Shown here: one piece after another, positions 1 through 64,000 of the stretch | How the letters are laid out: the number at the start of each line of letters is the position of its first letter | Numbering within the stretch: position 1 is the first letter of the stretch | Origin: Escherichia coli | Lineage (GTDB): Bacteria; Pseudomonadota; Gammaproteobacteria; Enterobacterales; Enterobacteriaceae | Length of the DNA: 64,000 bases | Reading direction: 5' to 3' (one strand) | Assembly: GCA_009729775.1 (NCBI GenBank) | Contig: GCA_009729775.1_4081.1 | The notes under the pieces: generated by a model | Databases searched by the model: none | Seen by the model: only the letters and a program-made list of their open reading frames with translations | Told to the model about the DNA's origin: nothing | Made by a program: the position numbers and the translations under genes

Positions 1-765
1 ATTCATGAAAATGATGGTTTATATGTTCCAGATAACACTATTAATTATCAAGGTGGAACTGGTATATCAATAACCTCTAATTTAATATCAACAAAAATAA
101 GCACAACTCCCGGCAATAGTTTAACATCTGATAGTACTGGATTATTTGTACCTAGTAGTTCATCTTCATATACTGCTGGTAATGGAATATCGATTAACAG
201 TAATGTGATTTCATCTAAAATAAGTAATACATCTGGTAATATATTAACATCTGATAGTACTGGGCTGTTTGTTAATGGCACTAATACTACTAATTTAGTT
301 CGTAGAAAAAGAGAACTATATTATTCAAACTTAAATATACAATTTACTGATGGTATTGAACAAAATTTAATTCAAATACTCAAGTCATTGACACCAACAA
401 GCGGAACACTAGATACATTCTTTAACACTACTAGTAATAAACTAAATGTTTATAATTTTAACTCATCACTCAACTTTAAATTGAATATATATGGAACATG
501 GACGACAAGTTCATCTAATATGAGTTTTGCTATAAATTTTACAAATACACAATTTAATAATATTAATCAAGTTAGAACACCAACTATTACTGTTGATACT
601 ATATCATTTAATACATTTTTAAGTGTTGATGAAAATGGTAACCTAGTAACTAATGGAACACCTATTACGTTAATGTCACATGGTGGCAAGTTTACAGTTA
701 CTAATTTATTATTAATTGCTGAGCAAATCGTTCCACCTTCAATGAGTGGGGTTTCTGTAGTTTAA
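1..765 (+). CDS. tail-fibre-like repeat protein, 5'-truncated by window edge
   Basis: Frame +1 open from nt 1 to stop 763-765; tandem repeats of motif G-x-G-I-S-I-x-S-N-x-I-S-x-K-I-S-x-T-x-G-N-x-L-T-S-D-S-T-G-L-F-V; S/T/N-rich composition typical of fibres. Confidence 0.55.
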   Translation: MHENDGLYVPDNTINYQGGTGISITSNLISTKISTTPGNSLTSDSTGLFVPSSSSSYTAGNGISINSNVISSKISNTSGNILTSDSTGLFVNGTNTTNLVRRKRELYYSNLNIQFTDGIEQNLIQILKSLTPTSGTLDTFFNTTSNKLNVYNFNSSLNFKLNIYGTWTTSSSNMSFAINFTNTQFNNINQVRTPTITVDTISFNTFLSVDENGNLVTNGTPITLMSHGGKFTVTNLLLIAEQIVPPSMSGVSVV

Positions 766-811
766 TAACATATTAAGGTCAAGTCTATGCTTGGCCTTTT
801 CTTTTAACTAA

Positions 812-819
812 AATAAATA
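812..819 (+). promoter_or_regulatory. late-promoter-like AATAAATA element
   Basis: AATAAATA about 34 nt upstream of ATG 853, GAGGAAA Shine-Dalgarno before the ATG; matches NATAAATA class of T4-type late promoters. Confidence 0.35.
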
Positions 820-852
820 CATCATATAAATCTATTCTGAGGAAATATTTAA

Positions 853-2817
853 ATGAGTATAAATCGAATTAGAGGTGATGGTGGTGTAATTATTGATAGT
901 AAATCTTTTTTAGAGTTACCGAAAGCACCATCAAAAGAAACCGCTGATGTAATAAGATCAGGGATGATTAGATACAATAAGGAATGGAAATCATTTGAAG
1001 GTGTTCTGGATTTTGAAGATGGTACTATGGCATATCGCCGCTTTGCAAACTTAGATGCAAATGGTAAACTTCTTACTTCCCAATTACCAGATTCAGTAAC
1101 TAGTGGTTTGCAGTTTGTTGGTACATATAATCCTATTCCAGATGATATTGACCCACCTTTAGCACAAACGCCACTACCAGCACCATCAGCATCACTAAAT
1201 GGTGATTATTATGTTGTTCGTGGTATTATGGATGCAGCACAAGCACACTTTGAAGCAAATAACCCACAAACAAGTCCGGTTACATTTACACCTACGAACC
1301 CAACTGGTCAAGGTAATTGGATTGAAATTTTATATTATGTTGACTCCAATCCAAATATATCTGGTGCTAAACTTGTAACATACGCTTTTGCAAGAATTAT
1401 TACTGCATCTATTCCTAGTACTGGTCATGATGGTCTTAAAAATTTAGCAACAGATGCTGACTTAACCAAACCATTTGCTTCAGGCGTTCCAATGAACCAA
1501 ACCGCACTATCAGATGGTGATTGGATCATTATAACTGAAGATAAAAACATACGTCTACGCCAGTCAAGAACAAGCATTTCTGCTGCTTCTGTATTATATG
1601 ACAATACAGTAATGATTGCAAACCATCGTCAATTTAGAACGAACGCAGGAACCGTACAAACATCCATAGATAACGTTGTGATTGAATGTTTACGTAGAAC
1701 TGGTGATTCCATGTATAATGATGGAACAAGCGGCTCAGGGCGTTTTGGTGTGGTGTATGGTAGTGCAGCAGCACCAGCATTGACATTTAATAACAATCCA
1801 TTTGATCCAACCAATAACCCAGGTAATGACCCAGCTAAGTGGTCCGATGCTAATACTGGTATATTTCATCCAGCCGATGACGCAATTGGGTTCAGTACTG
1901 CTGGTACAGAACGTGTTCGAATTAATAATTCAACACTAACATTATATCAATCAACATCAACACCTGCATCAACACCAGTACTAAGATTTGATAATGCAAC
2001 TAATACTAATGTGGGATTAAGTGCTAGTAGTAATATTATTTCATTTAGTTCAATGAATAAAGTTCAAGTTGAATTTAAAAATGGCGAAAGTGCGTTTCAT
2101 GGTAATATTGTTGTTGATGGTACAAGTACATTAACTGGGGATACATCAGCTAGTAATATAACTGCTAGTGGTAATTTAAACATTCAAGGTAATACCACAT
2201 TAGGTGATGCTGCATCAGATACCATTACAGTTAATGGTGTTAGTACTTTTACAGCTAATACTAATTTTAATGGAACAACTAATAAATTTAAAAATATAAA
2301 TCTATTAGCTAATGGTATAATTACATTAGAAAGTACTACTAATCAAAGTACAATCCAATTAGTTAGTTCTGATTTAAAACTATCAATGGGTAATTATGCT
2401 GATGTAAGTATCTATGATAATGGAACTATAAGAACACGTTTTAATAGATATGGTATCCAATTACCAGTACTAGCTACTATTGATAACTCTGTTGGCGTTG
2501 ATGGTATGATTGCATACTCCAATACCGAGCGTACTTCAATGCAAAAAGTTCAAGGTCAATGGGTTCCAATTGGTTCAGGTTCAGTGAGAACCGATGCTTT
2601 TACCATTTCATCTTGGGTATTAAGTGGTGACTACTACACCCTTACTGTAACAGCCTCAAACATCGTCACAGCAGAGATACAGGAACAGGTTAGTCCTGGT
2701 GTCTATACTCGTGTTGAGGTCGATAGCGTGACGTTTAACGGCACTAACGTAGTGTTCAGTATACCTTCAACACCTGATGTACGTTTCGACGGAAGAACAT
2801 TGGTAACAATTAGATAA
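853..2817 (+). CDS. tail fibre / receptor-binding-like structural protein (654 aa)
   Basis: Long ORF with SD; S/T/N/G-rich with beta-rich repeat-like stretches; adjacent to other fibre-like gene; no enzymatic motif seen. Confidence 0.55.
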   Translation: MSINRIRGDGGVIIDSKSFLELPKAPSKETADVIRSGMIRYNKEWKSFEGVLDFEDGTMAYRRFANLDANGKLLTSQLPDSVTSGLQFVGTYNPIPDDIDPPLAQTPLPAPSASLNGDYYVVRGIMDAAQAHFEANNPQTSPVTFTPTNPTGQGNWIEILYYVDSNPNISGAKLVTYAFARIITASIPSTGHDGLKNLATDADLTKPFASGVPMNQTALSDGDWIIITEDKNIRLRQSRTSISAASVLYDNTVMIANHRQFRTNAGTVQTSIDNVVIECLRRTGDSMYNDGTSGSGRFGVVYGSAAAPALTFNNNPFDPTNNPGNDPAKWSDANTGIFHPADDAIGFSTAGTERVRINNSTLTLYQSTSTPASTPVLRFDNATNTNVGLSASSNIISFSSMNKVQVEFKNGESAFHGNIVVDGTSTLTGDTSASNITASGNLNIQGNTTLGDAASDTITVNGVSTFTANTNFNGTTNKFKNINLLANGIITLESTTNQSTIQLVSSDLKLSMGNYADVSIYDNGTIRTRFNRYGIQLPVLATIDNSVGVDGMIAYSNTERTSMQKVQGQWVPIGSGSVRTDAFTISSWVLSGDYYTLTVTASNIVTAEIQEQVSPGVYTRVEVDSVTFNGTNVVFSIPSTPDVRFDGRTLVTIR

Positions 2818-2824
2818 TAAAAAA

Positions 2825-2844
2825 GGGAGAACTGATGTTCTCCC
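2825..2844. terminator. bidirectional rho-independent terminator between convergent genes
   Basis: Perfect 8-bp stem GGGAGAAC/GTTCTCCC with 4-nt loop, flanked by AAAA upstream and TTTTCTTTT downstream; lies between plus-strand stop 2817 and minus-strand stop 2852. Confidence 0.7.
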
Positions 2845-2851
2845 TTTTCTT

Positions 2852-3781
2852 TTATACAGCCATCGGTGCTTTAATTGTTGGCATTGGATTGTAATTCACT
2901 AATTTGAAAGAATCCATTGTGAAATCTTCAATATTAGTAATTGTAGGATCAAGCCATAATTCAGGTAATTCACGAGGTTTTCTCTGTAGTTGTTCTTTTA
3001 CTTGTTCAACGTGGTTTTTATAAATGTGGCAATCACCACCATTCCAAATAAATTCTCCAACATCTAAACCAGTAATTTGTGCAATCATATGAGTTAGTAG
3101 TGAATAACTACTGATATTAAATGGAACTCCCAAAAATAGATCAGCGGATCTTTGATGTAGAATGCAGCTTAGTTTCCCTTGTACTACACAAAATTGTACA
3201 AAGCTATGACAAGGTGGCAACGTCATATCATCAAGCTCACCAACGTTCCATGCACTTAGAATATGGCGACGACCATATGGATCGGACTTTATACCATTGA
3301 TTAGTTCCTGTAATTGGTCAGTTGTACGTTTCATAACAACACCATGTGAACCAGTATAATCGATAACTTTGTATCCTTTATCTTTTAATTCTTGAATTTC
3401 TTCAGTACTGGAACTAAATTTATAATCTTCCCATTCACGCCATTGCTTACCATACACTGGACCTAACTCACCATCAGTATAACCAAGAGCAACGCCTTGA
3501 TTTAGGTAATTATCTGTCCAAATAGTTTTCTTTTCTGTATCACGAGTTCCATGCAAAATTTCACAAAGGCGACGCTCATCATGGGAACCTTCAATAAACC
3601 ATAGTAATTCTGAAGTCATTGCTTTCCAAGCTAGACGTTTTGTCGTCACTGCTGGGAAACCATCTTTAAGGTCAAAACGCATTTGTTGACCGATAAGTTT
3701 GATTGTTCCAACACCAGTACGGTCAACGCTTTCTACGCCTTCATCTAGAATTTTTTGATATAGTTCTTGTAGTTGTTTCAT
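2852..3781 (-). CDS. thyA: thymidylate synthase
   Basis: 309 aa; active-site motif LPPCHSFVQF and overall ThyA-like sequence; uninterrupted (no intron). Confidence 0.93.
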   Translation of the reverse strand: MKQLQELYQKILDEGVESVDRTGVGTIKLIGQQMRFDLKDGFPAVTTKRLAWKAMTSELLWFIEGSHDERRLCEILHGTRDTEKKTIWTDNYLNQGVALGYTDGELGPVYGKQWREWEDYKFSSSTEEIQELKDKGYKVIDYTGSHGVVMKRTTDQLQELINGIKSDPYGRRHILSAWNVGELDDMTLPPCHSFVQFCVVQGKLSCILHQRSADLFLGVPFNISSYSLLTHMIAQITGLDVGEFIWNGGDCHIYKNHVEQVKEQLQRKPRELPELWLDPTITNIEDFTMDSFKLVNYNPMPTIKAPMAV

Positions 3782-4374
3782 TATTCTTCCTTGAAAAATG
3801 TAATAAAATGTTCCATATGTTTTTCTGTGGCATTGCGTGAACCAATACCAGTCCAGTTACCATGTGGTGCTGGAACGACGAATGTTTGTGTGAACTCTTT
3901 CAGTACTGTATCGAAATAAAATACTGAACGTGAATTCATATCATAACAATAAATTTCAGGATTTTCAACTGAATCCATATACATCTGTACTGCCCATGCA
4001 GTACCACCACTTACCTTAGTTGGTGATGTGATATTTGCAATACAATATATTCTTTCTGTATTAAGTATCTGATAACTATTCCTTGCAAGTAAGTTGTAAA
4101 CATAAGAACCTGGCTTTGGTACTTTTCGCTGCAACGAGTAACATGCAATGTTTAGTTGATTTAATATAGAAATATCAGATAGAATATTGGATGGTATTTC
4201 TAATATAGTACTTTCATCTACACTATGCTCATGACCTTTGAATGAAAAATTAATAACTTCAAATCCATTATTTTTTGCATAGATAGAAAAAAGGCGGTCA
4301 GCACCTGCTGCCCCGCCACTAAAACATACATTAGATAAACCTTTAATTGCTTCATCTAATTCATTCTTTTTCAT
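3781..4374 (-). CDS. hypothetical protein, possible SLOG/YpsA-like nucleotide-binding fold
   Basis: 197 aa; Gly-rich motif CFSGGAAGADRL near N-terminus resembling Rossmann-type SLOG motif; assignment weak. Confidence 0.5.
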   Translation of the reverse strand: MKKNELDEAIKGLSNVCFSGGAAGADRLFSIYAKNNGFEVINFSFKGHEHSVDESTILEIPSNILSDISILNQLNIACYSLQRKVPKPGSYVYNLLARNSYQILNTERIYCIANITSPTKVSGGTAWAVQMYMDSVENPEIYCYDMNSRSVFYFDTVLKEFTQTFVVPAPHGNWTGIGSRNATEKHMEHFITFFKEE

Positions 4375-4377
4375 ATT

Positions 4378-5034
4378 TTATTTTGCTTTACGTTCTGCAA
4401 ATAGTTGTTTTACTTTCTCAATAGCTTTAGTCTGTGAAATACCTTCTGGAATTTCTAGATAAATTGTTTTACTATCTTTCGGTTGTTCAACAACTTGTGT
4501 TTGCGGACGCAAGCTTGGCTCTAAATTGTATGCACGTTCATAATGTTCTTTAGCCAGTTTTTCATATTTTTGTGCATCAGTGAGAAGTTGTTCTACAATA
4601 GTAGCTTCTTCTACTTTAGTGTCTGCTTCTTGTGGATTGAATGGGTTAAAGTCTTTTACTTTACCATCTTCTTGTACTTTCGCTTGATTTTCATCTAATG
4701 CTTTGTTTAGAACATCAAGAGAAATTTTATTATTACCACCAGTGTGCATATCAATATCACAAGTACGAACGCGACGTAGATGCTGCATGTTGTGTAGAAC
4801 ATCTAGCATTTTGCGTCCATCGAGATAACCAATTTTATGCATTACTTCCCACAAATCAATATTAGATTGACCATGACCCATAACAATATCAGTTACTGCG
4901 TGTACATATGCTTCTGGTAGTGAATCACGATAAACGATAAGGCAGTGTTCAGGATCATCTGGTAGTGAACGCCAAACAACAAAAACACGAGAACCTGTAT
5001 TACGCATTACACCAACATGACGAATAGCTGCCAT
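4378..5034 (-). CDS. hypothetical protein (218 aa)
   Basis: ORF tightly packed with co-oriented neighbours; no recognisable motif. Confidence 0.5.
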   Translation of the reverse strand: MAAIRHVGVMRNTGSRVFVVWRSLPDDPEHCLIVYRDSLPEAYVHAVTDIVMGHGQSNIDLWEVMHKIGYLDGRKMLDVLHNMQHLRRVRTCDIDMHTGGNNKISLDVLNKALDENQAKVQEDGKVKDFNPFNPQEADTKVEEATIVEQLLTDAQKYEKLAKEHYERAYNLEPSLRPQTQVVEQPKDSKTIYLEIPEGISQTKAIEKVKQLFAERKAK

Positions 5035-5036
5035 AA

Positions 5037-5282
5037 TTATTCTCCTTTATCTTCTTGAGTTTCACTATCTTGTGATTCAGCTTCTTCTTTAGCTGCATCT
5101 TCTTGTGCTTTAATATCTTCAAGAGCTACATTTGCAAAAGAAACAAATTTAGATACAACTGGAGCAACCTCAACAAGTTCTTCAACTTTAAAGGTGTTTC
5201 GTGCAACAGCAGCTTCCATGATTTTTGCAGCATTGATTAGGTCTAGAAGGGTTAGTTGAATTTGATTATTTTCTTGTTCCAT
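5037..5282 (-). CDS. small acidic hypothetical protein
   Basis: Track ORF 5037..5297; second Met at 5282 is preferred because GGAGAG lies 9 nt upstream of it. Confidence 0.45.
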   Translation of the reverse strand: MEQENNQIQLTLLDLINAAKIMEAAVARNTFKVEELVEVAPVVSKFVSFANVALEDIKAQEDAAKEEAESQDSETQEDKGE

Positions 5283-5316
5283 TTTAATACTCTCCATGTA
5301 TATTGGTACATTAACT

Positions 5317-5325
5317 ATTATATCA
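5317..5325 (-). promoter_or_regulatory. sigma70-like extended -10 promoter (TGATATAAT)
   Basis: Minus-strand TGnTATAAT located between terminator 5358-5379 and start 5282. Confidence 0.4.
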
Positions 5326-5357
5326 TATTTTTATAAGTTGTCCCACTTATAAAAGAA

Positions 5358-5379
5358 GAGAACGGAAAATTCCGTTCTC
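5358..5379 (-). terminator. rho-independent terminator after VWA gene
   Basis: Stem GAGAACGG/CCGTTCTC with 6-nt loop, followed on minus strand by TTCTTTTAT; immediately downstream of stop 5392. Confidence 0.6.
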
Positions 5380-5391
5380 ATTATTTAGTAC

Positions 5392-6816
5392 TTAACTACG
5401 TTGACGCTTTTTATCAGCTTCATATTCGTAGTGTACAGTCTCACCAAATGGTGCAACTTTATTTGGGTTACTGTGAATCACGAACAGTGTTTTACAGTAG
5501 TTTGGATCACCCCATGACTGCCACGGTTCACCATCAGTAAACATTACAAGCTGTTTAGGCTTGTAGTTGTCGTTCTTCATATGAACCCATACTGCTTCAA
5601 AGTCAGTACCACCACCACCTTTTACTGGATATTCCAGAATCTTACGTTCTTCGCCAGTTTTGTAATCCTTTACAGTATAAACTTCAGTATCAAAAGTCAT
5701 GATACGAATCTTAAACTGTTTGAATTGTTTAGTGATGCCAAGAACTTCACTAATGAAATCACGAAGCATATCTTCAGAAATAGACCCAGAAGCATCTAGT
5801 GCAATCGCAATATCAATATCATCATCTGGTTTCATCCCTGGGTAAATTGGATTACCATAGAATGAACCATTAGAACCAAAACCTGCACCCCAAGAACGAC
5901 GATTAGGATTTTGATATGTTGCATCAGACTTCAACCAACTACGAAGTGTACGTTGAAGTTTTGAACGCCAGTCAATCTTTGGTTCTTTAAAGTTGTTAAT
6001 CATACGAGCGATTTCTGCTGGTGTACCACCTGCACGAGCAGCATTCATCATTGCTGTTTTGAAATCATCCATGTAATCACGTTTTTGCTGTTCACTTGAA
6101 CCACCCTCTTGACCTTCTTGTGGAACGTCATGCTGGTCAATGGTAGTACCTTTTGGTTTACCCTTACCATCTTTAATATCGCCAAAAGTACCGCGATTTT
6201 TACCTTCACCTTCGCCACCACCACTTTGTGGTTGACCTTCACCTTCACCATCTTCTTTTTGTTCTTCTTCTTCAAGAAGAATGTAAATCTCTTCTGCGGT
6301 CATACCTTCATATTTTTTATCATACAACCATGAACTTTGGATTTTTCCAATTTTCTCACGAACGATGATTTGGTTAATGGCATAATCCGCTGCACGGTTA
6401 TAACGTTGTGGATCACGCATACCACGACGAAGGAAGTGATCGTAAGCACAGTGTAGAATTTCATGACAAATTACAGCAATAAGGTTTTCATCAGTCAAAC
6501 CTTCAGTCATTTCTTTTAATTGTTCGTCTGTAACTTCAGGATGCTTTTCACGAATAGCTTCTTCATATTCTTTCTTTTTAGATGGGTCTTGAATACCCAT
6601 TACAAATTCTACGTTGTAGAATAGATGTTTACCATCAACTGCTAGAGTACGACACCATGTATTATTAGCAACTGGACGTAAACGTGAAGCGAGTACACCA
6701 AAGAATGGTGCAGTTAACATCAAAGATGTACGAGCCAGAACCAGACGATCTTGACATTCTTTCTGGAGTGCCGGAGATACTTCATTGAATCTGGAAGTAG
6801 ATTTGTTATCTGACAT
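5392..6816 (-). CDS. VWA-domain protein with N-terminal HExxH metallopeptidase-like region
   Basis: 474 aa; HEILH motif; C-terminal MIDAS-like DASGS motif (IALDASGSISEDM); Gly/Glu-rich linker; partner of upstream AAA+ ATPase. Confidence 0.8.
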   Translation of the reverse strand: MSDNKSTSRFNEVSPALQKECQDRLVLARTSLMLTAPFFGVLASRLRPVANNTWCRTLAVDGKHLFYNVEFVMGIQDPSKKKEYEEAIREKHPEVTDEQLKEMTEGLTDENLIAVICHEILHCAYDHFLRRGMRDPQRYNRAADYAINQIIVREKIGKIQSSWLYDKKYEGMTAEEIYILLEEEEQKEDGEGEGQPQSGGGEGEGKNRGTFGDIKDGKGKPKGTTIDQHDVPQEGQEGGSSEQQKRDYMDDFKTAMMNAARAGGTPAEIARMINNFKEPKIDWRSKLQRTLRSWLKSDATYQNPNRRSWGAGFGSNGSFYGNPIYPGMKPDDDIDIAIALDASGSISEDMLRDFISEVLGITKQFKQFKIRIMTFDTEVYTVKDYKTGEERKILEYPVKGGGGTDFEAVWVHMKNDNYKPKQLVMFTDGEPWQSWGDPNYCKTLFVIHSNPNKVAPFGETVHYEYEADKKRQRS

Positions 6817-6890
6817 GTATATTTCCTCGTTTAGTTAAGATAAAAGAAGGATACCATTAGGCATCCTTCTTGTCAACAACTCTTTGTTAA

Positions 6891-8216
6891 TTAGCCAAGA
6901 GAGCGTGCTTTACGTACAAGTTCAGAGTACTTAGCGATGAAATCTTTAAACGCTGGTACATCTTTAATGGAAATCGCAACCTTATGAAGCGTGATGGTAC
7001 GAATTGCCAGTACTGCCAGTTCTGCTTGAGTTGCAGAGAAGTTATGGTCTAGGAAGGTGATGAAGTTGTTACACAGTTTACCCCATTCTTCCACTGGTAG
7101 ACGTTGTTCTTGCTTCTCATTGAACAGGTCGATAATTTTATAAACCAAGTTCAGAGTGATAAAGTAGTTCGCAGAAATATCCAGAGTTGCGTCGATTTCT
7201 TTGATTTCACCAGACAGAATAGACATAGTATCTGGTAGTTTAGCAACGTTCTCAACGTACTCAATGTATTCAGTTGCAACACCTTCACCAACACGACCAG
7301 CAATCATTGCACGGAACACTTCTTTATCAATTGTCTTAGTTTTCTTGAGATCTTCGTAGCGTGCTACTGCTTCCCATGAACGTGGAGAAGTACCACCGCT
7401 GTGAGAAGGATCTTGTGGACTAAGTGTGTTAAAGTACTTAGAACCAGTGTTGTTGATGAACGCAACAGTTGCTGGGTTCAAACGTTTTGCAATCGCATAA
7501 TCGTTAATCCAATCTTGATGGTAAGGAATCATCTCAATGTGAGTCATACGGTCACGCAGTGGTGTAGCAAGAGAGAAAGTTACACCGCCATCAGTTTCAC
7601 GGTTACCTGCTGCAAGAATCAGTGCAGTCTTAGGTAGCTTCATCTCACCAACACAACGGTCGAGGATTAGCTGATAAGACGCTGCCTGAACAATAGGCAT
7701 TGCAGAGTTAATTTCGTCAAACAGAATAACACCTTTCCAATCTTCGGACAATTTCAGAACTTTAGGTGCAGCCCATACTACCGCAGTTTCAGCTACATAA
7801 TCTTTTGCTTCGGCAAGCTCAGATTCTTTCAGAAGAGAACCGTCAGTTTTACGGAAAAGCTTCTCTGGTACTGGAATACCGCGAAGGTCACTTGGTTCGA
7901 TTTGAGACAAACGGAAATCGATAAAGTTAGTATCTTGGTCGATTAGTTTTGCTTCAAATGCAGCCAGTTCACGGCGTAGCTGATCAGCATTTTCAGGGTC
8001 AGCTTCGATTTGTTGTTTCATGAACTCGATTTTAGCTACGTTATCTTTACGCAGTGGGTAATTTTCATCAGCATATTGACGAGCGATAGCAGACTTACCG
8101 ATACCTGGGCTACCCCAAATCATCAGGCTATCTTGAATCATGTCAGCCAGTGCCATTGCTTCTTTAGCTTTCTTTGGAGTCAGTTTAACGTTCAGGATAT
8201 CGTTTTGAGTAGTCAT
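6891..8216 (-). CDS. AAA+ ATPase, MoxR/CobS-like
   Basis: 441 aa; Walker A GSPGIGKS, Walker B ILFDEIN; AAA+ sensor region; adjacent VWA partner. Confidence 0.8.
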   Translation of the reverse strand: MTTQNDILNVKLTPKKAKEAMALADMIQDSLMIWGSPGIGKSAIARQYADENYPLRKDNVAKIEFMKQQIEADPENADQLRRELAAFEAKLIDQDTNFIDFRLSQIEPSDLRGIPVPEKLFRKTDGSLLKESELAEAKDYVAETAVVWAAPKVLKLSEDWKGVILFDEINSAMPIVQAASYQLILDRCVGEMKLPKTALILAAGNRETDGGVTFSLATPLRDRMTHIEMIPYHQDWINDYAIAKRLNPATVAFINNTGSKYFNTLSPQDPSHSGGTSPRSWEAVARYEDLKKTKTIDKEVFRAMIAGRVGEGVATEYIEYVENVAKLPDTMSILSGEIKEIDATLDISANYFITLNLVYKIIDLFNEKQEQRLPVEEWGKLCNNFITFLDHNFSATQAELAVLAIRTITLHKVAISIKDVPAFKDFIAKYSELVRKARSLG

Positions 8217-8257
8217 GTATATATTTCCTTTTGTTGGATAAAATCGTTTAAGTTTCT

Positions 8258-8286
8258 ATTATAGCCAATCCGTGGGCAAAAGTAAA
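8258..8286 (-). promoter_or_regulatory. sigma70 / T4-early-like promoter
   Basis: Minus strand: -35 (C)TTTACT, 17-bp spacer, -10 TATAAT, about 40 nt upstream of AAA+ ATPase start 8216. Confidence 0.45.
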
Positions 8287-8324
8287 GGAACTGTGTTAAA
8301 ATAATTTAACTTATCAGTTCCTTT
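8284..8324 (-). repeat. perfect 10-bp inverted repeat (stem-loop) overlapping promoter -35
   Basis: AAAGGAACTG ... CAGTTCCTTT with 21-nt loop; no adjacent T-run. Confidence 0.5.
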
Positions 8325-8529
8325 GTTACTTCATGAATCATCCGTGTGTTTAAAAGGTAAATCTCTTTGCTGTCTTGATGTGAACATTATATCACATCGT
8401 TTCAACTTGTCAATCACTTTTTTTCTTTTTTTTCAAACTCACATCTTGTGTCGCTTGAAAACTTTATGTCTGATGCTTATTGTATCACATCATTCTATCT
8501 TGTCAACATTTATTTTTAATTCATTTTTC

Positions 8530-8910
8530 TTACATATGAATAGAAAATAACTGTTTAAAATCATCACAACACAATGTTAATTCAGTTATTATCATTGCAT
8601 CTGTCAGATATATGTACTGACCTTCAACATAATAAGGTGAAGTACATATTCTGTCAAGTGATGTAAACATTATAGAACTTTTAAATTCTCTTTGCAAGGG
8701 GATTTTTGTAAATTCATAAAGATTATTTTCTTTACAAATTCCATACCCAAACTTGCTAAGACGTAAACCACCGCCAGTTCTGAAATTTTCAAAAATTGAC
8801 ATCAGAAGCATACGGTCTGTTATTTCTGAATCTGATTCATGTACTTCCCTAACTTTGGAAAGTACATTATTTTGATATTCAGTACTGTTATGTGATGGTT
8901 CTGGAAACAT
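8530..8910 (-). CDS. hypothetical protein (126 aa)
   Basis: ORF in track, co-oriented, no motif recognised. Confidence 0.45.
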   Translation of the reverse strand: MFPEPSHNSTEYQNNVLSKVREVHESDSEITDRMLLMSIFENFRTGGGLRLSKFGYGICKENNLYEFTKIPLQREFKSSIMFTSLDRICTSPYYVEGQYIYLTDAMIITELTLCCDDFKQLFSIHM

Positions 8911-8913
8911 ATA

Positions 8914-9309
8914 TTAGTCTCCAACAAAACCTTGACGTGCAGCATAAGATGGTGCACCAGGTTCATTATAGTGTTGTACACCTTCTTTGTCAATTGTTGG
9001 TCCCATACCTTCAGTACCAAAACAACCTGCAATGGCTTCCAACACTTCGTCATCAGCAACTTCAGTACTTTCATCATTATATCGAATATCAGACAAAATG
9101 TCACAGGCTTTTTGTAGTTTATCTACAATTTCTTTTTGGTCTTCACCAGATTTAATCTTATCAACAATGTTAATAAGACATTTGGTAATATCCTTAAGAA
9201 CATCAACTGCTACAACATCGGATTCAACTTCAACTGAAAAACTTTCGTCTTCATCTCTTCCGGTAATTTCGTCTAACGCTTCAACTAGTTCACGATAATT
9301 ATATTGCAT
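8914..9309 (-). CDS. hypothetical acidic protein (131 aa)
   Basis: ORF in track; acidic composition; 3-nt spacing to neighbours. Confidence 0.5.
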   Translation of the reverse strand: MQYNYRELVEALDEITGRDEDESFSVEVESDVVAVDVLKDITKCLINIVDKIKSGEDQKEIVDKLQKACDILSDIRYNDESTEVADDEVLEAIAGCFGTEGMGPTIDKEGVQHYNEPGAPSYAARQGFVGD

Positions 9310-9310
9310 A

Positions 9311-10291
9311 TTATTTGTCTCCTAAAAATTTCTTGTATTTTTCTTGGAGACTTTCAAAAATATCTTCTACTTCTTCATCAGAATCATCTTCCAAGTCAAT
9401 GTTACCTTCAGGTGAATCATCTTCTTCACTTTCATTAACATTTAGTGGGTTATCTCCTAATGCAGTGCCTGGGAATTTTGGTTCAAATTTATGAACACGA
9501 TTTTCGTTCCCTTCATTATCATAATACTCAGGTTCTGGACGATTGTCAAGATCTTCATCTACAACACGTCTCCAATAAAACTGATTGCCTTTTGCAATTA
9601 CAACAAAATGGTCACCTTCAACACCATTAGTCTTTAGTTGACCATCACGAACTGCATCAGCTTCTGTTCCATATGGACCGTAATCAGTACTGTTAGATGG
9701 TTCTTCATCTTCAGAGATACTTAGATCTGGTAGAAATTGGGTATCTTTCATTTCTTTATCGGTGGCAGGATTACCCTCTACGGAAAAATCTTCGTCTTCT
9801 TCTTCGTTAATACCAGCAAGGGATAGCATACGACTAAAATCGAATTCTTCTTCAATAATTTCTTCTTCTTCCTCATCGTCTTCTTCAACTGATTCTAGTT
9901 GAGGTTGACCACTAAGGTCAAGAGAAAAATCTTCTTCACCTTCTACACCTGGTTCTGAAAATTCAGCATCCATACTAACTTCATCTGAGTCAGCACCAAA
10001 ATCACCAACATCAGCGGAAAGATCATCAACTGCCGCTGCTAGTGGGTCTTCAACTGAAGTTTCAATTCCACCAATTTCTTCTTCAGCACCAATAGAATCT
10101 AGATCTAGTGGAGCAATAGGTGGAAGAGATGGAGTCATAGACCCCATTGATGGTACTGGAGCAGCAACAACTGGGTCTTGACGTTCAGCTTGACCAGCAA
10201 GTGCTAACATACGTGATAGTGTTTCCAAATCATCAGATTCTAAACCTGCGATATCGATTTTAACTTGTGCTTCATTAATTTTTTTAGCCAT
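9311..10291 (-). CDS. highly acidic (D/E-rich) protein, scaffold-like composition
   Basis: 326 aa with long D/E-rich low-complexity tracts; function not assignable from sequence. Confidence 0.55.
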   Translation of the reverse strand: MAKKINEAQVKIDIAGLESDDLETLSRMLALAGQAERQDPVVAAPVPSMGSMTPSLPPIAPLDLDSIGAEEEIGGIETSVEDPLAAAVDDLSADVGDFGADSDEVSMDAEFSEPGVEGEEDFSLDLSGQPQLESVEEDDEEEEEIIEEEFDFSRMLSLAGINEEEDEDFSVEGNPATDKEMKDTQFLPDLSISEDEEPSNSTDYGPYGTEADAVRDGQLKTNGVEGDHFVVIAKGNQFYWRRVVDEDLDNRPEPEYYDNEGNENRVHKFEPKFPGTALGDNPLNVNESEEDDSPEGNIDLEDDSDEEVEDIFESLQEKYKKFLGDK

Positions 10292-10313
10292 TTTAAATAA
10301 ATCCTTTTAGTTA

Positions 10314-11831
10314 TCAATCATTATTATTTAATGATTTTAAAATTTGCACTGTTTCATCCTTTTTACCTGAAAGTAAAATGTCAGCAGCAAGTAGAGAAAC
10401 CTCATCACCACGAGTTAGTAGCACTGTGATTTTTTTAGCATAAGGTGACTCTTTAATTTTAGAAGCTAATGATTGTACGTCATCACCAGCAATTGTTTCA
10501 GATTTAGTTTCTGGTTCAGAAACTTCGTCTGGTTTTTGTTCAGATTCTGGTTCTTTCTTAGGTTCTTCTTTTGATTGAATTTGCTCAGTACCAGAGTCTA
10601 CTTCAGGTGTTTCATCACTTTTAACTTCTTTATCTTGTTCATATTTGGCAAGTAATTTAGCAGCAGTTGCTTTTGGTATAAACTTACCATCAGCACTAAT
10701 GAATCTGTCACCACCAACATACGAATATTCTTTGCCTTGTTTGGATTTAACTTTTGTACCGATTTTCATAGCACCGGAATTGTTATGACGGAAAATATCA
10801 CGCTGTGCTGCTCGTTCAACACTTTTAGAAGCACTTGTGTTAAGTTGCTTTTTACTTTCGATATCATACCACAAGTTATTTTTCTTAGCGTATGTTTTTC
10901 CTTTAGAAGAAGTCATTCTATAACCGTCAGGAACAGTAATGCTTTCAAATTCTTCAATTTCTTCATCTGCTTCATTAATTGATTCTTTAGTTGCAAATAC
11001 TGGCTGTTTAGCAGGTTGTGAAGCTTGTTGTGGCTTTTCACCTGAACCAAAACGTTGCTCACTATGTTCTTGTTCACCCGTTAATGTTGGAAAATCACTT
11101 GGGTTATTCTTAACAAATTGCTGATATGCATTAATAATTGCATGTGCATTTTGTTCTGGAATTACTACATTACCATCATTATCACAAAATTCTTTACCAT
11201 TCCACTCACAACGTGTATTGCCTTGTACTAAGGTTGATTTGATTGGAATTAGTTTATTTTTAGAAGCTAACTGACGAGCAATACGCATACCTTCATCTGA
11301 TAGTTTACGGGTCATTGCTGGATCAACTGCTCGGCCTGATTTCATATCAACAAAACGGTGATTCTTTGGAACAAATTTAAAACCACTTACTTCCATACCT
11401 GCTGGAATTGATATATCATCAGCATATGGTGGAAGAATGTAAAATTTTAATGCATTCCATTCTTTTTGTAGTGTTTCTTTAGAAACATTATATACTCGAT
11501 GATCATCTGCCATTAATTCAGTGATGAATTCACTTTCAGTTAATAGAATTCCATCTTTTGAATTGAAACGGTTTTCACCAATAAATGTACACTCTTTACC
11601 TTCAACAATATATTTGTTACCAATCTTATATTCATTTGAAGCTAGATTGTGCTCGACAATCTGTTGTCGAGCACTTGCGTACATGGATGGGTATTTTCTA
11701 GGGTCTACCATTAACATATTATTGTCATTGAACCAGAATCCTTCAAGAAATACATATTTTGCACCAGTATGTGACGTATATACATATCCATTAGGAACTG
11801 TGGTAGTTTCAGTACTGAAAAAATTATCCAT
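10314..11831 (-). CDS. hypothetical protein with internal tandem domain duplication (505 aa)
   Basis: Two related segments (VPNGYVYTSHTGAKY.../VPDGYRMTSSKGKTY... and KIGNKYIVEGKE.../KIGTKVKSKQGKE...) separated by a low-complexity linker. Confidence 0.55.
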   Translation of the reverse strand: MDNFFSTETTTVPNGYVYTSHTGAKYVFLEGFWFNDNNMLMVDPRKYPSMYASARQQIVEHNLASNEYKIGNKYIVEGKECTFIGENRFNSKDGILLTESEFITELMADDHRVYNVSKETLQKEWNALKFYILPPYADDISIPAGMEVSGFKFVPKNHRFVDMKSGRAVDPAMTRKLSDEGMRIARQLASKNKLIPIKSTLVQGNTRCEWNGKEFCDNDGNVVIPEQNAHAIINAYQQFVKNNPSDFPTLTGEQEHSEQRFGSGEKPQQASQPAKQPVFATKESINEADEEIEEFESITVPDGYRMTSSKGKTYAKKNNLWYDIESKKQLNTSASKSVERAAQRDIFRHNNSGAMKIGTKVKSKQGKEYSYVGGDRFISADGKFIPKATAAKLLAKYEQDKEVKSDETPEVDSGTEQIQSKEEPKKEPESEQKPDEVSEPETKSETIAGDDVQSLASKIKESPYAKKITVLLTRGDEVSLLAADILLSGKKDETVQILKSLNNND

Positions 11832-11844
11832 GTGTTGATTCTCC

Positions 11845-12387
11845 TTAAGAAAGCATACGTAACAGTTGGTCGCGTTGCTCTGGACTTAATTTTTGTAGAG
11901 CATCAGGGATACTGGAACCTTGTGCTTTTGGTTGTTCTTGTTGTGCTGGTTGCTCAGTTGAGGTCGATTGTGATGGTTGTGATTCTGAACTTTCTTCGCC
12001 ACCTTGTTGGTCACGGTAGTCATTCATTATATCACGAGCAGCATTTAATAGAGCAGTACCTACATCTTTTGGTGTAAAAGAACGACGAGGATTGTTCCCT
12101 AAATGTTTAATATCAAGATTGTTACCTTTAAAAAACTGTGCCACATCAGCGTAAGGTACTGATGGTTGAGCTTTACCATATTTACGTCCAACATAACGTT
12201 TAAACTCTGCCCATAAGCGGTTGGCTTCAGCACCAACTTCTTGTGCACCTTGTTCAATCTGTCCACTACCAAAAAAGCCTTTTACTTTTCCTTTTGCACT
12301 ATCAACTGCACTTTGTGAACGACTATAAGGACGAGCTTCATTTAACTCATTGTCTTCATAATCTAACATTTCATTAAGTATACTCAT
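11845..12387 (-). CDS. hypothetical protein (180 aa)
   Basis: ORF in track; Q/S/E-rich C-terminal tail. Confidence 0.5.
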   Translation of the reverse strand: MSILNEMLDYEDNELNEARPYSRSQSAVDSAKGKVKGFFGSGQIEQGAQEVGAEANRLWAEFKRYVGRKYGKAQPSVPYADVAQFFKGNNLDIKHLGNNPRRSFTPKDVGTALLNAARDIMNDYRDQQGGEESSESQPSQSTSTEQPAQQEQPKAQGSSIPDALQKLSPEQRDQLLRMLS

Positions 12388-12390
12388 GTG

Positions 12391-12927
12391 TTAATCCTTT
12401 TTACCAAAACCAGCACTCATATATTGAGAGTATTTATTGTCTTTTTTCGATGCTTCAATTGCATCATCAACGGCAGTGTCTGCACGTTGTTGTCCAGCTA
12501 AGTCATAACTGTCTTCTGGTTTGCCAAAATCCACTCCAATAACTGGTTCATCAACATCATCAAAATCGATATCATCTTCCAAATCAGTCATTTCAATTTG
12601 ACGAGGTTCATCTTTACTACGAACACGAATCAATGCTTCTGTCATGCTTAGTAAATTGCCAATTTCATACATTAGTACATTTGATTGAACGCCACGATGA
12701 CATTTAAAGTCAAACATCCAAATTTCACCACAATCTAATTCATAGAAATCTAATGGTTTTTCCATAAAAATTGTTTTCTTTAGTGCTCCAATTTCAAACG
12801 CATCATAGCGATCCATTAGTCGCTGTGTTACTTTACTAAGTTGTTCAGGTGTTGGTTCAACTGCAAACTTAACTCGGTATTCATAAACTGGTTTCTTTTC
12901 AGTTAGGATTTGTTGTAATCTATTCAT
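12391..12927 (-). CDS. hypothetical protein (178 aa)
   Basis: ORF in track; tight spacing. Confidence 0.5.
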   Translation of the reverse strand: MNRLQQILTEKKPVYEYRVKFAVEPTPEQLSKVTQRLMDRYDAFEIGALKKTIFMEKPLDFYELDCGEIWMFDFKCHRGVQSNVLMYEIGNLLSMTEALIRVRSKDEPRQIEMTDLEDDIDFDDVDEPVIGVDFGKPEDSYDLAGQQRADTAVDDAIEASKKDNKYSQYMSAGFGKKD

Positions 12928-12954
12928 TTTAATAACTCCATAAGGTCGTTTAAG

Positions 12955-15062
<2,108 letters not shown>

Positions 15063-15073
15063 TCATTATCTCC

Positions 15074-15850
15074 TTAAAATCCTACACTACCAAAAACACG
15101 ATCAATGATATCTAAACCTTGATTGACATTTTCAGGTAAAAGTGAATTAATTCTGGTACTATACATTTCTTCAATGTTATCAAATTGTATACAATTATCT
15201 GGTTTGATAGTCACTACCATTTCAACTGGAGAACTTGAACTATAGTCTAATGAATCGTATGATATGTTTTGAATAACACATCCGGTTAAAACAAAGTATT
15301 CCATAACACCAGCACTGTTATAAGAAGAACCACCAATAAATTGATCTACTGCATTTACTAAGCCAGCATTATTTGTTGCAGCAGTTGCAGCATCTACTAG
15401 TGTATCTCTTCCTAGATTTTCTAGTGTATCATCTGAGTTACGACCACTCAACATCTGTATAACTAAACCAAATTTATAAGAACCATAATCTTGGTCATTT
15501 CTTGAAGTTATTCTGCGTTGAAAGTCAAGTTGTTTTTGTAGTTGGCGTGATAATGCTTTTGCTGATGCATTTCCAACTGAATCACGTATAGATATAGTAA
15601 TTGGTTCCCAATCATGACTACCTATATAGGAAGTATTAGTTGTAAATTGATATAGTTTATGAGTACTAAATGTTACAGTAGGTCTATCAATTTTATCAAC
15701 ATCTAATGCGATGTGATCACGTTCATCTATATCAGTACCGAAATTATACACAATAACACGAAACTTGTATTTTGCTTTCGGTTGTAGCATTGAACGATTA
15801 CGCCCCGATGGTAAAGGAACGCCATATTTATTAATCATGTTATTTGCCAT
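15074..15850 (-). CDS. putative tail tube protein, paralog 2
   Basis: 258 aa; clear paralog of 15945..16631 (shared N-terminus YGVPL...KQPKAKYKFRVI); position immediately downstream of sheath gene. Confidence 0.45.
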   Translation of the reverse strand: MANNMINKYGVPLPSGRNRSMLQPKAKYKFRVIVYNFGTDIDERDHIALDVDKIDRPTVTFSTHKLYQFTTNTSYIGSHDWEPITISIRDSVGNASAKALSRQLQKQLDFQRRITSRNDQDYGSYKFGLVIQMLSGRNSDDTLENLGRDTLVDAATAATNNAGLVNAVDQFIGGSSYNSAGVMEYFVLTGCVIQNISYDSLDYSSSSPVEMVVTIKPDNCIQFDNIEEMYSTRINSLLPENVNQGLDIIDRVFGSVGF

Positions 15851-15885
15851 AGCAACCTCTTTTTATTTTATAAGGCATTATACTT

Positions 15886-15892
15886 TATTTAG
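15886..15892 (-). promoter_or_regulatory. late-promoter-like CTAAATA element
   Basis: Minus-strand CTAAATA about 36 nt upstream of ATG 15850, followed by AAAGAGG SD. Confidence 0.35.
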
Positions 15893-15902
15893 CATAAAAA
15901 AA

Positions 15903-15922
15903 GCCCCGAATAGATTCGAGGC
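15903..15922 (-). terminator. rho-independent terminator between the tube paralogs
   Basis: 7-bp stem (one mismatch) GCCTCGAA/TTCGGGGC on minus strand followed by TTTTTTT. Confidence 0.55.
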
Positions 15923-15944
15923 TATATATTAAGTTTAAATAAAA

Positions 15945-16631
15945 TTAATTTTCGTAGAAGTTACTATCTGGTAGAGTAGTACTACTAATATTAGTTTGTG
16001 CACCAGAAATAGAGGTAGCAGTTGATGGATTACCGAAACCACTAACTTCATCACCGAACGCTTCGCCATTTGGACCCAATTTAGCACAACCATCTGGTTG
16101 AACTGTCATTGAAATAACTTGTGCTTCACTTGAGGAATAATCCCAATCACCAAAGTTGCTGGATTCAATAAAGCAACCTTGACATACCCAAGTACTCAAT
16201 GTTCCTTCAAACAAGTTTGTTGTATTTTCACTATTAGAACCATCAAGCTCTTGAATCCACATTTCAAATTTAAATTGTGAATCTGTCATGCGAGATTCTT
16301 GACTGTAGTAGTTAAATTCTTTACGCATTTGGTTGTATAGTGCTTTAGCAGAAGCATTACCTACAGAGTCACGGAAAGCAACATCAATTGTATCCCAAGT
16401 GTATTTCCCTTTGTAGTGTGCAGAACTGTTGTAACTATGAACAGTGACGTTTTCATGTGATACAGATACTGCCCCAACTGTATTGGTGTCTAGTGTAATC
16501 ATATTACCATCATCATTAGTACCAAAACCAAAGAAAATAACACGAAATTTGTATTTTGCTTTTGGTTGTTTCATAGAGATACGACCACCGCCAGCGAGCG
16601 GTACGCCATATCGATCAAGCATTGTAGCCAT
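15945..16631 (-). CDS. putative tail tube protein, paralog 1
   Basis: 228 aa; paralog of 15074..15850; first gene after the sheath intergenic region. Confidence 0.45.
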   Translation of the reverse strand: MATMLDRYGVPLAGGGRISMKQPKAKYKFRVIFFGFGTNDDGNMITLDTNTVGAVSVSHENVTVHSYNSSAHYKGKYTWDTIDVAFRDSVGNASAKALYNQMRKEFNYYSQESRMTDSQFKFEMWIQELDGSNSENTTNLFEGTLSTWVCQGCFIESSNFGDWDYSSSEAQVISMTVQPDGCAKLGPNGEAFGDEVSGFGNPSTATSISGAQTNISSTTLPDSNFYEN

Positions 16632-16666
16632 TTATATTCTCCTATTATGGAATGACATCTTTATAT

Positions 16667-16674
16667 TATTTATC
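16667..16674 (-). promoter_or_regulatory. late-promoter-like GATAAATA element
   Basis: Minus-strand GATAAATA about 36 nt upstream of ATG 16631; GGAG SD. Confidence 0.35.
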
Positions 16675-16821
16675 TATCTGGAAGTATATTTTTAATTAAC
16701 TAAAGTGTCATCAACAGGGAACCAATTAATATTAACACAATATAAGTATCTTTTTCGTTTAGTGTGGTCAATATAGTTTACTGATATAGACCATTTTCCA
16801 TTTGTGTATACTTCGTATTTT

Positions 16822-16947
16822 TCAATTATACCGACAATCTTCTAAATTTTTTAAAAATATATTTAGTATGTGTATTGATTCTAACTGAGTTAAAACTATT
16901 TTACTGACATCTTGTATTGTTCTTTTTAGTATTTCTTCCATATCCAT
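16822..16947 (-). CDS. possible small ORF (41 aa) in sheath-tube intergenic region
   Basis: ATG at 16947 preceded by AAAGGGA 5 nt upstream; below the 60-aa track cut-off; may be spurious. Confidence 0.25.
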   Translation of the reverse strand: MDMEEILKRTIQDVSKIVLTQLESIHILNIFLKNLEDCRYN

Positions 16948-17000
16948 AATGTCCCTTTATAACATCAATATAAAGGTATTTAATTTTAAACAATAAAAAA

Positions 17001-17018
17001 GGGAACCAAAAGGTTCCC
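17001..17018 (-). terminator. rho-independent terminator after tail sheath gene
   Basis: Perfect 7-bp stem GGGAACC/GGTTCCC, 4-nt loop, followed on minus strand by TTTTTT; 9 nt past sheath stop. Confidence 0.7.
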
Positions 17019-17026
17019 TTAGTGTT

Positions 17027-19690
17027 TTATTGAGTTTTTTCGATACGGATTGGTACGTAAATGAAGTTAATACTCTTAGTTGGTTGGATTGCAATATCCA
17101 TCCAAAGTTCATTACGGTCAATACGCTCTGCGGTATTGTTACTTTCATCACAAACTACTGCGAAGTTATAAAGACCCTGTTGTTGAACAATTTCAGCCAA
17201 GAAACTATTAACTACACCACTAAATTCCTGACGAGTACTTGGAGTATTCAAACGGAATAGGAATGGTTCGGAAATAATTTCTAGTTGACGACGAATATAA
17301 ACAACTAAACGAGCAACGTTAACACGACTTAGTGCAGAAGTTTGATTAGCAGATAGAGTTTTATCTCCATAAACAAGCAAACCACGGTTAGGACGCATTG
17401 CAATTGGGTTAATGTTGTTAGTATACATAACGTCACGTTGACCTTGGTTATATACTACTGGTTGATATTCACCTTCGCTGTTGATAAAACCAGTACTTGC
17501 AGCGTTTGTTACAACACCACGAGTTGTACCAGCAGGTGGATACCATACATAACTAACACTATCGCTATATGCATATGTACGCATTGCAATAGTACTACCA
17601 GGAACTGCAACCTCTTCACCATCAACGTTAGTACTTAGACACCAACCCATATACTGAGCAGCATAATCATAAGCAGTTGTACGACCAACTGAACCGTTAC
17701 TTGGTGCATTGTTAGCATTAGTAGCCCATTGTTGTACAGCACTACCGTTTCCGGTTGGATTCAAACGTGCTGGAACGTCAGTAACAATAAATGCAGTTTC
17801 TTTACGATCAGTGTTTAAAGTTACACATTCATCAAGTGTTTCAACATAACCAGGTACACAAATTAGGTTAAAATCAATAAATTCAGAACGAATGTCATCA
17901 TTACCAATAATAACAGCAGCTAGTGCTTCAACTACTAGTTGACGTTGTGCAGCACGACCAAATAGGCCAGCACCATCAAGACTTACACCACTAACAACTT
18001 CCCATTGACCATTAACCATTTTCTTAACAACACCTTCAGTGTTACCTAGGTCAACAGCAAGCATACCATTTTGATACAATGCCGCAGCAGGAACTTGGCT
18101 TGGGAAATTAAAGTCTTGGAAAATCATACCATTTAGTGTACTTTGGTCAGTACTGTCAAGTTTAACCCATTCACCATCAACGTTACGATAGAAATCATAA
18201 CCATCAATGCCTTGAGACAAAGGACAAACCCAAATTAAACGGTCAGCCGCTGGTTCATCAACTTGTACATATTTGTTTTCTTCTTGTACTAGATCCCATT
18301 CATCATTAGCAACATCAGCAACATACATAGTTACAGTTAGATTATCGGAGTTCCCGAAATCATACCAGAGAGTTCCTTCTTTTGCTACACTACGTGGTAC
18401 TGAATAACTAACACGGAAGTTATTAACGTTAATTAGAGAGTAGTTGTTACTATCTACTGTTAGTTTTTGTAGTTCAGATTCAGCAAAAATATCATCACCA
18501 CTTTGTGTGATTTTGAAACTGTAACCTTTTGTATTGGAAACAACTAAACCACCATTAGTTTCACGTTTAAATTTAAAACCATCGTTAATAATTTCAGCAT
18601 TTGCATTTAGATTATTGATGATAGTTTGGGTATTAATAACACCGCCTTGTGGAACTGCTAGTACTTTAACTGATTTATTCAAATAAACAAAAGTCATATA
18701 ACTATCAGCACCTGCTTGTTCAATAATAGTTTCACCAAGTGGCAAAGCAGGAGCACTAATTGTTGTTAGTTTTGCACTTTGAATATAGAAAGAGAAACTC
18801 TTACTATCTTCATCAAAACGAGATGCGATATAACTATTGTTTAGTACACCACTTTTCGCTTCAATTTCTTGGAATGAATTACCAGTATATGCTGGTACAA
18901 TATTCCAAACTTGAGTTAGGGATGCATAACGTTTAATAACAAAACGAGTACCAAAATAGTTTGAACCATTTTGGGTGTAACCATCACGAATCCAAATGTT
19001 ACCTTTTTCTACAGTTGAGCCAACTGGAACTTTGTTAATTGGTGATAGGTAAGTTTCCATTTGCACTAGCCCAGAAGCAGAACGTTTATACATTAGCATC
19101 TGACCATTGCTTGGTTTGTAACGTAGAACTAAATCATCAACATTTAAACCTACTAGACTTACATCTTCAACTTCTTCAGCACTTACAATAGTTACTGGCT
19201 TAAGTTGCCAATCATAAAAACTGCTTGGACTATCTTTCTTCGCTACATACGCTTCTACTTGTGATTGTGCGGTATCAAACCACAAAGTACCATTGGATAC
19301 TGGGCCAGTTGGTGCTTCAGCACTTGGTGCTAGTTGTGCTAGATCGATATCAGCACGAATTACATATGCACGGTTAGTAATGCCTAGATAAGAATATACT
19401 GCATGTAGGCCATATTCGTTTAGTTCATCACCTTGAACAACAGAACCGTTATTCATTTGAAAAATTGGTGTACCATAGGTATCAAGTGAACTTTTTTGTG
19501 ATGTTAGAAGCTGTAGTTTTCCAGCGTTTGCTTTAGTAGTTCCCGCAGCTATTGCACTGCTTCCTGGGACAAGTTTGTCTTCAGCAGTAGCGATTACAAA
19601 TAGTGGTACAGTGCCAGGAGCAGCAGCGGTACTCATACTTTCATCAGTTACTGAAATGGAAACGCCAGGTGAGAGTAGATCTCCTGCCAT
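17027..19690 (-). CDS. tail sheath protein (T4 gp18 family)
   Basis: 887 aa; N-terminal LLSPG motif and C-terminal block VVCDESNNTAERIDRNE...IQPTKSINFI match the T4 gp18 signature as recalled; GGAGG SD. Confidence 0.93.
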   Translation of the reverse strand: MAGDLLSPGVSISVTDESMSTAAAPGTVPLFVIATAEDKLVPGSSAIAAGTTKANAGKLQLLTSQKSSLDTYGTPIFQMNNGSVVQGDELNEYGLHAVYSYLGITNRAYVIRADIDLAQLAPSAEAPTGPVSNGTLWFDTAQSQVEAYVAKKDSPSSFYDWQLKPVTIVSAEEVEDVSLVGLNVDDLVLRYKPSNGQMLMYKRSASGLVQMETYLSPINKVPVGSTVEKGNIWIRDGYTQNGSNYFGTRFVIKRYASLTQVWNIVPAYTGNSFQEIEAKSGVLNNSYIASRFDEDSKSFSFYIQSAKLTTISAPALPLGETIIEQAGADSYMTFVYLNKSVKVLAVPQGGVINTQTIINNLNANAEIINDGFKFKRETNGGLVVSNTKGYSFKITQSGDDIFAESELQKLTVDSNNYSLINVNNFRVSYSVPRSVAKEGTLWYDFGNSDNLTVTMYVADVANDEWDLVQEENKYVQVDEPAADRLIWVCPLSQGIDGYDFYRNVDGEWVKLDSTDQSTLNGMIFQDFNFPSQVPAAALYQNGMLAVDLGNTEGVVKKMVNGQWEVVSGVSLDGAGLFGRAAQRQLVVEALAAVIIGNDDIRSEFIDFNLICVPGYVETLDECVTLNTDRKETAFIVTDVPARLNPTGNGSAVQQWATNANNAPSNGSVGRTTAYDYAAQYMGWCLSTNVDGEEVAVPGSTIAMRTYAYSDSVSYVWYPPAGTTRGVVTNAASTGFINSEGEYQPVVYNQGQRDVMYTNNINPIAMRPNRGLLVYGDKTLSANQTSALSRVNVARLVVYIRRQLEIISEPFLFRLNTPSTRQEFSGVVNSFLAEIVQQQGLYNFAVVCDESNNTAERIDRNELWMDIAIQPTKSINFIYVPIRIEKTQ

Positions 19691-19740
19691 ATTAAATCCT
19701 CCAAAAATAATTGGTTATTCGAAATATATTCGTATAGTCT

Positions 19741-19748
19741 TATTTATT
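19741..19748 (-). promoter_or_regulatory. late-promoter-like AATAAATA element
   Basis: Minus-strand AATAAATA about 51 nt upstream of sheath ATG 19690. Confidence 0.35.
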
Positions 19749-19784
19749 GAAGGATTTAATTGTCCAGTCCTTATTGTTTATAAT

Positions 19785-20411
19785 TTATGTATTAGAATAA
19801 ATAATGTCCATTGCTTTTTTATGTAAATCATCAATAGTACTGTTATTCTGTACAATTATATCAGGATTGTTTATTCCAATCCAAGCCCACTCAGATTCGT
19901 GTACTGATTCTAGTTCAACTGGTTTAATATTAATATCCCCTTTATTATAAGAGGCAGCCAAACCATACCAATGTGGTAGAACACGTTGAACTTCAATAAT
20001 AGTCCCATTATTCGATCTAATCATTTTTAATTCATTTGGAAAACGGCAATCAGTGATGATAATATTTCCATCTATGTCTTGCATTGATTTTTCTAAACTG
20101 AATACCCAAATATCATTATGAAAATACTTACGCAAAATATTAGTACCATAATTCTGCAATACCCATCGAGGGGATACATCATTACGACCTAACTTATCAC
20201 ACCAGTACTGATCCGGTTCTTCACGAATCTTACGACTTTCCTTAGTTGACCCCTCAAGCATTTCACGGTCCCATCCAAAGATGGCAGCAACTGAATCTTT
20301 TAGATTGGTTGCGAATGACATTCGTGTGTAACCATTATTAATAAAAGATTCACCAAATGTATCTTTACCACTTCCAATAGTTCCGTTAATTGCAATTATT
20401 TGTCTTCCCAT
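19785..20411 (-). CDS. deoxynucleoside monophosphate kinase-like P-loop kinase
   Basis: 208 aa; P-loop INGTIGSGKDT at N-terminus, resembling T4 gene 1 dNMP kinase. Confidence 0.75.
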   Translation of the reverse strand: MGRQIIAINGTIGSGKDTFGESFINNGYTRMSFATNLKDSVAAIFGWDREMLEGSTKESRKIREEPDQYWCDKLGRNDVSPRWVLQNYGTNILRKYFHNDIWVFSLEKSMQDIDGNIIITDCRFPNELKMIRSNNGTIIEVQRVLPHWYGLAASYNKGDINIKPVELESVHESEWAWIGINNPDIIVQNNSTIDDLHKKAMDIIYSNT

Positions 20412-20429
20412 TATACTACTCCATGTATT

Positions 20430-20699
20430 TTATATAATTTCTATTAAATCCTTTCCTACTAAACTTTCAAGTAATCCAAGAATTGACTCATTACCATAAT
20501 ATATAGAAACATAAGTAATAAAAAATGTTTCCCCATCATCATCACGATATATACTCGCCCATGCATTTATTCGATCTCTACCGATAACATCAATGATTGA
20601 ATCTTTGATAAATTTCCAGTACTTTTCAGTTGATTCATAATCAAGCGTTGGTCTACCACAACGATATCTGTTATACGTTACATTTATGTTATTATTCAT
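20430..20699 (-). CDS. hypothetical protein (89 aa)
   Basis: ORF in track. Confidence 0.4.
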   Translation of the reverse strand: MNNNINVTYNRYRCGRPTLDYESTEKYWKFIKDSIIDVIGRDRINAWASIYRDDDGETFFITYVSIYYGNESILGLLESLVGKDLIEII

Positions 20700-20775
20700 G
20701 ACAAGTTCCTTTAGATTAATATTATCATTATATCACATAATATGAAAAAAGACTCCATATAGGAGTCCTTTTAAT

Positions 20776-21567
20776 TTAACCAATAATCATACCGAGTGGT
20801 TCAGCACCATCTTGATAACGTTTCAAACGCTCTTTAAGCTGTTCTTGAAGCTGTAAACCTTCATTGCGTAAGGTATCACCATCCATAGAAAACGTTCCCT
20901 GTGGTCCAGGAAGCGATGCAAATTTAGCACGGTTACGACCCAACATAATCATTGCTTCGGATAAAGCCCAATCACGCAACCAAGGATAACTTTGCTGCCT
21001 TTGGAACAACAATGGTTCAGGAATATTATGATAGACGTGTAATAGTACTTCTTCAGTACCACGAATATCACGATCTATAATTAATTTTTTGGTCATTGGG
21101 TTAAATTGAAATATAATATCACGACCAAACATACGACCTACCAGTTCTTGGAACTGAAAACTAAAATCATATGTAGTTAGATCATATCCACCAGCATTTC
21201 GTGCTGAAGTCAATAAGTAAGTGTTGGTGAATGCTAGAGAGAACGGGTCTACTGAGTTCCCACTACCAGAACTTAAGTAACCATTACCATAACGATAAAT
21301 CTTTTTAACAATTTCAACTTCAGTTGGTAGCATATATACAGATTGTGAATCATAAAATTTCATATTTAAAAATGCTTCTTCTTTAGAAGCAGAACTCCAC
21401 GCTCTGTAATTCGATACCGCATTATCAATTGCAATTTCTAATTGACCATCAGTAATTTCTACCTCAACGGCCCCAGCACCCAACATTTGAGTGATAACAT
21501 CTTTCAGTTTTTCACGATGGTCAAAGTTAGGAGCAGCAGGGTTTCCACCCATATAATCGTAAGACAT
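20776..21567 (-). CDS. putative late-expressed virion protein (263 aa)
   Basis: Track ORF 20776..21582; start at second Met 21567 preferred (GAGGTG SD 7 nt upstream); late-promoter motif upstream. Confidence 0.55.
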   Translation of the reverse strand: MSYDYMGGNPAAPNFDHREKLKDVITQMLGAGAVEVEITDGQLEIAIDNAVSNYRAWSSASKEEAFLNMKFYDSQSVYMLPTEVEIVKKIYRYGNGYLSSGSGNSVDPFSLAFTNTYLLTSARNAGGYDLTTYDFSFQFQELVGRMFGRDIIFQFNPMTKKLIIDRDIRGTEEVLLHVYHNIPEPLLFQRQQSYPWLRDWALSEAMIMLGRNRAKFASLPGPQGTFSMDGDTLRNEGLQLQEQLKERLKRYQDGAEPLGMIIG

Positions 21568-21572
21568 AAAAA

Positions 21573-21612
21573 AGCACCTCATTAATGTTTATATACATTA
21601 TTTAGAGGTGCT
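21573..21612 (-). promoter_or_regulatory. SD-sequestering stem-loop containing late-promoter-like CTAAATA
   Basis: 8-bp stem AGCACCTC/GAGGTGCT; 3' arm contains the SD; CTAAATA (21599-21605) sits at start of loop; T-run follows. Confidence 0.45.
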
Positions 21613-21617
21613 AATAG

Positions 21618-21836
21618 TTATTTTGAATTATACAAGCAGTACAGGTATACCAATGGAGTAAAATGTTCGGAATCTATTATATATATTAACTGAGTAACAT
21701 ATATTCCATATAGATCTCGTGATTTATCTCTGTACATTAACAATGATTTATTTAAGTAAGGATCAACCCAGTACTTAATATCATTGTACTTCAACGTGTT
21801 GTTACGGTAACCTGATAGTTTTGAATTTTTATTCAA
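21618..21836 (-). CDS. hypothetical small protein (72 aa)
   Basis: ORF in track; overlaps upstream gene stop. Confidence 0.3.
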   Translation of the reverse strand: MNKNSKLSGYRNNTLKYNDIKYWVDPYLNKSLLMYRDKSRDLYGIYVTQLIYIIDSEHFTPLVYLYCLYNSK

Positions 21837-22206
21837 TTTTCTTACAATTACTCAGTAAGTGAATGATATCATCAGCAGTGAATGGTCCCAATACCAGAAC
21901 TTCTTCACCATTACCGAAAATGCTCAATGGCACTGATTGTTGACCAGCTAGATATTCAATTTGTTCCAGTTCGAAAATGTCATCAGCAGCATATACTACC
22001 TGCTCCATTTCATTATCTTTAATCCATGACTGCCAATGTTCTTTAAACTTCTTAGCTTCGTATTCTTGAACATAGTTAGGTGATTCAGGGTTGTATTGAT
22101 GTAACATAGTCATCCCAGCCATTACTAATTCTTTAGGGGATGGTGTAGAATCTTTCAGTACTACGATAGCTTGGATAGTTTTTACTTTAACGTCATTAGC
22201 AGCCAT
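21829..22206 (-). CDS. hypothetical protein (125 aa)
   Basis: ORF in track. Confidence 0.5.
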   Translation of the reverse strand: MAANDVKVKTIQAIVVLKDSTPSPKELVMAGMTMLHQYNPESPNYVQEYEAKKFKEHWQSWIKDNEMEQVVYAADDIFELEQIEYLAGQQSVPLSIFGNGEEVLVLGPFTADDIIHLLSNCKKIE

Positions 22207-22218
22207 TATATACCTCTA

Positions 22219-22536
22219 TTATAGAATGATTTTATTCTCAGGAACGAAAACTTTTGGAGTGTTTTCGATTGCTTTAATAGCATCAACATAAGCATCAACT
22301 AATGCAGGGTTTGCATCACTAACACTAATAATGTTGGATTTATAAAAAATAACATTTTTCTCCATACTAACAAACTCTAGATAATCACGAAGAATGATTT
22401 CACCATTTTCGTCAGTCCCTAGTTGTGCTGGGTAGTTAACTACAACAGCTTCAGCAGAATCGGTTTGAAGAACTGCTAGTACTGGGCCAATGTTATTGAT
22501 GTTTAGTAGTTTAACGGTCATAGTCATTTTTGTCAA
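22219..22536 (-). CDS. hypothetical protein (105 aa)
   Basis: ORF in track. Confidence 0.5.
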   Translation of the reverse strand: MTKMTMTVKLLNINNIGPVLAVLQTDSAEAVVVNYPAQLGTDENGEIILRDYLEFVSMEKNVIFYKSNIISVSDANPALVDAYVDAIKAIENTPKVFVPENKIIL

Positions 22537-22546
22537 GTCCTTTTGT

Positions 22547-23023
22547 TTATTTTAGAATGTATAAGTGTTTTTCTGCATTGACCAGACGGTGATCAATGAT
22601 TTCTTTGATAACGTTCCAGTTACCGCCGCCCAAATCGGCTCCAATTTTCGGGAAATGTACATGAACATCTCGATCAACTTTACAAAAATAATTTAGATGT
22701 TTGAACACATCGTCAATTGCATCATAACTGACATATTTAGCACCGTCATTACCGTACATTTTTTGGGTAATACAGTTTGCAATAATCAAATTATCGTTAA
22801 TTGCTGAATATGCAATTTGTCCAATTCTAAGAAATCCCATTTCCTTTTCATATGCTTTATAATCATCATATGCCATTGGATAACGATTTCTTAGTTCTTT
22901 TGCAAAACCTGAACCCATTTTACCCTGTGCGTTACAACCATGAGCAATTATATGTAATGCATTTTGATCATCGGTAACAGTACTGAACAATTCAAACAGA
23001 TTACCTCTGTGTTCATGTATCAT
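22547..23023 (-). CDS. macro-domain (ADP-ribose binding/processing) protein
   Basis: 158 aa; HGCNAQGKMGSGFAKEL and FPKIGADLGGGNW resemble macro-domain N-x-N-x-G-G-G and FP-x-I-G-x-G motifs. Confidence 0.6.
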   Translation of the reverse strand: MIHEHRGNLFELFSTVTDDQNALHIIAHGCNAQGKMGSGFAKELRNRYPMAYDDYKAYEKEMGFLRIGQIAYSAINDNLIIANCITQKMYGNDGAKYVSYDAIDDVFKHLNYFCKVDRDVHVHFPKIGADLGGGNWNVIKEIIDHRLVNAEKHLYILK

Positions 23024-23071
23024 TATATTCTCCGAAAAGAAAGGACTCTTTTACAGAGTCCTTATTTTAAA

Positions 23072-23329
23072 TTATTCTTCTTCACCGAAACGGATTTTCT
23101 TTAATTCTTTTCGATGCTTTCTAGCTATTGTACTTTTGTGAAGTCTATTACTGCGTTTTGTGTCTTTTGTAATGTACCATGAATCTTCTGGTGCATCATA
23201 ATCACAAAATCCATCTTCCGTAATTGTTCCTAAAAATGCAGATTTTTTAGGAATATTAGTTTGAGCTTTAGCCTGAAATTGACCTTTTGCTAATTGTTCA
23301 CGAAAACTGAGCATAATAGTATCTCCCAA
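23072..23329 (-). CDS. hypothetical protein (85 aa)
   Basis: ORF in track; basic C-terminus. Confidence 0.45.
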   Translation of the reverse strand: MGDTIMLSFREQLAKGQFQAKAQTNIPKKSAFLGTITEDGFCDYDAPEDSWYITKDTKRSNRLHKSTIARKHRKELKKIRFGEEE

Positions 23330-23360
23330 ATTGTTAAGAAGAACTTTTTGTTCTTCACAT

Positions 23361-23612
23361 TTATTTAGGGTTGCCAGAAACCTTCACATATTTGATAAAT
23401 GCCAAAATATCATCTTTACTAAAAGATTTTACAATAAATTCGACAGCCGAATCATACTGTTCTTGTTTAGATAGATATTCTTTCATTTTGTTAATTTTAA
23501 TCTGGGCTTTTTCTTTAGCTATTGAAATATCAGGAATTTTGAACTCTACTCCCAACGTATCAGCTAGTTGTTTTGCACGAGATGATACTTTTTCAATATC
23601 CATTAGTTCCAA
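23361..23612 (-). CDS. hypothetical protein (83 aa)
   Basis: ORF in track. Confidence 0.45.
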   Translation of the reverse strand: MELMDIEKVSSRAKQLADTLGVEFKIPDISIAKEKAQIKINKMKEYLSKQEQYDSAVEFIVKSFSKDDILAFIKYVKVSGNPK

Positions 23613-23851
23613 CGACCTTCTTTAAGACCTTCAATAAATCCAGTACAACCACCTGGTACATAAATGTCATTTACGAAAATTTGAGGAACTTGACGAACTG
23701 GTTCACCACAAATTTCAGACAGTTTTGAACCATCGATACCTTCAGCAACAATATCTACAAACTCCATTTCAAATTTATTTTGTTCACATACAGCTTTTGC
23801 AGTGTCGCAAAATTTACAACCAGTCTTGCGACCATAAATTTTAACTTTCAT
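23603..23851 (-). CDS. nrdC: glutaredoxin / NrdC-like thioredoxin
   Basis: 82 aa; CKFC redox motif near N-terminus and VPQIF; resembles T4 NrdC. Confidence 0.8.
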   Translation of the reverse strand: MKVKIYGRKTGCKFCDTAKAVCEQNKFEMEFVDIVAEGIDGSKLSEICGEPVRQVPQIFVNDIYVPGGCTGFIEGLKEGRWN

Positions 23852-23852
23852 G

Positions 23853-24254
23853 TTATTTCCTTCTATTTCTTTGAAAAGCTTTAACAGCTTTAATAATACT
23901 GTTACACATTCGTTCAGTCAAATACTTTTGACATTCTCGTACATCAATGTACATGAACTTATCCAATTCTGGATGACTCTTACCATATCTATTAGTGTAA
24001 GTACTTTTACAAACTAATTCATCTGGTATTGGTTTGTCTTTGGCAGTATAAAAGAAAAGTACTAACCTTTTTCCCTTTCTATAGGATACATCACCAAGAA
24101 ACAGAAGATCATCTTCATCGATTTCGTATCCTGTCTCTTCGAAACATTCACGTACAGCAGCTTCTTTGAAAGTTTCATTACCCTCAGCTTTCCCTTTAGG
24201 TAAATCCCAATGATTCTGTCCGTGTTGTATGTCCGATAAGTATCTGACCATCAC
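23853..24254 (-). CDS. Nudix hydrolase
   Basis: 133 aa; canonical Nudix box GKAEGNETFKEAAVRECFEETGY. Confidence 0.85.
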   Translation of the reverse strand: MMVRYLSDIQHGQNHWDLPKGKAEGNETFKEAAVRECFEETGYEIDEDDLLFLGDVSYRKGKRLVLFFYTAKDKPIPDELVCKSTYTNRYGKSHPELDKFMYIDVRECQKYLTERMCNSIIKAVKAFQRNRRK

Positions 24255-24362
24255 GATAAAATATTATACCACAACTATAACGCATATCTTATCTCTTTGT
24301 CATCAATCGATGTTCAGATACTAATAATTATATCAGTTATTGGTTTTTTGTCCCACTATTTT

Positions 24363-25475
24363 TTAGAACATTTGTTTGATTGCTTCGTAACGAAGTTCAC
24401 AAACAAAATCACGAATTTCTGACGTTTCAAGTTCACCATCTTTGACCATTTGCTGAATATCAGGCAATTCAACATCAGTATAACGATCATAAACTTTAAT
24501 AATTAGATCTTCAAGTTCTAAATCAATTTCTTTTCGCAAAATGAAGTATTCCAAAACTTTATAAAGGAATTCTTCACCTCCGTTATTTTTAATATTCATA
24601 TCCAATAAAATATTACCCATTTCAATAGGGGTCTTTTTACGGAATGTTTTGATATCATCACGGAAACGTTTGATATAATTACTAAATTTAACATACTTAA
24701 CTGGAACTTTAATAGCACCGTTAAGTACTGAATCATTATTTACTTCTTCATTTTCAAGAAGAATAGACCACAGAAAATATGGTTTATATACATCCGTACA
24801 GTTCTCTGCAATATAATCAATAAGGTCTAAATTCTTTTTGGTCAAAGATGTATTAAACACCTTTTCGTAATAACCAAATTTACTTAGCGTCTTAAGGAAC
24901 TTTGCAGGCTTTTCTTCGGAAAATGCTTTTTCGAATTCCACAAAAACACGGTCAGGAACAAGATGATTTAGTTCACCACTATTGACCATTCCAATAGCGA
25001 GTTCCTCAGTGCTTTCATGGATAGTAAAGTCTGAATAACGAGTAGCAAATCGAGCAAGACGTAACACGCGTAATGGATCTTCTTTAAAATGGTCAGAAAC
25101 ATGACGTAGTATCTTGTTCTTGATATCAGCTTTACCACCGTATGGATCGATGTGAATTTGTAGTACTGGATCATACGCAATTGCATTAATTGTAAGGTCA
25201 CGGCGATACAAATCTTGTTCTAGTGTTACGCCTTTTGTATCCACTTCAAAGCCACCATATCCAGTACCAGTTTTACGCTCAGTACGGGCTAATGCGTGTT
25301 CATTACCTTCTGGACTTAGATATACTGGGAAATCCTTACCTACTTGCTTATAGCCAATACTTTGCAAGTACTTAAGATCAGATTCGGATGCACCAACAAT
25401 GACATAATCTTTGTCTTTTGCACGGATGCCCATTAAACGGTCACGGACGTAACCGCCAACCAAATACTTTTTCAT
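24363..25475 (-). CDS. CCA-adding tRNA nucleotidyltransferase / poly(A)-polymerase head-domain protein
   Basis: 370 aa; N-terminal LVGGYVRD...DKDY signature of class II CCA enzymes. Confidence 0.8.
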   Translation of the reverse strand: MKKYLVGGYVRDRLMGIRAKDKDYVIVGASESDLKYLQSIGYKQVGKDFPVYLSPEGNEHALARTERKTGTGYGGFEVDTKGVTLEQDLYRRDLTINAIAYDPVLQIHIDPYGGKADIKNKILRHVSDHFKEDPLRVLRLARFATRYSDFTIHESTEELAIGMVNSGELNHLVPDRVFVEFEKAFSEEKPAKFLKTLSKFGYYEKVFNTSLTKKNLDLIDYIAENCTDVYKPYFLWSILLENEEVNNDSVLNGAIKVPVKYVKFSNYIKRFRDDIKTFRKKTPIEMGNILLDMNIKNNGGEEFLYKVLEYFILRKEIDLELEDLIIKVYDRYTDVELPDIQQMVKDGELETSEIRDFVCELRYEAIKQMF

Positions 25476-25476
25476 G

Positions 25477-25599
25477 TTATTCCCCCATCAGCCAATCACG
25501 TAGACGTTCCCAGAAGCCTTTTGGTTGGTATTCTGGGTATTCATATTCATCTGTGCCTTGCTCGGAAACACCCCAATCTTCTTCTAACATAGCAATCAT
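25477..25599 (-). CDS. possible small ORF (40 aa), translationally coupled to CCA enzyme gene
   Basis: ATG at 25599 preceded by GGAGG 5 nt upstream; stop TAA abuts CCA gene ATG; below track cut-off. Confidence 0.4.
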   Translation of the reverse strand: MIAMLEEDWGVSEQGTDEYEYPEYQPKGFWERLRDWLMGE

Positions 25600-25610
25600 A
25601 ATGCCTCCAA

Positions 25611-26033
25611 TTAAATTAATCTATCACGTAGACGGTCGTAATATTTTTTGTGTATAGCTAGTATACACTGATATGCAGAATAGTCAATACCAAATGTATC
25701 ATCAATGAACATGTACTGATCAAGTGTTTCCGGTCCATTATCATCAACTGGTAATGTCCCTTCTTTTTTTGATAGTGTGTGCCACATCAACTCACTTTCA
25801 ATATGGTGAGTTGCGTATGTCAATTCTATCTTACTTTTTCGTAGTAAAATTAACAATTCATCATTGTCGTCGAGTGCATTACGAAATTTAATACGAACTG
25901 TACCCTGGAAATTATTAGTGTACATAACACGATGATGATTGTATGAAATCAAACCACGTCTTTCAGTACTGATTTCGTGTTCAGCAAAGTACTTTAACGT
26001 TTCATTAAATTTTGGAATTTTAGTAACGTCCAA
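25611..26033 (-). CDS. hypothetical protein (140 aa), paralog of next gene
   Basis: Shares IDDTFGIDYSAYQ block with 26020..26436 (IEDTFGIDFDTYQ). Confidence 0.5.
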   Translation of the reverse strand: MDVTKIPKFNETLKYFAEHEISTERRGLISYNHHRVMYTNNFQGTVRIKFRNALDDNDELLILLRKSKIELTYATHHIESELMWHTLSKKEGTLPVDDNGPETLDQYMFIDDTFGIDYSAYQCILAIHKKYYDRLRDRLI

Positions 26034-26436
26034 TCACATAATCCTCATAAAGTTCGTATACCCTCATTATACTCTGATATGTATCAAAGTCAATACCAAA
26101 GGTATCCTCAATGAACTGATATTGCAAAAACTCTTCCTCTGTAGCAGCAATAGGAAGAGTCCCGTTTCGTTGTTCTGTGGATTGAACATCCTCAATATAC
26201 ATCAACACTATACCTTCATCCAGATTTATATCTATCATAAAAACATCTTCACTATAAAATATGTTATATGTACGGATGAAGAGATTTCCTGTTCTATCAT
26301 AACTTGACACGTGTGTTTCATAATACATTTTATCTAAACTAAAGAACAAACCTGTACTATCTGGCTTTTTAGTATTTTTTAATTTAATTTCGATAGCATC
26401 AATAATAGGTTTAATATCAAATTTTTTCATAGACAA
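26020..26436 (-). CDS. hypothetical protein (138 aa), paralog of previous gene
   Basis: Paralog relationship as above. Confidence 0.5.
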   Translation of the reverse strand: MSMKKFDIKPIIDAIEIKLKNTKKPDSTGLFFSLDKMYYETHVSSYDRTGNLFIRTYNIFYSEDVFMIDINLDEGIVLMYIEDVQSTEQRNGTLPIAATEEEFLQYQFIEDTFGIDFDTYQSIMRVYELYEDYVIGRY

Positions 26437-26612
26437 ATCTCATATCGATTAGTGTTTGGATCATAGCAATAATTATCATTAACTTTAACACCAGGTTTAA
26501 GTGTTATTGTTGTTCCTACTTCAGTACTGGATTCCGCATCACAGTAAATCATCACACCAACTCCTGCGAGTAAGGCTACGATACATACAATTACACCAAT
26601 GGTATATTCCAT
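26427..26612 (-). CDS. small membrane protein (61 aa)
   Basis: One hydrophobic segment VIVCIVALLAGVGVMIY. Confidence 0.4.
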   Translation of the reverse strand: MEYTIGVIVCIVALLAGVGVMIYCDAESSTEVGTTITLKPGVKVNDNYCYDPNTNRYEICL

Positions 26613-26625
26613 TTCAATTCCTCGG

Positions 26626-27021
26626 TTATAAAAAGTAATTATACAGTTTATTGTACAATATAAAAAGGTCTTTCACATTATCATAAGTAATATCAGATAC
26701 ATCATGAATTAATGATAACTGAAAAAATGAAGCTTCGTCTATTTCTGCTGGAATTATAACATCACCATCGTCTTCGTCCATTTTATTAGTGTAGTATTTT
26801 ATGTGATCTACATTCAACTCAATAGAGAACGCAATGTTGGTTTTTGTATAATCTTCAATTAATCCAATATATTGAGATTTTTCATTAATAAAAAATCCAA
26901 TCCCAACACAACGGTTATCTGGATATGGATAGTACCATCTATTAATAACTAGGTGTTCAGGTAAGTCCATATCATGTGTTGATATTATAGATTTTACAAT
27001 TTCCATCCAGGAATAATTCAT
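26626..27021 (-). CDS. hypothetical protein (131 aa)
   Basis: ORF in track. Confidence 0.5.
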   Translation of the reverse strand: MNYSWMEIVKSIISTHDMDLPEHLVINRWYYPYPDNRCVGIGFFINEKSQYIGLIEDYTKTNIAFSIELNVDHIKYYTNKMDEDDGDVIIPAEIDEASFFQLSLIHDVSDITYDNVKDLFILYNKLYNYFL

Positions 27022-27074
27022 AATTAAAACTCCATAAGAAAAGGGACAGAATTAATCTGTCCCTTTAGTATATA

Positions 27075-27407
27075 TTACTCTTCGTTTTCTGTCAAATCAT
27101 CAAGAACTGGGTGTTCTGGATGGTTTCGGCGGTGTAATTTAATGCTTTTGTCTTTACTGAATACAGTTTCCATTTTTTCAAATGAATCACCAATTGCTTT
27201 GTATAAATCTGCTGCATCGGCAGTAACTGATTTACTACCTGATGTTAGAGTCACAGAGTATTGAGACTTATGCTCTTTCTTCACATGAACTTCAATATCC
27301 ATTACAGTTGAAGTACGGAACTTTTCAAGACATTTAGCACCATCGTAAATTGCATCTTGAATTGCTGTAGTAAAATCAACATTACCTTGAATATTTAATT
27401 TTAGCAT
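27075..27407 (-). CDS. ribosome hibernation factor homolog (HPF/RaiA/YfiA family)
   Basis: 110 aa; aligns by eye along full length with E. coli HPF/RaiA as recalled (LNIxGN..TxAI..KLE...TL...A.A..D.Y.AI....K.E..L.K.K). Confidence 0.7.
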   Translation of the reverse strand: MLKLNIQGNVDFTTAIQDAIYDGAKCLEKFRTSTVMDIEVHVKKEHKSQYSVTLTSGSKSVTADAADLYKAIGDSFEKMETVFSKDKSIKLHRRNHPEHPVLDDLTENEE

Positions 27408-27423
27408 AATTTACCTACCTTTT

Positions 27424-28383
27424 TTAGAGTGAACTTAACAACAAATCTGCTCGGTTTGTAACTTGACGATACCATAAGGAATTCATTATTTCTTTTTTAA
27501 ATTTCTTAGGGTTATCATTTTTTACACTGTTCCAAAGTTTATTAAACGAAGCTAACTTATCTACTCCCATTGTATAGCACATTTCAAAAAGAATACGTTG
27601 TTGTTCTTTGGTCAGATTTACTGCTTGTTTTTTCTGCATCAATAATAAAAAGTCATCATATGTTCTTTTCATATCTTGCATTAAAAGTTTGTTGGCTTGA
27701 GCTTTGGTAATACCGTTTCTGTACTTGATAGCATCAGATTCTTTTCTTCCCAAATAATGCCCATAACCGATTGTATAATTACCTTTCATATCCTTGTAAG
27801 GATGAAATTTAGAATTGTGGAAAGGAACTCCGACTTTCCCACCAAGTAAACGGCGTTTGTTCTTGGACTGAAATTCAATTGAACCTTCAGCTTCTTTGAT
27901 GTGATTGACAATTTCTGGATCATTATAATCAAACTGTACAGTCACATCTGGTAACAATACGTTCTTCAAATCCTCTTTTGTTGGGATAAAGATACCCTGA
28001 GAAGTATGAAGAGTAGCATTTAAATTGATATTTTTCAACAAAATAACATACTCTTCAAGTTGTACATTTTTAGGTTTAAACTTTTTAGCAATAGAATAAT
28101 AACTATCACCAGGTTGAACCGTATAATGCTTCTCGCCGCGTGGAACATCCTTTGATATTTCTACCTTTGGTAATTCCTGCTTTTGAATTTGCGTAACTTG
28201 TGGTTTTAAATTGTGTACCTGACTTTCGTCCGATGATGATACACGATCATTTTGAGAAAAACCATAAAATCCAATCGCAGCGACAAGTACTGTGCAAACT
28301 AGAACACCATAAGTAGTCTTAGTTTTCAGTGCTTTTTTCGCTTGTTTCAAAACGCCTCCTTTGTTGATTGTTAAGATGGGCAA
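27424..28383 (-). CDS. membrane-anchored LysM + T4-lysozyme-like (GH24) protein, endolysin candidate
   Basis: 319 aa; N-terminal hydrophobic segment; LysM (HYTVQPGDSYYSIAKKF); C-terminal GNYTIGYGH...lysozyme-like region resembling T4 e. Confidence 0.7.
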   Translation of the reverse strand: MPILTINKGGVLKQAKKALKTKTTYGVLVCTVLVAAIGFYGFSQNDRVSSSDESQVHNLKPQVTQIQKQELPKVEISKDVPRGEKHYTVQPGDSYYSIAKKFKPKNVQLEEYVILLKNINLNATLHTSQGIFIPTKEDLKNVLLPDVTVQFDYNDPEIVNHIKEAEGSIEFQSKNKRRLLGGKVGVPFHNSKFHPYKDMKGNYTIGYGHYLGRKESDAIKYRNGITKAQANKLLMQDMKRTYDDFLLLMQKKQAVNLTKEQQRILFEMCYTMGVDKLASFNKLWNSVKNDNPKKFKKEIMNSLWYRQVTNRADLLLSSL

Positions 28384-28518
28384 TCACAAAGATGGCAAAG
28401 AGGCCATTTGCAAAAGCCTCATCGGACTTTCTACAGTACAAAAACGTTCTTTTCAAATGTTTAAGTAGTATAGCATATTTTTATTTTATTACAAGACATA
28501 TTTACTGTAAAAACCACA

Positions 28519-28929
28519 TTAATCGTAGTAGGTTCTACCTACAGTTATGTGATATTTAAAGTACTTGGTTGGTAGTCCTAGTTCATTTCTAATATGTGTG
28601 ATGAAATCATCTTCAAATTCAATGATAAAGAATGAACCTGGATTCTTTTTATCTTTTACTATCTCAATACAAGGATTGAACTTTATCTTTACTTTCATTC
28701 CATCGTATTTTTTCCAGAACTCTTCATGTGGTGGTACTTCACCACGCACTATACTAACATGTGCTCCCCATTGAGGATCTTTAACGTCAATATGTAAATC
28801 AGTTCTGATGAAGTACTGGTAGTATCTAACCAACTGTAATGGAAGTTGCAGTACTAACCAGAAGTCCTTCTTCTTTTTCATAGTGCCACGGTCTGGATCA
28901 TACACCAGAGTTCCTTCCATTTCAATCAT
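28519..28929 (-). CDS. 2H phosphoesterase-superfamily protein (LigT-like)
   Basis: 136 aa; two H-x-[ST]-x motifs (AHVSIV and YHITVG) about 72 residues apart. Confidence 0.5.
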   Translation of the reverse strand: MIEMEGTLVYDPDRGTMKKKKDFWLVLQLPLQLVRYYQYFIRTDLHIDVKDPQWGAHVSIVRGEVPPHEEFWKKYDGMKVKIKFNPCIEIVKDKKNPGSFFIIEFEDDFITHIRNELGLPTKYFKYHITVGRTYYD

Positions 28930-28936
28930 ATTTTAC

Positions 28937-29140
28937 CTATAAAATTACATATATGTTTTTATTTTCAATACGAACATATGTTTCCAAAACATCTTTCGGA
29001 ATTTTATTACTTGTTTTGAACCATGTAGTATTCTCTACTAAAACAAAAGTTTCACCTTCAGTTTCACCAAATGTACTTAGTGCATAAATGAAGTAATTTG
29101 GTGCTGCACTACAATAGATATCAGCATTAATTTCAATCAT
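28937..29140 (-). CDS. hypothetical small protein (67 aa)
   Basis: ORF in track. Confidence 0.35.
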   Translation of the reverse strand: MIEINADIYCSAAPNYFIYALSTFGETEGETFVLVENTTWFKTSNKIPKDVLETYVRIENKNIYVIL

Positions 29141-29286
29141 ATGTTACACCACAATAAAGCTTAATACAACGAGTGTAATAAACACACCCACAATAGCAGT
29201 CATTTCTGGGTTTGCATCATATGTATAGCGTATACATTTTAGAAAATCTTTACCAAATTTCTTTAGTCCATTCATATATTTTCCTT

Positions 29287-29643
29287 TTATTTCTTGTGTA
29301 AAGGTTCATCACTTTCATAATAAATTGTATCATTATTTCGCTCTATAGTAAAGCTCTTTTGACACAACTCTTCAGCTAAACCCTTTGCATAGTTTAATAC
29401 ATCTCGGTTGAGATATACTTCTTCTTTTGGAAAGCGTGGGTACTGAATAATACGAGCACACATCCCACTTTCAAGACCGCCAGTGTAGATATATTCACAG
29501 GGAATTAATTGTACACAAAAGCCATACTTAAACGCAAATTTTCTTGTGTACTCTCTTGCTGTTTGAATATCACCAGCAATATGGATATTCCAGTACTGTG
29601 TCTCCACTGTACCTTTATCGATGTATTTCATACTCATCTCCAA
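29287..29643 (-). CDS. hypothetical protein (118 aa)
   Basis: ORF in track. Confidence 0.45.
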   Translation of the reverse strand: MEMSMKYIDKGTVETQYWNIHIAGDIQTAREYTRKFAFKYGFCVQLIPCEYIYTGGLESGMCARIIQYPRFPKEEVYLNRDVLNYAKGLAEELCQKSFTIERNNDTIYYESDEPLHKK

Positions 29644-29660
29644 TTATAGCACTAAAAATC

Positions 29661-30050
29661 TCACTTTCCCAACTCTTCTATGATTCTTTTTATTGAATCA
29701 TGATTTTCCAGACATAAAGTACTGTAATTTCTGCCAGTTTTTTCATTGAGGTCGTCGATTTCAATCATAAGATATCCATATGTAATATCTTGAACCCTAC
29801 TTCGTTTTACCCTTGAGTACAGCTTGATTGGTACTGATACACGAGTATTCAAAAACAATTCAGATAAATCATAACGATACACCTGGTATTCATTCTTGGA
29901 ACGCTTACGACTGTACGATTCTAAACACTGCGGATAACGTCTATCAAAAATACTGGTCCTTAGCTGAAGAATCATCGGATCTAACTTATGTGAGTAATAT
30001 TTTTTAATTATTTTCTCAAAACGCTTAATGTGACGTTTCTTCCATCTCAT
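29661..30050 (-). CDS. hypothetical protein (129 aa)
   Basis: ORF in track; basic N-terminus. Confidence 0.45.
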   Translation of the reverse strand: MRWKKRHIKRFEKIIKKYYSHKLDPMILQLRTSIFDRRYPQCLESYSRKRSKNEYQVYRYDLSELFLNTRVSVPIKLYSRVKRSRVQDITYGYLMIEIDDLNEKTGRNYSTLCLENHDSIKRIIEELGK

Positions 30051-30544
30051 GTTCTAACTCCTTTCAATAATACAATAGGAAAATACTGTGTATCTCTATC
30101 AGAAATACTATTACAGTACTCAATAATTTCTTGATGGAGTGTGTTTATATAAATGCTAGGATATGGAATTGGTGTTTGTATTAGTCCAGAACTATAAACA
30201 CAATCAGTTCTTTGACAATCAATATAGTGTGTTGTTGGTATACCTTTACCACGTTCCTCAACTACAATTGAGTACGTGTCAGCAATAAAGATGAACGCAT
30301 TGTTAATTGATACATATTGGAGGGAATACACATCATCATGAACTTCAATCAAAGGACCATCAAAATTCATCAATACCGAACGGCGATATCCTAACACATC
30401 ACTCATTGCATCGAACTGTTCTTGTGATGAAAGAAAACAAAAACACGTATCACGACATACGTCTATAAAACGCTTAAATGTTTCTGTTTCTATAAGCATA
30501 TAATTTTCCTTAAAAAAGACCCCACATAGTGAGGTCAAATACAT
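30047..30544 (-). CDS. hypothetical protein (165 aa)
   Basis: ORF in track; 4-nt overlap with downstream gene. Confidence 0.5.
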   Translation of the reverse strand: MYLTSLCGVFFKENYMLIETETFKRFIDVCRDTCFCFLSSQEQFDAMSDVLGYRRSVLMNFDGPLIEVHDDVYSLQYVSINNAFIFIADTYSIVVEERGKGIPTTHYIDCQRTDCVYSSGLIQTPIPYPSIYINTLHQEIIEYCNSISDRDTQYFPIVLLKGVRT

Positions 30545-30769
30545 TTAATCGTTATCATCATCCAATGCGTCACGGTAAACATAATAAACATGTGCACCTA
30601 GCAAAGCAATAAGTACAATAAAGACTAACCAGAATGGTACAAAATGCAGTACTAGAGAAAATGCCAGTACTGTAATAACCATTACAACTGAACTGAAAAT
30701 AAGACGGACTGCTTTTTCAAATCCAGATAGTAAATTTTTAAAGATTTTTTTCATAAATGAATCAACCAT
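30545..30769 (-). CDS. small membrane protein with two TM segments and acidic C-terminus (holin-like features)
   Basis: 74 aa; two hydrophobic stretches and DALDDDND tail; holin role is speculative. Confidence 0.45.
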   Translation of the reverse strand: MVDSFMKKIFKNLLSGFEKAVRLIFSSVVMVITVLAFSLVLHFVPFWLVFIVLIALLGAHVYYVYRDALDDDND

Positions 30770-31112
30770 TTTTAATCCTCAAGAAAGTATGCTTACATTT
30801 TAGTTTATTACCATAGAATGAAATAGGAACATTAAACATTTCAATCTTATCTTCTTTCAACAAACGTAGAATATCAGGATCATTTTTTGTTTGAATACAA
30901 TGAAGACCATTAACCTGAATTTCTAAACCTTTCTTTAGATATTCATAAATTTTTTGACGACGCATCCCGCCATAACTATCATTATGTACCACATCACGTA
31001 GTTCTTTATATTCTTCCTTTAATGTTCGGTCTACAAGTGTTCCATCTTTCTTCCTGATCTCTGCAATACATTTATATTGATTTGAACCTCTAAGAGCCAT
31101 GTTGTACCTCAT
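30762..31112 (-). CDS. hypothetical protein (116 aa)
   Basis: ORF in track. Confidence 0.45.
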   Translation of the reverse strand: MRYNMALRGSNQYKCIAEIRKKDGTLVDRTLKEEYKELRDVVHNDSYGGMRRQKIYEYLKKGLEIQVNGLHCIQTKNDPDILRLLKEDKIEMFNVPISFYGNKLKCKHTFLRIKNG

Positions 31113-31569
31113 TAGGGTATTTTTTCATCAATTCGTGTAAACGCTGAATCTCTTGTTCTTTTTTTCTATCACTCTCGTATTTTCGAGAAAGTTTCTTTTT
31201 TGTATTTGCTTCTTCTAATCTAATATCAGTACAGAATTTGTCATTTTTTAAAAAATTGATACGCAATGCATTGTAAACAGCATTGAAATCGTTTCCTAAT
31301 TCTTTAGACGTGTCAGTGTAATTATGAAAATACATGTTATTTGTCATATTTACATGTTCAATTACTGCACCATTATGAGTTACGATAAACATTATATCGC
31401 CATACTGTTCATGTGGTTTTGAACGATATAGATATATATGTTGACGTAAATAATCTTTTAATTCATGTTCAATGCCACTTTGTTCATAACTTTGATATAC
31501 TAAAACCTCACCATCAGTTGAACTGTTGTCAGATTCATATGGTTCGCGGATAATTATAAGATTATACAT
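31090..31569 (-). CDS. hypothetical protein (159 aa)
   Basis: ORF in track. Confidence 0.5.
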   Translation of the reverse strand: MYNLIIIREPYESDNSSTDGEVLVYQSYEQSGIEHELKDYLRQHIYLYRSKPHEQYGDIMFIVTHNGAVIEHVNMTNNMYFHNYTDTSKELGNDFNAVYNALRINFLKNDKFCTDIRLEEANTKKKLSRKYESDRKKEQEIQRLHELMKKYPNEVQHGS

Positions 31570-31577
31570 ATTACTCC

Positions 31578-31859
31578 TTATACCGGAGATACGGTACTCA
31601 ACATTAGTAAAGCTGTATTTTCATCAATTTCATGATAGTTGTCGCATACAAGTGTTTCCAACAAATCAGGATGATAATAATAATGTTCATAATCAGTATC
31701 ATTAGGAATATGATGATATACAAATACAATATCAAAAACATCATCATCATTTTCACACTTGAAACGCTTTAATTCATCGACACTTTCAACAAAGCCATAT
31801 TCTTCAAAAGCAGTTGTACCATCTGGTAGTTTCATCCATGCACTTGCAACAATTTTCAT
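31578..31859 (-). CDS. hypothetical protein (93 aa)
   Basis: ORF in track. Confidence 0.45.
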   Translation of the reverse strand: MKIVASAWMKLPDGTTAFEEYGFVESVDELKRFKCENDDDVFDIVFVYHHIPNDTDYEHYYYHPDLLETLVCDNYHEIDENTALLMLSTVSPV

Positions 31860-31876
31860 AAATTTGTGAATCCTTA

Positions 31877-32461
31877 TTATTTTGTAATGTTTAGTTTAGA
31901 AACGAAGTATTCTTTGGCTTCTTCATATGTCATTGAAGTATACATAGGATTCCATTTATCGTCAATATCGATAAGTACTTTAACTTCCATTACATCTTCT
32001 GGTGTATAGAATTGCCATGTATTGTGATCTGGCTCATAGTTAGGGTCTAGTACAAAAACCGTACCATCCTGACCATAAACTTCCCCATCCTCTAATAGCT
32101 CACGGAAGAAATCTTCTCCAGTAGTTGGGTCTTCGTATGCATTATAAAAACGAAAAACAACATTCTCAACATCAGTTCGGGTAGTACCATCGTCTTCATC
32201 ATATTCCACCAAACGGTCCTGATGAAATACTAGGTCAATAGAACCAATGCGAGGTTTATTATGTGGAGTTTTGATTTCTTGCTGGGAATTCAAATCAATA
32301 CGTTCAGTACTGATGAATACTCCACTAGGGGTAATTTCAATACCAGACACATTTTCTGGTGAATAGTAAGCGTCACACATGTCATCAATGTGCATGTGCT
32401 CATGATACACTTCCATTTCAGGATTCTGCAACAACAGTGCTGCTAAGTCTTTTGCTTTCAA
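31877..32461 (-). CDS. hypothetical protein (194 aa), paralog of 32831..33463
   Basis: N-termini MKAKDLAALLLQNPEMEVYH / MKSHELAKLLLSQPNLEIYH and TPSGVF/TPSGIF blocks shared. Confidence 0.5.
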   Translation of the reverse strand: MKAKDLAALLLQNPEMEVYHEHMHIDDMCDAYYSPENVSGIEITPSGVFISTERIDLNSQQEIKTPHNKPRIGSIDLVFHQDRLVEYDEDDGTTRTDVENVVFRFYNAYEDPTTGEDFFRELLEDGEVYGQDGTVFVLDPNYEPDHNTWQFYTPEDVMEVKVLIDIDDKWNPMYTSMTYEEAKEYFVSKLNITK

Positions 32462-32850
32462 TCTTCAATCTCCATAGAATTATCATCATCATAATCATCA
32501 CTGGTGTACTTAGTTTTTACCTCAATACCATTCTCATGTAGGTATGTGATAAAACCATTACCATAAACGAATTGATTATAATATGTATTTTCTTCTACAT
32601 GTGCATCATAATCATCTTCATAATATGTGGGTATTGTAACATCATGACCTACACTTTGCAAGTACTGGAACAATTCTTTCAGTACTACTTCGATATCACC
32701 TTCTTCTGTACCATAACAATAAGCAGGTTCACCGTGAGTGAATTTGAAACCTTTACAGGAAACTGTATAAATGTCACTCATTTGTATACCACAATCATCA
32801 CATTCATGTATAGAACAATGCTGGTGGAATTTAATCTTTTTGATTTGCAT
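32458..32850 (-). CDS. hypothetical Cys/His-rich protein (130 aa)
   Basis: ORF in track; CSIHECDDCG cluster near N-terminus. Confidence 0.5.
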   Translation of the reverse strand: MQIKKIKFHQHCSIHECDDCGIQMSDIYTVSCKGFKFTHGEPAYCYGTEEGDIEVVLKELFQYLQSVGHDVTIPTYYEDDYDAHVEENTYYNQFVYGNGFITYLHENGIEVKTKYTSDDYDDDNSMEIED

Positions 32851-33463
32851 TTAGAAATTCACCAATTTTGGTAGTTGATGCTTTAACATTGAATTCAGAA
32901 TCAGGAAAATCTTTAGAAAATGATTCATTTTGTTCTTGTGAAAGTTCTTTTTTCGGTGGAAATAACATTTTGGCTAAATTTTTACCACATTCAATTGCTT
33001 CATCATATGACATATTTTCCCATGTTTCATGCCAAGTATTAGGATCATATTCTGTCAGTACTGAAATGAAATCAATATCATCAGATGTATAACAAACAGC
33101 ATGTTGATTAGAGAATTGTGTTGATTGATTTTTACCTAATAAAACAATTGGCTTTTCATAAGGAATGTTAAATACCAACCCATATTCTAAGCTAAGAACA
33201 GTTTGAATATGTGAACCCTCCAATTTTGGAGTAATAGTACCATCCTTAAAGAAAATTTGCACATGACCCAAGAGGGGGGTTTCGTATGGTGTAAGTACAT
33301 TTTCAGAAACTGATGTAGGTTTTACCGTTGTGAAAATACCAGATGGTGTAACCATTAATTTATTATCAAAATTCTGATAATGCAAGTCACTCTCTGCATC
33401 ATAATGATAAATTTCTAGATTTGGTTGAGATAGTAGTAATTTTGCTAACTCATGCGATTTCAT
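32831..33463 (-). CDS. hypothetical protein (210 aa), paralog of 31877..32461
   Basis: Paralog relationship as above. Confidence 0.5.
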   Translation of the reverse strand: MKSHELAKLLLSQPNLEIYHYDAESDLHYQNFDNKLMVTPSGIFTTVKPTSVSENVLTPYETPLLGHVQIFFKDGTITPKLEGSHIQTVLSLEYGLVFNIPYEKPIVLLGKNQSTQFSNQHAVCYTSDDIDFISVLTEYDPNTWHETWENMSYDEAIECGKNLAKMLFPPKKELSQEQNESFSKDFPDSEFNVKASTTKIGEFLNANQKD

Positions 33464-33511
33464 ATTATTTCTCCAAAAGAAAAGGAGAGTCGCTATGACT
33501 CTCCATATAGT

Positions 33512-33952
33512 TTATTGTAAAACTTTAAGTTTGTAAAGTACTCCTTCAACAAAACTCATAATATCTTCTAATGTGTTTACACTGCCGTAATCACCCGATT
33601 CTTCAAGCATATCATGAATTGCTCTGCATTGCTCAACATATTCTTCAAGAATTGGTACACAATCTTCAATTGGTGTAAAACGATAACTATTACCAGTCCC
33701 AACTTGCAAAGCACCACGATTATTCATGATACCTTCAACAAATGCGTCTACATATTCTGGTAATTCTTTATATAGTTCATCTAATTGTAAATGCTTTGTA
33801 TAAAAATGACATTGTAAGTGCCAGTTATGTGCAGCAGAACTTAAAAACAAACTATTTTCAATAAAAGTTAATAGTACTTCATCATATGAATTATCTTCTT
33901 CAGTACTTCCGATAAAGTCCATTACGTGTCGTAAATCATTAATATCTTCCAT
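33512..33952 (-). CDS. hypothetical protein (146 aa)
   Basis: ORF in track. Confidence 0.5.
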   Translation of the reverse strand: MEDINDLRHVMDFIGSTEEDNSYDEVLLTFIENSLFLSSAAHNWHLQCHFYTKHLQLDELYKELPEYVDAFVEGIMNNRGALQVGTGNSYRFTPIEDCVPILEEYVEQCRAIHDMLEESGDYGSVNTLEDIMSFVEGVLYKLKVLQ

Positions 33953-33984
33953 AATATCTCTCCTTAGAGTTATTCTCTTATTAT

Positions 33985-34413
33985 TTAGTTAATAATAAAG
34001 GTAATTTCAGGATTCATTTCCGAAACTGCATTGCGTTTACTTCTATCCCATAGTATTCTGTTATTATACAAAGAAGAATCACATACGACAAGTAAGCAAT
34101 TTCTTAATCTACTTACAGTACTTTGATTATTTAAATCAGTTTCTGAGATAAAAAATACATTTTCAGGAACTACTAAAGGAATAGATTTATCAAAAAACAA
34201 AACTACAATAGGTCTTGTTGTATGAACTGATTTAACAAAATCCAAAATACTATTATAAAAATTAGTTTCTTTAGTAATTACTGACGGATCTTTAATTCTT
34301 TTCAAATATTGCTGTGGTAATTGATGTTCGTCTTTTATCTGAAACTCAAAATATTCTTTGAATAACATTTGTGTTAATTCAGATTTATCGGATATTTTCG
34401 TTGTGTTACTCAT
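33985..34413 (-). CDS. hypothetical protein (142 aa)
   Basis: ORF in track. Confidence 0.5.
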   Translation of the reverse strand: MSNTTKISDKSELTQMLFKEYFEFQIKDEHQLPQQYLKRIKDPSVITKETNFYNSILDFVKSVHTTRPIVVLFFDKSIPLVVPENVFFISETDLNNQSTVSRLRNCLLVVCDSSLYNNRILWDRSKRNAVSEMNPEITFIIN

Positions 34414-34558
34414 TCACTTCGTTCTCTCGTAACTCAAGAAGTCACTGCGTTTACTTCGTAAACTAGTTCCTTCTGAAAATGATAATGTACTTTAAAAACT
34501 TGACGGGATTTGTTGAGGACTATTACATCCCCCCGCAGGGGAATGAAGGTAATAAAAA

Positions 34559-34576
34559 AGAGACAATTAAGTCTCT
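34559..34576 (-). terminator. rho-independent terminator-like hairpin
   Basis: Stem AGAGAC/GTCTCT, 6-nt loop, followed on minus strand by TTTTTTATT. Confidence 0.5.
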
Positions 34577-34615
34577 CTTGACGATGATGGCATCGGATAT
34601 TATCGAATTGCGAAT

Positions 34616-34654
34616 TTCTCAAATTTTGGACGGATCTTTCTTGTACCAAAATTT
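34616..34654. repeat. direct repeat copy 1 (TTCTCAAATTTTGGACG...CTTTCTTGTA) with own 9-bp hairpin
   Basis: 17-nt core identical to copy 2; stem AAATTTTGG/CCAAAATTT. Confidence 0.6.
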
Positions 34655-34767
34655 AGAGAGCGAAAGCGGGTTGCTCGGTTTCTCTCTATCGCAGTCATAT
34701 GCAACGGTCGCTGGTCTTTTCATCAACAGCACTCAGTACTAACTCTATTCGATCAAAGTAGTACTTG

Positions 34768-34809
34768 TTCTCAAATTTTGGACGCAACTTTCTTGTAAAA
34801 ATTGCGTCC
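34768..34809. repeat. direct repeat copy 2 with 8-bp hairpin GGACGCAA/TTGCGTCC
   Basis: 17-nt core plus CTTTCTTGTA identical to copy 1; 152 bp from copy 1. Confidence 0.6.
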
Positions 34810-35103
34810 GCTATCCTTGAACTCCCTTAGCAAATCTGGTAAGGTGCGAACCTTATACATCTATCTAGGAACTCTCTGTATGCTTATCGGAGTTCTTTAT
34901 ACAGCCGTGTCGCCGTGATTCGTGGTCTTACATCGTGTTTGTTTAAATGCCAGTACTCTAACAGGTTTCTTCTGCTGTTCGCTACAACGGTAAAGCTCAT
35001 CTATCCTTTACATTTTCAAGAGAAGTAGGTTCTCAGTGTCCATTTTTCAATGTCCGTTGTCATTTTCTATATACATTATATCATTGGAACATATAATGTC
35101 CCA

Positions 35104-35580
35104 TTACATGTATACTTTTTTTAAATCCTTAGAACAACGATCAAAAATTGTGTTTATGAATTCAACATCTTCGATAATATTCGAATCGTTAGCAACATTT
35201 TCATTTCTTGTCGTGTTCCTATATGTGTGTTCAGGATGATTGTATACCACCTTGACTACATTATTTAGGTCTATAAAATTTGACGTTTTTTGTGTATAAG
35301 AAGCCTGAAGCTTGATGAGTTTACCATCATTCTCAAGATTGGTTTTATGAATTAGTTCTTCAATGCCAGTTAAATGGCTATAGCTATCTTTTTCTTTTAC
35401 AAAAGTAATAGTAACAAGAACTGCTTTCTCATCTCCCATATCGGAAATGTTTTTTACAGCACTGATAATTTCTAAGTTTGAAAAATCTAATTCTTTAAGC
35501 ATTTTACAAATATTTCCACAAAGTTCGATAAGTGATAATTTCTTCTCTGGTAACAGAAACTTCATTGCACTTAACACCAT
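35104..35580 (-). CDS. hypothetical protein (158 aa; alternative start at 35502)
   Basis: ORF in track; overlaps upstream ORF unless Met27 (35502) is the start. Confidence 0.45.
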   Translation of the reverse strand: MVLSAMKFLLPEKKLSLIELCGNICKMLKELDFSNLEIISAVKNISDMGDEKAVLVTITFVKEKDSYSHLTGIEELIHKTNLENDGKLIKLQASYTQKTSNFIDLNNVVKVVYNHPEHTYRNTTRNENVANDSNIIEDVEFINTIFDRCSKDLKKVYM

Positions 35581-35860
35581 CAGTTTCAGTACTGAATGGT
35601 TGTACTGGTCTATCTTCTGTTAAACCTCGTTCATAAGTACAATGATAAAACTTATTTGTGCTCATGTCAAGAAATACGAGATCAAATTCTTCAGTCCACC
35701 TTCTGTTCCCTTTGCTTTCATTGTAGATGATTTTATATTTTACATCTGGTTTAAAAGTTTCAGTACTGTCATCCCATGCACCATAGTCAGTATATTCATC
35801 ATTTTCATCTAACTCTGCTAGATGCCACATTAATTGTGGTAAAAAGATTTTAGATTTCAT
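35504..35860 (-). CDS. hypothetical protein (118 aa)
   Basis: ORF in track. Confidence 0.45.
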   Translation of the reverse strand: MKSKIFLPQLMWHLAELDENDEYTDYGAWDDSTETFKPDVKYKIIYNESKGNRRWTEEFDLVFLDMSTNKFYHCTYERGLTEDRPVQPFSTETDGVKCNEVSVTREEIITYRTLWKYL

Positions 35861-35912
35861 TTATTTTCTCCAAAAAAAAGGACTTGAATACTCAAGTCCC
35901 TATAATATCATA

Positions 35913-36524
35913 TCAATCATGTTTATTCAATTTCTTCTGTTCTTTTTTCAAAGCTTTCATATGACGACCAAACTCTCGAACATGCCATAGATGATCAGTT
36001 TCCCATAATTCTTGACGTAACCTACGTTCTTCTAGTAGTTTCGACTTGTCAATGTTATTTTTCTTTTTTTGTACATTAAAGAAATTATTCATATGTTCTT
36101 GGAGAAGATTACGACCTTTAACTTTCTCAAGAAACTCATCAACTGTTTCAGTTTTATTCGAACGTAGTTGATTACATCTGGAGCACATAGTATTAAAGTT
36201 TGACTCTAAATCAGGTCCACCCTTAGATGCCAGATGATTATGGTCAACTGTCATTAAAACTTCATAAAGACCACATACAGCATATACATTTAAATGTGGT
36301 TTACCATATACTGGATCAGAACATAATGAACGTTCAATGCGTACTTCAGTAGCTTCAATCCCACATGCCACGCATTTTGGATTCTTAATAAATGTAAGAA
36401 CTTTTTGTGGGAAATATCGAAAAGTAATACCATTTAAAGTGTAGCGTTTCATCTTAGTACTTCGTTGATTTAATTCGTCAAGAAGTGATAATTTGGTCGT
36501 ATAGTAAACATGATATTTGTTCAT
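35913..36524 (-). CDS. HNH homing endonuclease
   Basis: HNH motif VDHNHLASKGG...N and Cys pairs (CVACG, CSRCN); track ORF extends to 36569 but Met16 avoids overlap with upstream gene. Confidence 0.8.
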   Translation of the reverse strand: MNKYHVYYTTKLSLLDELNQRSTKMKRYTLNGITFRYFPQKVLTFIKNPKCVACGIEATEVRIERSLCSDPVYGKPHLNVYAVCGLYEVLMTVDHNHLASKGGPDLESNFNTMCSRCNQLRSNKTETVDEFLEKVKGRNLLQEHMNNFFNVQKKKNNIDKSKLLEERRLRQELWETDHLWHVREFGRHMKALKKEQKKLNKHD

Positions 36525-36525
36525 T

Positions 36526-36834
36526 TTATTCCTTGATATTGATTTTAATATCTTTACCTTGTAAATCACGAATAGTTTTAATTAATGCATCATGTTTTAA
36601 AGCACATTCGTTGTATACTGCATCCCAACGAGTAAGTACTTTAAGAATTTCTGCACCATCATAACCTTTAAAACCATTTTTGTCAATCATAATTTTTTGT
36701 GGTAGAGGTGTATCATCATCACATCTTTCTAACAGAATTTCTTGTTTAATTGGTGCAGGGGATTGTAGTTTTACTTGTTCTGCACATCCACTTATAATTA
36801 AAAAAGAAATAAACGGAACTAATAATTTTTTCAT
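36526..36834 (-). CDS. lipoprotein, o-spanin candidate
   Basis: 102 aa; signal peptide with lipobox IISGC; Pro-containing mature region; ATGA overlap with upstream i-spanin candidate. Confidence 0.45.
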   Translation of the reverse strand: MKKLLVPFISFLIISGCAEQVKLQSPAPIKQEILLERCDDDTPLPQKIMIDKNGFKGYDGAEILKVLTRWDAVYNECALKHDALIKTIRDLQGKDIKINIKE

Positions 36835-37205
36835 TTGAATTTATTCCTCGCAGCTTGAGAATTTTGTTTTAGTTCATTCAGTACTTTTACACCATCTTCA
36901 TCTAAACATACATTCTTATAAACTTCACGTTCTACAATAAAAGGAACTTTTGTTTCAATAACTTTAGCATTATCTTCCATGATTTTTTTAGTTTCAAGGT
37001 AATTTTTTGCATTTTCTTGTTGCATTTTATCTAAGGCGGTATCAACTTTTTTAGCTATTTGTTGCTCTATGCTTTGTTGATAGCCACTGTAATAAGTATT
37101 AGCTTCCCAGCCAGCATAAGCTGAACCGCCAATCAATAATACAAAAGAAATTGGTTTCCAAAATGGAATAAGAATTTTTGAAACAATTATTTCTAACATA
37201 CTCAT
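36831..37205 (-). CDS. type-II membrane protein, i-spanin candidate
   Basis: 124 aa; single N-terminal TM segment then charged coiled-coil-like periplasmic region; late-promoter motif and TAGGAG SD upstream. Confidence 0.45.
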   Translation of the reverse strand: MSMLEIIVSKILIPFWKPISFVLLIGGSAYAGWEANTYYSGYQQSIEQQIAKKVDTALDKMQQENAKNYLETKKIMEDNAKVIETKVPFIVEREVYKNVCLDEDGVKVLNELKQNSQAARNKFK

Positions 37206-37232
37206 AATAATATCTCCTATAGTTGATGATAT

Positions 37233-37239
37233 TATTTAG
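37233..37239 (-). promoter_or_regulatory. late-promoter-like CTAAATA element
   Basis: Minus-strand CTAAATA about 28 nt upstream of ATG 37205. Confidence 0.35.
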
Positions 37240-37258
37240 AGTATATAATTGTATAGAT

Positions 37259-37678
37259 TTACAACATTTTTTGAATATGTTCTGCTAGTTCATACAGCTT
37301 AGTTTCATTATTCTCGAACTTTTCATCAACTTGAACATTGAATTTTTCTTCTAGTTCCATTACCATTTCAATCCAATCAAGCCAATCAAAATGGAATTTT
37401 TCTTCGACTTCCAATTTAGTAAGATTGAAGTTCGCTGATACATCATTCTCTGATGTATCACAATAACGAGTAGTGATGAATTTGACAATTTCTTTTTCAA
37501 CATCGTTTAATTCACGAGTTTGATATTCGGGCTGAAGATACCACCACTCTCCCTTATTAATAGATTCCAATTCTTGTTTGATTTCATGCATTACTTTATA
37601 ACGGTCAGTACTTTTATGAATAGAATTGACTTCTTGATTCAATACATGTAGTGCATTTTTAATACGTTCATTTAACAT
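37259..37678 (-). CDS. acyl-carrier-protein-like domain protein lacking the phosphopantetheine serine
   Basis: 139 aa; C-terminal FDWLDWIEMVMELEEKF resembles ACP DSLDTVELVMALEEEF with Ser replaced by Trp. Confidence 0.55.
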   Translation of the reverse strand: MLNERIKNALHVLNQEVNSIHKSTDRYKVMHEIKQELESINKGEWWYLQPEYQTRELNDVEKEIVKFITTRYCDTSENDVSANFNLTKLEVEEKFHFDWLDWIEMVMELEEKFNVQVDEKFENNETKLYELAEHIQKML

Positions 37679-37697
37679 TTTATCACCTTATAAAAAA

Positions 37698-37721
37698 AGA
37701 GAACTCCATATGAAGTTCTCT
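37698..37721 (-). terminator. rho-independent terminator after 929-aa gene
   Basis: Perfect 8-bp stem AGAGAACT/AGTTCTCT, 8-nt loop, followed on minus strand by TTTTTTT. Confidence 0.6.
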
Positions 37722-37752
37722 AATTATACATAATTACTTTTTCTATGTCAAG

Positions 37753-40542
37753 TTATAAATCACGGAAACGATTTGGTGTGTTTAAACGATACATTGAGTA
37801 CAATCCCAATCCACGCATAATCTCACCTGCCCAGAAACCAAAAAACATACCATTATCAGTACCTTCTCTGACTGCTGGACTCCATGAACCATTCATTGGA
37901 GAACCTGGACTTACAATAACATAGTTCTTTTGAAGTTCGAGAACTAAGTTATCAGCGAGTGTTGTTAGACCTTCTATTTTACATCCAGCCAATCCAGCAG
38001 CACAAGCCCCAGCTAACCACAACCCACACATATGACCTGTAAAGTCCCAATCTGGACCTTCAACTGTGCCATCTTTATTGAAGATTGTTGGTGAACGACC
38101 ATCATTATCTTTTTGAAATTGAATTAAAAAGTGAATCCAATTCTCACAAAATTCAACAAGATCTGCTGGTGGTTCAATTCCTCTCTCTGCGAGTTCTTGC
38201 CATGCTCTGGCAGCCCCAAAGAACGCACGTGGTTCATACCCACTCCATGCTTGATCACCCCAATGTAGCATAGTAAATGTATCTGGTTCACCATATTTTA
38301 AGTTATCCCAGCGGTTCCAAACATATGCTTGTGCACATGGACCAACAGTACCGAATTGTTGAGTAAACCATGTTTGAGAATCTTTCATAAAGCTTAACAT
38401 GTTGCCTAAACGTGTGTTATCAACTGGTTGGTCTTTAAAACAATATATCACTGGATACTGATAACCAGGATAAGGCAAACCACGCCAACCTGAATACTGA
38501 TTCGCATACGGGTCAGTGATGTTAGAAAATGGTATTGTTCCTGGAGTGTAATGCAATGAGTTTAACAAATAATCTTTGATTACACAATCCCCTAACTGTG
38601 CAGTATAAGGTGATTCACCTGCAATTGTTATTGAAAATGTCATGGTATAGTCATCACCGTCAGCATCCGTATATAATTCTGGAATGTCATTAATACAATA
38701 CCAATCAATTATTGCAGCAACGCCATCTACTGGGGTTGTATCAGGTAAAATAGTAATATCTTCTAGCTCACTATAAACTGGTGCATCTGGTCTTGGGTCA
38801 GAACTTGGATGATTTGGCTGATACCCAGATAAACGTAATGTATCAGAACTTAGTGTGATAGTAGTCCATTCCCCGTGTGTTGCAGGAATCATCCACCACC
38901 ATCTCCAACCATTATCATCTATAATTCGTATATTATAATCATCTTCATATGAACGATATGTGAAAGATTTAACTTCAGACTTATTTGTTGCTAATAACCA
39001 AAATCCAATAACAGCACCATCATCTTCACCACAAACCAACTGATTAATTGTATCGCGTCTTGTGATTAATATATCAGTACTATATAACATTTCGGACGTA
39101 GCTGCACCATAAGGAACAACAATTCTACTATCAGCAATTATATAAGGGGAACCATCTGCTTTCTTTTCTCTAACAAATGCACTTAACGGTGTTAATGAAT
39201 GTGTGATATTTTGGTCTTTACTTTCTGGTAAGCCGCAACGATAACGAACAACATCATGGTCATTTTTTGTTTTTGACAATTCCAGTACTGGTTTAAATGA
39301 TAACGGTTTACCATCATCGCACACGCCACCATAGTCAACTAGCAATTTTGAATCAGCATTTACCCTGAACCAAATAGCTTGTTGCTCCATAGTACTCTGT
39401 GCACTTTGGTCTTGTCTGATAGTAATGTATCCTAACGAATTTCTACCAAACTTAGCAATAGCATCACTTGGATAAAAATATTCATAGGAAATACCATCAG
39501 TGAATGGTGTGGTTACAATTGTACTTTGTCTGAAAAATTTATCTCTGGAGTCGATATCACCATAAGCATAGCATGTGAGTAGTGAACATTTCCAACCCAA
39601 ATAATGTTTTCTTTCTTTAGTTATTTTATATAACAAATACGAAGCATCACTAAACCATAATTCTGCATCTGATGCGTTATCAGCAAATTCTAAATCAATT
39701 GGAACATGAAGTGGGCGGTTGTGTTGCATTTCATTTCGTTGAATTATTACACCACCATATTCTACTGGTTGACGATTAGCAAAATTTAATTTATATACAC
39801 CATTAATTGTTGTATTCTTTAATTGAACAGTTCCTTTTTCAGATTCGTCAAAACCTTCTGCTAAAATATTACCATCCCAGTCGATTTTTCTACCCATGAA
39901 ATCAATAATCCAGTCAACATCATATTGTTCACCTGGTGTATCCCAATCAACACTACCATCTGGTAATAAAGCTTTTACTGACGCATTTATTTGGTTCCAT
40001 GCTAAAGCACCTTTGAATGCAAATGTCACTTTATCCAAGAACTGACCATAATATGGTGCACCATGTGGTATTTTGCATTGACCATTAGTAAATGTAAATT
40101 CTACTCCCTTGAAACCACCATGTGTGGGCCAGCCATCATCAGCTAAAGGCCAGTTAGCCAATATAGGTTCTTTTGCATTAACTATCCAGTTACATTGTAG
40201 CGGTGTAGGTGGATCTGGTAATTCACGTCCAGCATAAAAGTACTGATGATATGCGTCCCAATACCACTTTGCCTTATCTAAAAACAATGGATCATTTGTA
40301 GCCAGATATGCATAAATGTATCCTAAAATTAATAGACTTTGACCTTCTGTTGTCCCGTCACCGTTTGGTTGACCTTCCATTGCAGAATAGTTAATAAAAT
40401 GGCGGTTGTTCGCCAAAACACCCTGATTGTTCACCACATAATGCTGTACTGTTGGATCTATAGTATCACCAGTATTTCTTTCAATAAATTTGTGATGCCC
40501 ATAAAGAAGTTGTACAATATTATCAATATTATTGTTTAACAT
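37753..40542 (-). CDS. large Trp-rich protein (929 aa), possible virion-associated hydrolase or fibre component
   Basis: Long ORF, W/Y/G-rich; no motif confidently recognised. Confidence 0.55.
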   Translation of the reverse strand: MLNNNIDNIVQLLYGHHKFIERNTGDTIDPTVQHYVVNNQGVLANNRHFINYSAMEGQPNGDGTTEGQSLLILGYIYAYLATNDPLFLDKAKWYWDAYHQYFYAGRELPDPPTPLQCNWIVNAKEPILANWPLADDGWPTHGGFKGVEFTFTNGQCKIPHGAPYYGQFLDKVTFAFKGALAWNQINASVKALLPDGSVDWDTPGEQYDVDWIIDFMGRKIDWDGNILAEGFDESEKGTVQLKNTTINGVYKLNFANRQPVEYGGVIIQRNEMQHNRPLHVPIDLEFADNASDAELWFSDASYLLYKITKERKHYLGWKCSLLTCYAYGDIDSRDKFFRQSTIVTTPFTDGISYEYFYPSDAIAKFGRNSLGYITIRQDQSAQSTMEQQAIWFRVNADSKLLVDYGGVCDDGKPLSFKPVLELSKTKNDHDVVRYRCGLPESKDQNITHSLTPLSAFVREKKADGSPYIIADSRIVVPYGAATSEMLYSTDILITRRDTINQLVCGEDDGAVIGFWLLATNKSEVKSFTYRSYEDDYNIRIIDDNGWRWWWMIPATHGEWTTITLSSDTLRLSGYQPNHPSSDPRPDAPVYSELEDITILPDTTPVDGVAAIIDWYCINDIPELYTDADGDDYTMTFSITIAGESPYTAQLGDCVIKDYLLNSLHYTPGTIPFSNITDPYANQYSGWRGLPYPGYQYPVIYCFKDQPVDNTRLGNMLSFMKDSQTWFTQQFGTVGPCAQAYVWNRWDNLKYGEPDTFTMLHWGDQAWSGYEPRAFFGAARAWQELAERGIEPPADLVEFCENWIHFLIQFQKDNDGRSPTIFNKDGTVEGPDWDFTGHMCGLWLAGACAAGLAGCKIEGLTTLADNLVLELQKNYVIVSPGSPMNGSWSPAVREGTDNGMFFGFWAGEIMRGLGLYSMYRLNTPNRFRDL

Positions 40543-40543
40543 A

Positions 40544-41080
40544 TCATACTCCTGCTCTAATTAATGCACCGTACCATGTAACTCCTTTATCATATGTTTC
40601 TAATGAAATAATATCTTTTTCACCAATTTCATAAGAAAGAACAACTGGTCTATTATATGACCATTTAACATTTGAACCCCAATTAACGAGGTTAGACCCT
40701 GTTTGCTGAGTTAATAGGATAGTAATTGAATAAACTTCAGTAGGAGCAGAACCAATAGCAATAGTGGTATTTCTATCAGATAAATTAATATTAAAAACTG
40801 TATTACCTGATAGGGGATTAATTAAAATATTATTAGAACTCAATACATTATATAACTTGTTACTAGCACTATCATACAATGTTACCCATTCTGTTTCATG
40901 ATTCTCATTAGTAGCTTTAGCTTTTATTTTTACATTATTTTCGGAAGAAGTCATTCCAGTCCAGCCAGAAATAATAAAAGAACTGTTTTTATTTGTTCCA
41001 AATGATGCAATTACCGAATCACTAAGAGAACTATCTTCACCGTCAATAGATCCGAGTACTGACAATGTTAAAACCATCAT
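40544..41080 (-). CDS. fibre-like S/T/N-rich protein (178 aa), possibly 3' part of a frameshifted gene
   Basis: No SD before ATG 41080; upstream ORF 41043..41243 ends inside an A5 run one frame away. Confidence 0.5.
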   Translation of the reverse strand: MMVLTLSVLGSIDGEDSSLSDSVIASFGTNKNSSFIISGWTGMTSSENNVKIKAKATNENHETEWVTLYDSASNKLYNVLSSNNILINPLSGNTVFNINLSDRNTTIAIGSAPTEVYSITILLTQQTGSNLVNWGSNVKWSYNRPVVLSYEIGEKDIISLETYDKGVTWYGALIRAGV

Positions 41081-41243
41081 TTTTAATGTCTACGCCAGTT
41101 GCACCTGAAAAATTATTTTGAAATTTAATAACTCCGGTAGTGTGGATATCTGTGAAAATTTGTTGTGCCATACTTAATCCTTGCGTTAATTTATATTGAG
41201 TATTTATCGAGTATAATGGCATTTTTAGTACCATTATACTCAT
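41043..41243 (-). CDS. small ORF (66 aa), possibly 5' part of a frameshifted gene
   Basis: Starts 5 nt after stop of upstream NTase gene; terminates within overlap with 40544..41080. Confidence 0.35.
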   Translation of the reverse strand: MSIMVLKMPLYSINTQYKLTQGLSMAQQIFTDIHTTGVIKFQNNFSGATGVDIKNDGFNIVSTRIY

Positions 41244-41248
41244 GTATA

Positions 41249-42481
41249 TTACTTATACCATTGCATTTCTCTGATATCAATGATAATTTTTGATGCTAAT
41301 TTAATGTTTGGTTTTTTGGGAAGTACTGATTTCTTATATAGAACATCACGAATGTATTGTACTTTATCATCGAAATATTCTAATACTTCTTCATACTTCC
41401 ACTTACCATTACGAATATCCATCAACATTTGTGCATCAGGTCGTTTAACTTGAATAATTCCACTCTGTAATGCTTCTTCTGCACTATTCAAAAGTCTAAT
41501 TGTGTGCATAGCATGTTTGCAATCGAATCCGTGTTGTGATTCTAAAATAGCACGTTTGGCATTACGATTTTCTTTCCATTTATGATAACTTTTCCTATTC
41601 TCACTATTTTCCTGATATTCTTTTTCGTTAAATTTTACAATTAGTTCTGGTTTGGTTTTCAACTCTTCAGTACTACGCTCTTTAGAAAAATAACGCAATG
41701 AACCATCACCATTGATAGTACTTTCATTCGGATTTTTAATAATCGCAAAAATGTTTTCTCCGTAATGAATTAGTTCATAGCCATTATTAAAATTCAATAA
41801 ATTGAAATCACGATCTAGAATTTTATCAGTAGTGTAGTTATGCACTAATCTTACAAAATGATATTGCTTTAATGGATTTTTCGAAACTAACTGCAATGAC
41901 GTATCACGCATATATTTTTCAAAATCAATCTTTTTAGCATTAAATGGATGTAAGTTCGATGTATCTAAACGTTCAACAAGATATTGTGGAAATGAATCAT
42001 ACATCCACGCAAGAACCTCATCGACTGGGTGTTCTTCTAAAATCTCATTTAATCGTTTTTCAGCAATACGCTCTTTATCCATCCAACCGTGATGATTTGT
42101 CATACGCTTAATCTGATTATATGCATATCCAGTGTATGAAAATGCAATCTTGGAACTAAGAAGTTTTTGGTTAAATGAACGAAGATAGTCATAAATTTCA
42201 GTACTTTCAACAATGTGTTCAGGTTCAACCCAAAGTGATTCAAGAATATTAGGGTTAGCTTCAGTGTATAATTTTAAATACTGATTCAACTCATAGAATT
42301 TAGTATCTTCTTCGCTTTTATCAGCTACCTCTTTGACCTTATAGAAGGGTGTAAGAATAAATTCTTTATTAGCAAGAAAAATACCACGATAATCAGTATC
42401 ACTTTCAGGTGTACTGGTTCCGTAGGCTTGTGACCCAGCCAAGTGTTTCACTATTGTTTGTTCAATATATTGGTTATTCAT
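41249..42481 (-). CDS. Pol-beta-superfamily nucleotidyltransferase (410 aa)
   Basis: N-terminal GSQAYGTSTPESDTDYRG fits G-S-x(9-13)-D-x-D nucleotidyltransferase signature; rest unassigned. Confidence 0.6.
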   Translation of the reverse strand: MNNQYIEQTIVKHLAGSQAYGTSTPESDTDYRGIFLANKEFILTPFYKVKEVADKSEEDTKFYELNQYLKLYTEANPNILESLWVEPEHIVESTEIYDYLRSFNQKLLSSKIAFSYTGYAYNQIKRMTNHHGWMDKERIAEKRLNEILEEHPVDEVLAWMYDSFPQYLVERLDTSNLHPFNAKKIDFEKYMRDTSLQLVSKNPLKQYHFVRLVHNYTTDKILDRDFNLLNFNNGYELIHYGENIFAIIKNPNESTINGDGSLRYFSKERSTEELKTKPELIVKFNEKEYQENSENRKSYHKWKENRNAKRAILESQHGFDCKHAMHTIRLLNSAEEALQSGIIQVKRPDAQMLMDIRNGKWKYEEVLEYFDDKVQYIRDVLYKKSVLPKKPNIKLASKIIIDIREMQWYK

Positions 42482-42879
42482 AGATAAATTGTTAACTCCT
42501 TTAAGAAACCATTATAATAACGATTAAAGTCATGTTCTAATGTTTTATAATCATCAAAACTAAAACCTAAATTGATAATTGTATCTTCTTGAAAGAAAGT
42601 TTCTTCATTCATACATTCAATAGGTTCGTAATTAATTCCACCTTTGAAAACTTTTGTAAAAAACATTCCATCATTATTAATTTCAACATACATAAAATTA
42701 TTTTCTGGATCACGAGGACAGACGATATTCAGTGAACTATTTCCACTTGTATTGTACTCATAAGAAATTATATCAAAAGAATCAATACCATAACACTTAG
42801 ATTTTTCTTTATCGCCAAATACTTTTCTATCTGTACTCATATTGCGTATAGTGCTATAGATATCATCAACTGTAGTCAT
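42478..42879 (-). CDS. hypothetical protein (133 aa)
   Basis: ORF in track; 4-nt overlap with NTase gene. Confidence 0.45.
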   Translation of the reverse strand: MTTVDDIYSTIRNMSTDRKVFGDKEKSKCYGIDSFDIISYEYNTSGNSSLNIVCPRDPENNFMYVEINNDGMFFTKVFKGGINYEPIECMNEETFFQEDTIINLGFSFDDYKTLEHDFNRYYNGFLKELTIYL

Positions 42880-42881
42880 AG

Positions 42882-43391
42882 TTAACCACCATACTTTGAC
42901 TTGTATGTTTCAAGTGATAAAGATATACGATTTTGCTTTTTAATTCTTTCATCAATATCCTTTGAATTCTTCACACTTCGGTATACGTCAGCTAATAAAT
43001 TATAATCTTCTTTATTTGAGCTATGCTGTGTCCAACCTATGTCTGTTTTAATACGAACACTTGCTTTATTTGACGAGTAAAAGAAACTGAAACCATTTGA
43101 CCCATCAAAAATATCAAAAGTATCTACCCAATCACCATAAGGAAAACTCATTGGGACTGACTCGTGGTCGATTGTGATATCCGATAAATTTTTTGAACAG
43201 TACTTCGCAAAGTGATAAACGATTGGATCACATTTTGATAATTCGTATTTGTATTCAATGATAGTTTTTCTATTAGCATCATTGATAGCATATTCTTTTA
43301 TCAATGGACTTTTTTTGATGATAAGAGTCCATAGAAACGATTCTAATCCGGTTTCATCAACTTTTTGTTTCTTTTTGAAAAATGAAATCAT
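42882..43391 (-). CDS. small-protein paralog family member 3 (169 aa)
   Basis: Shares block xxD(N/D)DR(K/R)xxI(E/D)xKYxLSK with 43388..43909 and 43916..44482. Confidence 0.5.
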   Translation of the reverse strand: MISFFKKKQKVDETGLESFLWTLIIKKSPLIKEYAINDANRKTIIEYKYELSKCDPIVYHFAKYCSKNLSDITIDHESVPMSFPYGDWVDTFDIFDGSNGFSFFYSSNKASVRIKTDIGWTQHSSNKEDYNLLADVYRSVKNSKDIDERIKKQNRISLSLETYKSKYGG

Positions 43392-43909
43392 TTATATAAA
43401 CCCTTAATTTTCTGTCTATTATGTATATCATTTTGCTGGATTTTCAATTTAGTAAGGTTGTTTCTTACACCTTCAACTCCACGCATTATTTGTAACATAA
43501 TTAGTGATTCGTCATATGTTAGTACATTGCTATTATTATCGATATATACTTTCACTCCACTTTCAAGATAATCATTTTCTTTGGAGTTAAAGTTTCTAAT
43601 AACAAACTTAACGCCATTTGATGTATCACTGAAAACATATCGTTCCGCACCGTAGAATGTTTTTCCACGAAATAAACCGCCGTCTTCCCACTTCCAACGA
43701 CTAGATTCATAATCATTAACGTAATCAATGATTAAAGAAAGTAAAGGATGTTTGCTCAATTTATATTTTGCATCTAACAGGATACGTCTATCATTATCTG
43801 TGGTAATAATATCCTTTAGTGAGTAGCTTTTAGATATAATTTTAAAGATAATTTCATGCCAAATTAAAGTACTGTTTTGTTTTCCAACTGATCCAAAAAA
43901 CATATCCAT
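43388..43909 (-). CDS. small-protein paralog family member 2 (173 aa)
   Basis: Paralog block TDNDRRILLDAKYKLSK; SxRWKWEDGG. Confidence 0.5.
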   Translation of the reverse strand: MDMFFGSVGKQNSTLIWHEIIFKIISKSYSLKDIITTDNDRRILLDAKYKLSKHPLLSLIIDYVNDYESSRWKWEDGGLFRGKTFYGAERYVFSDTSNGVKFVIRNFNSKENDYLESGVKVYIDNNSNVLTYDESLIMLQIMRGVEGVRNNLTKLKIQQNDIHNRQKIKGLYK

Positions 43910-43915
43910 TCCTCA

Positions 43916-44482
43916 TTAGTATAAATCAGTAATGTCTTTGTATGCATTAATCTGTTTTTGTTGTAATGAAAGTTCATTGAGTTTAGTTACCATTTTATCT
44001 ACACCAACACGTGTATAGAAAATAATAAATGAATCTAAATTGCCTAGAGTAATTCTTGAACTGAAATTTGAAAGTTTTCTTGCATAAACATAAATTTCTT
44101 CTTCACTTGGTAAACGTTTCTCAATCGGCCAGCTTTCCACACCATTCGGCTCATAATCGATTTCAAATTCAACTCCCATCACTGTGTCTTGAATGCGATC
44201 CGTATATGAACCACCGTAAAAATACTCTCTTGGTTTGGATCTCCAACGAGGACTAAATGGGTCAGTTGCGTATTCTTTTACAAATTTGTAAAAGGACATT
44301 TTACTGAGCATATACTTCATCTCAATTAGTGCTTTGCGGTCATCATCAGTTTTAAACTCTGCTTTTAGCGATGGACTTTTACACAGTAACTTAACTAAAT
44401 TGTTGTACATCTTTAATGTACGTTGTTCTTTCATTTCTTTGATTTTGTGACGTTTTGGTGGTGGTAATAAAGATTTGACCAT
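43916..44482 (-). CDS. small-protein paralog family member 1 (188 aa)
   Basis: Paralog block TDDDRKALIEMKYMLSK; SPRWRSKPRE; AGGAGG SD. Confidence 0.5.
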   Translation of the reverse strand: MVKSLLPPPKRHKIKEMKEQRTLKMYNNLVKLLCKSPSLKAEFKTDDDRKALIEMKYMLSKMSFYKFVKEYATDPFSPRWRSKPREYFYGGSYTDRIQDTVMGVEFEIDYEPNGVESWPIEKRLPSEEEIYVYARKLSNFSSRITLGNLDSFIIFYTRVGVDKMVTKLNELSLQQKQINAYKDITDLY

Positions 44483-44524
44483 AATTTCCTCCTATTTTTA
44501 TTCAATTATACACATAAAAGAAAA

Positions 44525-44553
44525 GCCCGTCAATAGACGAGCTTTAAATTTAT
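44525..44553 (-). promoter_or_regulatory. near-consensus sigma70 promoter (-35 TTGACG, 17 bp, -10 TATAAT)
   Basis: Read on minus strand; about 40 nt upstream of ATG 44482; -35 lies inside the upstream terminator hairpin. Confidence 0.5.
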
Positions 44554-44565
44554 TTCCAACGTGTG
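44542..44565 (-). terminator. rho-independent terminator overlapping fibre gene stop
   Basis: 10-bp stem with one mismatch, 4-nt loop, followed on minus strand by TTTTCTTTT. Confidence 0.55.
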
Positions 44566-47279
44566 CCTGGACCTGATGGTACACCAGTACTGGCAGGTAT
44601 CGCTGAACCACGTTTCGTTGTACTTGGACGATATGTCAAAAAACGAGTTACTTTTTCTGTATCAATTGAATTTATTCCTGAAGTTCCAGTAACTATCTTA
44701 CCAATGTAAGTGCTAGTTAAAGATTCATCAATTGTTTCAGTACTAATAACATATGACGCTTTCTTAGTATTCCTGTTCATTTGTATATACAAATAGAACG
44801 TAGTATTAGCTGGATTACTTTTTACAGTACTTAAATCAACACTTTGTATAGGTAGTCTGTCGAAAATTCCACCTAAAAACACCGGAACTTCACGTGTAAA
44901 GTACACTGAGAATCCTTGTGCAACGTCTTGTGATACTACCACAATCTTTTCTTTAACGCTACCATTTCCGCTAATTAAACCATCCATTTCAGCAGATGTT
45001 GTACCAAAAACGCTGAATACAGATTTGGTTTGATAGTCAGAATCTTGAAAATTGTAATATCCAAAACCAACACCAGGAATAACACCATGTTGATATGCTG
45101 CACCAAGTTGGATGTAACTAGATGATAAAAAACGATTTGATGTTATGACACCATCTACTGTTTTAGCTATCATCATCTTAAATTGTGCATTACCTGGTTG
45201 TGAAAATTGATGTACGGCATCAACACCAATGTAACCAAATCCTGAATATTTTGCAACTGTTAGACCAGTACAACGTTTCATATATGCTTCAGTAATAATT
45301 CCTGTAACAGAACTCAGTGTTTCATATCTAGTACTCACCAATGTAGCTGAAGTTATGTTAGTTCCAGATAATACAACATCAACTTCGGCATAGATTGCAT
45401 AACCTTGGTTATTGTTAAGATTATATGCTGAAACTACTGCGATGGATTTAGAAAAAGTATTATCAGGTACATAATATAATACAATTTGTCCAGATAGTGT
45501 ACCAACAATGCCAGAGTTTCCTATATTAGCAAAAATATCTTGTTTTAATGATTCTAATACCGTTGGTTCTATTGTATATGTTTCATCAAATTCTAAAGTA
45601 TCTGGATTTAATAATCCACCACTTGTTTTATATACACCTTCAATGAATGATGTTCCATAGCATCTAACACTACCATCGGTATCAACAAGAGAAATCATAG
45701 CAGTGTATGTAAAATCATCGCCTATTTGTTTACGATTAGATTGTGGTGCAAAACCATTTAATGTAGTATTATGTTGAACTGAGTTATATTGATATGTTGG
45801 TTGTGAACCTATTTCAGAAAAAACAGTATTATTATAATTATATGTTACATCATCATACGTACCAGAACATGCTAATAATATTTTTCTATTATCGATGAAA
45901 CGTACACCTAAAAGGTTTGCACCAACAGCACTACCAAAAACTGGTAAAACGTTTGCATTTATAACATTACTTGCGGATCTAGTACTGGCAACCCATGAAT
46001 CAAACGGTGTACCACTAACCTTATATCGTTGTAGACCATAAAATTCAGTTGAACTCCATCTAAATTTAGATGCAAATACCAAACCATCTTTAGTTTGACA
46101 TAAACCACCTGCGTTTCCTAATACGCCAGCAGCAGTTGTCCCGGTGAAGTTGACCATATCAATTTCAAAAGGGTTAGAAACTTGAAATCCATTATTATAT
46201 GAAACAGTCGCAGGTGCACGAGCACTACCATCTAGGGACATAGATTTTGAGTTTATATTATAAACAAAACTTATGCCAGTACCATAAACTGTTGAAATAT
46301 ACAAAGGTGTAACCATTCGATGTGTTGGATATAAAGTTACACGTATTTTTGATAAATCAGGACTAACGTTGGCTTGTATATTAAAGTCTGTATAATCTGA
46401 AAATTCTACACGTGATACGGGTGATGTAACTTCGAATAATGAATCCGAGCTAGTACCAACACTATATAATTTATCGAACACTCTTATGTTATTAGATGCA
46501 GAATAACTTGTGTTTCGAACAGTTTGTCCTGATAACCCAGTAACTTTTGTTAATGATGCCATTGAGCTTGCTTTCACATCACTTAGCTCTACTGTGTAAA
46601 TGGAAAGTGCTAATCCCAAATTAGAAACACTCTTATCTTTACACCAAATATAAACCTTTGTCCCAACAATATGTGTATATATTGGCATATCATTACCAAA
46701 AGAAGTACTTGGTACTTTAGCATGAATATGTGATATTTCGTTAAATGTACCATTGGTTATAGTGAAAATATAATTATCTTCAGTACTTAAACACCCAAGC
46801 ATTTCATAACCATTAGAGCCAATAAAGTACTTAATATTTTCAGTACTACTCATAATTGAAGGTTTATACATTGAATTGGTTGAAATAACACTTTCTTGTG
46901 AAATCATAGTTATATTTCTGATTTCTCGTATAAATGAATAATAAAAACCTTTAGTACTACCATTGGTTCCGCTACGCAGAACAACGGCGGTTCCATCATC
47001 TTCAATAATTGTTGGCTGAACTACTTGGTCACTTGACATAGGTGTAGCACCTTCATACGACCCACTTACGTTTAATGGTAAGTAATCCATTTCTCCTATA
47101 CGTGATATAGGCAACATATCTAAAATACTTTGAACTTCAGAACGCTTATATATTGGATATTGAACAATTCCAGTATTGGCATTCGGTGAGGTTCCATTAA
47201 AAGTACGCATAGCGTACCTTTGTCCAATTGCCAAGTTCCCAAGGATCTCGGCACTTCCTATAATTCGTTTTGATGACAT
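44550..47279 (-). CDS. tail fibre protein (about 909 aa)
   Basis: Track ORF 44550..47369; start at Met31 (47279) avoids overlap; N-terminus paralogous to 47895..50591; conserved C-terminal module shared with two neighbours. Confidence 0.6.
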   Translation of the reverse strand: MSSKRIIGSAEILGNLAIGQRYAMRTFNGTSPNANTGIVQYPIYKRSEVQSILDMLPISRIGEMDYLPLNVSGSYEGATPMSSDQVVQPTIIEDDGTAVVLRSGTNGSTKGFYYSFIREIRNITMISQESVISTNSMYKPSIMSSTENIKYFIGSNGYEMLGCLSTEDNYIFTITNGTFNEISHIHAKVPSTSFGNDMPIYTHIVGTKVYIWCKDKSVSNLGLALSIYTVELSDVKASSMASLTKVTGLSGQTVRNTSYSASNNIRVFDKLYSVGTSSDSLFEVTSPVSRVEFSDYTDFNIQANVSPDLSKIRVTLYPTHRMVTPLYISTVYGTGISFVYNINSKSMSLDGSARAPATVSYNNGFQVSNPFEIDMVNFTGTTAAGVLGNAGGLCQTKDGLVFASKFRWSSTEFYGLQRYKVSGTPFDSWVASTRSASNVINANVLPVFGSAVGANLLGVRFIDNRKILLACSGTYDDVTYNYNNTVFSEIGSQPTYQYNSVQHNTTLNGFAPQSNRKQIGDDFTYTAMISLVDTDGSVRCYGTSFIEGVYKTSGGLLNPDTLEFDETYTIEPTVLESLKQDIFANIGNSGIVGTLSGQIVLYYVPDNTFSKSIAVVSAYNLNNNQGYAIYAEVDVVLSGTNITSATLVSTRYETLSSVTGIITEAYMKRCTGLTVAKYSGFGYIGVDAVHQFSQPGNAQFKMMIAKTVDGVITSNRFLSSSYIQLGAAYQHGVIPGVGFGYYNFQDSDYQTKSVFSVFGTTSAEMDGLISGNGSVKEKIVVVSQDVAQGFSVYFTREVPVFLGGIFDRLPIQSVDLSTVKSNPANTTFYLYIQMNRNTKKASYVISTETIDESLTSTYIGKIVTGTSGINSIDTEKVTRFLTYRPSTTKRGSAIPASTGVPSGPGTRWK

Positions 47280-47295
47280 CTTTCTTTTCCTTAAT

Positions 47296-47883
47296 TTACC
47301 AACCAATTGTACCAGTTTCTGATGGTTTTCCAGTACTGACTGGGAATGAAGAACCTTTTTGTGTAACACTAGGTCTATATGTACTAAATCTGGATACTTT
47401 ATTAATGTTTATATTTGTAATACCACTTGTACCAACGGTCAGTGTTCCAATAAACATTATAATTTCAGATTCTTGTATTTGTGTTGGTGATATTTTATAA
47501 ATTGGTTCACCGAGAACTAACGTTGCATATACGTATTGTGTTTGTGTTCCAGATGAAACTGTTGAAGCAAAAATAGAAACTGCTGGAAATTTATAAAGAT
47601 AACCACCAATAAATGATGGTATCTGTCTATTAAATGTAAGACTATATCCAGATGAAGTGATATTTAGACTTGCATCATCATACAATTCACCGTATTGTGT
47701 GAGGGGTAATCCATTTACAATAAAATTAACTTCATCTTTAGTAATAGAGGGGAATGTACATTCCCCATTTGAATTTGTTGGGTAATAAGTCATATTATTA
47801 CCTAATACACCAAGTCCAGTACTTTTACCTTGTACTGTAACTTGTTGCATTGCCTTAAGGTCTGCTCTTATTTTATATGCCAT
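47296..47883 (-). CDS. short fibre-like protein (195 aa) carrying the shared C-terminal module
   Basis: C-terminus KVSRFSTYRPSVTQKGSSFPVSTGKPSETGTIGW matches C-termini of both large fibres. Confidence 0.55.
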   Translation of the reverse strand: MAYKIRADLKAMQQVTVQGKSTGLGVLGNNMTYYPTNSNGECTFPSITKDEVNFIVNGLPLTQYGELYDDASLNITSSGYSLTFNRQIPSFIGGYLYKFPAVSIFASTVSSGTQTQYVYATLVLGEPIYKISPTQIQESEIIMFIGTLTVGTSGITNININKVSRFSTYRPSVTQKGSSFPVSTGKPSETGTIGW

Positions 47884-47894
47884 TATGTAATCCT

Positions 47895-50591
47895 TTACCA
47901 GTTTATGGTTCCTGTTTGTGATGGTAGACCGTAGCTAACTGGGAACGATGAACCTGCTGATTCAAGTGAAGCACCAAATATATCTAAACGGGAACGTTTT
48001 TGTATATTAATTGTTTCGATTTGAATTGCATTAGTTTGAATAGTACCTATCCAAAAAATATTATATGCAGTTGTTCCTGTTTCAGAAATAACATCAGTAG
48101 TTATGTAATAGTTTGCCAATCCTTGTTCCAATTTAACATATACATAGAATGTTGTATTTGCTGGATTAGACTTAATAGTTCTCAAATCAATATTTGAAAC
48201 TGGTAGTGAAAATGACTTACCTGAAAGAATAACAGGTGTTTCCTCAGTAAAATAAACAATAAATCCTTGTGCAACGTCCTGTGACACTAAGTTAATTGGG
48301 CTACCTTGAGCAGTCCAGTTATTATAGTCTGTAATCGTTGTCCCATATTTTTTGAATGTCATTTTATTTGAGTAATCCATTGGCTCCAAAATTCCAAAAC
48401 CAATACCAGGTAATGCTGCGGGTTGACTTCCTTGTTCATAACTGGCATGAGATCCAGTAATAATAAAACTTGTAAATTGTGCAGTTGATTTAGTTACATA
48501 TGCTCTAAATTGATGAGTTGCAGTATTACCTATTGTTGGATGTGTTAATGGGTCAGAACCACCAATGAAGTAGAATGAACCACCATCATATATTGTCAAA
48601 CCAACAGAAGAAGATGCAATCGAACCATTCCCATTTGGTGTAAAGTTATCACCATATGTATTTTCAAGTACTAAACGCTTGAATGTAATAGATGTAATAT
48701 TACCAACTCTAGTATTAACATTAACTTCAGCAATTCTAATATAGTTTCTATAATCATTAGTAACTGTACTCAACATAACGAAAGCAGGAATGTCTGTTTG
48801 TTGCGGAACAAATAGTGTCATATCACGGTATGCTTGTGCTGATAAATTCCAATCACTTAGAACTTTCGCATATTCAGCATTTCTAAAATTATCAAGTACT
48901 GATTGTGTTACACTTATAATACCTGTACCATTTAAGTTTTTATCATAGGATAAAGATTGTGAATAACGTTGTCCAACCATAAAAATACCACCATTGGTTG
49001 TGACAGTTGACCCAGAAATACTACTAATAAAAATTCTATTATTTGCATTATCATCAACATTAGCACGTTCAACTGTAGGTTCATAACCTTGTATTGTTCC
49101 TAAAGATAATGATTTAAATGTAAAATTAGGAGTACTTTTATGAACTGCATATGATGGTCTAAATCCACCACTACCCGAAGCACGTGAATATTGTTTAGTA
49201 CTGTTATCTGGTAGTAATTCCACACCATTAATAAATGAGCCTACGGCTGAACCAAATGATGGACGAACTATTCCACCTTTGAAATCAGTTGATAGTACTG
49301 CACGGACATTCAGCATACTATAAACTATTTGAATAGGAAACTTAGCTTTTTGCATAAGTAATGGTTCTGCTAAGTTTGGACATGCAGTACAAAATGCTTC
49401 ACCAGAATTTAAATAAAAATAAGAACTGTAAATATTCCTTGCATTTGCATGGTTATACAATGGATCGTTATTTAAAACGTTACCAGTAGGAACTAATGCT
49501 GAACCAGTATCCGTTATAACTAATGGTGCTTGGTATGAACCAATATCATTACCCGCATCTAATGTACATTGTTTAGTACTCATATTGAATACAAAACTGT
49601 AACTATGTTGTGGTCGTGTATTATAAGTTGCCATTGTAAACCAAGCATCACCATTCATTCTAAAGCGGAAATTCTGTGTACCTGGCTGCTGTGCAACATA
49701 TAAATCGATTGATGTCATGTAAATCCCAATACCACGTAGATTTTTTGGAACATACACATAAGGTTTATCAGCGATATTCGTTGATGTTACCTGATTAGTT
49801 ATAACCATATTATTTTGTGCAGAATAAGTTGTATTATAAAATGTTTTAGTAGTCCATCCAGTAATACGAGTTGCTGTATAAGTGCCATTACTGATATTAT
49901 AAACAACTTTAACTACAACTAATTGTAATTGGTTATTTGCATTAAGTACGTTGAAAACATATATAGAACCATCTTCTGCCATCATAGCATATTCAATACC
50001 ACCTTCAGGTGATATATCTGCTTGGTTAACGAAAAAACCAGTATGCAATTTATCATCTAATGTACCATTGGTAATTGATATAAACAAACCATTAGTACTG
50101 TTAGAAGTGTCAATATATCTACCGAGTAAAATATTTGGATCAGTATTGTATAAACCAATCGCAACTCGATTTGAACCAAAAAATCCAGGCTTGTATTGAC
50201 GACTTGTGTTAATTGTACGGCTCATGTCATCAACTGATAATGCGTTAGCTAAATATGAATAAAATAATCCCTCAACACTACCGTTTGTCCCACTACGTAA
50301 AAGCACTAGTGTACCATCGTTTTCTAATAAAATTTTATTTCTACGTTGTGTCTGGTTTTCTGATGCACCATTGAAATCTCCAGAAACACCCGCAGGTAGA
50401 TAGTTTTGTGAACCATAATGGGAGATTGGCATCATACTTACTATATCTAGTACTTCATCTCTTGAATAAGTATCTAGCTCCATATTGCCATTAGCATCAA
50501 ATACTTGATCATTGATACCTTGTATTGTTCTTTTACCATTAACTGTCACATTATGTGTGACATCCAAGCCACCATATATTTTCTTTGACAT
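47895..50591 (-). CDS. tail fibre protein (898 aa)
   Basis: Long S/T/N/G-rich ORF; N-terminal region paralogous to 44550..47279; shared C-terminal module; canonical TATAAATA upstream. Confidence 0.6.
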   Translation of the reverse strand: MSKKIYGGLDVTHNVTVNGKRTIQGINDQVFDANGNMELDTYSRDEVLDIVSMMPISHYGSQNYLPAGVSGDFNGASENQTQRRNKILLENDGTLVLLRSGTNGSVEGLFYSYLANALSVDDMSRTINTSRQYKPGFFGSNRVAIGLYNTDPNILLGRYIDTSNSTNGLFISITNGTLDDKLHTGFFVNQADISPEGGIEYAMMAEDGSIYVFNVLNANNQLQLVVVKVVYNISNGTYTATRITGWTTKTFYNTTYSAQNNMVITNQVTSTNIADKPYVYVPKNLRGIGIYMTSIDLYVAQQPGTQNFRFRMNGDAWFTMATYNTRPQHSYSFVFNMSTKQCTLDAGNDIGSYQAPLVITDTGSALVPTGNVLNNDPLYNHANARNIYSSYFYLNSGEAFCTACPNLAEPLLMQKAKFPIQIVYSMLNVRAVLSTDFKGGIVRPSFGSAVGSFINGVELLPDNSTKQYSRASGSGGFRPSYAVHKSTPNFTFKSLSLGTIQGYEPTVERANVDDNANNRIFISSISGSTVTTNGGIFMVGQRYSQSLSYDKNLNGTGIISVTQSVLDNFRNAEYAKVLSDWNLSAQAYRDMTLFVPQQTDIPAFVMLSTVTNDYRNYIRIAEVNVNTRVGNITSITFKRLVLENTYGDNFTPNGNGSIASSSVGLTIYDGGSFYFIGGSDPLTHPTIGNTATHQFRAYVTKSTAQFTSFIITGSHASYEQGSQPAALPGIGFGILEPMDYSNKMTFKKYGTTITDYNNWTAQGSPINLVSQDVAQGFIVYFTEETPVILSGKSFSLPVSNIDLRTIKSNPANTTFYVYVKLEQGLANYYITTDVISETGTTAYNIFWIGTIQTNAIQIETINIQKRSRLDIFGASLESAGSSFPVSYGLPSQTGTINW

Positions 50592-50625
50592 TATATATCC
50601 CTTATAAATTAGATATTAGTTAATG

Positions 50626-50633
50626 TATTTATA
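50626..50633 (-). promoter_or_regulatory. T4-type late promoter TATAAATA
   Basis: Exact TATAAATA on minus strand 35 nt upstream of ATG 50591, directly after nrdG terminator. Confidence 0.5.
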
Positions 50634-50645
50634 TACATAACAAAA

Positions 50646-50665
50646 AAGCACCCAACGGGTGCTTA
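50646..50665 (-). terminator. rho-independent terminator after nrdG
   Basis: 8-bp stem AAGCACCC/GGGTGCTT, 3-4-nt loop, followed on minus strand by TTTTTT. Confidence 0.65.
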
Positions 50666-50667
50666 TG

Positions 50668-51138
50668 TTAAAAATCTTTATTTTTATATAGTATTCTTTG
50701 ATTATTTGAACCACGGAAAGGTAATTTTAAATTCTTTTCGGACTCGATAAACTTACCATCAACTAATACATCTAAGTACTGAAGTATATCTTTAGCATGA
50801 TTTTTCATAATCTCATCTAAAGTATACCCACTCCAGCACCAAATAGTTTTACTAGGATAAGTTTCTTTAACTACTTTGCATAGATTTAAAACTTCATCTA
50901 TATTCTTTTTCATTAATGGATCGCCGCCTAGAAGTGACAAACCACTAACATATGGTTTTTTTAGTTCCTGTAGTATAATCTCAACTGTTTCAGTACTGAA
51001 CAATTGACCACTTCTGTAATCCCATGCTTCTTCATTGAAGCAACCATCACATCCGTGCGAACACCCACTAACAAATAAAGAGCAGCGAACGCCCTCTCCA
51101 TTTACTAAATCATCCTTGATTATCGTCTGGTAATTCAT
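50668..51138 (-). CDS. nrdG: anaerobic ribonucleotide reductase activating protein (radical SAM)
   Basis: 156 aa; CSHGCDGC (C-x3-C-x2-C) cluster; adjacent to nrdD. Confidence 0.85.
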   Translation of the reverse strand: MNYQTIIKDDLVNGEGVRCSLFVSGCSHGCDGCFNEEAWDYRSGQLFSTETVEIILQELKKPYVSGLSLLGGDPLMKKNIDEVLNLCKVVKETYPSKTIWCWSGYTLDEIMKNHAKDILQYLDVLVDGKFIESEKNLKLPFRGSNNQRILYKNKDF

Positions 51139-51442
51139 CTAATATTGCACTCACTATTTCGACAAGAACATCGCCGTGACATGATTTTGGTTTACAGAAA
51201 CAACCAAGGCGTTTCCCTGCGAGTTCAAGTAATTCATCAATCTTAACTTCTCCACAAGAAATACGTTCAATAATGTATTCTCTGAATTTTTCAATTGATT
51301 CTTCTCTTGTACTAACAATGAACTCGGCTTTGGTTTGTTTATCTTTAATATGGGTAAATGGGTTTCCCCATTTAGACCCACGTCCAATATACACATCATA
51401 CGGTTCTTTGTATTTGTTAACCACAATTGGCTTTAAATCCAT
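51110..51442 (-). CDS. small conserved protein between nrdD and nrdG (DUF4326-like, from memory)
   Basis: 110 aa; motif YDVYIGRGSKWGNPF and CFCKPKSCHGD; overlaps nrdG start by 29 nt. Confidence 0.5.
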   Translation of the reverse strand: MDLKPIVVNKYKEPYDVYIGRGSKWGNPFTHIKDKQTKAEFIVSTREESIEKFREYIIERISCGEVKIDELLELAGKRLGCFCKPKSCHGDVLVEIVSAILDELPDDNQG

Positions 51443-51450
51443 AATTTACC

Positions 51451-53319
51451 TTATTTGTGCTGAATACGCTCACAACACTCTTGTTGTTTGCCTTTATTGA
51501 ATCCACGCGAAGAAGGATTACCCAAGTAACCAGAAACACGACGAATCACTGAGATTGTCTTCTCATTACGATTATCACATACCGGACAGTGGAAACCATG
51601 TTTATCTACACTGAACTCACCCTGGAAGCCACATTCATAACAATGGTCAACTGGTTGGTTAATACCAAAATATGGTATCTTCGTGTAAGCATAGTTAACT
51701 AATGTTTCAAGTGCTTGAATGTTGTTTGCTAAGTTTGGAGATTCAACATAACTGATGTTTCCACCGTTACTTAGGTAAGCAAAGCCTTCTTCATAACTCC
51801 ATTTATCAAATGGAGAACTTTCTACCCATACTGGTTGATGGAAGGAATTTGTGATGTAATCACGTTTTAGTACTGAAGGATATTTTGCTTCAATACAACG
51901 TGCAAATTTATAACAAAGTGACTCTGCTGGCGTTCCATATAGACTAAAAGCTATATTACTCTCTTTTTTGAACTCATCGCATTTTACTTTCATATAATTC
52001 AGTACTGACATACAAAACTCCTTACTGATAGAACCAGTGAGGATTTCTGAACATTCAACAAGTCCAACATAACCAATACTAATACTAGCATAACCATTGT
52101 AAAATAGCTTGTCAATGGTTTCTTCTGCACCTAAACGTGCTAATGCACCTTCCATGAACAAAATTGGATTTTGCTTTGCTTTAGTGCCTTTTAAACGCTC
52201 TACGCGGTTCATCTGAGCACGATATGCAATATTCATATGCTCGTCTATCTTATCAAAAAACTCTCCGTCAGAAGTACTCTCAAGAGCAATTAGAGGTAAA
52301 TTGATAGAAACCACACCTAAATTGAAACGACCGTTGTATTGTTCATTTCCATTTGAATCTTCCCATTTTCCTAAGAATGAACGACAGCCCATCGGTGTTA
52401 CAGCAGTACTACTACTTCCAGTCACTTTGTGATTTAATGGTACTGAAACAAAGTCAGGGTAGATTCGTTTTGATGCACAACGCATAGCTAACTGTTTAAG
52501 GTCATAATTACTATCGTTGGTATTCATGTTTATACCATCTTGTAAAAAGAAAATTACTTTAGGAAACACTGGAGTAATCTTATCTTTACCTAAACCATTC
52601 TCATGGACTTTTAAGTACTGTTCAGTGATTAATTTGCCAAATTTAGAAGTGTTAAGACCTAAACTAAGAGAAATAAATGCAGCTTGACCATTAGTACTAA
52701 TCATTGAATTAGTTTGGTAAAGTAATGTTTGGCAGCCATCATACACTTCTTTACGTAGTTCTTCTTCAATGAATTCATCACTTAGATTATATTTCTTTTG
52801 TTTTTCTAACAGCTTATCCCATGACTTTTGAACGTAAGGTTCTAATCCGACATCAATGTGAGCCAAAGATTGACCACCATACTGGGAACTGGCAACAGCT
52901 TGGACAATTTGTGTCAGTACTGTGCAAGCTACACTGAAACTTTTTGGTTCTTCAATTTTAGCACAACCAATAGTGAAGCCGTTTTTAAGCATATCAGGAT
53001 AGTTAACCAAGCAACAATTGGTCAATGGGCTAATATAGTAATCTAAATCATGAATATGACCATATCCATCATTATGCCATTGCATTAACTCGGTGGGAAT
53101 AACATCTTGTGAATAATGCTTAGATAGAATACCTGCTAGTAAATCTCTATGTGTATTGACGCATTTTGCATCTTTATTAGCGTTTTCATTAGTAAGATCA
53201 GTATTACTCTGATTTAGGAAATTTGTTACATCGGTATATAATTTATCTAATTGCATTGTACATTCCTTGTATTTTGAAATCATCTGGGGGTGAAGATATT
53301 TAATATCACCAGACAACAT
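51451..53319 (-). CDS. nrdD: anaerobic ribonucleoside-triphosphate reductase (class III)
   Basis: 622 aa; NENANKD, TNCCLV, QYGG blocks; C-terminal Zn ribbon and glycyl-radical motif RRVSGYLG; close to T4 NrdD as recalled. Confidence 0.92.
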   Translation of the reverse strand: MLSGDIKYLHPQMISKYKECTMQLDKLYTDVTNFLNQSNTDLTNENANKDAKCVNTHRDLLAGILSKHYSQDVIPTELMQWHNDGYGHIHDLDYYISPLTNCCLVNYPDMLKNGFTIGCAKIEEPKSFSVACTVLTQIVQAVASSQYGGQSLAHIDVGLEPYVQKSWDKLLEKQKKYNLSDEFIEEELRKEVYDGCQTLLYQTNSMISTNGQAAFISLSLGLNTSKFGKLITEQYLKVHENGLGKDKITPVFPKVIFFLQDGINMNTNDSNYDLKQLAMRCASKRIYPDFVSVPLNHKVTGSSSTAVTPMGCRSFLGKWEDSNGNEQYNGRFNLGVVSINLPLIALESTSDGEFFDKIDEHMNIAYRAQMNRVERLKGTKAKQNPILFMEGALARLGAEETIDKLFYNGYASISIGYVGLVECSEILTGSISKEFCMSVLNYMKVKCDEFKKESNIAFSLYGTPAESLCYKFARCIEAKYPSVLKRDYITNSFHQPVWVESSPFDKWSYEEGFAYLSNGGNISYVESPNLANNIQALETLVNYAYTKIPYFGINQPVDHCYECGFQGEFSVDKHGFHCPVCDNRNEKTISVIRRVSGYLGNPSSRGFNKGKQQECCERIQHK

Positions 53320-53397
53320 TATAGCGTCAGAACAGGTTATTTCTCTTGACCTATATCAAGGAAAAGTCACATTGGTTTTTATTTGCACAAATAGAAA

Positions 53398-53416
53398 AAG
53401 CACCACTAGGGTGCTT
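53398..53416 (-). terminator. rho-independent terminator-like hairpin upstream of nrdD
   Basis: 7-bp stem AAGCACC/GGTGCTT, 5-nt loop, followed on minus strand by TTTTCT; sequence related to nrdG terminator. Confidence 0.55.
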
Positions 53417-53518
53417 TAAAGTACTGCTAATATAACAACTGCCCAAATTAACAGTAATACATTGGTTGGGGCTGAAAAAATCATATATGCAGCAATTGCA
53501 CTACAACCTATGACAAGT

Positions 53519-53704
53519 TTAGCTAGTCTCATCTGGACTCCATGTAATAGTCACTGTGAACGTCCCTTCCTGAAAACCAAACTCATCTTGTGGGATTTGT
53601 TCAGCTAATGGGTTAAATCTTGAATCGAAGGCTTCATGCACATCTCGCTGAATATCATAGAGACTTTCACCATCGTATTCTTTTTTAAAGATTTCATTCT
53701 GCAT
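53519..53704 (-). CDS. hypothetical small protein (61 aa)
   Basis: ORF in track. Confidence 0.3.
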   Translation of the reverse strand: MQNEIFKKEYDGESLYDIQRDVHEAFDSRFNPLAEQIPQDEFGFQEGTFTVTITWSPDETS

Positions 53705-54104
53705 TGATACGTAACGACCCTCGTATTATGTCTGGATAGCCATCAAATAGTTCAATAAGTTGGTTTAACGCATAAGAACTGAAGAATGGATTATTCTTTG
53801 CAATTTCTATTCGTTTTTCAATATCCATTAATATAATCTCTGGTCTACTGAAATTACCTTTACGTCTATATGTTAGTAAACGCTCTTTGTGTCCGTTGAA
53901 CTGAAATTCAAAATATGTTGATGATGTATAATCACTTCCATCAGGAATCGGAATTGAGAAATCAACATTGTACTTATAACCAAATGCAAAAAAATAACCA
54001 CCATCTTCGAACGGTATAGTTGTATCATTTAGGTGGAAATCTATTTCATCTCCTAATATATCAAATATCTTGGTACTTAGAGACATAAAATCATCGGCTA
54101 ACAT
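53694..54104 (-). CDS. hypothetical protein (136 aa)
   Basis: ORF in track. Confidence 0.45.
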   Translation of the reverse strand: MLADDFMSLSTKIFDILGDEIDFHLNDTTIPFEDGGYFFAFGYKYNVDFSIPIPDGSDYTSSTYFEFQFNGHKERLLTYRRKGNFSRPEIILMDIEKRIEIAKNNPFFSSYALNQLIELFDGYPDIIRGSLRINAE

Positions 54105-54114
54105 TTTTTTTACC

Positions 54115-54333
54115 TTATTTTATAACTCGACAGTAGTACTGAATAATGTAAGGAAATAATGGATTATTCACGTATGTAGCGAAATTAGCTATTGTAACTT
54201 TTTTATAGTACGAATTATGAATTGTTATAAGAGTGTGGGGATCTATTGATTCTCTATTAGAGAGTTCAACATAACGCCCACACTTCATATAAGCCTTACC
54301 ATAATAATCGTAAATTATGTCATATTTTTCCAT
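54115..54333 (-). CDS. hypothetical protein (72 aa)
   Basis: ORF in track. Confidence 0.4.
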   Translation of the reverse strand: MEKYDIIYDYYGKAYMKCGRYVELSNRESIDPHTLITIHNSYYKKVTIANFATYVNNPLFPYIIQYYCRVIK

Positions 54334-54693
54334 TTATTCTGGATCTTTGTTTTTATCAACTGTGTTGTTTTTATTCAAATCAATTTGTAAAGCCATTGCA
54401 GCTTCAGCATTTTCTTCATGTGTGCCATTGAATTTATACCCATTCTTAATGAGATTCACTGTGTAGTACTTATTGTAAAGAAATGCCCACACGACCATTG
54501 CAATTGTACCCACAATCCAAAATGACACTGCGTTGAGGATGAAGTAAATTACAAATGCACCGATGAACGTAATAAAGTCACCACGAAACAATGCAGGGAA
54601 CGGTCCAAAGAATAATGTTGTCCATGAGAATCCAAAGAAACCATCTTTGCGTTGTCCTACATTTTCATTTTTTAAAGAAATAGTTTTAGCCAT
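54334..54693 (-). CDS. membrane protein (119 aa)
   Basis: Two or three hydrophobic segments. Confidence 0.45.
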   Translation of the reverse strand: MAKTISLKNENVGQRKDGFFGFSWTTLFFGPFPALFRGDFITFIGAFVIYFILNAVSFWIVGTIAMVVWAFLYNKYYTVNLIKNGYKFNGTHEENAEAAMALQIDLNKNNTVDKNKDPE

Positions 54694-54702
54694 TTTAATC
54701 TC

Positions 54703-54927
54703 CTACTTATTATTTGGGTTTGGTATACAGTACACATATACTAGATTACTAAAGTGTTCAGTACTGGAATATTTTGCTAACTCAGTAATGTGAAAGTTCT
54801 TGTCATAAAACCTTCCACTATTGAATGTTGTTATTTGGCAACAATGTATAGGTCTGAAAATATAATAATAAAATATATCATTTTCAACTACAACAGTATG
54901 GTTTGTATAACGCTCGATTTTCTTCAT
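54703..54927 (-). CDS. hypothetical protein (74 aa)
   Basis: ORF in track. Confidence 0.4.
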   Translation of the reverse strand: MKKIERYTNHTVVVENDIFYYYIFRPIHCCQITTFNSGRFYDKNFHITELAKYSSTEHFSNLVYVYCIPNPNNK

Positions 54928-55292
54928 GTGTGGATAATTTCCTTAACCCCGTATTCCATAATTGCTAATGTGCAAATTTCACATGGTTTAGCAGGTACAG
55001 GAATACCATCTTTACTTATCCGTGCAATCAGTAAAGTATGAACATCAGCACGTGCAGCTAATAAGCAAGAAATTTCAGCATGGAGAAATTCACCTTGTGG
55101 ACGTCCAGCACGAATTGCAAAACCTTTCTGTACTGGATGTGTCTGTGTATAAGAATTTGTGCGTGTTGCCAGTACTCGACCTTTTTTATCCAGTGCACGA
55201 GCAATCACACGATACCGCTTGTAGTTCCCTACTTGCTCAATAGGTGGCATCCGGCGTAATTCTTCAACAAGTTTCTCCAATTTACTATTCAT
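54924..55292 (-). CDS. compact CDA-fold zinc-dependent deaminase
   Basis: 122 aa; HAE and PCEIC zinc-binding motifs of cytidine/deoxycytidylate deaminase superfamily. Confidence 0.6.
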   Translation of the reverse strand: MNSKLEKLVEELRRMPPIEQVGNYKRYRVIARALDKKGRVLATRTNSYTQTHPVQKGFAIRAGRPQGEFLHAEISCLLAARADVHTLLIARISKDGIPVPAKPCEICTLAIMEYGVKEIIHT

Positions 55293-55915
55293 AAGTCTAA
55301 GTCTATACCCTTTTCAAGTGATTTTTCTAGAACCCAAAGTTTACATTCTTCACTCTCCAAATGTATCTTTGCCTCTTGCTGTTCTTCTATTGTACAAGAC
55401 TTTATGAATGCACGCAAGGCTTGGATTGTATTTTTTAAATTTTTTATGTCATCGATAATTTTTTCTTTGGTTTCTTCATCGATTACACATGAACTCCAAC
55501 TGTGTCGTTCCTCCCAAACTGTTTTAGTGGGATTATAAATTGATGATGTCGAAATAGCTACATGGATCTTATTAAATTCATCGTCCGCTTCTTGTTGGGT
55601 GTAATCACCATATGTTCTTAGCACATTTTTGTATAATTCATCAATGGCCTCTTCATACGTATCACCACCACAATCCAATTGATAATCATGTGCTTGTACC
55701 CATTCGTCGTCTTGCTCAATATACATTGGTGAAAGAAATTCTACCCAAAATTGAGTCTTTGTATTCAATGCTTTGAAATCTTCAATTCGATTTGTCATTG
55801 GACACACATCATGAGGTTCTATATCAATCCTAGCTGGAACCATATCTTTGTTTATGAATTTAGGATGACCCAAAATCCACCAGTACTTTTCCGATGTAGT
55901 CATAGTAATCTCCAA
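55289..55915 (-). CDS. hypothetical protein (208 aa)
   Basis: ORF in track. Confidence 0.5.
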   Translation of the reverse strand: MEITMTTSEKYWWILGHPKFINKDMVPARIDIEPHDVCPMTNRIEDFKALNTKTQFWVEFLSPMYIEQDDEWVQAHDYQLDCGGDTYEEAIDELYKNVLRTYGDYTQQEADDEFNKIHVAISTSSIYNPTKTVWEERHSWSSCVIDEETKEKIIDDIKNLKNTIQALRAFIKSCTIEEQQEAKIHLESEECKLWVLEKSLEKGIDLDL

Positions 55916-55949
55916 TTAAAAAGTACTGCACACGATGGCAGTACTGATG

Positions 55950-56309
55950 TTAAACGTAACGTTTCTTTTTATAATCATACCCTACTGCTTTGTAAAAGTC
56001 AAACAAAGAAGCATGTTCAAATGTAGGTAATAGATCATATGGGTGCTGATAGTTCGCAATACCAACAATAGCCATCATTGATTCAGCAGTTCTTACGTTC
56101 TCACTATCCCATTCATCTAAACGCCAAAGTGAGCAAAGTACCTCTCGTTCATGTTGCTTACCCAGAAAGAATCCAGCTTCACGGTCACGAAATGCACCTA
56201 CACTGACAGTACTTTTGTACCAGTCTTTTTCACCATATAATGGCATACGGATAATATGTTTTTCTTTAGCTTCTCCAAAGCGATGAAGAAATGCTACATA
56301 ATCACTCAT
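55950..56309 (-). CDS. hypothetical protein (119 aa)
   Basis: ORF in track. Confidence 0.5.
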   Translation of the reverse strand: MSDYVAFLHRFGEAKEKHIIRMPLYGEKDWYKSTVSVGAFRDREAGFFLGKQHEREVLCSLWRLDEWDSENVRTAESMMAIVGIANYQHPYDLLPTFEHASLFDFYKAVGYDYKKKRYV

Positions 56310-56476
56310 AATTTATAACCCATTACAGGTTTGGTATGATCCGGTTCGTAAGACTTTTCAGTACTGAACCCTCTGAAATTACCACGACCTGGATTCGGGC
56401 AAGCCATTCCTTGTACTGAATGCTTACCCTTATCTTTGCCACAATTTTTACATTTGTAGTCAATTACTTCTTTCAT
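56306..56476 (-). CDS. small zinc-ribbon-like ORF (56 aa), translationally coupled on both sides
   Basis: CKNC...C...C pattern; AAGGA SD; ATGA overlaps with both flanking genes; below track cut-off. Confidence 0.45.
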   Translation of the reverse strand: MKEVIDYKCKNCGKDKGKHSVQGMACPNPGRGNFRGFSTEKSYEPDHTKPVMGYKL

Positions 56477-56721
56477 TGTGCATCCTTCGGAACAGTATTA
56501 AGACGTTTGCGATTCACAATCTTCCTGCACATGAGGTTAAGATCTTGCCCATGACGCATAGTATGACATGCGTATAGTGTTCCTTGATGATTTAGTTTTG
56601 TTAAACCTTGACGGATGATTTCAGCATCCATCTCATCAACTTTAGGAGCACAACCACAGAGAATAATGGATACAAATATTGTTAATGTAATGAATATATT
56701 TTTCATGATATTTTTTCTCAT
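56473..56721 (-). CDS. lipoprotein-like small secreted protein (82 aa)
   Basis: Signal peptide with lipobox-like ILCGC. Confidence 0.45.
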   Translation of the reverse strand: MRKNIMKNIFITLTIFVSIILCGCAPKVDEMDAEIIRQGLTKLNHQGTLYACHTMRHGQDLNLMCRKIVNRKRLNTVPKDAQ

Positions 56722-57098
56722 TTAGTAAAACACGAATTATTACTGATAAGTTCATCAAGTACGTTTTGTACTTCGATAGAATTAATATCAACTTTGTAAT
56801 AATTATAGTTTTTAACTCTAAAATGTTCTTTTGATATATCAACTTTAAATTCAATAATATCAAGATTACCAATAAAATCAGACTTATCAGTTCTTAAATC
56901 CAAAATACCTAATTCCGGTTTTTGTGGTTTACATAAAATCAAACCAAATTTATTTTCTTCAAATGCCTGATTAAACATATCATAATAATCACTAATAACA
57001 AATCTAATATTATCAGTGCTTAACTTTCCTGATTTTCCTTTTTTATAAACAGAAACAATGTTTAGTTCAAAGGTTTTACCAAAGCGTGTGATTTTCAT
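56718..57098 (-). CDS. hypothetical protein (126 aa)
   Basis: ORF in track. Confidence 0.45.
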   Translation of the reverse strand: MKITRFGKTFELNIVSVYKKGKSGKLSTDNIRFVISDYYDMFNQAFEENKFGLILCKPQKPELGILDLRTDKSDFIGNLDIIEFKVDISKEHFRVKNYNYYKVDINSIEVQNVLDELISNNSCFTK

Positions 57099-58066
57099 TT
57101 TGGGCTATAACCACTTTTAATTTTAGAAATTACTTTCTTCTCGAAGAACTTACGTGCTTCTTCAATAGTTTCGAATTCTTCACCATCTGTAGTACTAGTT
57201 TTACCAATAGAACCGTACTCAATAATTACTTCACACACTGGAGCATTCAATTCAATATTATAGAATTTGTTTGAAGAATCGTGAACATATTCCAAATGTA
57301 CATTATCAGGAATGTTCTGTACATAATCATAGTTCTTGAAGATAATATCAATCATATTTTCTTCGCCGCGATCAGGAAATATTTCAGTATTATTGAGTAC
57401 TAAACGCTGTGCAGCACGGAACATATCAAAATATTGTTCGCCTTTTTTCAGTTCTTTTGTATCAGAACAGAAATGACCATAATATTCTACATAATCATTC
57501 CAAGGATAAATTCCTTCATCAGCAGTTTCAGACACGTAAGTTTCATCTTGTGGAACTTTAAAACCACGAGTTTTTGGATGAGAAATTAAGCACAGTGAAA
57601 TATTATGACCGATATCTGAATCATCAGTAATACTACCACCAACCATATGAACAACATTTTTAATACTTTCAAAATCTACATCTTCAATTTCATGATACAT
57701 TAAATGTTCTTCAATATTACTTACTAGTAATGAATTACCATTTCCGGCATCGAATTCAAAAATGAAAAGTTCTACACAATCTTCTTCTTTCATTTCAATA
57801 GTATCACTGAGTTTAATATACTCATTTTTTAATTGTTCAATATTTTCATGAGAACCAAAACTATAACGTGAACTGATATAACTACTACCGTCCAACCATC
57901 CCATATCCCAAGGTTCTTCTGACATGTATTCTGAGCTATAGAAATCAGTCAAATCATCTCTCTGAGTACAAACCGTAAGAGAACGAACATTACTAAGACC
58001 TTGAACTTCAAGATTCAGCACTGTAGTATTGCCAATTTTTTGTTCAGAAATAATTTTAGTTTTCAT
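57095..58066 (-). CDS. protein with C-terminal WGR-like domain (323 aa)
   Basis: C-terminal KFYNIEL...EYGSIGKTSTTDGEEFETIEEARKFFEKKVISKIKSGY fits WGR-domain consensus as recalled. Confidence 0.55.
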   Translation of the reverse strand: MKTKIISEQKIGNTTVLNLEVQGLSNVRSLTVCTQRDDLTDFYSSEYMSEEPWDMGWLDGSSYISSRYSFGSHENIEQLKNEYIKLSDTIEMKEEDCVELFIFEFDAGNGNSLLVSNIEEHLMYHEIEDVDFESIKNVVHMVGGSITDDSDIGHNISLCLISHPKTRGFKVPQDETYVSETADEGIYPWNDYVEYYGHFCSDTKELKKGEQYFDMFRAAQRLVLNNTEIFPDRGEENMIDIIFKNYDYVQNIPDNVHLEYVHDSSNKFYNIELNAPVCEVIIEYGSIGKTSTTDGEEFETIEEARKFFEKKVISKIKSGYSPK

Positions 58067-58283
58067 TTAAAATACCTATTGAATTGATTTACGCCATTTG
58101 GCTAGTTTAACATTCATGTAAGTAAGGAACTCACGTTCCATCTCTTCTGAACTCATATTATCGCATTACAAAGCGAACATGTCAAGTGCACAAATGCAAA
58201 GATCTACAGCTTCACCTTTGACACCATCTTTACCTGCTTCTTTATATGATAACCCATCACGGATGTTCATATTTCATATCATC

Positions 58284-58934
58284 CTACTTTTTCGATTGGA
58301 ACAATGCAATCTGTACGCGTGTGATGAACTCACGCTCTACTTCTTCAGCACTGTGTCCTTCATATTGTGTCTTGAAAAGTTCCATTGCTTTTAGGGCCAT
58401 CTGTACAGAAATGTCTGTAATACTTTCAGTACTGGTGCTTTCAAATACGTTTTTGATGGTTAGTTCACCATCACAAACATCATCAACTACAACTGGGGTA
58501 TTGTTTTGTTCATCAATGTAACGTAAAGCTTTGTACTCTGCTTTTGTTAGATTTTCATACCAACGTGGGTGGTGGAACAAATCATGCATTGTAACTTTTG
58601 CTGCTTCCATGAGAAGTAATAGCTCTTCATTTCTGCGAATATGTTTTTCTTCACCTTTATGATTTTTGTAAGTATATGCACAACGCATAATGGCTAATCG
58701 AACTTCACCTGCTTTGGTGATAGTGTATGAATGTATTGCATTATCATAATCACTTTCCCATTTCTGACCAGCATATTCGTACCAAAGTTCATTAGTTTCC
58801 CATTTAATGAAATCAAATTCTAACAAACTGTCAATCAACTTAGCCAAATTACCACTGTACTCACGGCTAATGATATTGAAACCACCATTGTACTTTGCAA
58901 GGTACAGAATCTTTTCTTGAGTTACATTTTTCAT
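58284..58934 (-). CDS. hypothetical protein (216 aa)
   Basis: ORF in track. Confidence 0.5.
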   Translation of the reverse strand: MKNVTQEKILYLAKYNGGFNIISREYSGNLAKLIDSLLEFDFIKWETNELWYEYAGQKWESDYDNAIHSYTITKAGEVRLAIMRCAYTYKNHKGEEKHIRRNEELLLLMEAAKVTMHDLFHHPRWYENLTKAEYKALRYIDEQNNTPVVVDDVCDGELTIKNVFESTSTESITDISVQMALKAMELFKTQYEGHSAEEVEREFITRVQIALFQSKK

Positions 58935-59272
58935 TACATGTAATCCTTGATGTATTTTAGCAGTTTAGATTTCTCTTCGGTACTTAATGATTTCTTGTTC
59001 ATTAAGTGTTTCATTTCTTGACGTTCAATTTCTTCACATCTTTTAGATTCAGCTTCAATTCGTGTATTATATTCTTCGTCAGTTTCTTCTCTGGTCCAAA
59101 TTACATTGTATCCATGAAAACCGCCGTAACCACTGTCTGGTGAAAGACTAATGTGACCGTTATATTCAGCACGATACTTATTAAGAGTGTCAATAAAGGT
59201 ATCAATGCCACACGGTTCAATTTCAATATAACCAATCACTACAGTAACGTCAATTTTGTTCATAAAGTTCAC
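58934..59272 (-). CDS. hypothetical protein (112 aa)
   Basis: ORF in track. Confidence 0.45.
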   Translation of the reverse strand: MNFMNKIDVTVVIGYIEIEPCGIDTFIDTLNKYRAEYNGHISLSPDSGYGGFHGYNVIWTREETDEEYNTRIEAESKRCEEIERQEMKHLMNKKSLSTEEKSKLLKYIKDYM

Positions 59273-59290
59273 CTATAAAATTAGGGAGCA

Positions 59291-59848
59291 TTAGCTCCCT
59301 TTGTATTGATGTTTATGTTTTGTACTGTATTTCCAGCCAGTACTATGTCTTGTTCTGATATCGTCCCAATACGATGGTAATGAACGCATCTTACGTCTTC
59401 CACGTATATCAGGTTCCCCCTCATCCTTCAGTACTGCACAAGCCATACGACGCTCTTGTTGAGTCTTAGGACGCTTGTATCGGGAGTGGTTATGTTTGTA
59501 CATATACGAACGCTTATGACGCCATTCCGTATCACGAGCTTTACGTTTATGTTCCCAGTACTCATTATAGAGTATCATGTATTCACCCATAAGTAAATCA
59601 GGAGATACAAGTAATCCTTTTTCAGTACAAAGATAATAACCCACAAACTTTTCTGGAAACATTTCGTAATAGAAACGGTTCTTCCAAAATGTTTCACGAT
59701 TCTTTTTGTTGAATTCTGCTAAATCAAATTTCATCTTACTGTGGAAACGATCTATCCCTTGATGGTCAGCAATGTATTGAAGTAGATCGTCTACAATCTC
59801 AACTTTACCAGAATCGTGATACAACGTAAATGTTTGGTCAAAAAACAT
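59291..59848 (-). CDS. hypothetical protein with strongly basic C-terminal tail (185 aa)
   Basis: AAGGAG SD 8 nt upstream; K/R/H/Y-rich C-terminus. Confidence 0.45.
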   Translation of the reverse strand: MFFDQTFTLYHDSGKVEIVDDLLQYIADHQGIDRFHSKMKFDLAEFNKKNRETFWKNRFYYEMFPEKFVGYYLCTEKGLLVSPDLLMGEYMILYNEYWEHKRKARDTEWRHKRSYMYKHNHSRYKRPKTQQERRMACAVLKDEGEPDIRGRRKMRSLPSYWDDIRTRHSTGWKYSTKHKHQYKGS

Positions 59849-59950
59849 ATGAAATCTCCTTTAAGTTAAAATAACCTAATGGAAAGTCATTCTTCCTTTA
59901 ATACATGTTCTCATGATTTGTTCCTTTTGTCAAGATATAGATATAAAAAA

Positions 59951-59970
59951 TCCCTGCCAAAAGACAGGGA
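59951..59970 (-). terminator. rho-independent terminator
   Basis: 6-bp stem TCCCTG/CAGGGA, 8-nt loop, followed on minus strand by TTTTTT. Confidence 0.6.
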
Positions 59971-60074
59971 CGAAAAACTGAAATAACACATGGAGTTCTT
60001 TTTAATTTAATAAAAAGTATTATTATTCTTATAAAAGTATTTATTAAGAACTCCACAATATTGCTTCAAATGAA

Positions 60075-60263
60075 TCAAAAACCTTTCTGAGCTACTAGTT
60101 CACGGTACTGTGCACGAGTTAGTACACCTTGCTTGCGTAGAGCTTGTAGACCGGATAGGGTTTCACTCTTACGTTGTTCGTACATACGTTGTTCTTTGGA
60201 TTGAATAACTTTCTCTTTCTTAACTTTTGCTACTGGTTCTTGTTTCTTAGGTTGTTTAGCCAT
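60075..60263 (-). CDS. small basic protein (62 aa)
   Basis: ORF in track; K/R/Q-rich. Confidence 0.4.
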   Translation of the reverse strand: MAKQPKKQEPVAKVKKEKVIQSKEQRMYEQRKSETLSGLQALRKQGVLTRAQYRELVAQKGF

Positions 60264-60331
60264 TTTATATCTCCTTCTGTATTATGATAACAACATTATA
60301 TCATGTATGGGACATAATGTCCCATACAATA

Positions 60332-61771
60332 TTACATATTTTCTTCAGCAAATTCAGCCAGTGGTGAACGAACAACACCTTCTAGTTCGATGACACGACA
60401 ACCTGCCCAGTCTTTAAACTTCTCAGTTACATATGTCAAACCACTGTTAACAGGACTAATAAACTTACTGTCAATCTGACTCAAGTTACCCATAATTACT
60501 ACTTTACAGTTTAACCCTGCTCGTGTCAAGATGGTTTTTGCTTGTGCAGGTGTAATGTTTTGGAATTCATCAACTACTAGAATAGTGTTGGTGAATGAAC
60601 GTCCACGTACAAAGTTTAGTGCTTTAAATTGAATAACATTACGTTTCATAATCTCTTCAATACTACCTTGTGGATTGGCATCATCTTTATGAAGAAACTC
60701 TAACGCATCAATCGCGGCTCCACAGAATGGAATCACTTTTTCTGCTTCTGAACCTGGCAAGAAACCAATATCTTCAAACTGTGAGTCTTGAGTTTTAGAG
60801 AAGATGATTCGGTCGTATTTACGTTTTTCCAGTACTAATTCTAATGCAGTAGCAATTGTAATTAGTGTTTTACCAGTACCAGCAGAACCTAGCAGTACTG
60901 TTAGATGTACATCAGGATCGAGAATACTGTTGATGGCGAGTGCTTGTTGGATATTCTTTGCTTTAATATCCCATACTTTAGCACGTAAAGCCACTGATTG
61001 TCCAATGTCTTGGAATACCAAAATATCTTCTGGTGTTAGTGTTCCATCATCTTCCTCAATTGCTGATTGTCCTTCGTACACAAATAATACGTCAGCATCA
61101 TCATATAGATAATCACCGATGCATAGATTTTGTGGAAGCAGATGTTCAATCAAGCTTTTAGAAATGTAATGATACAAACGACGACCAACTTGTTCGGATT
61201 GAATATTAGTATTGGTTAAGTTGCTGTATACTTCCCAAAAATTGATTTCCAGATGGTGTTGACCAATGTGAATCAAATCACTATCACCAATAACAATATC
61301 ATGGCGATAATCTTGTACCTCGACACCATAACTTAGTGCTTTGATACGCATGTTGATATCACGAGTTACCAGTACTGATTCTGTTGCTAAAGCTACCAGA
61401 ATGATTTTATCATCAGGTACAGTACTTTTGAGAAGGGTTTGAACTTTCTCTTCTGTACCTTTAGTACGAATTAGTGCCTCAGCTTCTTCGTTTGTAATAA
61501 CAAACAATTTGCTATCAGGATTCATATTGGTATGAACATCAGCAATATTAACACCAGTACTACTAATCTCGTCATGTGATGCATCTGCAATAATTGCTTC
61601 AATGTTACGAATAGCAACACGAGCATCGCGTGAAACATCTACATTACGACTCTTAATCGAATCTAATTCTTCCAGTACTGTAAATGGTAGAATGATTGCA
61701 GCACCATCAAAAGCAATAGATGCATTAGGGTCAGATAGTAGTACGTTTGTGTCAATTGTATATTTTTTCAT
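60332..61771 (-). CDS. phoH: PhoH-like ATPase with N-terminal PIN domain
   Basis: 479 aa; PIN-like N-terminus (YTIDTNVLL); Walker A LLGSAGTGKTL; Walker B VVDEFQN. Confidence 0.85.
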   Translation of the reverse strand: MKKYTIDTNVLLSDPNASIAFDGAAIILPFTVLEELDSIKSRNVDVSRDARVAIRNIEAIIADASHDEISSTGVNIADVHTNMNPDSKLFVITNEEAEALIRTKGTEEKVQTLLKSTVPDDKIILVALATESVLVTRDINMRIKALSYGVEVQDYRHDIVIGDSDLIHIGQHHLEINFWEVYSNLTNTNIQSEQVGRRLYHYISKSLIEHLLPQNLCIGDYLYDDADVLFVYEGQSAIEEDDGTLTPEDILVFQDIGQSVALRAKVWDIKAKNIQQALAINSILDPDVHLTVLLGSAGTGKTLITIATALELVLEKRKYDRIIFSKTQDSQFEDIGFLPGSEAEKVIPFCGAAIDALEFLHKDDANPQGSIEEIMKRNVIQFKALNFVRGRSFTNTILVVDEFQNITPAQAKTILTRAGLNCKVVIMGNLSQIDSKFISPVNSGLTYVTEKFKDWAGCRVIELEGVVRSPLAEFAEENM

Positions 61772-61831
61772 AAAACATCCTTGAGTTATGAGTACATCCT
61801 TGTACTCGACTAATGTTATTGACTCGGATTA

Positions 61832-62134
61832 TTACATATTTGGTTCGTATTCAACATAGCAACGTGAACCTCGAACCTTTTCTTCCCAGCACTCCTGGTA
61901 AACAAGTTGACCAATTGAAACTGGTTCTCTTGATAGTCCATTACGTACTTCACCACTTTGGGTTTTATACATGAATGAACATTTGGACTCGCTACATTGT
62001 CCTAAACTAACAACTTCTGCGGTATTGTAGTGAATGTTGGTACGCTTAGTGTTCTCGTGATACTGTCCGAACCAAAGAACTCCTGCACCTAACAGAACAG
62101 TACAAATAAGACTTTTGATGTGTGTTTGAATCAT
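61832..62134 (-). CDS. secreted/membrane Cys-containing protein (100 aa)
   Basis: N-terminal hydrophobic segment; six Cys. Confidence 0.45.
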   Translation of the reverse strand: MIQTHIKSLICTVLLGAGVLWFGQYHENTKRTNIHYNTAEVVSLGQCSESKCSFMYKTQSGEVRNGLSREPVSIGQLVYQECWEEKVRGSRCYVEYEPNM

Positions 62135-62451
62135 AATGCGTTAAATCCATTGTTTAAGTATGTTTCAATATTAATTTTACCAACAGGATTACTACTGTGA
62201 ACAAAGTACTCAAACGGTTCTTTAATATTATTATCAAACATATAATCAATAAGAAACTTAGCAAAAGAATATCCAGTCTTTTCGTCTTCGCTCACATCAC
62301 CCAAGTCATGGTCGAATGATACAAATGCTGGAATTCCATTTTCAATAACATATTCACATGCACTTTTAAAGTCACGACATACCACCATATCTTGGTTTGG
62401 ATAATATAGATTTGCATCACGAATATCATCCAAAAACATTGCGTAAGACAT
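62131..62451 (-). CDS. hypothetical protein (106 aa)
   Basis: ORF in track; 4-nt overlap with neighbour. Confidence 0.45.
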   Translation of the reverse strand: MSYAMFLDDIRDANLYYPNQDMVVCRDFKSACEYVIENGIPAFVSFDHDLGDVSEDEKTGYSFAKFLIDYMFDNNIKEPFEYFVHSSNPVGKINIETYLNNGFNAL

Positions 62452-62460
62452 GTTAAACTC

Positions 62461-63012
62461 CTATAGATAACTAATTAGTAAGTTTTCTTTTTGAATCAGA
62501 TACTCCAATTCTTGTTTTGCTGTACCGATGAAGTTCTGTGTCATAAGATTATTATATCCCGCTTCTCGATTTTGTCCCTTAGAATAACGAGAAATATGAC
62601 ATAAATTTACACCAGCAACTTCAGCACTCGCATGTTTAGCATTAGTGTATCCATCTCTAATGTGTTTCAACTCGTCATAGCTTACTTCATAGCTAAAACT
62701 ATGACTGTTTGCACCTGGGTAAATTTCAAAAGTTTTGAGTGGTCGAAGATGGGAAACAAAAATATTGTAATCCATTTCTTCTTGAACTTCACGACGCAAC
62801 GCATCTTCTAGTGAGATATCAGTACTTTCAACTGTTCCACCACATCCTCCTAGAAGTCCATCCCAACGTAATTGTAGTAATACCAGATTTACTTCTGGTA
62901 TATCATTTAACTCATAGTTTTTGTAAGGGTTGCATTTTCTTGCAAAGAAATAGCAAAATACAAAATTTGCACGTGAGCCATATTCACCAAAGGGAACTTC
63001 TTTAACACTCAT
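62461..63012 (-). CDS. Nudix-like hydrolase (divergent Nudix box)
   Basis: 183 aa; GGCGGTVE...RREVQEEMD approximates the Nudix box with a 3-residue insertion. Confidence 0.5.
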   Translation of the reverse strand: MSVKEVPFGEYGSRANFVFCYFFARKCNPYKNYELNDIPEVNLVLLQLRWDGLLGGCGGTVESTDISLEDALRREVQEEMDYNIFVSHLRPLKTFEIYPGANSHSFSYEVSYDELKHIRDGYTNAKHASAEVAGVNLCHISRYSKGQNREAGYNNLMTQNFIGTAKQELEYLIQKENLLISYL

Positions 63013-63767
63013 TTCATACGTTCCTTAATTATAGTCTCTAGATGTGGTATTGCTTTGGTTGCTGGCTTGATAACTTTTTCATTAAACAAAAAATCATTAT
63101 CATTTTTACGAATGTTAACATTAACACTATAACATGGTAATGCTGCTGCTAATCTCGACCATACCAGTACTGTATCGCTACTACCAATTACAATAACTGT
63201 ATCATTTTCATTAAGAGATTTCAACACATTATTTCGTTCTTCGTAAATTGGTAAGCGTATACCATCAACATAACGATGATATTCTCCAATCATTACTACA
63301 TTTGGTTTAGCAAAAACATCATGTTTTGGTATGTATGGTTCGTATCCGCAGTTAATAACATTATAATCATCAGAATTGATACTATAATTTTCAATAACTT
63401 CACACAAGTTTCCATGAAGTTTAAGCTCATGACCACCAATACGAGTATAAAGATCGTCCATGTTAGAAGTCATATGAAGGAAGCAATCACCATATTGATC
63501 TTCTAACGATTTTATAAAATAATGCATTGCATTTGGTTCGCATTGTCCCAATTTTACACGTAATGTATTATAGAAAGAATGAACAACATGATATTTTGTA
63601 GTTAAACTAGCAATGTTACATACATCATTAATTTTAAATGTATCCCACAAACCATCATCAAATCGAAAAGGTTCCATCCCACTTTCAACGGAAAGTCCTG
63701 CACCTGATATAATCAGTAATCGTTTTTTACCTTCATTGCTTATAAATTTTTCTGATATCATATTCAA
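63009..63767 (-). CDS. short Sir2-like (sirtuin-family) protein
   Basis: 252 aa; GAGLSVESGMEPFR, LHGN, VVMIGE and VIGSS blocks in sirtuin order; zinc-ribbon Cys pairs not evident. Confidence 0.6.
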   Translation of the reverse strand: MNMISEKFISNEGKKRLLIISGAGLSVESGMEPFRFDDGLWDTFKINDVCNIASLTTKYHVVHSFYNTLRVKLGQCEPNAMHYFIKSLEDQYGDCFLHMTSNMDDLYTRIGGHELKLHGNLCEVIENYSINSDDYNVINCGYEPYIPKHDVFAKPNVVMIGEYHRYVDGIRLPIYEERNNVLKSLNENDTVIVIGSSDTVLVWSRLAAALPCYSVNVNIRKNDNDFLFNEKVIKPATKAIPHLETIIKERMK

Positions 63768-63770
63768 TCC

Positions 63771-63965
63771 TTATAAAAAACCAATTAAATATATTGATAA
63801 TAACAGAATGATTCCAATATGATAGGCATACATAAAATTATTATCTTTGTGATAACCATTGGATTTCAAGTCCCTGTATAAGCATTTAGCATTGTTATAA
63901 ATTACAACAATAAAAAAAACTATAAAAAAACTCAAAACCCATTCATAAATTGTGTATGCCATCAT
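63771..63965 (-). CDS. small membrane protein (64 aa)
   Basis: Two hydrophobic segments. Confidence 0.4.
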   Translation of the reverse strand: MMAYTIYEWVLSFFIVFFIVVIYNNAKCLYRDLKSNGYHKDNNFMYAYHIGIILLLSIYLIGFL

Positions 63966-64000
63966 CTATTCTCTTATAATTATATAATTTTAATACTTTA

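What the first reader, a model, noticed from the sequence alone, without database searches (positions are those of the whole stretch)
27075..27407. Phage-encoded ribosome hibernation factor (HPF/RaiA) homolog
The 110-aa product matches, by eye along its whole length, the conserved pattern of bacterial HPF/RaiA (short form, with an acidic tail). A lytic phage carrying a factor that dimerises or silences ribosomes suggests direct manipulation of host translation.
Basis: partly seen in the sequence, partly recalled or inferred. Interest (0 to 1): 0.6.

Follow-up and report, generated by a model that had tools for sequence, protein, structure and literature searches.

The report
Jumbo phage RaiA-like ribosome factor
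This 110-residue gene of a 121Q-type jumbo coliphage is a genuine but very divergent relative of the bacterial HPF/RaiA proteins that silence idle ribosomes; public records already annotate it that way and a 2019 paper reported phage versions, so the call is correct but not new, and its role in infection is still untested.

Summary
The ORF is real: window 27075-27407, minus strand, 110 aa. It passes the Pfam Ribosomal_S30AE threshold (37.4 bits against a cut-off of 23.7). Its AlphaFold model has the beta-alpha-beta-beta-beta-alpha fold plus a disordered acidic tail. The 38 best PDB fold matches are all HPF/RaiA/pY; the best is E. coli HPF (TM 0.82, rmsd 1.9 A).

It is not new. The protein is 100% identical to 121Q gp533, which RefSeq names "HPF/RaiA family ribosome-associated protein". 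Its positional ortholog in phage GAP32 was reported as a phage HPF by Mizuno et al. 2019.

New here:
- The gene is inherited vertically across RaK2-like jumbo phages in a fixed order: lysozyme, S30AE gene, terminator, then further on the CCA-adding enzyme.
- It is under purifying selection (dN/dS 0.14-0.27).
- Every ortholog has a RaiA-like C-terminal extension of about 15-22 residues ending in acidic residues.
- No phage record encodes RMF.

Most likely it binds the decoding centre of vacant host ribosomes as RaiA does. Ribosome binding, timing and benefit are inferred.

Side observation: a conserved structured leader that masks the Shine-Dalgarno sequence of the upstream lysozyme gene.

The parts
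27075..27407 (-). CDS of the HPF/RaiA-family protein (110 aa plus TAA stop); 100% identical to 121Q gp533
   Evidence: ORF list; Pfam PF02482 37.4 bits above the 23.7 cut-off; tblastn 100% identity to 121Q and SHEFM2K; RefSeq annotation
27123..27407 (-). Folded S30AE domain, residues 1-95 (beta1 2-8, alpha1 14-30, beta2 36-46, beta3 49-56, beta4 59-65, alpha2 68-94)
   Evidence: AlphaFold2 model, mean pLDDT 77 and 80-90 over residues 1-80; Foldseek top 38 PDB hits all HPF/RaiA/pY, with 6h4n_x at TM 0.82 and rmsd 1.9
27078..27122 (-). C-terminal extension, residues 96-110 (HPEHPVLDDLTENEE): disordered with an acidic end, RaiA-like in length and composition
   Evidence: pLDDT below 50 for residues 96-110. 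All orthologs in five or six genera extend about 15-22 residues beyond the end of E. coli HPF and end in D/E clusters, as RaiA does. In RaiA this extension reaches the RMF site (PMC7913689)
27168..27407 (-). Divergent allele cassette (codons 1-80): 73-83% nt identity to phage G17, while the last 93 nt of the gene and both flanks are about 100% identical
   Evidence: Binned pairwise identity; dS 0.58 for this gene against 0.01-0.07 in neighbours, with dN/dS 0.14
27413..27420 (-). Shine-Dalgarno sequence of the HPF-like gene (AGGTAGGT, 5 nt before the ATG); the gap to the lysozyme stop codon is only 16 nt
   Evidence: Sequence; an equivalent AAGGAG-type site is present in all orthologs
27033..27066 (-). 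Intrinsic terminator directly after the stop codon (AAAGGGACAG-ATTAATT-CTGTCCCTTT, then UCUUAUG)
   Evidence: Scan found the palindromic hairpin; annotated as a terminator (-14.7 kcal/mol, ARNold) in G17; an equivalent hairpin plus U-tract follows the gene in EJP2, Hallingskeid, Munch, GAP32, CBB, Yen9-04 and Serratia BF
27067..27095 (-). Sigma-70-type promoter-like element (TTGACA-17-TATACT, 11 of 12 matches) overlapping the 3' end of the CDS and firing into the terminator hairpin; presumably serves the downstream gene
   Evidence: Best-scoring site of the scan, although the number of sites in the region does not exceed the shuffles. The same arrangement (TTGACA-17-TACATT, then the hairpin) occurs in GAP32, CBB, Yen9-04 and Serratia BF. 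Function not shown
27424..28350 (-). Upstream co-oriented gene: membrane-anchored LysM plus phage-lysozyme protein (TTG start as annotated in 121Q), probably co-transcribed with the HPF-like gene
   Evidence: Pfam Phage_lysozyme 45.4 bits and LysM 24.5 bits; 121Q gp532; no terminator between the two genes; adjacency conserved across genera
28351..28436 (-). Conserved structured 5' leader of the lysozyme/HPF-like gene pair. It has an invariant core UGUAGAAAGUCC (28424-28435), an anti-SD segment (28381-28396) able to pair with the lysozyme SD region (28354-28370), and a competing upstream strand (28403-28413)
   Evidence: Alignments A2 and A4; per-lineage folds; duplex energies against shuffles; pair counts; no Rfam family matched

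Best explanation
The ORF encodes a divergent single-domain member of the HPF/RaiA (Ribosomal_S30AE) family with RaiA-like architecture: the S30AE fold plus a short disordered C-terminal extension that ends in acidic residues. It was inherited vertically within the RaK2-like jumbo phages.

Proposed mechanism: like RaiA/pY, it docks into the 30S decoding centre (A/P sites) of host ribosomes that carry no mRNA or tRNA. Contact would be through basic residues on alpha1, alpha2 and the beta-sheet, and its tail would point toward the mRNA-exit and anti-SD region, where RMF binds. The expected result is idle 70S ribosomes held as inactive, nuclease-shielded monomers, with the host's RMF/HPF-driven 100S pathway out-competed. 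In this way the phage, rather than the starving or defending host, would set the state of the ribosome pool.

The gene has its own SD and is probably transcribed together with the upstream lysozyme gene, ending at a conserved terminator.

Shown here: family membership, fold, tail architecture, purifying selection, synteny, terminator. Inferred: ribosome binding, binding site, role of the tail, timing of expression, benefit to the phage.
For: Family and fold:
- Pfam PF02482 above threshold.
- The AF2 topology matches HPF exactly.
- The top 38 PDB fold hits are all HPF/RaiA/pY, many solved on ribosomes.
- The BFVD search matches GAP32 S30EA at TM 0.82.

Conserved residues:
- The D-[LM]-Y signature at the start of alpha2, plus K29 and K87, are near-invariant across 18 phage orthologs and both E. 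coli proteins.
- Within the genus the invariant residues are enriched in basic positions on beta2 (VHVKKEHK), K59, and alpha2 (K70, K78, K85, K87, R94).
- These are the same elements that contact h44, h31 and the 1382-1384 region of 16S rRNA in a solved complex (RafH, PMC10799931).

Other support:
- Overall charge and pI (5.7) resemble E. coli HPF (6.5) and RaiA (6.2).
- Every ortholog has a RaiA-like extension with an acidic end, and the RaiA extension is what reaches the RMF site (PMC7913689).
- No RMF homolog exists in 50,697 phage records.
- dN/dS is 0.14-0.27.
- The lysozyme-S30AE-terminator arrangement is conserved across Asterius-, Mimas- and Eneladusvirus, Munch-like phages and Erwinia phages.
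- The neighbourhood is rich in RNA and translation maintenance genes: CCA-adding enzyme, a 2H-phosphoesterase-like protein, and Nudix.
Against: There is no experimental evidence for this lineage. The only phage HPF tested (rV5, a separate lineage about 43% identical to E. coli HPF) was absent from salt-washed 70S/100S ribosomes and had no effect on 100S formation (Mizuno 2019). The protein is very divergent: 26% and 23% identity to E. coli HPF and RaiA, and below the NCBIfam equivalog cut-offs (TIGR00741 30.0 against 40.9; HPF PRK10470 18.3 against 125). Two arginines common in cellular members are replaced in this genus: the R of the 'AIR' motif on alpha1 becomes Q/H/N, and the R of 'KLERQ' on alpha2 becomes T. 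The alpha1 Lys25 is not conserved within the clade. The tail resembles RaiA only in length and composition, not in alignable sequence. The timing of expression is unknown, since no Asteriusvirus transcriptome was found. A factor that silences ribosomes has no obvious benefit for a lytic phage, so the physiological rationale is speculative.
Confidence: 0.6

Rival explanations
1. It works like E. coli HPF rather than RaiA. Together with host RMF it promotes or stabilises 100S ribosome dimers, putting host ribosomes into full hibernation during infection.
For: By sequence it is marginally closer to E. coli HPF than to RaiA: blastp 26% identity (E 1e-6) against 23% (E 1e-4), and clade HMM 56.7 against 47.2 bits. 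The best structural superposition is on HPF from the E. coli 100S ribosome (6h4n_x, TM 0.82). Host RMF would be available in slow-growing cells.
Against: All orthologs carry a C-terminal extension, the feature that distinguishes RaiA from HPF and is thought to clash with RMF (PMC7913689). No phage encodes RMF. The rV5 phage HPF had no effect on 100S. The differences in sequence score are small for proteins this divergent.
Confidence: 0.15
2. It keeps the S30AE fold but no longer acts on the decoding centre. It would have been repurposed, for example as a binder of another RNA or protein, or as a decoy for a host factor or defence system that recognises HPF/RaiA.
For: The clade is isolated in sequence space. 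Only 38 of 1.84 billion representative proteins reach E<=1e-3, and none outside the phage clade is better than 1e-9. Several basic residues common in cellular homologs are substituted. The rV5 HPF did not bind ribosomes under stringent washing. The folded domain is an allele cassette exchanged between otherwise near-identical phages, a pattern often seen for host-interaction genes.
Against: The residues that are invariant in the clade are the family signature (D-L-Y-x-A-I) and the basic patches on beta2 and alpha2, which contact rRNA in solved complexes. dN/dS is well below 1, with no sign of diversifying selection. The elevated dS shows that the cassette reflects recombination, not rapid adaptive change. 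No alternative partner is suggested by any search.
Confidence: 0.2
3. It is not an HPF-type protein at all but a dodecin-like flavin-binding protein, or a 'sigma-54 modulation protein' acting on transcription, as older annotations state.
For: Pfam Dodecin hit, E 2.2e-4 over residues 12-55, and weak NCBIfam dodecin hits. Many GenBank records label the gene 'putative sigma 54' or 'sigma 54 modulation protein'.
Against: The Dodecin score (21.9) is below its cut-off (22.5), covers only 44 residues, and is outscored by S30AE over 83 residues. No dodecin appears among the top 50 fold matches. 'Sigma-54 modulation protein' is the historical name of the same S30AE family, taken from its position in the rpoN operon. 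It is not a separate function (established knowledge of the family; the Pfam description carries both names).
Confidence: 0.02

Closest known systems
E. coli RaiA (YfiA, protein Y)
   Same: Single S30AE domain with the beta-alpha-beta-beta-beta-alpha fold. Similar length (110 against 113 aa). A C-terminal extension beyond the HPF core with a basic start and an acidic end. Similar pI. The D-[LM]-Y-x-A-I signature is kept.
   Different: Only 23% identity. The tail cannot be aligned with the RaiA tail. It falls below the NCBIfam HPF/YfiA equivalog cut-off. It is encoded by a lytic jumbo phage next to a lysozyme gene, not under host stationary-phase or cold-shock control. Ribosome binding is untested.
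E. coli HPF (YhbH), short form
   Same: Same fold, and the best structural superposition (6h4n_x, TM 0.82, rmsd 1.9). It is the closest solved sequence (4v8h), with 26% identity.
   Different: HPF is 95 aa with no tail and works with RMF to mature 100S dimers. The phage protein has a 15-residue tail, and no phage encodes RMF.
Cronobacter phage GAP32 gp183, 'sigma 54 modulation protein/ribosomal protein S30EA' (phage HPF of Mizuno et al. 2019)
   Same: Positional ortholog: lysozyme, then S30AE, terminator, and further on the CCA-adding enzyme. Same fold (BFVD K4F6Q6, TM 0.82). It also ends in an acidic tail and has the same conserved leader upstream of the lysozyme gene.
   Different: Only about 21% identical. 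Two HNH endonuclease genes are inserted between the lysozyme and S30AE genes in GAP32.
rV5-like (Vequintavirinae) phage HPF/RaiA homologs
   Same: Phage-encoded single-domain S30AE proteins of coliphages, annotated as RaiA/HPF. This is the only phage HPF tested experimentally.
   Different: A separate and much less divergent lineage, about 43% identical to E. coli HPF. It is not detected with the window protein as query, and the window lineage is not detected with E. coli HPF as query. The genomes differ (about 137 kb) and so does the gene context.
Long HPF of Firmicutes, Thermus and mycobacteria (e.g. S. aureus HPF, RafH)
   Same: The N-terminal S30AE domain is homologous and superposes (8uu7_w is the top Foldseek hit by E-value, 29% identity).
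   Different: The window protein has no C-terminal dimerisation domain. It is 110 aa, and everything beyond residue 95 is predicted disordered.

Membership tests
HPF/RaiA family (Pfam PF02482 Ribosomal_S30AE) | Significant match to the family profile above the curated gathering score | tested here: met
   37.4 bits against 23.7, E 4.2e-9, covering 83 of 88 profile positions. All homologs from the word-indexed search carry PF02482 except one truncated protein.
HPF/RaiA family (Pfam PF02482 Ribosomal_S30AE) | beta-alpha-beta-beta-beta-alpha fold superposable on solved HPF/RaiA structures | tested here: met
   AF2 elements E2-8, H14-30, E36-46, E49-56, E59-65, H68-94. Foldseek top 38 PDB hits are all HPF/RaiA/pY, with TM up to 0.82.
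HPF/RaiA family (Pfam PF02482 Ribosomal_S30AE) | Conserved D-[LM]-Y-x-[AS]-[IV] signature at the N-terminus of helix alpha2 | tested here: met
   D67-L68-Y69-K70-A71-I72. Y69 is invariant and D67 near-invariant across 18 phage orthologs plus E. coli HPF and RaiA.
HPF/RaiA family (Pfam PF02482 Ribosomal_S30AE) | Basic surface on alpha1, alpha2 and the beta-sheet that contacts 16S rRNA (h44, h31, 1400 region) | tested here: inconclusive
   Conserved basic residues are present on beta2 (K43, K44, K47), beta4 (K59) and alpha2 (K70, K78, K85, K87, K90, R93, R94), plus K29 on alpha1. These match the elements that make contact in RafH. However, the alpha1 'AIR' arginine and the alpha2 'KLERQ' arginine are substituted, and K25 varies. 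No docking or electrostatics calculation was possible.
HPF/RaiA family (Pfam PF02482 Ribosomal_S30AE) | Binds the 30S decoding centre and inhibits translation | not testable with these tools
   Needs biochemistry or cryo-EM. The only phage homolog tested (rV5 lineage) was negative under high-salt washing.
RaiA (YfiA/pY) subtype | Single domain plus a short C-terminal extension (about 18 residues) beyond the HPF core | tested here: met
   15 residues beyond helix alpha2, disordered, ending in DDLTENEE. An equivalent extension is present in all orthologs. The RaiA definition comes from PMC7913689.
RaiA (YfiA/pY) subtype | Equivalog-level sequence match (NCBIfam TIGR00741 HPF/YfiA) | tested here: not met
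   30.0 bits against a cut-off of 40.9. It should therefore be filed as a family member, not as an ortholog of E. coli RaiA.
RaiA (YfiA/pY) subtype | The tail blocks RMF binding, so 70S monomers form instead of 100S | not testable with these tools
   Inferred only from tail architecture and the absence of a phage RMF.
Short HPF (YhbH) subtype | About 95 aa with no C-terminal extension; equivalog match (NCBIfam PRK10470); works with RMF | tested here: not met
   110 aa with a tail; 18.3 bits against a cut-off of 125; no RMF in any phage record at E<=1.
Long HPF | C-terminal dimerisation domain after a linker (about 180-220 aa in total) | tested here: not met
   The protein ends at residue 110, there is no second domain in the Pfam scan, and the tail is disordered.
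Dodecin | Profile match above threshold and the dodecin fold | tested here: not met
   21.9 bits against 22.5, 44 residues only. No dodecin among the top 50 fold matches.

The most novel reading that the evidence does not exclude
The RaK2-like jumbo phages may carry an ancestral two-gene module in which one transcript encodes a masked endolysin and an unmasked RaiA mimic. A conserved three-helix leader hides the lysozyme's Shine-Dalgarno sequence, while the downstream HPF-like gene has its own free SD. The phage could then make the ribosome factor early or conditionally, for instance to block host RMF/HPF hibernation or to shield rRNA from defence nucleases in starved cells, and release lysozyme translation only later. 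That would be a phage-specific use of a hibernation factor coupled to a previously undescribed cis-regulatory RNA.
Probability: 0.15. Interest if true: 0.65.

Novelty: already known. Interest (0 to 1): 0.3.

Why it matters
Phage-encoded hibernation-factor homologs are one of the few hints that phages act directly on the state of the host ribosome pool, yet none has a demonstrated function, and the single test (rV5) was negative. This lineage is a good experimental target. It is ancient within a large clade of jumbo phages, is under purifying selection, is RaiA-like rather than HPF-like, and infects E. coli K-12, where rmf, hpf and raiA mutants and ribosome structural methods already exist. If it binds the ribosome, it would show whether a lytic phage benefits from silencing, protecting or de-hibernating ribosomes. 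That is relevant to infection of stationary-phase cells and to phage therapy. As a sequence finding, however, it repeats existing annotation.

Tried and rejected
1. **Dodecin reading.** The Pfam and NCBIfam hits are sub-threshold and partial, with no fold support. Rejected.
2. **Poxvirus D5/OPG117 hits.** These phmmer hits (E 0.007-0.035) have no fold support. Treated as chance.
3. **P0011 from the exhaustive search** (E 2.8e-37, 29 stretches). It is a 29-copy tandem-repeat protein whose weak per-repeat scores add up. Artefact.
4. **Fast adaptive evolution.** The idea came from 84% protein identity inside flanks that are 96% identical in nucleotides. Rejected: dS is equally elevated (0.58) and dN/dS is 0.14, so the cause is an exchanged allele cassette.
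5. **Truncated genes in four Salmonella 'SD' phages as evidence that the gene is dispensable.** Rejected. Each record has deletions of different lengths at the same two hypervariable segments, and these also break the lysozyme and other genes. This points to assembly collapse.
6. **Phage RMF partner.** None found.
7. **Leader core as a repeated promoter or known RNA.** It is unique in the window. There is no Rfam match at E<=1. The one extra match in IMG/VR lies inside a coding ORF of an unrelated phage.
8. **T4-type late promoter (TATAAATA/ATAAATA) between anti-SD and SD, as in T4 gene e.** Not present.
9. **Transcriptome or proteome data for Asteriusvirus.** None found. The phAPEC6 virion proteome paper does not mention the protein.
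10. **Column-based covariation across all genera.** It failed because MAFFT misaligns the variable helices. Per-lineage duplex energies and a clean subset were used instead.
Full report
**Observation.** The window holds an ATG-initiated ORF of 110 codons at 27075-27407 on the minus strand. An AGGTAGGT Shine-Dalgarno sequence lies 5 nt upstream, and only 16 nt separate the ORF from the stop codon of the preceding gene.

The product matches Pfam Ribosomal_S30AE (PF02482) at E 4.2e-9. The score is 37.4 bits against a gathering score of 23.7, over residues 5-87 and 83 of the 88 profile positions. Against PDB sequences the best match is E. coli HPF (4v8h, E 8e-4), followed by Thermus, Vibrio, Listeria and Bacillus HPF/RaiA chains.

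Weaker signals were a sub-threshold Dodecin hit (21.9 bits against 22.5, 44 residues) and NCBIfam equivalog models that the protein does not reach: TIGR00741 at 30.0 against 40.9, and PRK10470 at 18.3 against 125. The match is real, but the protein is divergent.

**Structure.** An AlphaFold2 model built on ten close homologs has mean pLDDT 77, with 80-90 over residues 1-80. Its elements are beta 2-8, alpha 14-30, beta 36-46, beta 49-56, beta 59-65 and alpha 68-94. Residues 96-110 are disordered.

Foldseek against the PDB returns HPF, RaiA or pY chains in all of the first 38 places, most of them solved on ribosomes. The best superposition is E. coli HPF in the 100S particle (6h4n_x, TM 0.82, rmsd 1.9 A over 97 columns). 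The viral structure library returns the PBECO4 ortholog, named 'Ribosomal subunit interface protein', and GAP32's S30EA protein (TM 0.82 at 17% identity).

**Source genome and prior knowledge.** The surrounding 3 kb is 98.5% identical to Escherichia phage 121Q, and 36 records of 121Q/PBECO4-type jumbo phages (genus Asteriusvirus, about 350 kb) match it. The protein is 100% identical to 121Q gp533 (YP_009102120.1), which RefSeq names 'HPF/RaiA family ribosome-associated protein'. Other records call it 'ribosome-associated inhibitor A', 'ribosome hibernation promoting factor' or 'sigma 54 modulation protein/S30EA'.

The Sharanji genome paper lists it among translation-related genes (PMC11895373). 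Mizuno et al. 2019 described phage-encoded HPF in rV5-like phages and in the jumbo phage GAP32. They proposed that viral HPF might compete with host factors to prevent ribosome dimers. They also found that rV5 HPF, although expressed, was absent from salt-washed 70S/100S ribosomes and did not change 100S levels (PMC6375957).

At least 130 phage records carry the rV5-type gene, which is about 43% identical to E. coli HPF. As a sequence finding, therefore, this one is already known.

**Lineage.** The window protein belongs to a separate and much more divergent lineage. E. coli HPF used as a tblastn query does not detect it, and it does not detect the rV5 type.

An exhaustive profile search of 1.84 billion representative proteins found only 38 hits at E<=1e-3. 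The nearest proteins outside the genus (about 1e-9) come from Munch-like Salmonella and Klebsiella jumbo phages.

Gene order shows these to be orthologs. The order is LysM/lysozyme, then S30AE, a terminator, one to four small ORFs, the CCA-adding enzyme, Nudix, and glutaredoxin. It recurs in the following groups:
- Asteriusvirus (121Q, G17, A4, vB_Ec-M-J, Turkey5, EJP2)
- Erwinia phages Hallingskeid and Kaldavass
- Salmonella phage Munch
- Mimasvirus (GAP32, CBB, XbC2)
- Eneladusvirus (Yersinia fHe-Yen9-04, Serratia BF)

RaK2 itself has lysozyme, ORF030 and then the CCA gene, without the S30AE gene. The GAP32 'HPF' of Mizuno et al. is therefore the positional ortholog of this gene. The gene is old in this supergroup rather than a recent capture from the host.

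**Selection and mosaicism.** Within the genus, dN/dS is 0.14-0.27, similar to the lysozyme (0.11-0.17) and the CCA enzyme (0.09-0.35).

One pattern looked odd. Phage G17 is about 100% identical in the flanks, but its protein is only 84% identical. The divergence is confined to codons 1-80 (window 27168-27407, 73-83% nucleotide identity), while the last 93 nt and both flanks are identical. dS there is 0.58, against 0.01-0.07 in the neighbouring genes. This is an exchanged allele cassette under purifying selection, not rapid adaptive change.

Four Salmonella 'SD' phage records appear to have internal deletions in the gene. All four have deletions of different lengths at the same two hypervariable segments, and their lysozyme genes are also broken. 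I read these as assembly artefacts and drew no conclusion from them.

**HPF or RaiA?** In E. coli, RaiA is HPF plus a C-terminal extension of about 18 residues that reaches into the RMF site and disfavours 100S formation (PMC7913689). The window protein is 110 aa, against 95 for HPF and 113 for RaiA. It has a disordered tail that starts basic (HRRNH) and ends acidic (DDLTENEE).

In an alignment of 18 phage orthologs from five or six genera, every one extends about 15-22 residues past the end of E. coli HPF and ends in an acidic cluster, as RaiA does. Within the Asterius, Munch and Erwinia branches the C-terminus follows the pattern hydrophobic-T-[DE]-x-[DE]-E. No RMF homolog exists in any phage record at E<=1.

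Sequence similarity does not discriminate. It is 26% to HPF and 23% to RaiA, and the clade HMM gives 56.7 against 47.2 bits. The architecture is RaiA-like. The protein is a family member but not an equivalog of either E. coli protein.

**Residues.** Across phages and E. coli, Y69 is invariant, and I6, L27, K29, D67, E80 and K87 are near-invariant. Within the genus the invariant set includes VHVKKEHK on beta2, K59 on beta4, and K70, K78, K85, K87 and R94 on alpha2.

In the RafH-ribosome structure, basic residues of alpha1 contact h44, an arginine patch on alpha2 contacts 16S nucleotides C1382-G1384, and basic residues of beta2-beta4 contact h31 (PMC10799931). The conserved basic positions of the phage protein fall on the same elements, which is consistent with retained ribosome binding.

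Against this, the arginine of the common 'AIR' motif on alpha1 is Q/H/N in this genus. The arginine of 'KLERQ' on alpha2 is T. K25 varies. I could not dock the model, so this feature stays inconclusive.

**Expression context.** The upstream gene encodes a protein with an N-terminal hydrophobic segment, a LysM domain and a phage-lysozyme domain. It was not detected in the phAPEC6 virion, and some records annotate it as the endolysin. No terminator separates it from the S30AE gene.

A GC-rich hairpin plus U-tract follows the S30AE stop codon (27033-27066). Equivalent terminators follow the gene in every genus examined. A sigma-70-type promoter-like element, TTGACA-17-TATACT at 27067-27095, overlaps the 3' end of the gene and points into that hairpin. 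The same arrangement occurs in Mimasvirus and Eneladusvirus. The number of promoter-like sites in the region does not exceed chance, so only the positional conservation counts as evidence.

For this phage group the literature predicts RpoD-like early promoters, a variant class, and T4-like late ATAAATA promoters (CBB paper, PMC5259590). No transcriptome for the genus was found, so timing is unknown.

**Mechanism proposed.** Shown here: family membership, fold, RaiA-like tail, purifying selection, vertical inheritance, own SD, terminator.

Inferred: the protein occupies the A/P-site region of vacant host 30S/70S ribosomes, as RaiA does, with the tail directed to the RMF and anti-SD region. It thereby holds idle ribosomes as inactive, nuclease-shielded 70S monomers and out-competes host RMF/HPF. 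I put this at about 0.6.

Rivals:
- HPF-like promotion of 100S with host RMF (about 0.15)
- Loss of ribosome binding with repurposing of the fold (about 0.2; suggested by the rV5 result, the isolation of the clade and the substituted arginines)
- The dodecin and sigma-54 readings (about 0.02)

Why a lytic phage would want such a factor is open. The neighbourhood (CCA-adding enzyme, a 2H-phosphoesterase-like protein, Nudix, macro domain) hints at maintenance or protection of the translation apparatus, but this is only context.

**Side observation: a structured leader.** Upstream of the lysozyme gene lies an 86-nt leader (window 28351-28436, minus strand). Its core UGUAGAAAGUCC is invariant from Asteriusvirus to Munch, and is kept with one substitution in XbC2 among Mimasvirus/Eneladusvirus. 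RaK2 has a diverged version. This holds although the lysozyme proteins are only 49-60% identical. In 22 Asteriusvirus records the leader is at least 99% identical, including phages whose surrounding 3 kb is only about 91% identical.

In almost every lineage the minimum-energy fold pairs the lysozyme SD region with an upstream anti-SD segment, and the sequence of that segment differs between lineages:
- window: GCCAUCUUUGUGAUUG with CAAUCAACAAAGGAGGC
- EJP2: CUCCUGUUGCU with AGCAAAUAGGAG
- GAP32: CCUUAUUAUGCA with UGUAAAAUAAGG

A further upstream strand can pair with the same anti-SD instead.

The SD-masking duplex is stronger than in dinucleotide shuffles in 10 of 14 lineages (p<=0.04). In the cleanly aligned Mimasvirus/Eneladusvirus subset, 96% of cells are paired, against 36-66% when the partner strand is slid, and two pairs show compensatory changes. 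The shuffle control is not decisive, however: 47 of 500 shuffles reach the observed covariation score.

No Rfam family matches, and the core motif is unique in the window. The lysozyme start codon is TTG or GTG everywhere except RaK2.

This resembles the masking of the SD of T4 lysozyme gene e, and of soc, 49 and I-TevI, in early read-through transcripts (PMC3014915). Unlike T4, no T4-type late promoter lies between the anti-SD and the SD here. Because the S30AE gene has its own unmasked SD on the same presumed transcript, the two proteins could be uncoupled in time. That is speculation.

**Verdict.** It is already annotated and its class is published, so its novelty is 'already known' and its interest is modest (0.3). 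What remains open, and testable, is whether and how this RaiA-like phage protein acts on host ribosomes.

Noticed in passing
window 28351-28436 (minus strand); also L002-L008, L014-L020 upstream of the lysozyme genes: A conserved structured 5' leader lies upstream of the lysozyme/HPF-like gene pair. Its core UGUAGAAAGUCC is invariant from Asteriusvirus to Munch-like phages and kept with one substitution (XbC2) in Mimas-/Eneladusvirus; RaK2 has a diverged version. An anti-SD:SD helix changes sequence between lineages but keeps its pairing, and a competing upstream strand could form instead. There is no Rfam match. The logic resembles T4 gene e, but no late promoter lies inside the structure. 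This may be an undescribed cis-regulatory RNA.
   Followed up: partly
window 28348-28350 (minus strand) and orthologous positions: The lysozyme gene starts with a weak TTG or GTG codon in 13 of 14 lineages examined; only RaK2 has ATG. This fits tightly limited translation of a lysis enzyme.
   Followed up: no
window 27168-27407: Codons 1-80 of the HPF-like gene form a recombination cassette. Identity to phage G17 is 73-83% in nucleotides, while the rest of the gene and both flanks are about 100% identical. dS is 0.58 against 0.01-0.07 in neighbouring genes, with dN/dS 0.14. A second short divergent patch lies at 26568-26627.
   Followed up: yes
window 27033-27095 (minus strand): A terminator hairpin and a sigma-70-type promoter-like element (TTGACA-17-TATACT) are nested, so that the promoter would start transcription at the hairpin. 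The same module follows the S30AE gene in GAP32, CBB, Yen9-04 and Serratia BF.
   Followed up: partly
window 28519-28929 (minus strand): The homolog of 121Q gp531, annotated as hypothetical, has two H-x-T/S motifs (HVSIV and HITVG) and a near-threshold match to the 2H phosphoesterase domain (PF22547, 26.0 bits against 27). With the CCA-adding enzyme at 24363-25475 this gives the region an RNA-repair flavour.
   Followed up: partly
window 25611-26033 and 26020-26436 (minus strand); weaker, 26626-27021: The small ORFs between the HPF-like gene and the CCA gene are tandem paralogs of about 135 aa, 41% identical over their C-terminal 54 residues (E 6.5e-11). They share a Y-x-F-I-[ED]-D...Y-D-x-Y motif and are related to RaK2 ORF030 and Munch gp217/218. 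They have no Pfam family.
   Followed up: partly
whole window: The T4 late-promoter octamer TATAAATA occurs once (50626-50633, minus strand), against 11.3 +/- 3.6 expected from shuffles. The shorter ATAAATA occurs 8 times on the minus (coding) strand and 2 times on the plus strand. This depletion may reflect use of the motif as a late promoter in this phage group.
   Followed up: no
window 33512-33922 (minus strand): The homolog of 121Q gp518, annotated 'starvation-inducible DNA-binding protein', matches DUF5856 strongly (98.6 bits) but the ferritin-like domain only weakly (18.6 against 24.5). The Dps-like label is poorly supported. The 121Q annotation also lists PhoH-, ClpP-, HslV- and Sir2-like genes further along this window.
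   Followed up: partly
L023-L026 (Salmonella phages SD-15_S21, SD-1_S14, SD-6_S16, SD-2_S15): All four records have deletions of different lengths at the same two hypervariable segments (window 27198-27399 and about 25665-26484), and their lysozyme genes are fragmented. This looks like assembly collapse at divergent alleles rather than real gene loss.
   Followed up: yes
L015 (Klebsiella phage RaK2) 3438-3890: RaK2 and its relatives keep the lysozyme, the leader (in diverged form) and the CCA gene, but have no S30AE gene between them. Only a member of the small paralog family is there. The gene was therefore lost, or never gained, in Alcyoneusvirus.
   Followed up: partly

Follow-up and report, generated by a model that had tools for sequence, protein, structure and literature searches.

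A candidate family of large structured RNAs in Rak2-like jumbo phages and enterobacterial integrative islands

A conserved non-coding gap and its relatives

The window analysed here, the whole 64,000-nt stretch of DNA, contains a 690-bp gap (34414–35103) that is flanked by two minus-strand ORFs, 33985–34413 and 35104–35580, one encoding a DUF7325 protein and the other a protein without Pfam match. Its GC content is 0.35–0.42 as compared to 0.25–0.33 in the flanks, in agreement with an earlier note that had described the gap as locally GC-richer and as devoid of a credible ORF. The latter claim also holds: the gap contains two ORFs, of 87 aa (plus strand) and 71 aa (minus strand), and nothing else, and across 44 homologous copies no reading frame is preserved: the longest ATG-initiated ORF per copy can be as short as 25 aa (median 46 aa) and varies in strand and frame. 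Since no ORF is kept among the copies, we consider the gap not to be protein-coding. In many database records, spurious "hypothetical proteins" are annotated inside the element.

The gap represents one copy of a 520–650-nt element. A near-identical Asteriusvirus genome (OR844650.1) carries exactly four copies, all in a single orientation, at 18, 128, 208 and 262 kb of 352 kb; no further copy lies within the 64-kb window, the paralogues being located elsewhere in the genome. Related Rak2-like jumbo phages hold at least 4–6 copies each, and among 50,697 phage records the element is confined to the Rak2-like group. Pattern scans of IMG/VR and an nhmmer profile yielded 51 distinct copies of full length, jumbo-phage contigs having several each, and 44 non-redundant copies constitute the structure alignment. 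Conservation extends to distant phage genera, with DNA identities of 66–72%. The element is intact under purifying selection and syntenic across several phage genera, and the paralogues keep their syntenic positions at a divergence of ~30%. Copies reside in several conserved syntenic locus types, whose flanking and downstream genes are unrelated between types; most flanking proteins have no Pfam match, and the others are DUF7325 and an ADP-ribosylglycohydrolase. Carriers include the culturable E. coli phages PBECO4, 121Q and phAPEC6.

A copy of the element is also found in ~10-kb enterobacterial integrative islands in host chromosomes, one per island, of which it is a fixed component. Carriers of such islands include Serratia fonticola GTA-SR07, Enterobacter chinensis 170198 and E. 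coli LR-29-1. The island copies adjoin a tyrosine integrase or a large serine recombinase, and the cargo comprises KwaB (E 2e-100; Kiwa) or LmuA (E 8e-165; Lamassu). In the islands, the RNA gene faces a convergent gene for a CI-like repressor, and no gene follows it downstream. This RNA gene is the islands' only large non-coding core feature, and the visible parts of the islands contain no replication or packaging genes. Two of 5,426 E. coli genomes hold a diverged partial copy, located in an island at ffs. At the bacterial loci, Rfam reports solely an unrelated TPP riboswitch and STnc450 nearby. A search for a protein partner common to both settings was negative: in tblastn against the 50,697 phage records, neither the 286-aa nor the 138-aa island core protein has a match.

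From these data and the covariation described below, the gap is very probably the gene for a conserved structured RNA family that forms one unit. Of the candidates proposed earlier, small RNA genes are thus right as to the RNA gene and wrong as to scale, the whole gap being one large structured RNA rather than several.

Secondary structure, ends and strand of the predicted RNA

The consensus structure derived from the 44 copies comprises 19 helices, including three pseudoknot helices that pair a loop to a distal strand. Pairing is possible in 97.1% of cells, compared to 77.7% in shuffles and 37–47% with partners slid, and on all five measures 0 of 500 shuffles attain the observed value. Compensatory changes on both sides occur at 60 of 82 pairs (598 cells) and exceed the controls, by which the element classes as a structured non-coding RNA. 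The 516-nt minus-strand RNA has a minimum free energy (MFE) of −130.5 kcal/mol (z = −3.4), and none of 100 shuffles folds equally well. In addition, paralogues and island copies all preserve unpaired nucleotides, as would be expected if they had a three-dimensional fold or a ligand in common.

The element opens with a predicted sigma-70 promoter of the extended −10 type, supported by motif, spacing and conservation. The −35-like box TGGGACA (35097–35103, minus strand) is conserved at a constant distance in copies from phages and islands and reads TGAAAC or TGAAAT elsewhere in the family; in the extended −10 box TGATATAAT (35075–35083, minus strand), TATAAT is invariant in the 44 aligned copies. 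The promoter scan called GGGACA and TATAAT at a spacing of 16 nt, with TG upstream of the latter (10 of 12 matches), and the combined pattern occurs four times in the window, always on the minus strand, against 0.06 expected, and 15 times in the near-identical genome, all on one strand. The promoter of the island copies reads TGAAAT/C, 17–18 nt, TATACT. A 'divergent RpoD-like promoter, −35 TGAAACG' has been described for phages CBB and GAP32 (PMC5259590), and the −35 box of the element matches it.

The predicted RNA body of ~516 nt (34553–35068, minus strand) would start ~7 nt past the −10 box and end at a hairpin with a U-run. All helices are described for the minus strand, from the 5′ side. 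Pseudoknot helix 1 joins ACAACGGA (35053–35060) to ACCGUUGU (34984–34991), the loop of the hairpin 34994–34996/34981–34983; seven of its eight pairs show changes on both sides, and other copies use, for example, the alternative pairing CUGAUUGA/UCAAUCAG. The following domain (34901–34978) consists of a closing helix (34974–34978/34901–34905), an inner helix (34961–34964/34913–34916) and a variable hairpin; four of the five outer pairs covary and both helices are paired in 100% of cells. In the hairpin GAACUC/GAGUUC (34869–34895), all six pairs covary, with up to four Watson–Crick pair types per position. The hairpin at 34735–34765 (34762–34765/34735–34738 and 34754–34758/34743–34747), in which U·G (31 copies) alternates with C–G (7 copies), provides the loop for pseudoknot helix 2, where 34748–34751 pairs with the distal strand 34604–34607 with pair counts of CG 19/UA 19, GC 31/AU 7, UA 26/AU 17 and AU 32/GC 6. 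The most conserved core (34662–34705) is built from the hairpin 34682–34686/34662–34666 and an enclosing helix (34689–34693/34609–34613). Within the loop of this hairpin, GCAAC (34670–34674) pairs with GUUGC (34701–34705) to form pseudoknot helix 3, which is 100% paired and has two covarying pairs. The core hairpin pair 567/589 is G·U in 27, A–U in 11 and U–A in 6 copies, of which G·U would become A·C on the plus strand.

The "duplicated 35-nt element" reported earlier is a hairpin module, optional within the family, for which this scaffold has two insertion sites. The direct repeat copies, 34616–34645 and 34768–34797, are identical at 28 of 30 bases and lie 152 bp apart start to start, each with its own stem-loop as had been claimed; a degenerate 25-nt form of the repeat occurs at these two places only in the 64-kb window, with 0.01 expected by chance. 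The insertion hairpin at site 1 (34617–34659, minus strand; ΔG −12.4 kcal/mol, z −2.8), present in some copies only, has a base helix (34657–34659/34617–34619) in which three of three pairs covary. At site 2 (34767–34822, minus strand; ΔG −23.3 kcal/mol, z −6.3), the closing helix 34819–34822/34767–34770 covaries at four of four pairs and encloses the inner stem GGACGCAA/UUGCGUCC; the module is missing in many copies. Among homologous copies, zero, one or two sites are occupied.

Towards the 3′ side, a terminator-like hairpin GAGAC-UUAAUU-GUCUC is followed by UUUUUUAUU (34551–34575, minus strand; ΔG −10.8 kcal/mol, z −4.1). It is A+U-rich and carries a U6 tract, and all five stem pairs covary among the copies having it. 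This hairpin is weak, missing in several paralogues and not called by a simple terminator scan, so that the RNA could run on into ORF 33985–34413. The sequence beyond it is conserved as well: the 3′ segment 34490–34550 contains the hairpin (U)CCCC-UGC-GGGGG (34529–34542) followed by GGAUG...AAAUCCCGUCAAG and holds part of the family's most conserved sequence, with GGGGGAUG and CGUCA invariant in the 44 aligned copies. The hairpin stem varies solely from C–G to U·G on the minus strand, equivalent to A·C on the plus strand, and the nhmmer profile match reaches ~34490. We place the putative start of the RNA near 35068 and its putative end at 34553 or at ~34490. The remaining 34414–34489 (minus strand) reads as a less conserved tail or as the 5′ UTR of ORF 33985–34413; it holds a small hairpin GUUUAC-GAA-GUAAAC (34449–34463), which has an analogous covarying GAA-loop hairpin, CAUUC-GAA-GAAUG, in other copies. 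The perfect hairpins pointed out in the earlier note, CCCCGCAGGGG (34530–34541), (A)GAGAC/GTCTC(T) (34560–34575) and GAACTC/GAGTTC (34869–34874 with 34890–34895), are all real and part of this architecture.

The RNA is likely encoded on the minus strand, as indicated by the promoter, the A-rich conserved loops (conserved unpaired columns: A 42, U 18, G 13, C 9), covarying helices with G·U as the majority pair, and the hairpin with U-run. The setting of 28 of the 50 copies examined, flanked by minus-strand genes, agrees with this. In the curated structure, 97.1% of cells are paired as minus-strand RNA versus 87.9% as plus-strand RNA, with 321 G·U versus 20 A·C cells, a comparison that is biased by a helix-finding rule allowing minus-strand G·U. 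A symmetric control using one helix-finding rule yields 15 helices, 67 pairs and 76 extra pair types for the minus strand and 13 helices, 49 pairs and 42 extra pair types for the plus strand. Wobbles at pairs predicted for both strands are balanced (94 G·U plus, 89 minus), MFE of the whole sequence favours neither strand, and hairpin energies by strand are mixed, which is traced to invariant G·U or A·C positions.

That the plus strand is the functional one, with an RNA transcribed from TTGACG-17-TTACAT (34499–34527) antisense to the neighbours, or that the hairpins act in single-stranded DNA, is very unlikely. A motif YTGACG ... T(T/A)nCAT is indeed conserved with 16/17-nt spacing; position 2 of its −10-like hexamer, however, is almost never the critical A across the copies, the site is not called by the promoter scan, and the 'spacer' shows conservation of its own and takes part in pairing of the minus-strand RNA. 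Several central hairpins are 2–3.5 kcal/mol more stable as plus-strand RNA, a gain that is largely due to one invariant G·U, and the GAAA 'tetraloop' present on that strand corresponds to CUUUC, the 3′ side of a covarying helix in which 27 of 44 copies would there have A·C as the middle pair. The balanced wobble counts at common pairs fit either strand, whereas the A-rich loops, curated pairing and symmetric control all favour the minus strand.

Comparison with known RNAs, elements and origins

The Rfam scan that had been suggested gave no match: at gathering thresholds, no Rfam 15 family is detected anywhere in the window, and neither group I/II introns, GOLLD, ROOL, tmRNA, RNase P nor 6S RNA reaches its threshold. 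With the cut-off relaxed to E ≤ 10, the gap gives only four weak matches (E 1–7), all to eukaryotic families without relation to it: one lncRNA region and three snoRNAs. Nine further element-bearing loci show no family match within the element at E ≤ 5. ARAGORN finds no tRNA or tmRNA gene in the 64-kb window, and the literature searched describes no RNA in Rak2-like phages. Judged by Rfam 15 and this literature, the family appears not to have been described previously.

Among the closest likenesses are GOLLD and ROOL, large 'ornate' non-coding RNAs of phages and prophages with 500–800 nt, many covarying helices and pseudoknots (PMC12286853, PMC7567579). The element resembles them in size, covarying helices, pseudoknots and phage or prophage-like carriers, but matches neither Rfam model at E ≤ 10, is not located beside tRNA genes, of which the window has none, and occurs in Enterobacteriaceae jumbo phages at 4–6 copies per genome and in integrase-linked islands. 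ORF-less gaps of 0.5–1 kb in large lytic phages also give rise to PA5oct ncRNA001–004 (236–619 nt) and to a ~800-nt ICP1 transcript, defined by RNA-seq and in some cases among the most abundant transcripts (PMC7318152, PMC7567579). In PA5oct, which is distantly related to the Rak2 group, ncRNA002–004 show no similarity to the element family (nhmmer --max, E ≤ 10). These RNAs are known from expression, without demonstrated conserved structure, whereas the element is defined by its conserved structure.

Homologous or functional non-coding RNAs on both sides of a phage/defence or phage/satellite conflict have precedents in the pseudo-ToxI RNA of phage PhiTE, which acts against ToxIN and consists of short, ~36-nt repeats, and in the RNA-based immunity factor CI of satellite P4 (~80 nt), both with established protein or RNA targets. 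The P4 regulatory RNA is also mentioned in PMC7567579. By contrast, the element RNA measures 0.5–0.65 kb, and the island core proteins tested have no phage homologue.

ColE1 RNA II is a promoter-driven transcript of several hundred nucleotides (~550 nt) in which folding matters, and T4 has several origins per genome, including the R-loop origins oriF(uvsY) and oriG(34). The element is comparable in being a predicted promoter-driven transcript of several hundred nucleotides and, as in T4, in occupying several loci per genome; its structure is far more elaborate. A ColE1-type layout would have a sigma-70 promoter ~550 nt upstream of an RNA–DNA transition point, with a G-rich RNA/C-rich DNA hybrid; the element shows a predicted promoter and a predicted ~516–580-nt body that ends near a G6 run and C-rich hairpin. 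A ColE1-type plasmid replicon was rejected as a candidate, an island copy having no match among the 72,556 plasmids of PLSDB at blastn sensitivity. Likewise, the replication-origin iterons proposed earlier are not borne out: Tandem Repeats Finder (minimum score 30) detects no array, at least three repeats of ~17–22 bp would be needed while two 30-nt copies exist, these copies are optional in homologues and their stems covary as RNA helices, and no Rep or initiator gene is adjacent, the flanks encoding a protein without Pfam match and a DUF7325 protein and differing between loci.

The earlier proposal of a degraded mobile element or intron is likewise unsupported, and a remnant selfish element (an ORF-less group I/II intron or a MITE) or a missed protein-coding gene is highly improbable. 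It is true that the element exists in multiple copies, that there is an HNH endonuclease gene ~0.8 kb away and that some records annotate small ORFs inside the element. However, no group I/II intron family matches at E ≤ 10 and no gene is interrupted, the near-end inverted repeats are imperfect (75–93% complementary over 13–30 nt) and lie off the element boundaries, the copies are intact, old, diverged and syntenic rather than recent insertions, and no ORF is conserved.

Proposed role and competing readings

With confidence about evenly balanced, we favour the reading that the element is an undescribed large structured minus-strand RNA gene, free-standing and trans-acting in the conflict between jumbo phage, host and island. 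In this model, the recurrent phage promoter (TGGGAC, 16 nt, TGATATAAT) would direct host sigma-70 RNA polymerase to initiate near 35068, and minus-strand transcription would then run leftwards for ~516 nt to the weak hairpin and U-run at 34551–34575, or on to ~34490. Produced at high dose from multiple dispersed copies of its gene, the RNA would be a free-standing folded molecule that works in trans, either by itself or together with a protein of host or phage. It may take part in the conflict of jumbo phage, host and anti-phage island, where the RNA on one side could be a mimic or decoy of the other side's RNA, or both sides might neutralise one host factor. The RNA is taken as free-standing and not as a leader because the island RNA gene has no downstream gene, because all four flank orientations are seen among phage copies and because unpaired nucleotides are conserved; the conflict role is suggested by the island copies that adjoin recombinases and travel with KwaB or LmuA cargo. 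Trans mechanism and conflict role are our best guess from sequence and context. The 4–6 paralogues, diverged by ~30% at fixed dispersed positions, would fit a cis-acting role more naturally, and the lack of a protein partner common to islands and phages counts against this reading.

The main rival, possible though improbable, is an RNA-primed replication origin, in which the structured transcript forms a persistent R-loop and primes the leading strand as at T4 oriF/oriG or by ColE1 RNA II; the phage would use its four dispersed copies as origins, and the island copy would be replicated by the jumbo-phage replisome in satellite-like fashion. An element length which we take to be close to that of ColE1 RNA II (~550 nt) and the T4-like replisome that Rak2-like phages presumably encode are compatible with this reading, as are the spread of four copies over the genome in a single orientation, the preserved synteny of paralogues despite ~30% divergence, the conserved 3′ end with its G6 run and C-rich hairpin, and islands that lack replication and packaging genes in the parts seen and have the RNA as sole large non-coding core feature. 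Moreover, each copy opens with a promoter class that the CBB paper locates mainly upstream of DNA-synthesis genes (PMC5259590). On the other hand, 19 covarying helices, three pseudoknots and conserved unpaired nucleotides far exceed what known R-loop primers require, and the 72,556 plasmids hold no match to the island copy. The element has no iterons, no antisense regulator equivalent to RNA I, RNase H site or distinct AT-rich DNA-unwinding element was identified, and the cumulative GC skew crosses the element without inflection.

Quite unlikely is a long cis-acting 5′ leader of the downstream minus-strand genes that would act on the transcribing polymerase or on the access of ribosomes, be it through processive antitermination as with HK022 put RNA or through attenuator- or riboswitch-like control. 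Co-orientation with both neighbours in 28 of the 50 copies examined, which sit between minus-strand genes, a next gene that usually begins 20–250 nt past the element, and ORF 33985–34413 beginning 77 nt past the profile match would all suit a leader; the hairpin with U-run could serve as a regulated attenuator, and some paralogues have a strong hairpin and U6 directly past the −10 box. These observations have to be set against the islands and the baseplate-hub/endonuclease VII locus, where the RNA is directed against or away from every neighbouring gene, against downstream genes that are unrelated between locus types, and against a size and complexity far beyond known leaders.

A further reading, which we regard as doubtful, combines elements of these: the RNA would be essential to Rak2-like phages, either as a catalytic or self-assembling molecule or as an origin primer, and the islands would keep a copy, driven by the phage-type promoter as well, to exploit this dependence, as a decoy or an origin mimic.

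Large, intricately folded RNAs are rare in bacteria and phages, and earlier ones turned out to be ribozymes, ribonucleoprotein scaffolds and, lately, RNA-only cages. The family is attractive for study given its strong covariation support, culturable E. coli carriers and 4–6 copies per 350-kb genome, and on the practical side the "hypothetical proteins" that many records place within the element are spurious. The island copies tie the RNA to phage-defence conflict or to jumbo-phage replication. If true, an island decoy that poisons a phage function would constitute a defence made of RNA alone, and an island origin mimic that is replicated and spread by a jumbo phage would make these islands the first jumbo-phage satellites.

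Structure of the RNA element and its genomic setting

The region around the gap at 34414-35103 shares 99-100% identity with Asteriusvirus jumbo coliphages (PBECO4, 121Q, phAPEC6, G17 and others; 348-384 kb), and the gap is flanked by two minus-strand ORFs within a neighbourhood of exclusively minus-strand genes. An earlier note had described an ORF-less, GC-richer island with three hairpins and a duplicated 35-nt element. All three hairpins are present, GC is raised (0.35-0.42 vs 0.25-0.33), no reading frame is conserved among copies, and the repeat pair is found as two 30-nt copies (34616-34645 and 34768-34797). A scan of Rfam returned no family, at gathering thresholds or at E ≤ 10; the 64-kb window holds no tRNA genes and the gap no tandem repeats. 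Several GenBank records (121Q, G17, SHEFM2K, JP4 and Salmonella SD phages) annotate a small 'hypothetical protein' CDS within the element, such as plus-strand 121Q gene 516 (L002 3688-3843, corresponding to window ~34587-34742), and these CDSs are probably spurious because no ORF is conserved among copies. Directly upstream of the element promoter lies a minus-strand ORF for a DUF7325 family protein (35104-35580; Pfam E 1e-54), whose 121Q orthologue is annotated as a structural protein. The orthologue of PBECO4 gp059 / 121Q gp513, annotated as an HNH endonuclease, lies on the right side at a distance of ~0.8 kb (~35913-36569, minus strand), and we found no link between it and the element.

We derived helices by RNAalifold and a search for covarying stacks in an alignment of 44 non-redundant copies (A2), obtaining 19 helices with 82 pairs. 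In this structure 97.1% of cells are paired vs 77.7% in column-shuffled controls, none of 500 shuffles reaches the observed value on any measure, and sliding the partners by 1-3 columns leaves 37-47% paired. Changes on both sides occur in 60 of the 82 pairs (598 cells), and the window copy folds better than 100/100 shuffles (z = -3.4). Three helices are pseudoknots, each formed between the loop of a hairpin and a remote unpaired strand (minus strand; 35053-35060 with 34984-34991, 34748-34751 with 34604-34607, and 34701-34705 with 34670-34674). Comparative analysis establishes the element as a conserved, pseudoknotted RNA family with one unit per gap, rather than the small RNA genes listed earlier as one candidate.

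Read along the minus strand, the window copy comprises a promoter identified by sequence (35103-35075), an inferred transcription start at ~35068, a 5' pseudoknot domain (35060-34981), a domain closed by helix 34974-34978/34901-34905, a hairpin (34869-34895) and a UAAGG/CCUUA/UAAGGGAG region (~34824-34858). There follow the module hairpin of site 2 (34767-34822), a hairpin with pseudoknot (34735-34765), a further hairpin (34709-34731), a highly conserved pseudoknotted core (34662-34705) within helix 34689-34693/34609-34613, and the module hairpin of site 1 (34617-34659). The 3' part consists of a GAUG/CGUC hairpin (~34580-34597), a hairpin with a U-run (34551-34575), and a very conserved CCCC-UGC-GGGGG hairpin with GGAUG...CCCGUCAAG (34500-34542).

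The duplicated element, read earlier as possible iterons, is an optional module of this scaffold (plus-strand consensus AAATTTTGGACGGATCTATATTGTA) that can occupy one or both of two insertion sites. By fuzzy matching, which makes all counts lower bounds, at least 20 of 106 distinct copies carry it at both sites, 41 at site 2 alone and 6 at site 1 alone, with 39 scored at neither; island-type copies carry it at both sites in 14/14 cases. Since the strand with which the module pairs differs between sites 1 and 2, a motif for tertiary contacts or binding is a likelier reading of its conserved sequence than a simple stem.

Transcribed strand and promoter

The functional RNA strand is, with good confidence, the minus strand. 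Whole-sequence MFE prefers neither strand, hairpin energies are mixed between strands and dominated by invariant positions, and wobble counts for pairs predicted on both strands are balanced (94 vs 89). The remaining evidence favours the minus strand. At the right end of the element, this strand carries an invariant TATAAT preceded by TG, with a conserved TGGGAC/TGAAAC box 16-18 nt upstream. This promoter class (TGRRAC, 14-16 nt, TGnTATAAT) occurs four times in the window as a composite motif, always on the minus strand (5317-5345, 24327-24355, 35075-35103 and 60295-60324; 0.06 expected), and 15 times, on one strand only, in OR844650.1, a near-identical Asteriusvirus genome. Only one of the four window sites has the structured element downstream. 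The class matches the "divergent RpoD-like promoter with -35 TGAAACG" of CBB and GAP32 (PMC5259590).

An identical helix-finding rule run on both strands as a symmetric control yields 15 helices, 67 pairs and 76 extra pair types for the minus strand, and 13, 49 and 42 for the plus strand. At several positions of covarying helices the majority state is a minus-strand G.U, equal to A.C on the plus strand (G.U 27 / A-U 11 / U-A 6; U.G 34 / C-G 8; U.G 31 / C-G 7). The curated structure is 97.1% paired on the minus and 87.9% on the plus strand, with 321 G.U vs 20 A.C cells, a count biased because the structure came from a minus-strand rule. Read on the minus strand, the conserved columns left unpaired are rich in A (A 42, U 18, G 13, C 9), a composition typical of folded RNAs. 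A minus-strand hairpin with a covarying stem and the U6 that follows it together occupy 34551-34575; 28 of 50 copies examined have minus-strand genes on both sides.

In one paralogue class (A2 columns 38-80; loci L060, L058, L073, L070, L055, L068, L080, L050 and L075, among others) a strong hairpin and U6 directly follow the -10 box, which would form a promoter-proximal terminator or a 5' stabilising hairpin; at these loci the upstream gene stops just 1-3 nt before the promoter. On the plus strand, a conserved sigma-70-promoter-like motif (YTGACG, 16/17 nt, T(T/A)nCAT; 34499-34527) points into the element from its opposite end. It was not called by the promoter scan, and the key A is missing from position 2 of its hexamer. 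It is more likely part of the 3' hairpins of the minus-strand RNA, a weak antisense promoter being the less probable reading.

Copies in jumbo phages and integrative islands

The non-coding DNA itself is conserved in distant Rak2-like jumbo-phage genera: sensitive blastn gave 66-72% identity over ~475 nt in phages that include Cronobacter GAP32, Pectobacterium CBB, Serratia BF, Yersinia fHe-Yen9-04, Salmonella Munch and phages of Erwinia, Xanthomonas and Klebsiella, with several matching places per record. Two IMG/VR pattern scans and an nhmmer profile yielded 51 distinct full-length copies (490-630 nt), with jumbo-phage contigs each carrying several. OR844650.1 contains exactly four copies in one orientation, at 18.3, 128.3, 208.1 (the orthologue of the window copy) and 261.5 kb. 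A query with an island copy matched 71 records in a collection of 50,697 phage records, and among the matches listed all were Rak2-like phages of 310-384 kb. Several types of syntenic locus can be distinguished among the copies, each kept across genera and with unrelated flanking genes. The copies are therefore old paralogues under selection rather than recent insertions; the degraded mobile element suggested earlier is not supported.

In 185,579 species genomes, a 21-base gapped core pattern matched eight records, seven of which hold full-length homologues in Enterobacteriaceae (nhmmer E 1e-80 to 1e-97), including a complete Serratia fonticola chromosome, Enterobacter chinensis, another Serratia and Buttiauxella. 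Together with metagenome matches they define a small integrative island of set gene order: (i) a tyrosine integrase or large serine recombinase, (ii) the RNA gene on the recombinase's strand, (iii) a CI-like S24 repressor convergent with it, (iv) an HTH_35 (Ner-like) protein, (v) a 286-aa membrane protein, (vi) a 138-aa protein, (vii) a small serine recombinase and (viii) variable cargo, including Kiwa KwaB (E 2e-100; L117, metagenome contig ERZ773156.17, 232 kb) and Lamassu LmuA (E 8e-165; L121). The position between RNA gene and serine recombinase behaves like a cargo hotspot, because three additional membrane or unknown genes separate the two in L117.

E. coli LR-29-1 (L185, NZ_AP027515.1, ~3,472,900-3,483,600) carries a ~10.8-kb island between ybaA and the SRP RNA gene ffs. 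A diverged RNA copy lies there in a 1.4-kb gap that bears no annotation, alongside an IS3-split integrase, a small recombinase and three genes (dual-OB, DUF488 and DUF4326) resembling defence cargo; the island's annotation lists no genes for replication or packaging. Island copies retain the promoter architecture (TGAAAT/C, 17-18 nt, TATACT), and a rough neighbour-joining tree places them in a single clade amid those of the phage paralogues. Homologues of the island core proteins tested are absent from the phage records, and the RNA is so far the only component common to islands and phages.

Possible function and relation to known RNAs

Host RNA polymerase would transcribe the RNA, reading the minus strand from a standard promoter of the phage. 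Phage copies occur in all four flank orientations and island copies converge on the repressor gene, so that the element appears not to be tied to downstream genes, and a cis-acting leader is unlikely. Some unpaired nucleotides are conserved in every paralogue, which points to a shared 3D fold or ligand. Because of this conservation and the independence from downstream genes, we favour a free-standing, trans-acting RNA; the element is multi-copy in Rak2-like phages and single-copy in islands. We give about even chances to the full statement that such an RNA, produced in high dose, works in the conflict between phage, host and island.

The main rival, an RNA-primed replication origin with ColE1 RNA II and T4 R-loop origins as mechanistic analogues, is a distinctly weaker possibility. 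It accounts for dispersed, position-conserved paralogues and for the element's presence in islands without replication genes, but leaves unexplained both the ornate structure and the absence from plasmids (none among 72,556 searched with an island copy), unlike ColE1 RNA II, which is plasmid-borne. A plus-strand or DNA-level function is slightly less probable again than a leader, and a mobile-element relic or missed coding gene, given the syntenic paralogues and the lack of a conserved frame, is highly improbable.

Among known RNAs, the element most resembles the large ornate GOLLD and ROOL, which are not homologous, and abundant transcripts from ORF-less regions of phages PA5oct and ICP1; the PA5oct ncRNA loci compared (L095-L097, MK797984.1) show no sequence similarity to the family. 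PA5oct ncRNA004 (619 nt) has opposite-strand genes on both flanks, so this distant relative provides an example of a large ncRNA gene that stands alone and runs against its neighbours. We found no prior description of the element in the papers searched. The earlier observation is real and more interesting than first proposed: the gap represents a new family of large structured RNA with an unusual distribution, present in several copies in jumbo coliphages that can be cultured and belonging to the core of islands that carry defence genes.

Follow-up and report, generated by a model that had tools for sequence, protein, structure and literature searches.

A jumbo-phage acyl carrier protein look-alike without the phosphopantetheine serine that most likely acts as a binding module

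Acyl carrier protein (ACP) is among the most connected of bacterial proteins, and its fold is normally tied to the phosphopantetheine arm; most of the ACPs that serve as structural subunits keep the serine and insert an acyl-phosphopantetheine arm into their partner. To our knowledge, an ACP fold kept for binding alone has so far been established mainly in apicomplexan mitochondria. In the mitochondrial ACP (mACP) of Plasmodium falciparum, Phe113 stands where the serine would be and no cofactor is carried, and its F113A variant no longer co-purified with Isd11; the homologues of Toxoplasma have Cys or Gly at the serine site (PMC8547962). Among phages, the ACP gene has been remarked to be rare in genomes and to be placed near the spanin (PMC7760394). 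Both the annotated ACP homologues of RaK2-like phages and the cofactor-independent ACPs of apicomplexans are already known; a literature search found no description of the hairpin domain, the recurrent loss of serine or the invariant spanin linkage that are reported below.

We analysed a stretch of DNA of 64,000 nucleotides (the window), in which the region of interest is 97% identical to the Asteriusvirus jumbo coliphages 121Q, PBECO4, G17, Sharanji and phAPEC6. Compared with E. coli AcpP (PF00550/PF14573, TIGR00517), the phage protein encoded there has Trp in place of Ser36 and scores below the curated cut-offs. It is also extended at the N-terminus by 58 residues, which include a conserved hairpin, and its loop I is five residues longer.

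A two-domain protein of RaK2-like jumbo phages

The gene occupies positions 37259..37678 on the minus strand and encodes a 139-aa homologue of 121Q gp510 and phAPEC6 gp313c, as assigned from the open reading frame and from a full-length match to PHROG 18343, a family with a function-less label (E=7.9e-61, with residues 2-139 aligned to positions 1-138 of a 138-position profile). A strong ribosome-binding site, AAGGTGAT, was read directly from the sequence at 37682..37689 (minus strand), with a 3-nt gap (37679-37681) to the ATG. The product is acidic, with a pI of 4.8, and none of the marks of a phage lysis protein (transmembrane segment, lipobox or muralytic domain) was found in it: its maximum 19-residue hydropathy is 0.06, and it gave neither a lipobox nor an enzyme-domain match. 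A role as a DNA mimic, which the acidity might have suggested, was rejected because this pI is ordinary for the ACP fold and nothing else spoke in its support. A search of all stop-to-stop segments of the 64-kb window with the family HMM and with AcpP (phmmer) revealed no second ACP-like ORF. The annotation of 121Q gp510 is 'hypothetical protein', and close relatives have received the automated names 'acyl carrier protein', 'acpP', 'D-alanyl carrier protein 1' and 'carrier domain-containing protein'.

The preliminary description of this gene held that its C-terminal 80 residues resemble an ACP, and profile, PDB and model comparisons all bear this out at the level of the fold. Residues 59-138 (37265..37504, minus strand) form the four-helix bundle of the ACP/PP-binding superfamily in the AlphaFold model, in Foldseek comparisons and in profile searches. 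As a single sequence, the protein matched Pfam PP-binding_2 weakly and under the gathering score (E=2.6e-4, 21.6 bits against a cut-off of 32), the PHROG ACP families at 6e-7 and 4e-6, and PDB ACPs at about 1e-3, and BLASTP aligned 31 residues of helix II to E. coli AcpP at 45% identity. With the family profile as query, homology to ACPs is detectable, AcpP being reached in the PDB at 5e-12, and PF00550 was matched by 9 of 19 family members. The TIGR00517 score, 22.8 bits against a threshold of 70.45, places the protein below curated functional ACPs. Judged by these comparisons, the C-terminal domain has a type-II (AcpP-like) acyl carrier protein as its ancestor, and the Toxoplasma structure 3ce7 is among its best structural and PDB matches.

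The N-terminal portion of this protein is a helical hairpin (residues 4-41, with helices at 4-18 and 23-41; 37556..37669, minus strand), modelled at a pLDDT of 86-93 and recovered in the A2/A3/A4 alignments. It bears a family signature, S-x-[DE]-R-Y, at residues 23-27, it is the best-conserved part of the protein, and it has no counterpart in host ACP. The hairpin is connected to the ACP domain through a flexible linker of lower model confidence (pLDDT 62-73; pTM of the whole model 0.61), so that the arrangement of the two domains is uncertain.

PHROG 18343 is small and restricted to RaK2-like jumbo phages. An exhaustive profile search of 1.8 billion representatives returned 27 matches, of which about 16 have both domains in full; ordinary ACPs entered the same search from E of about 3e-4. 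The named members belong to Asteriusvirus, Alcyoneusvirus (RaK2, K64-1, Muenster), Mimasvirus (GAP32, CBB, XbC2) and Eneladusvirus (Serratia BF, fHe-Yen9-03/04, pEa_SNUABM). The window protein has all the features of the family, namely the full-length profile match, the hairpin with its signature, the ACP-like domain and the position next to the spanin genes. Two marginal matches, whose contexts were unrelated or too short, were not counted as members: P0050, which lies beside PARP, NUDIX and NMNAT-like genes, and P0043 (E=3e-4; L022 73-903, marine metagenomes), in which Ala replaces the serine, two transmembrane segments follow at the C-terminus, EAD11 (effector-associated domain) is weakly matched and a BrnT toxin gene adjoins.

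Some database records of the family were irregular. GAP32_159 appears in its record as an ACP of 84 aa with the start at 3663 of its locus (L017). Like its CBB counterpart, the open frame 3501-3917 encodes a full 138-aa protein with hairpin and ACP domain, so that the N-terminal domain has probably been left out by the annotated start. The copies in Salmonella phage SD-15_S21 (P0003), P0030 and H43-H45 are either frameshifted near the 3′ end (giving a 192-aa product) or cover 83-98% of the query. These sit in shorter genomes (310-326 kb) and may stem from indels introduced in sequencing or assembly, or else from genuine decay.

Recurrent loss of the serine under purifying selection

In the alignments, the codon TGG at 37382..37384 (minus strand) encodes Trp99, which takes the place of the serine to which phosphopantetheine is attached (Ser36 in E. 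coli AcpP); this confirms the earlier reading that the DSL motif at the N-terminus of helix II has become DWL. A second TGG codon, at 37373..37375 (minus strand), encodes Trp102, which corresponds to AcpP Thr39 and does not vary within the sub-clade that has repeatedly lost the serine. The helix-II N-terminus of the 139-aa protein contains no Ser or Thr that could serve as a substitute acceptor. Because Trp replaces the phosphopantetheine serine, the protein of this phage should carry no acyl group.

Across the family, the serine column is occupied by S, W, T, N, R, E, D or K. Trp is found in every inspected sequence of the 121Q-like and EC.P1-like phages; serine is kept in A4, ph0011, some metagenomic relatives and all Mimasvirus and Eneladusvirus members; JNE01-like phages have N or R, the RaK2 group has T, and other metagenomic clades have E, D or K. 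When the column was mapped by Fitch parsimony onto a neighbour-joining tree of 22 representatives, 12 of which have S and 10 another residue (W, W, N, T, E, D, D, K, D, D; the R of P0029 lies outside this count), at least seven changes were required; for the family at large the minimum is put at six to seven. Apart from P0036, every member without the serine has Trp at the +3 position (D-x-x-D-W). D35 (AcpP numbering) is invariant, the equivalents of D38, M44 and E47 are nearly so, and the acidic residues of helix II are kept in the window protein as D98, D101, E104, E110 and E111. The forms with Trp, Thr, Asn, Asp, Glu or Lys lack the serine, so the names 'acyl carrier protein', 'acpP' and 'D-alanyl carrier protein 1' would imply a function that is impossible for them. 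In A4 and ph0011, where the DSL motif is intact, host AcpS might yet modify the protein, and function could therefore differ between members.

Loss of the serine could also mean that the Trp form is a pseudogene in decay, or a carrier that still functions with the cofactor attached elsewhere, and in favour of this there are Ser-bearing relatives, some with a perfect DSLD motif, as well as the frameshifted or truncated copies in some Salmonella-phage records. However, the two Trp-bearing lineages represented by the window and EC.P1, with 72% protein identity, differ by a dS of 0.78 at a dN/dS of 0.215 (0.13 in the hairpin and 0.31 in the ACP domain), and within Asteriusvirus dN/dS is lowest in the hairpin (0.09-0.13), with 0.26-0.31 in the ACP domain. 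By these rates, the Trp-form gene is under purifying selection and is not decaying. Moreover, Trp is constant throughout the 121Q-like and EC.P1-like sequences, no Ser or Thr stands ready at the start of helix II to take over, and the defective copies, being in the shorter records, may be assembly errors; we therefore consider both versions of this explanation highly improbable. The protein combines a replaced serine (Trp99) with retention under selection (dN/dS 0.2), as do phosphopantetheine-independent ACPs of the apicomplexan mACP type. The preliminary description's proposal of a non-acylated ACP-fold protein is accordingly well supported, since the fold is that of an ACP, the sole acceptor position is Trp, the column varies freely across the family and the gene is under purifying selection.

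A further possibility, raised in the preliminary description as a mimic that could interfere with host ACP partners, is that the protein is a decoy of host ACP, a permanently apo look-alike that would fill the ACP sites of AcpS, PlsB, LpxA/LpxD or Fab enzymes and so throttle host lipid and envelope synthesis. Helix II lends itself to this explanation, as it shares 10 of 20 positions with E. coli AcpP. For AcpS to recognise E. coli ACP, D35, E41 and E47/E48 are needed (bioRxiv 10.1101/2025.01.28.635281), and these contact residues are retained as D98, E104 and E110/E111. On the other hand, the domain as a whole is no nearer to enterobacterial AcpP than to the ACPs of Bacillus, Thermotoga or Plasmodium, with about 22% identity to E. 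coli ACP in Foldseek alignments; E47 is gone from the RaK2-type members, in which L37 and V40 are altered as well; and the most constrained part of the protein is the hairpin, for which host ACP has no equivalent. The genomic setting also speaks against a decoy, as no lipid-metabolism genes lie nearby and the constant association is with spanin genes. Taken together, these points make it unlikely that mimicry of host ACP is what the protein is for.

Spanin linkage, transcription signals and virion content

The contexts of the relatives were gathered by exact-protein look-ups and tblastn, covering Asteriusvirus, Alcyoneusvirus, Mimasvirus, Eneladusvirus and six metagenomic contigs. At each of these loci, the ACP-like gene lies directly upstream of an i-/o-spanin pair, usually followed downstream of the o-spanin by an HNH endonuclease and then a DUF7325 gene. 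In the window, the next gene downstream encodes the i-spanin with an N-terminal transmembrane segment (36831..37205, minus strand; from ORF, hydropathy and 121Q synteny); the o-spanin gene (36526..36834, minus strand; lipobox ISGC) overlaps its end by 4 nt, and the HNH endonuclease (35913..36524, minus strand; from ORF, PHROG and 121Q annotation) is the last gene of the apparent transcription unit. The mechanically called HNH ORF is longer (35913-36569, minus strand, GTG start, 218 aa), and the PHROG match and the 121Q annotation favour the ATG at 36524 (203 aa), one base past the o-spanin stop.

The upstream side is more variable. A tail-fibre module with genes of 178 and 929 aa (37753-41080, minus strand) precedes the ACP-like gene in the window, and such a module separates RlaP from the ACP-like gene in 121Q-like phages, A4 and JNE01 but is missing in ph0011 and EC.P1. 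The RlaP nucleotidyltransferase gene comes immediately before the ACP-like gene in EC.P1 and two metagenomic contigs, and in RaK2, Mimasvirus and Eneladusvirus this place is taken by a gene of about 187 aa without assigned function, whose end overlaps the ACP-like start. In ph0011, a stretch similar to the 3′ end of the gene for the 929-aa protein persists together with the promoter/terminator cassette described below (L007 2862-3001), which points to deletion of the tail-fibre module, and the module may be a swappable host-range cassette. Upstream of RlaP in the window are three tandem paralogues of 169, 173 and 188 aa (42882-44482, minus strand; PHROG 18641/7868); other genera have similar small genes between RlaP and the ACP-like gene.

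Unlike bacterial type-II ACP, the phage gene has no FAS, PKS or PPTase genes near it in the 64-kb window, nor NRPS or acyltransferase genes; its neighbours encode RlaP, tail proteins, the spanins, HNH and unassigned proteins. Neighbouring small proteins were considered as PPTase or acyltransferase partners and set aside, as Pfam and PHROG gave only families without known function.

The four-gene unit of ACP-like protein, i-spanin, o-spanin and HNH is delimited by a promoter and bounding terminators. A sigma-70-type promoter-like site, TTGACA-17-TATAAT (12/12; 37723..37751, minus strand), lies just past the stop of the 929-aa tail gene and is kept in 121Q and JNE01 (12/12), ph0011 (11/12) and A4 (10/12). 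An intrinsic-terminator-like hairpin of 10 bp followed by a T7 run (37698..37721, minus strand) begins 2 nt past the -10 hexamer, and it is kept in 121Q, A4, ph0011 and JNE01 with sequence changes in both arms. A second terminator-like hairpin (35878..35901, minus strand) closes the unit after HNH. Since the upstream hairpin starts 2 nt past the -10, the promoter's own transcript would be without most of the 5′ arm and so would escape the terminator; the element could thus stop upstream transcripts and pass its own. The consensus promoter would also fit early expression, as might be expected if the protein were a decoy of host ACP. A literature search for transcriptomic data on Asteriusvirus and RaK2 phages found none.

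The invariant spanin adjacency raises the possibility of an accessory to the lysis module or the envelope machinery, in which an acidic cytoplasmic factor would bind a membrane lysis protein (for example a charged holin tail, in the manner of T4 RIII) and tune lysis timing, or would work with the spanins. The wider surroundings form a loose lysis neighbourhood with a rI.-1-like gene, a 74-aa ORF with two TMDs and a LysM lysozyme. Against this, the i-spanin is almost without a cytoplasmic part, and what it has is not basic; no holin has been identified in these phages; and we know of no ACP-fold regulator of lysis. Conserved order within one phage lineage is, moreover, weak evidence for function, and the spanin synteny could reflect common descent of the gene order without any link in function, so that a role in lysis seems doubtful to us. 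The 74-aa ORF (30545-30769, minus strand), which sits between the spanins and the LysM lysozyme, corresponds by position to 121Q gp525 and has a hydrophobic C-terminal half with apparently two TMDs; it is a holin candidate. Elsewhere in the window, an 82-aa ORF at 56473-56721 (minus strand) has a lipoprotein-like signal (ILCGC).

With tail genes directly upstream (37753-41080), a factor for virion or tail-fibre assembly also had to be weighed. A Ser-type homologue of Eneladusvirus, a 15.6-kDa 'putative ACP', was detected by mass spectrometry with 3-5 peptides in three Erwinia phage preparations. However, the ACP-like protein is absent from the 62-protein virion proteome of phAPEC6, in which the neighbouring gp314c and gp315c are present, and the available text of the RaK2 supplementary table does not name ORF009. 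The o-spanin of CBB (L018 4355-4669) and the i-spanin of XbC2 (L021 3982-4350) bear the label 'structural protein', which may hint at membrane contaminants in virion preparations: if these labels stem from virion mass spectrometry, such preparations carry membrane proteins over, and this would caution against reading the Eneladusvirus detection as virion membership. Because the tail genes are not conserved neighbours, being non-adjacent in ph0011, EC.P1, RaK2 and other genera, and because a terminator separates them from the ACP-like gene in the window, we regard an assembly role as very unlikely.

A binding module without a cofactor, and its relation to known ACPs

The jumbo-phage ACP look-alike most likely acts as a binding module. 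The serine has been swapped repeatedly, the acidic helix II and the hairpin have been kept, and the gene is under purifying selection, which argues that the function retained would be binding and not carrying; these sequence patterns indicate that the function of the family, at least in the clade with Trp at +3, would be independent of phosphopantetheine. Since Plasmodium Phe113 provides a precedent and 3ce7 is among the best matches, docking through helix II is proposed, and a soluble, two-domain, cofactor-independent ACP-fold module that docks in this way is the reading we consider probable. The protein would be made in the cell as the first gene product of a unit with two spanin genes; its helix-II face would dock on a partner protein, with W99 and W102 exposed where the cofactor arm would otherwise emerge, and the amphipathic hairpin might dimerise or give a second contact. 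Candidate partners would be ACP-binding host enzymes or envelope and lysis proteins of phage or host. The occurrence of W, D, K and T (also E and N) at the site suggests that the side chain is simply unconstrained, which weakens the idea of Trp99 as a plug that mimics the cofactor arm.

A bolder version of the binding module is a cofactor-free phage effector, in which the ACP recognition helix and the tryptophans would clamp either a host ACP-dependent enzyme of envelope-lipid synthesis, so that membrane or LPS synthesis would stop, or else a cytoplasmic tail belonging to the lysis machinery, and would thereby couple envelope biogenesis to the spanin lysis step in RaK2-like jumbo phages. We think this quite unlikely in its full form. 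If a lysis protein or a client of host ACP turned out to be the partner, the family would represent a new mechanism of host takeover or lysis control in jumbo phages. In any case, a serine shed many times under selection constitutes a natural experiment in which the ACP fold appears keepable for binding alone.

Several known systems resemble the phage protein in part. The RaK2-like 'acyl carrier proteins' (GAP32 gp159, CBB gp163, Serratia BF gp158, fHe-Yen9-04 g153 and pEa_SNUABM) are true homologues, with the same two domains and the same position upstream of the spanins, but they keep LDSLD, are without Trp at +3 and have higher ACP scores than the window protein. Structural-subunit ACPs, such as SDAP of mitochondrial complex I, the AcpM of EmbA-EmbB-AcpM and of MmpS5L5-AcpM, the ACP of Ycf2-FtsHi and trypanosome mt-SAF32, are without the hairpin extension. 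Apo-ACP, when it acts as an inhibitor in E. coli, is likewise a cofactor-less ACP that binds client enzymes, but it is the host's own protein and does so when overproduced. No LYR family match was found for the window protein (Pfam, E<=10) or for the 19 members (E<=0.01), the hairpin included. The closest analogue would be the mitochondrial ACP of Plasmodium, which by analogy offers both an aromatic residue in place of the serine and cofactor-independent binding. The apicomplexan mACP, however, is a eukaryotic organelle protein whose partner is a LYR-motif protein of the Fe-S machinery, whereas the serine site of the phage family is variable rather than fixed as aromatic, and T. gondii 3ce7 has Cys there.
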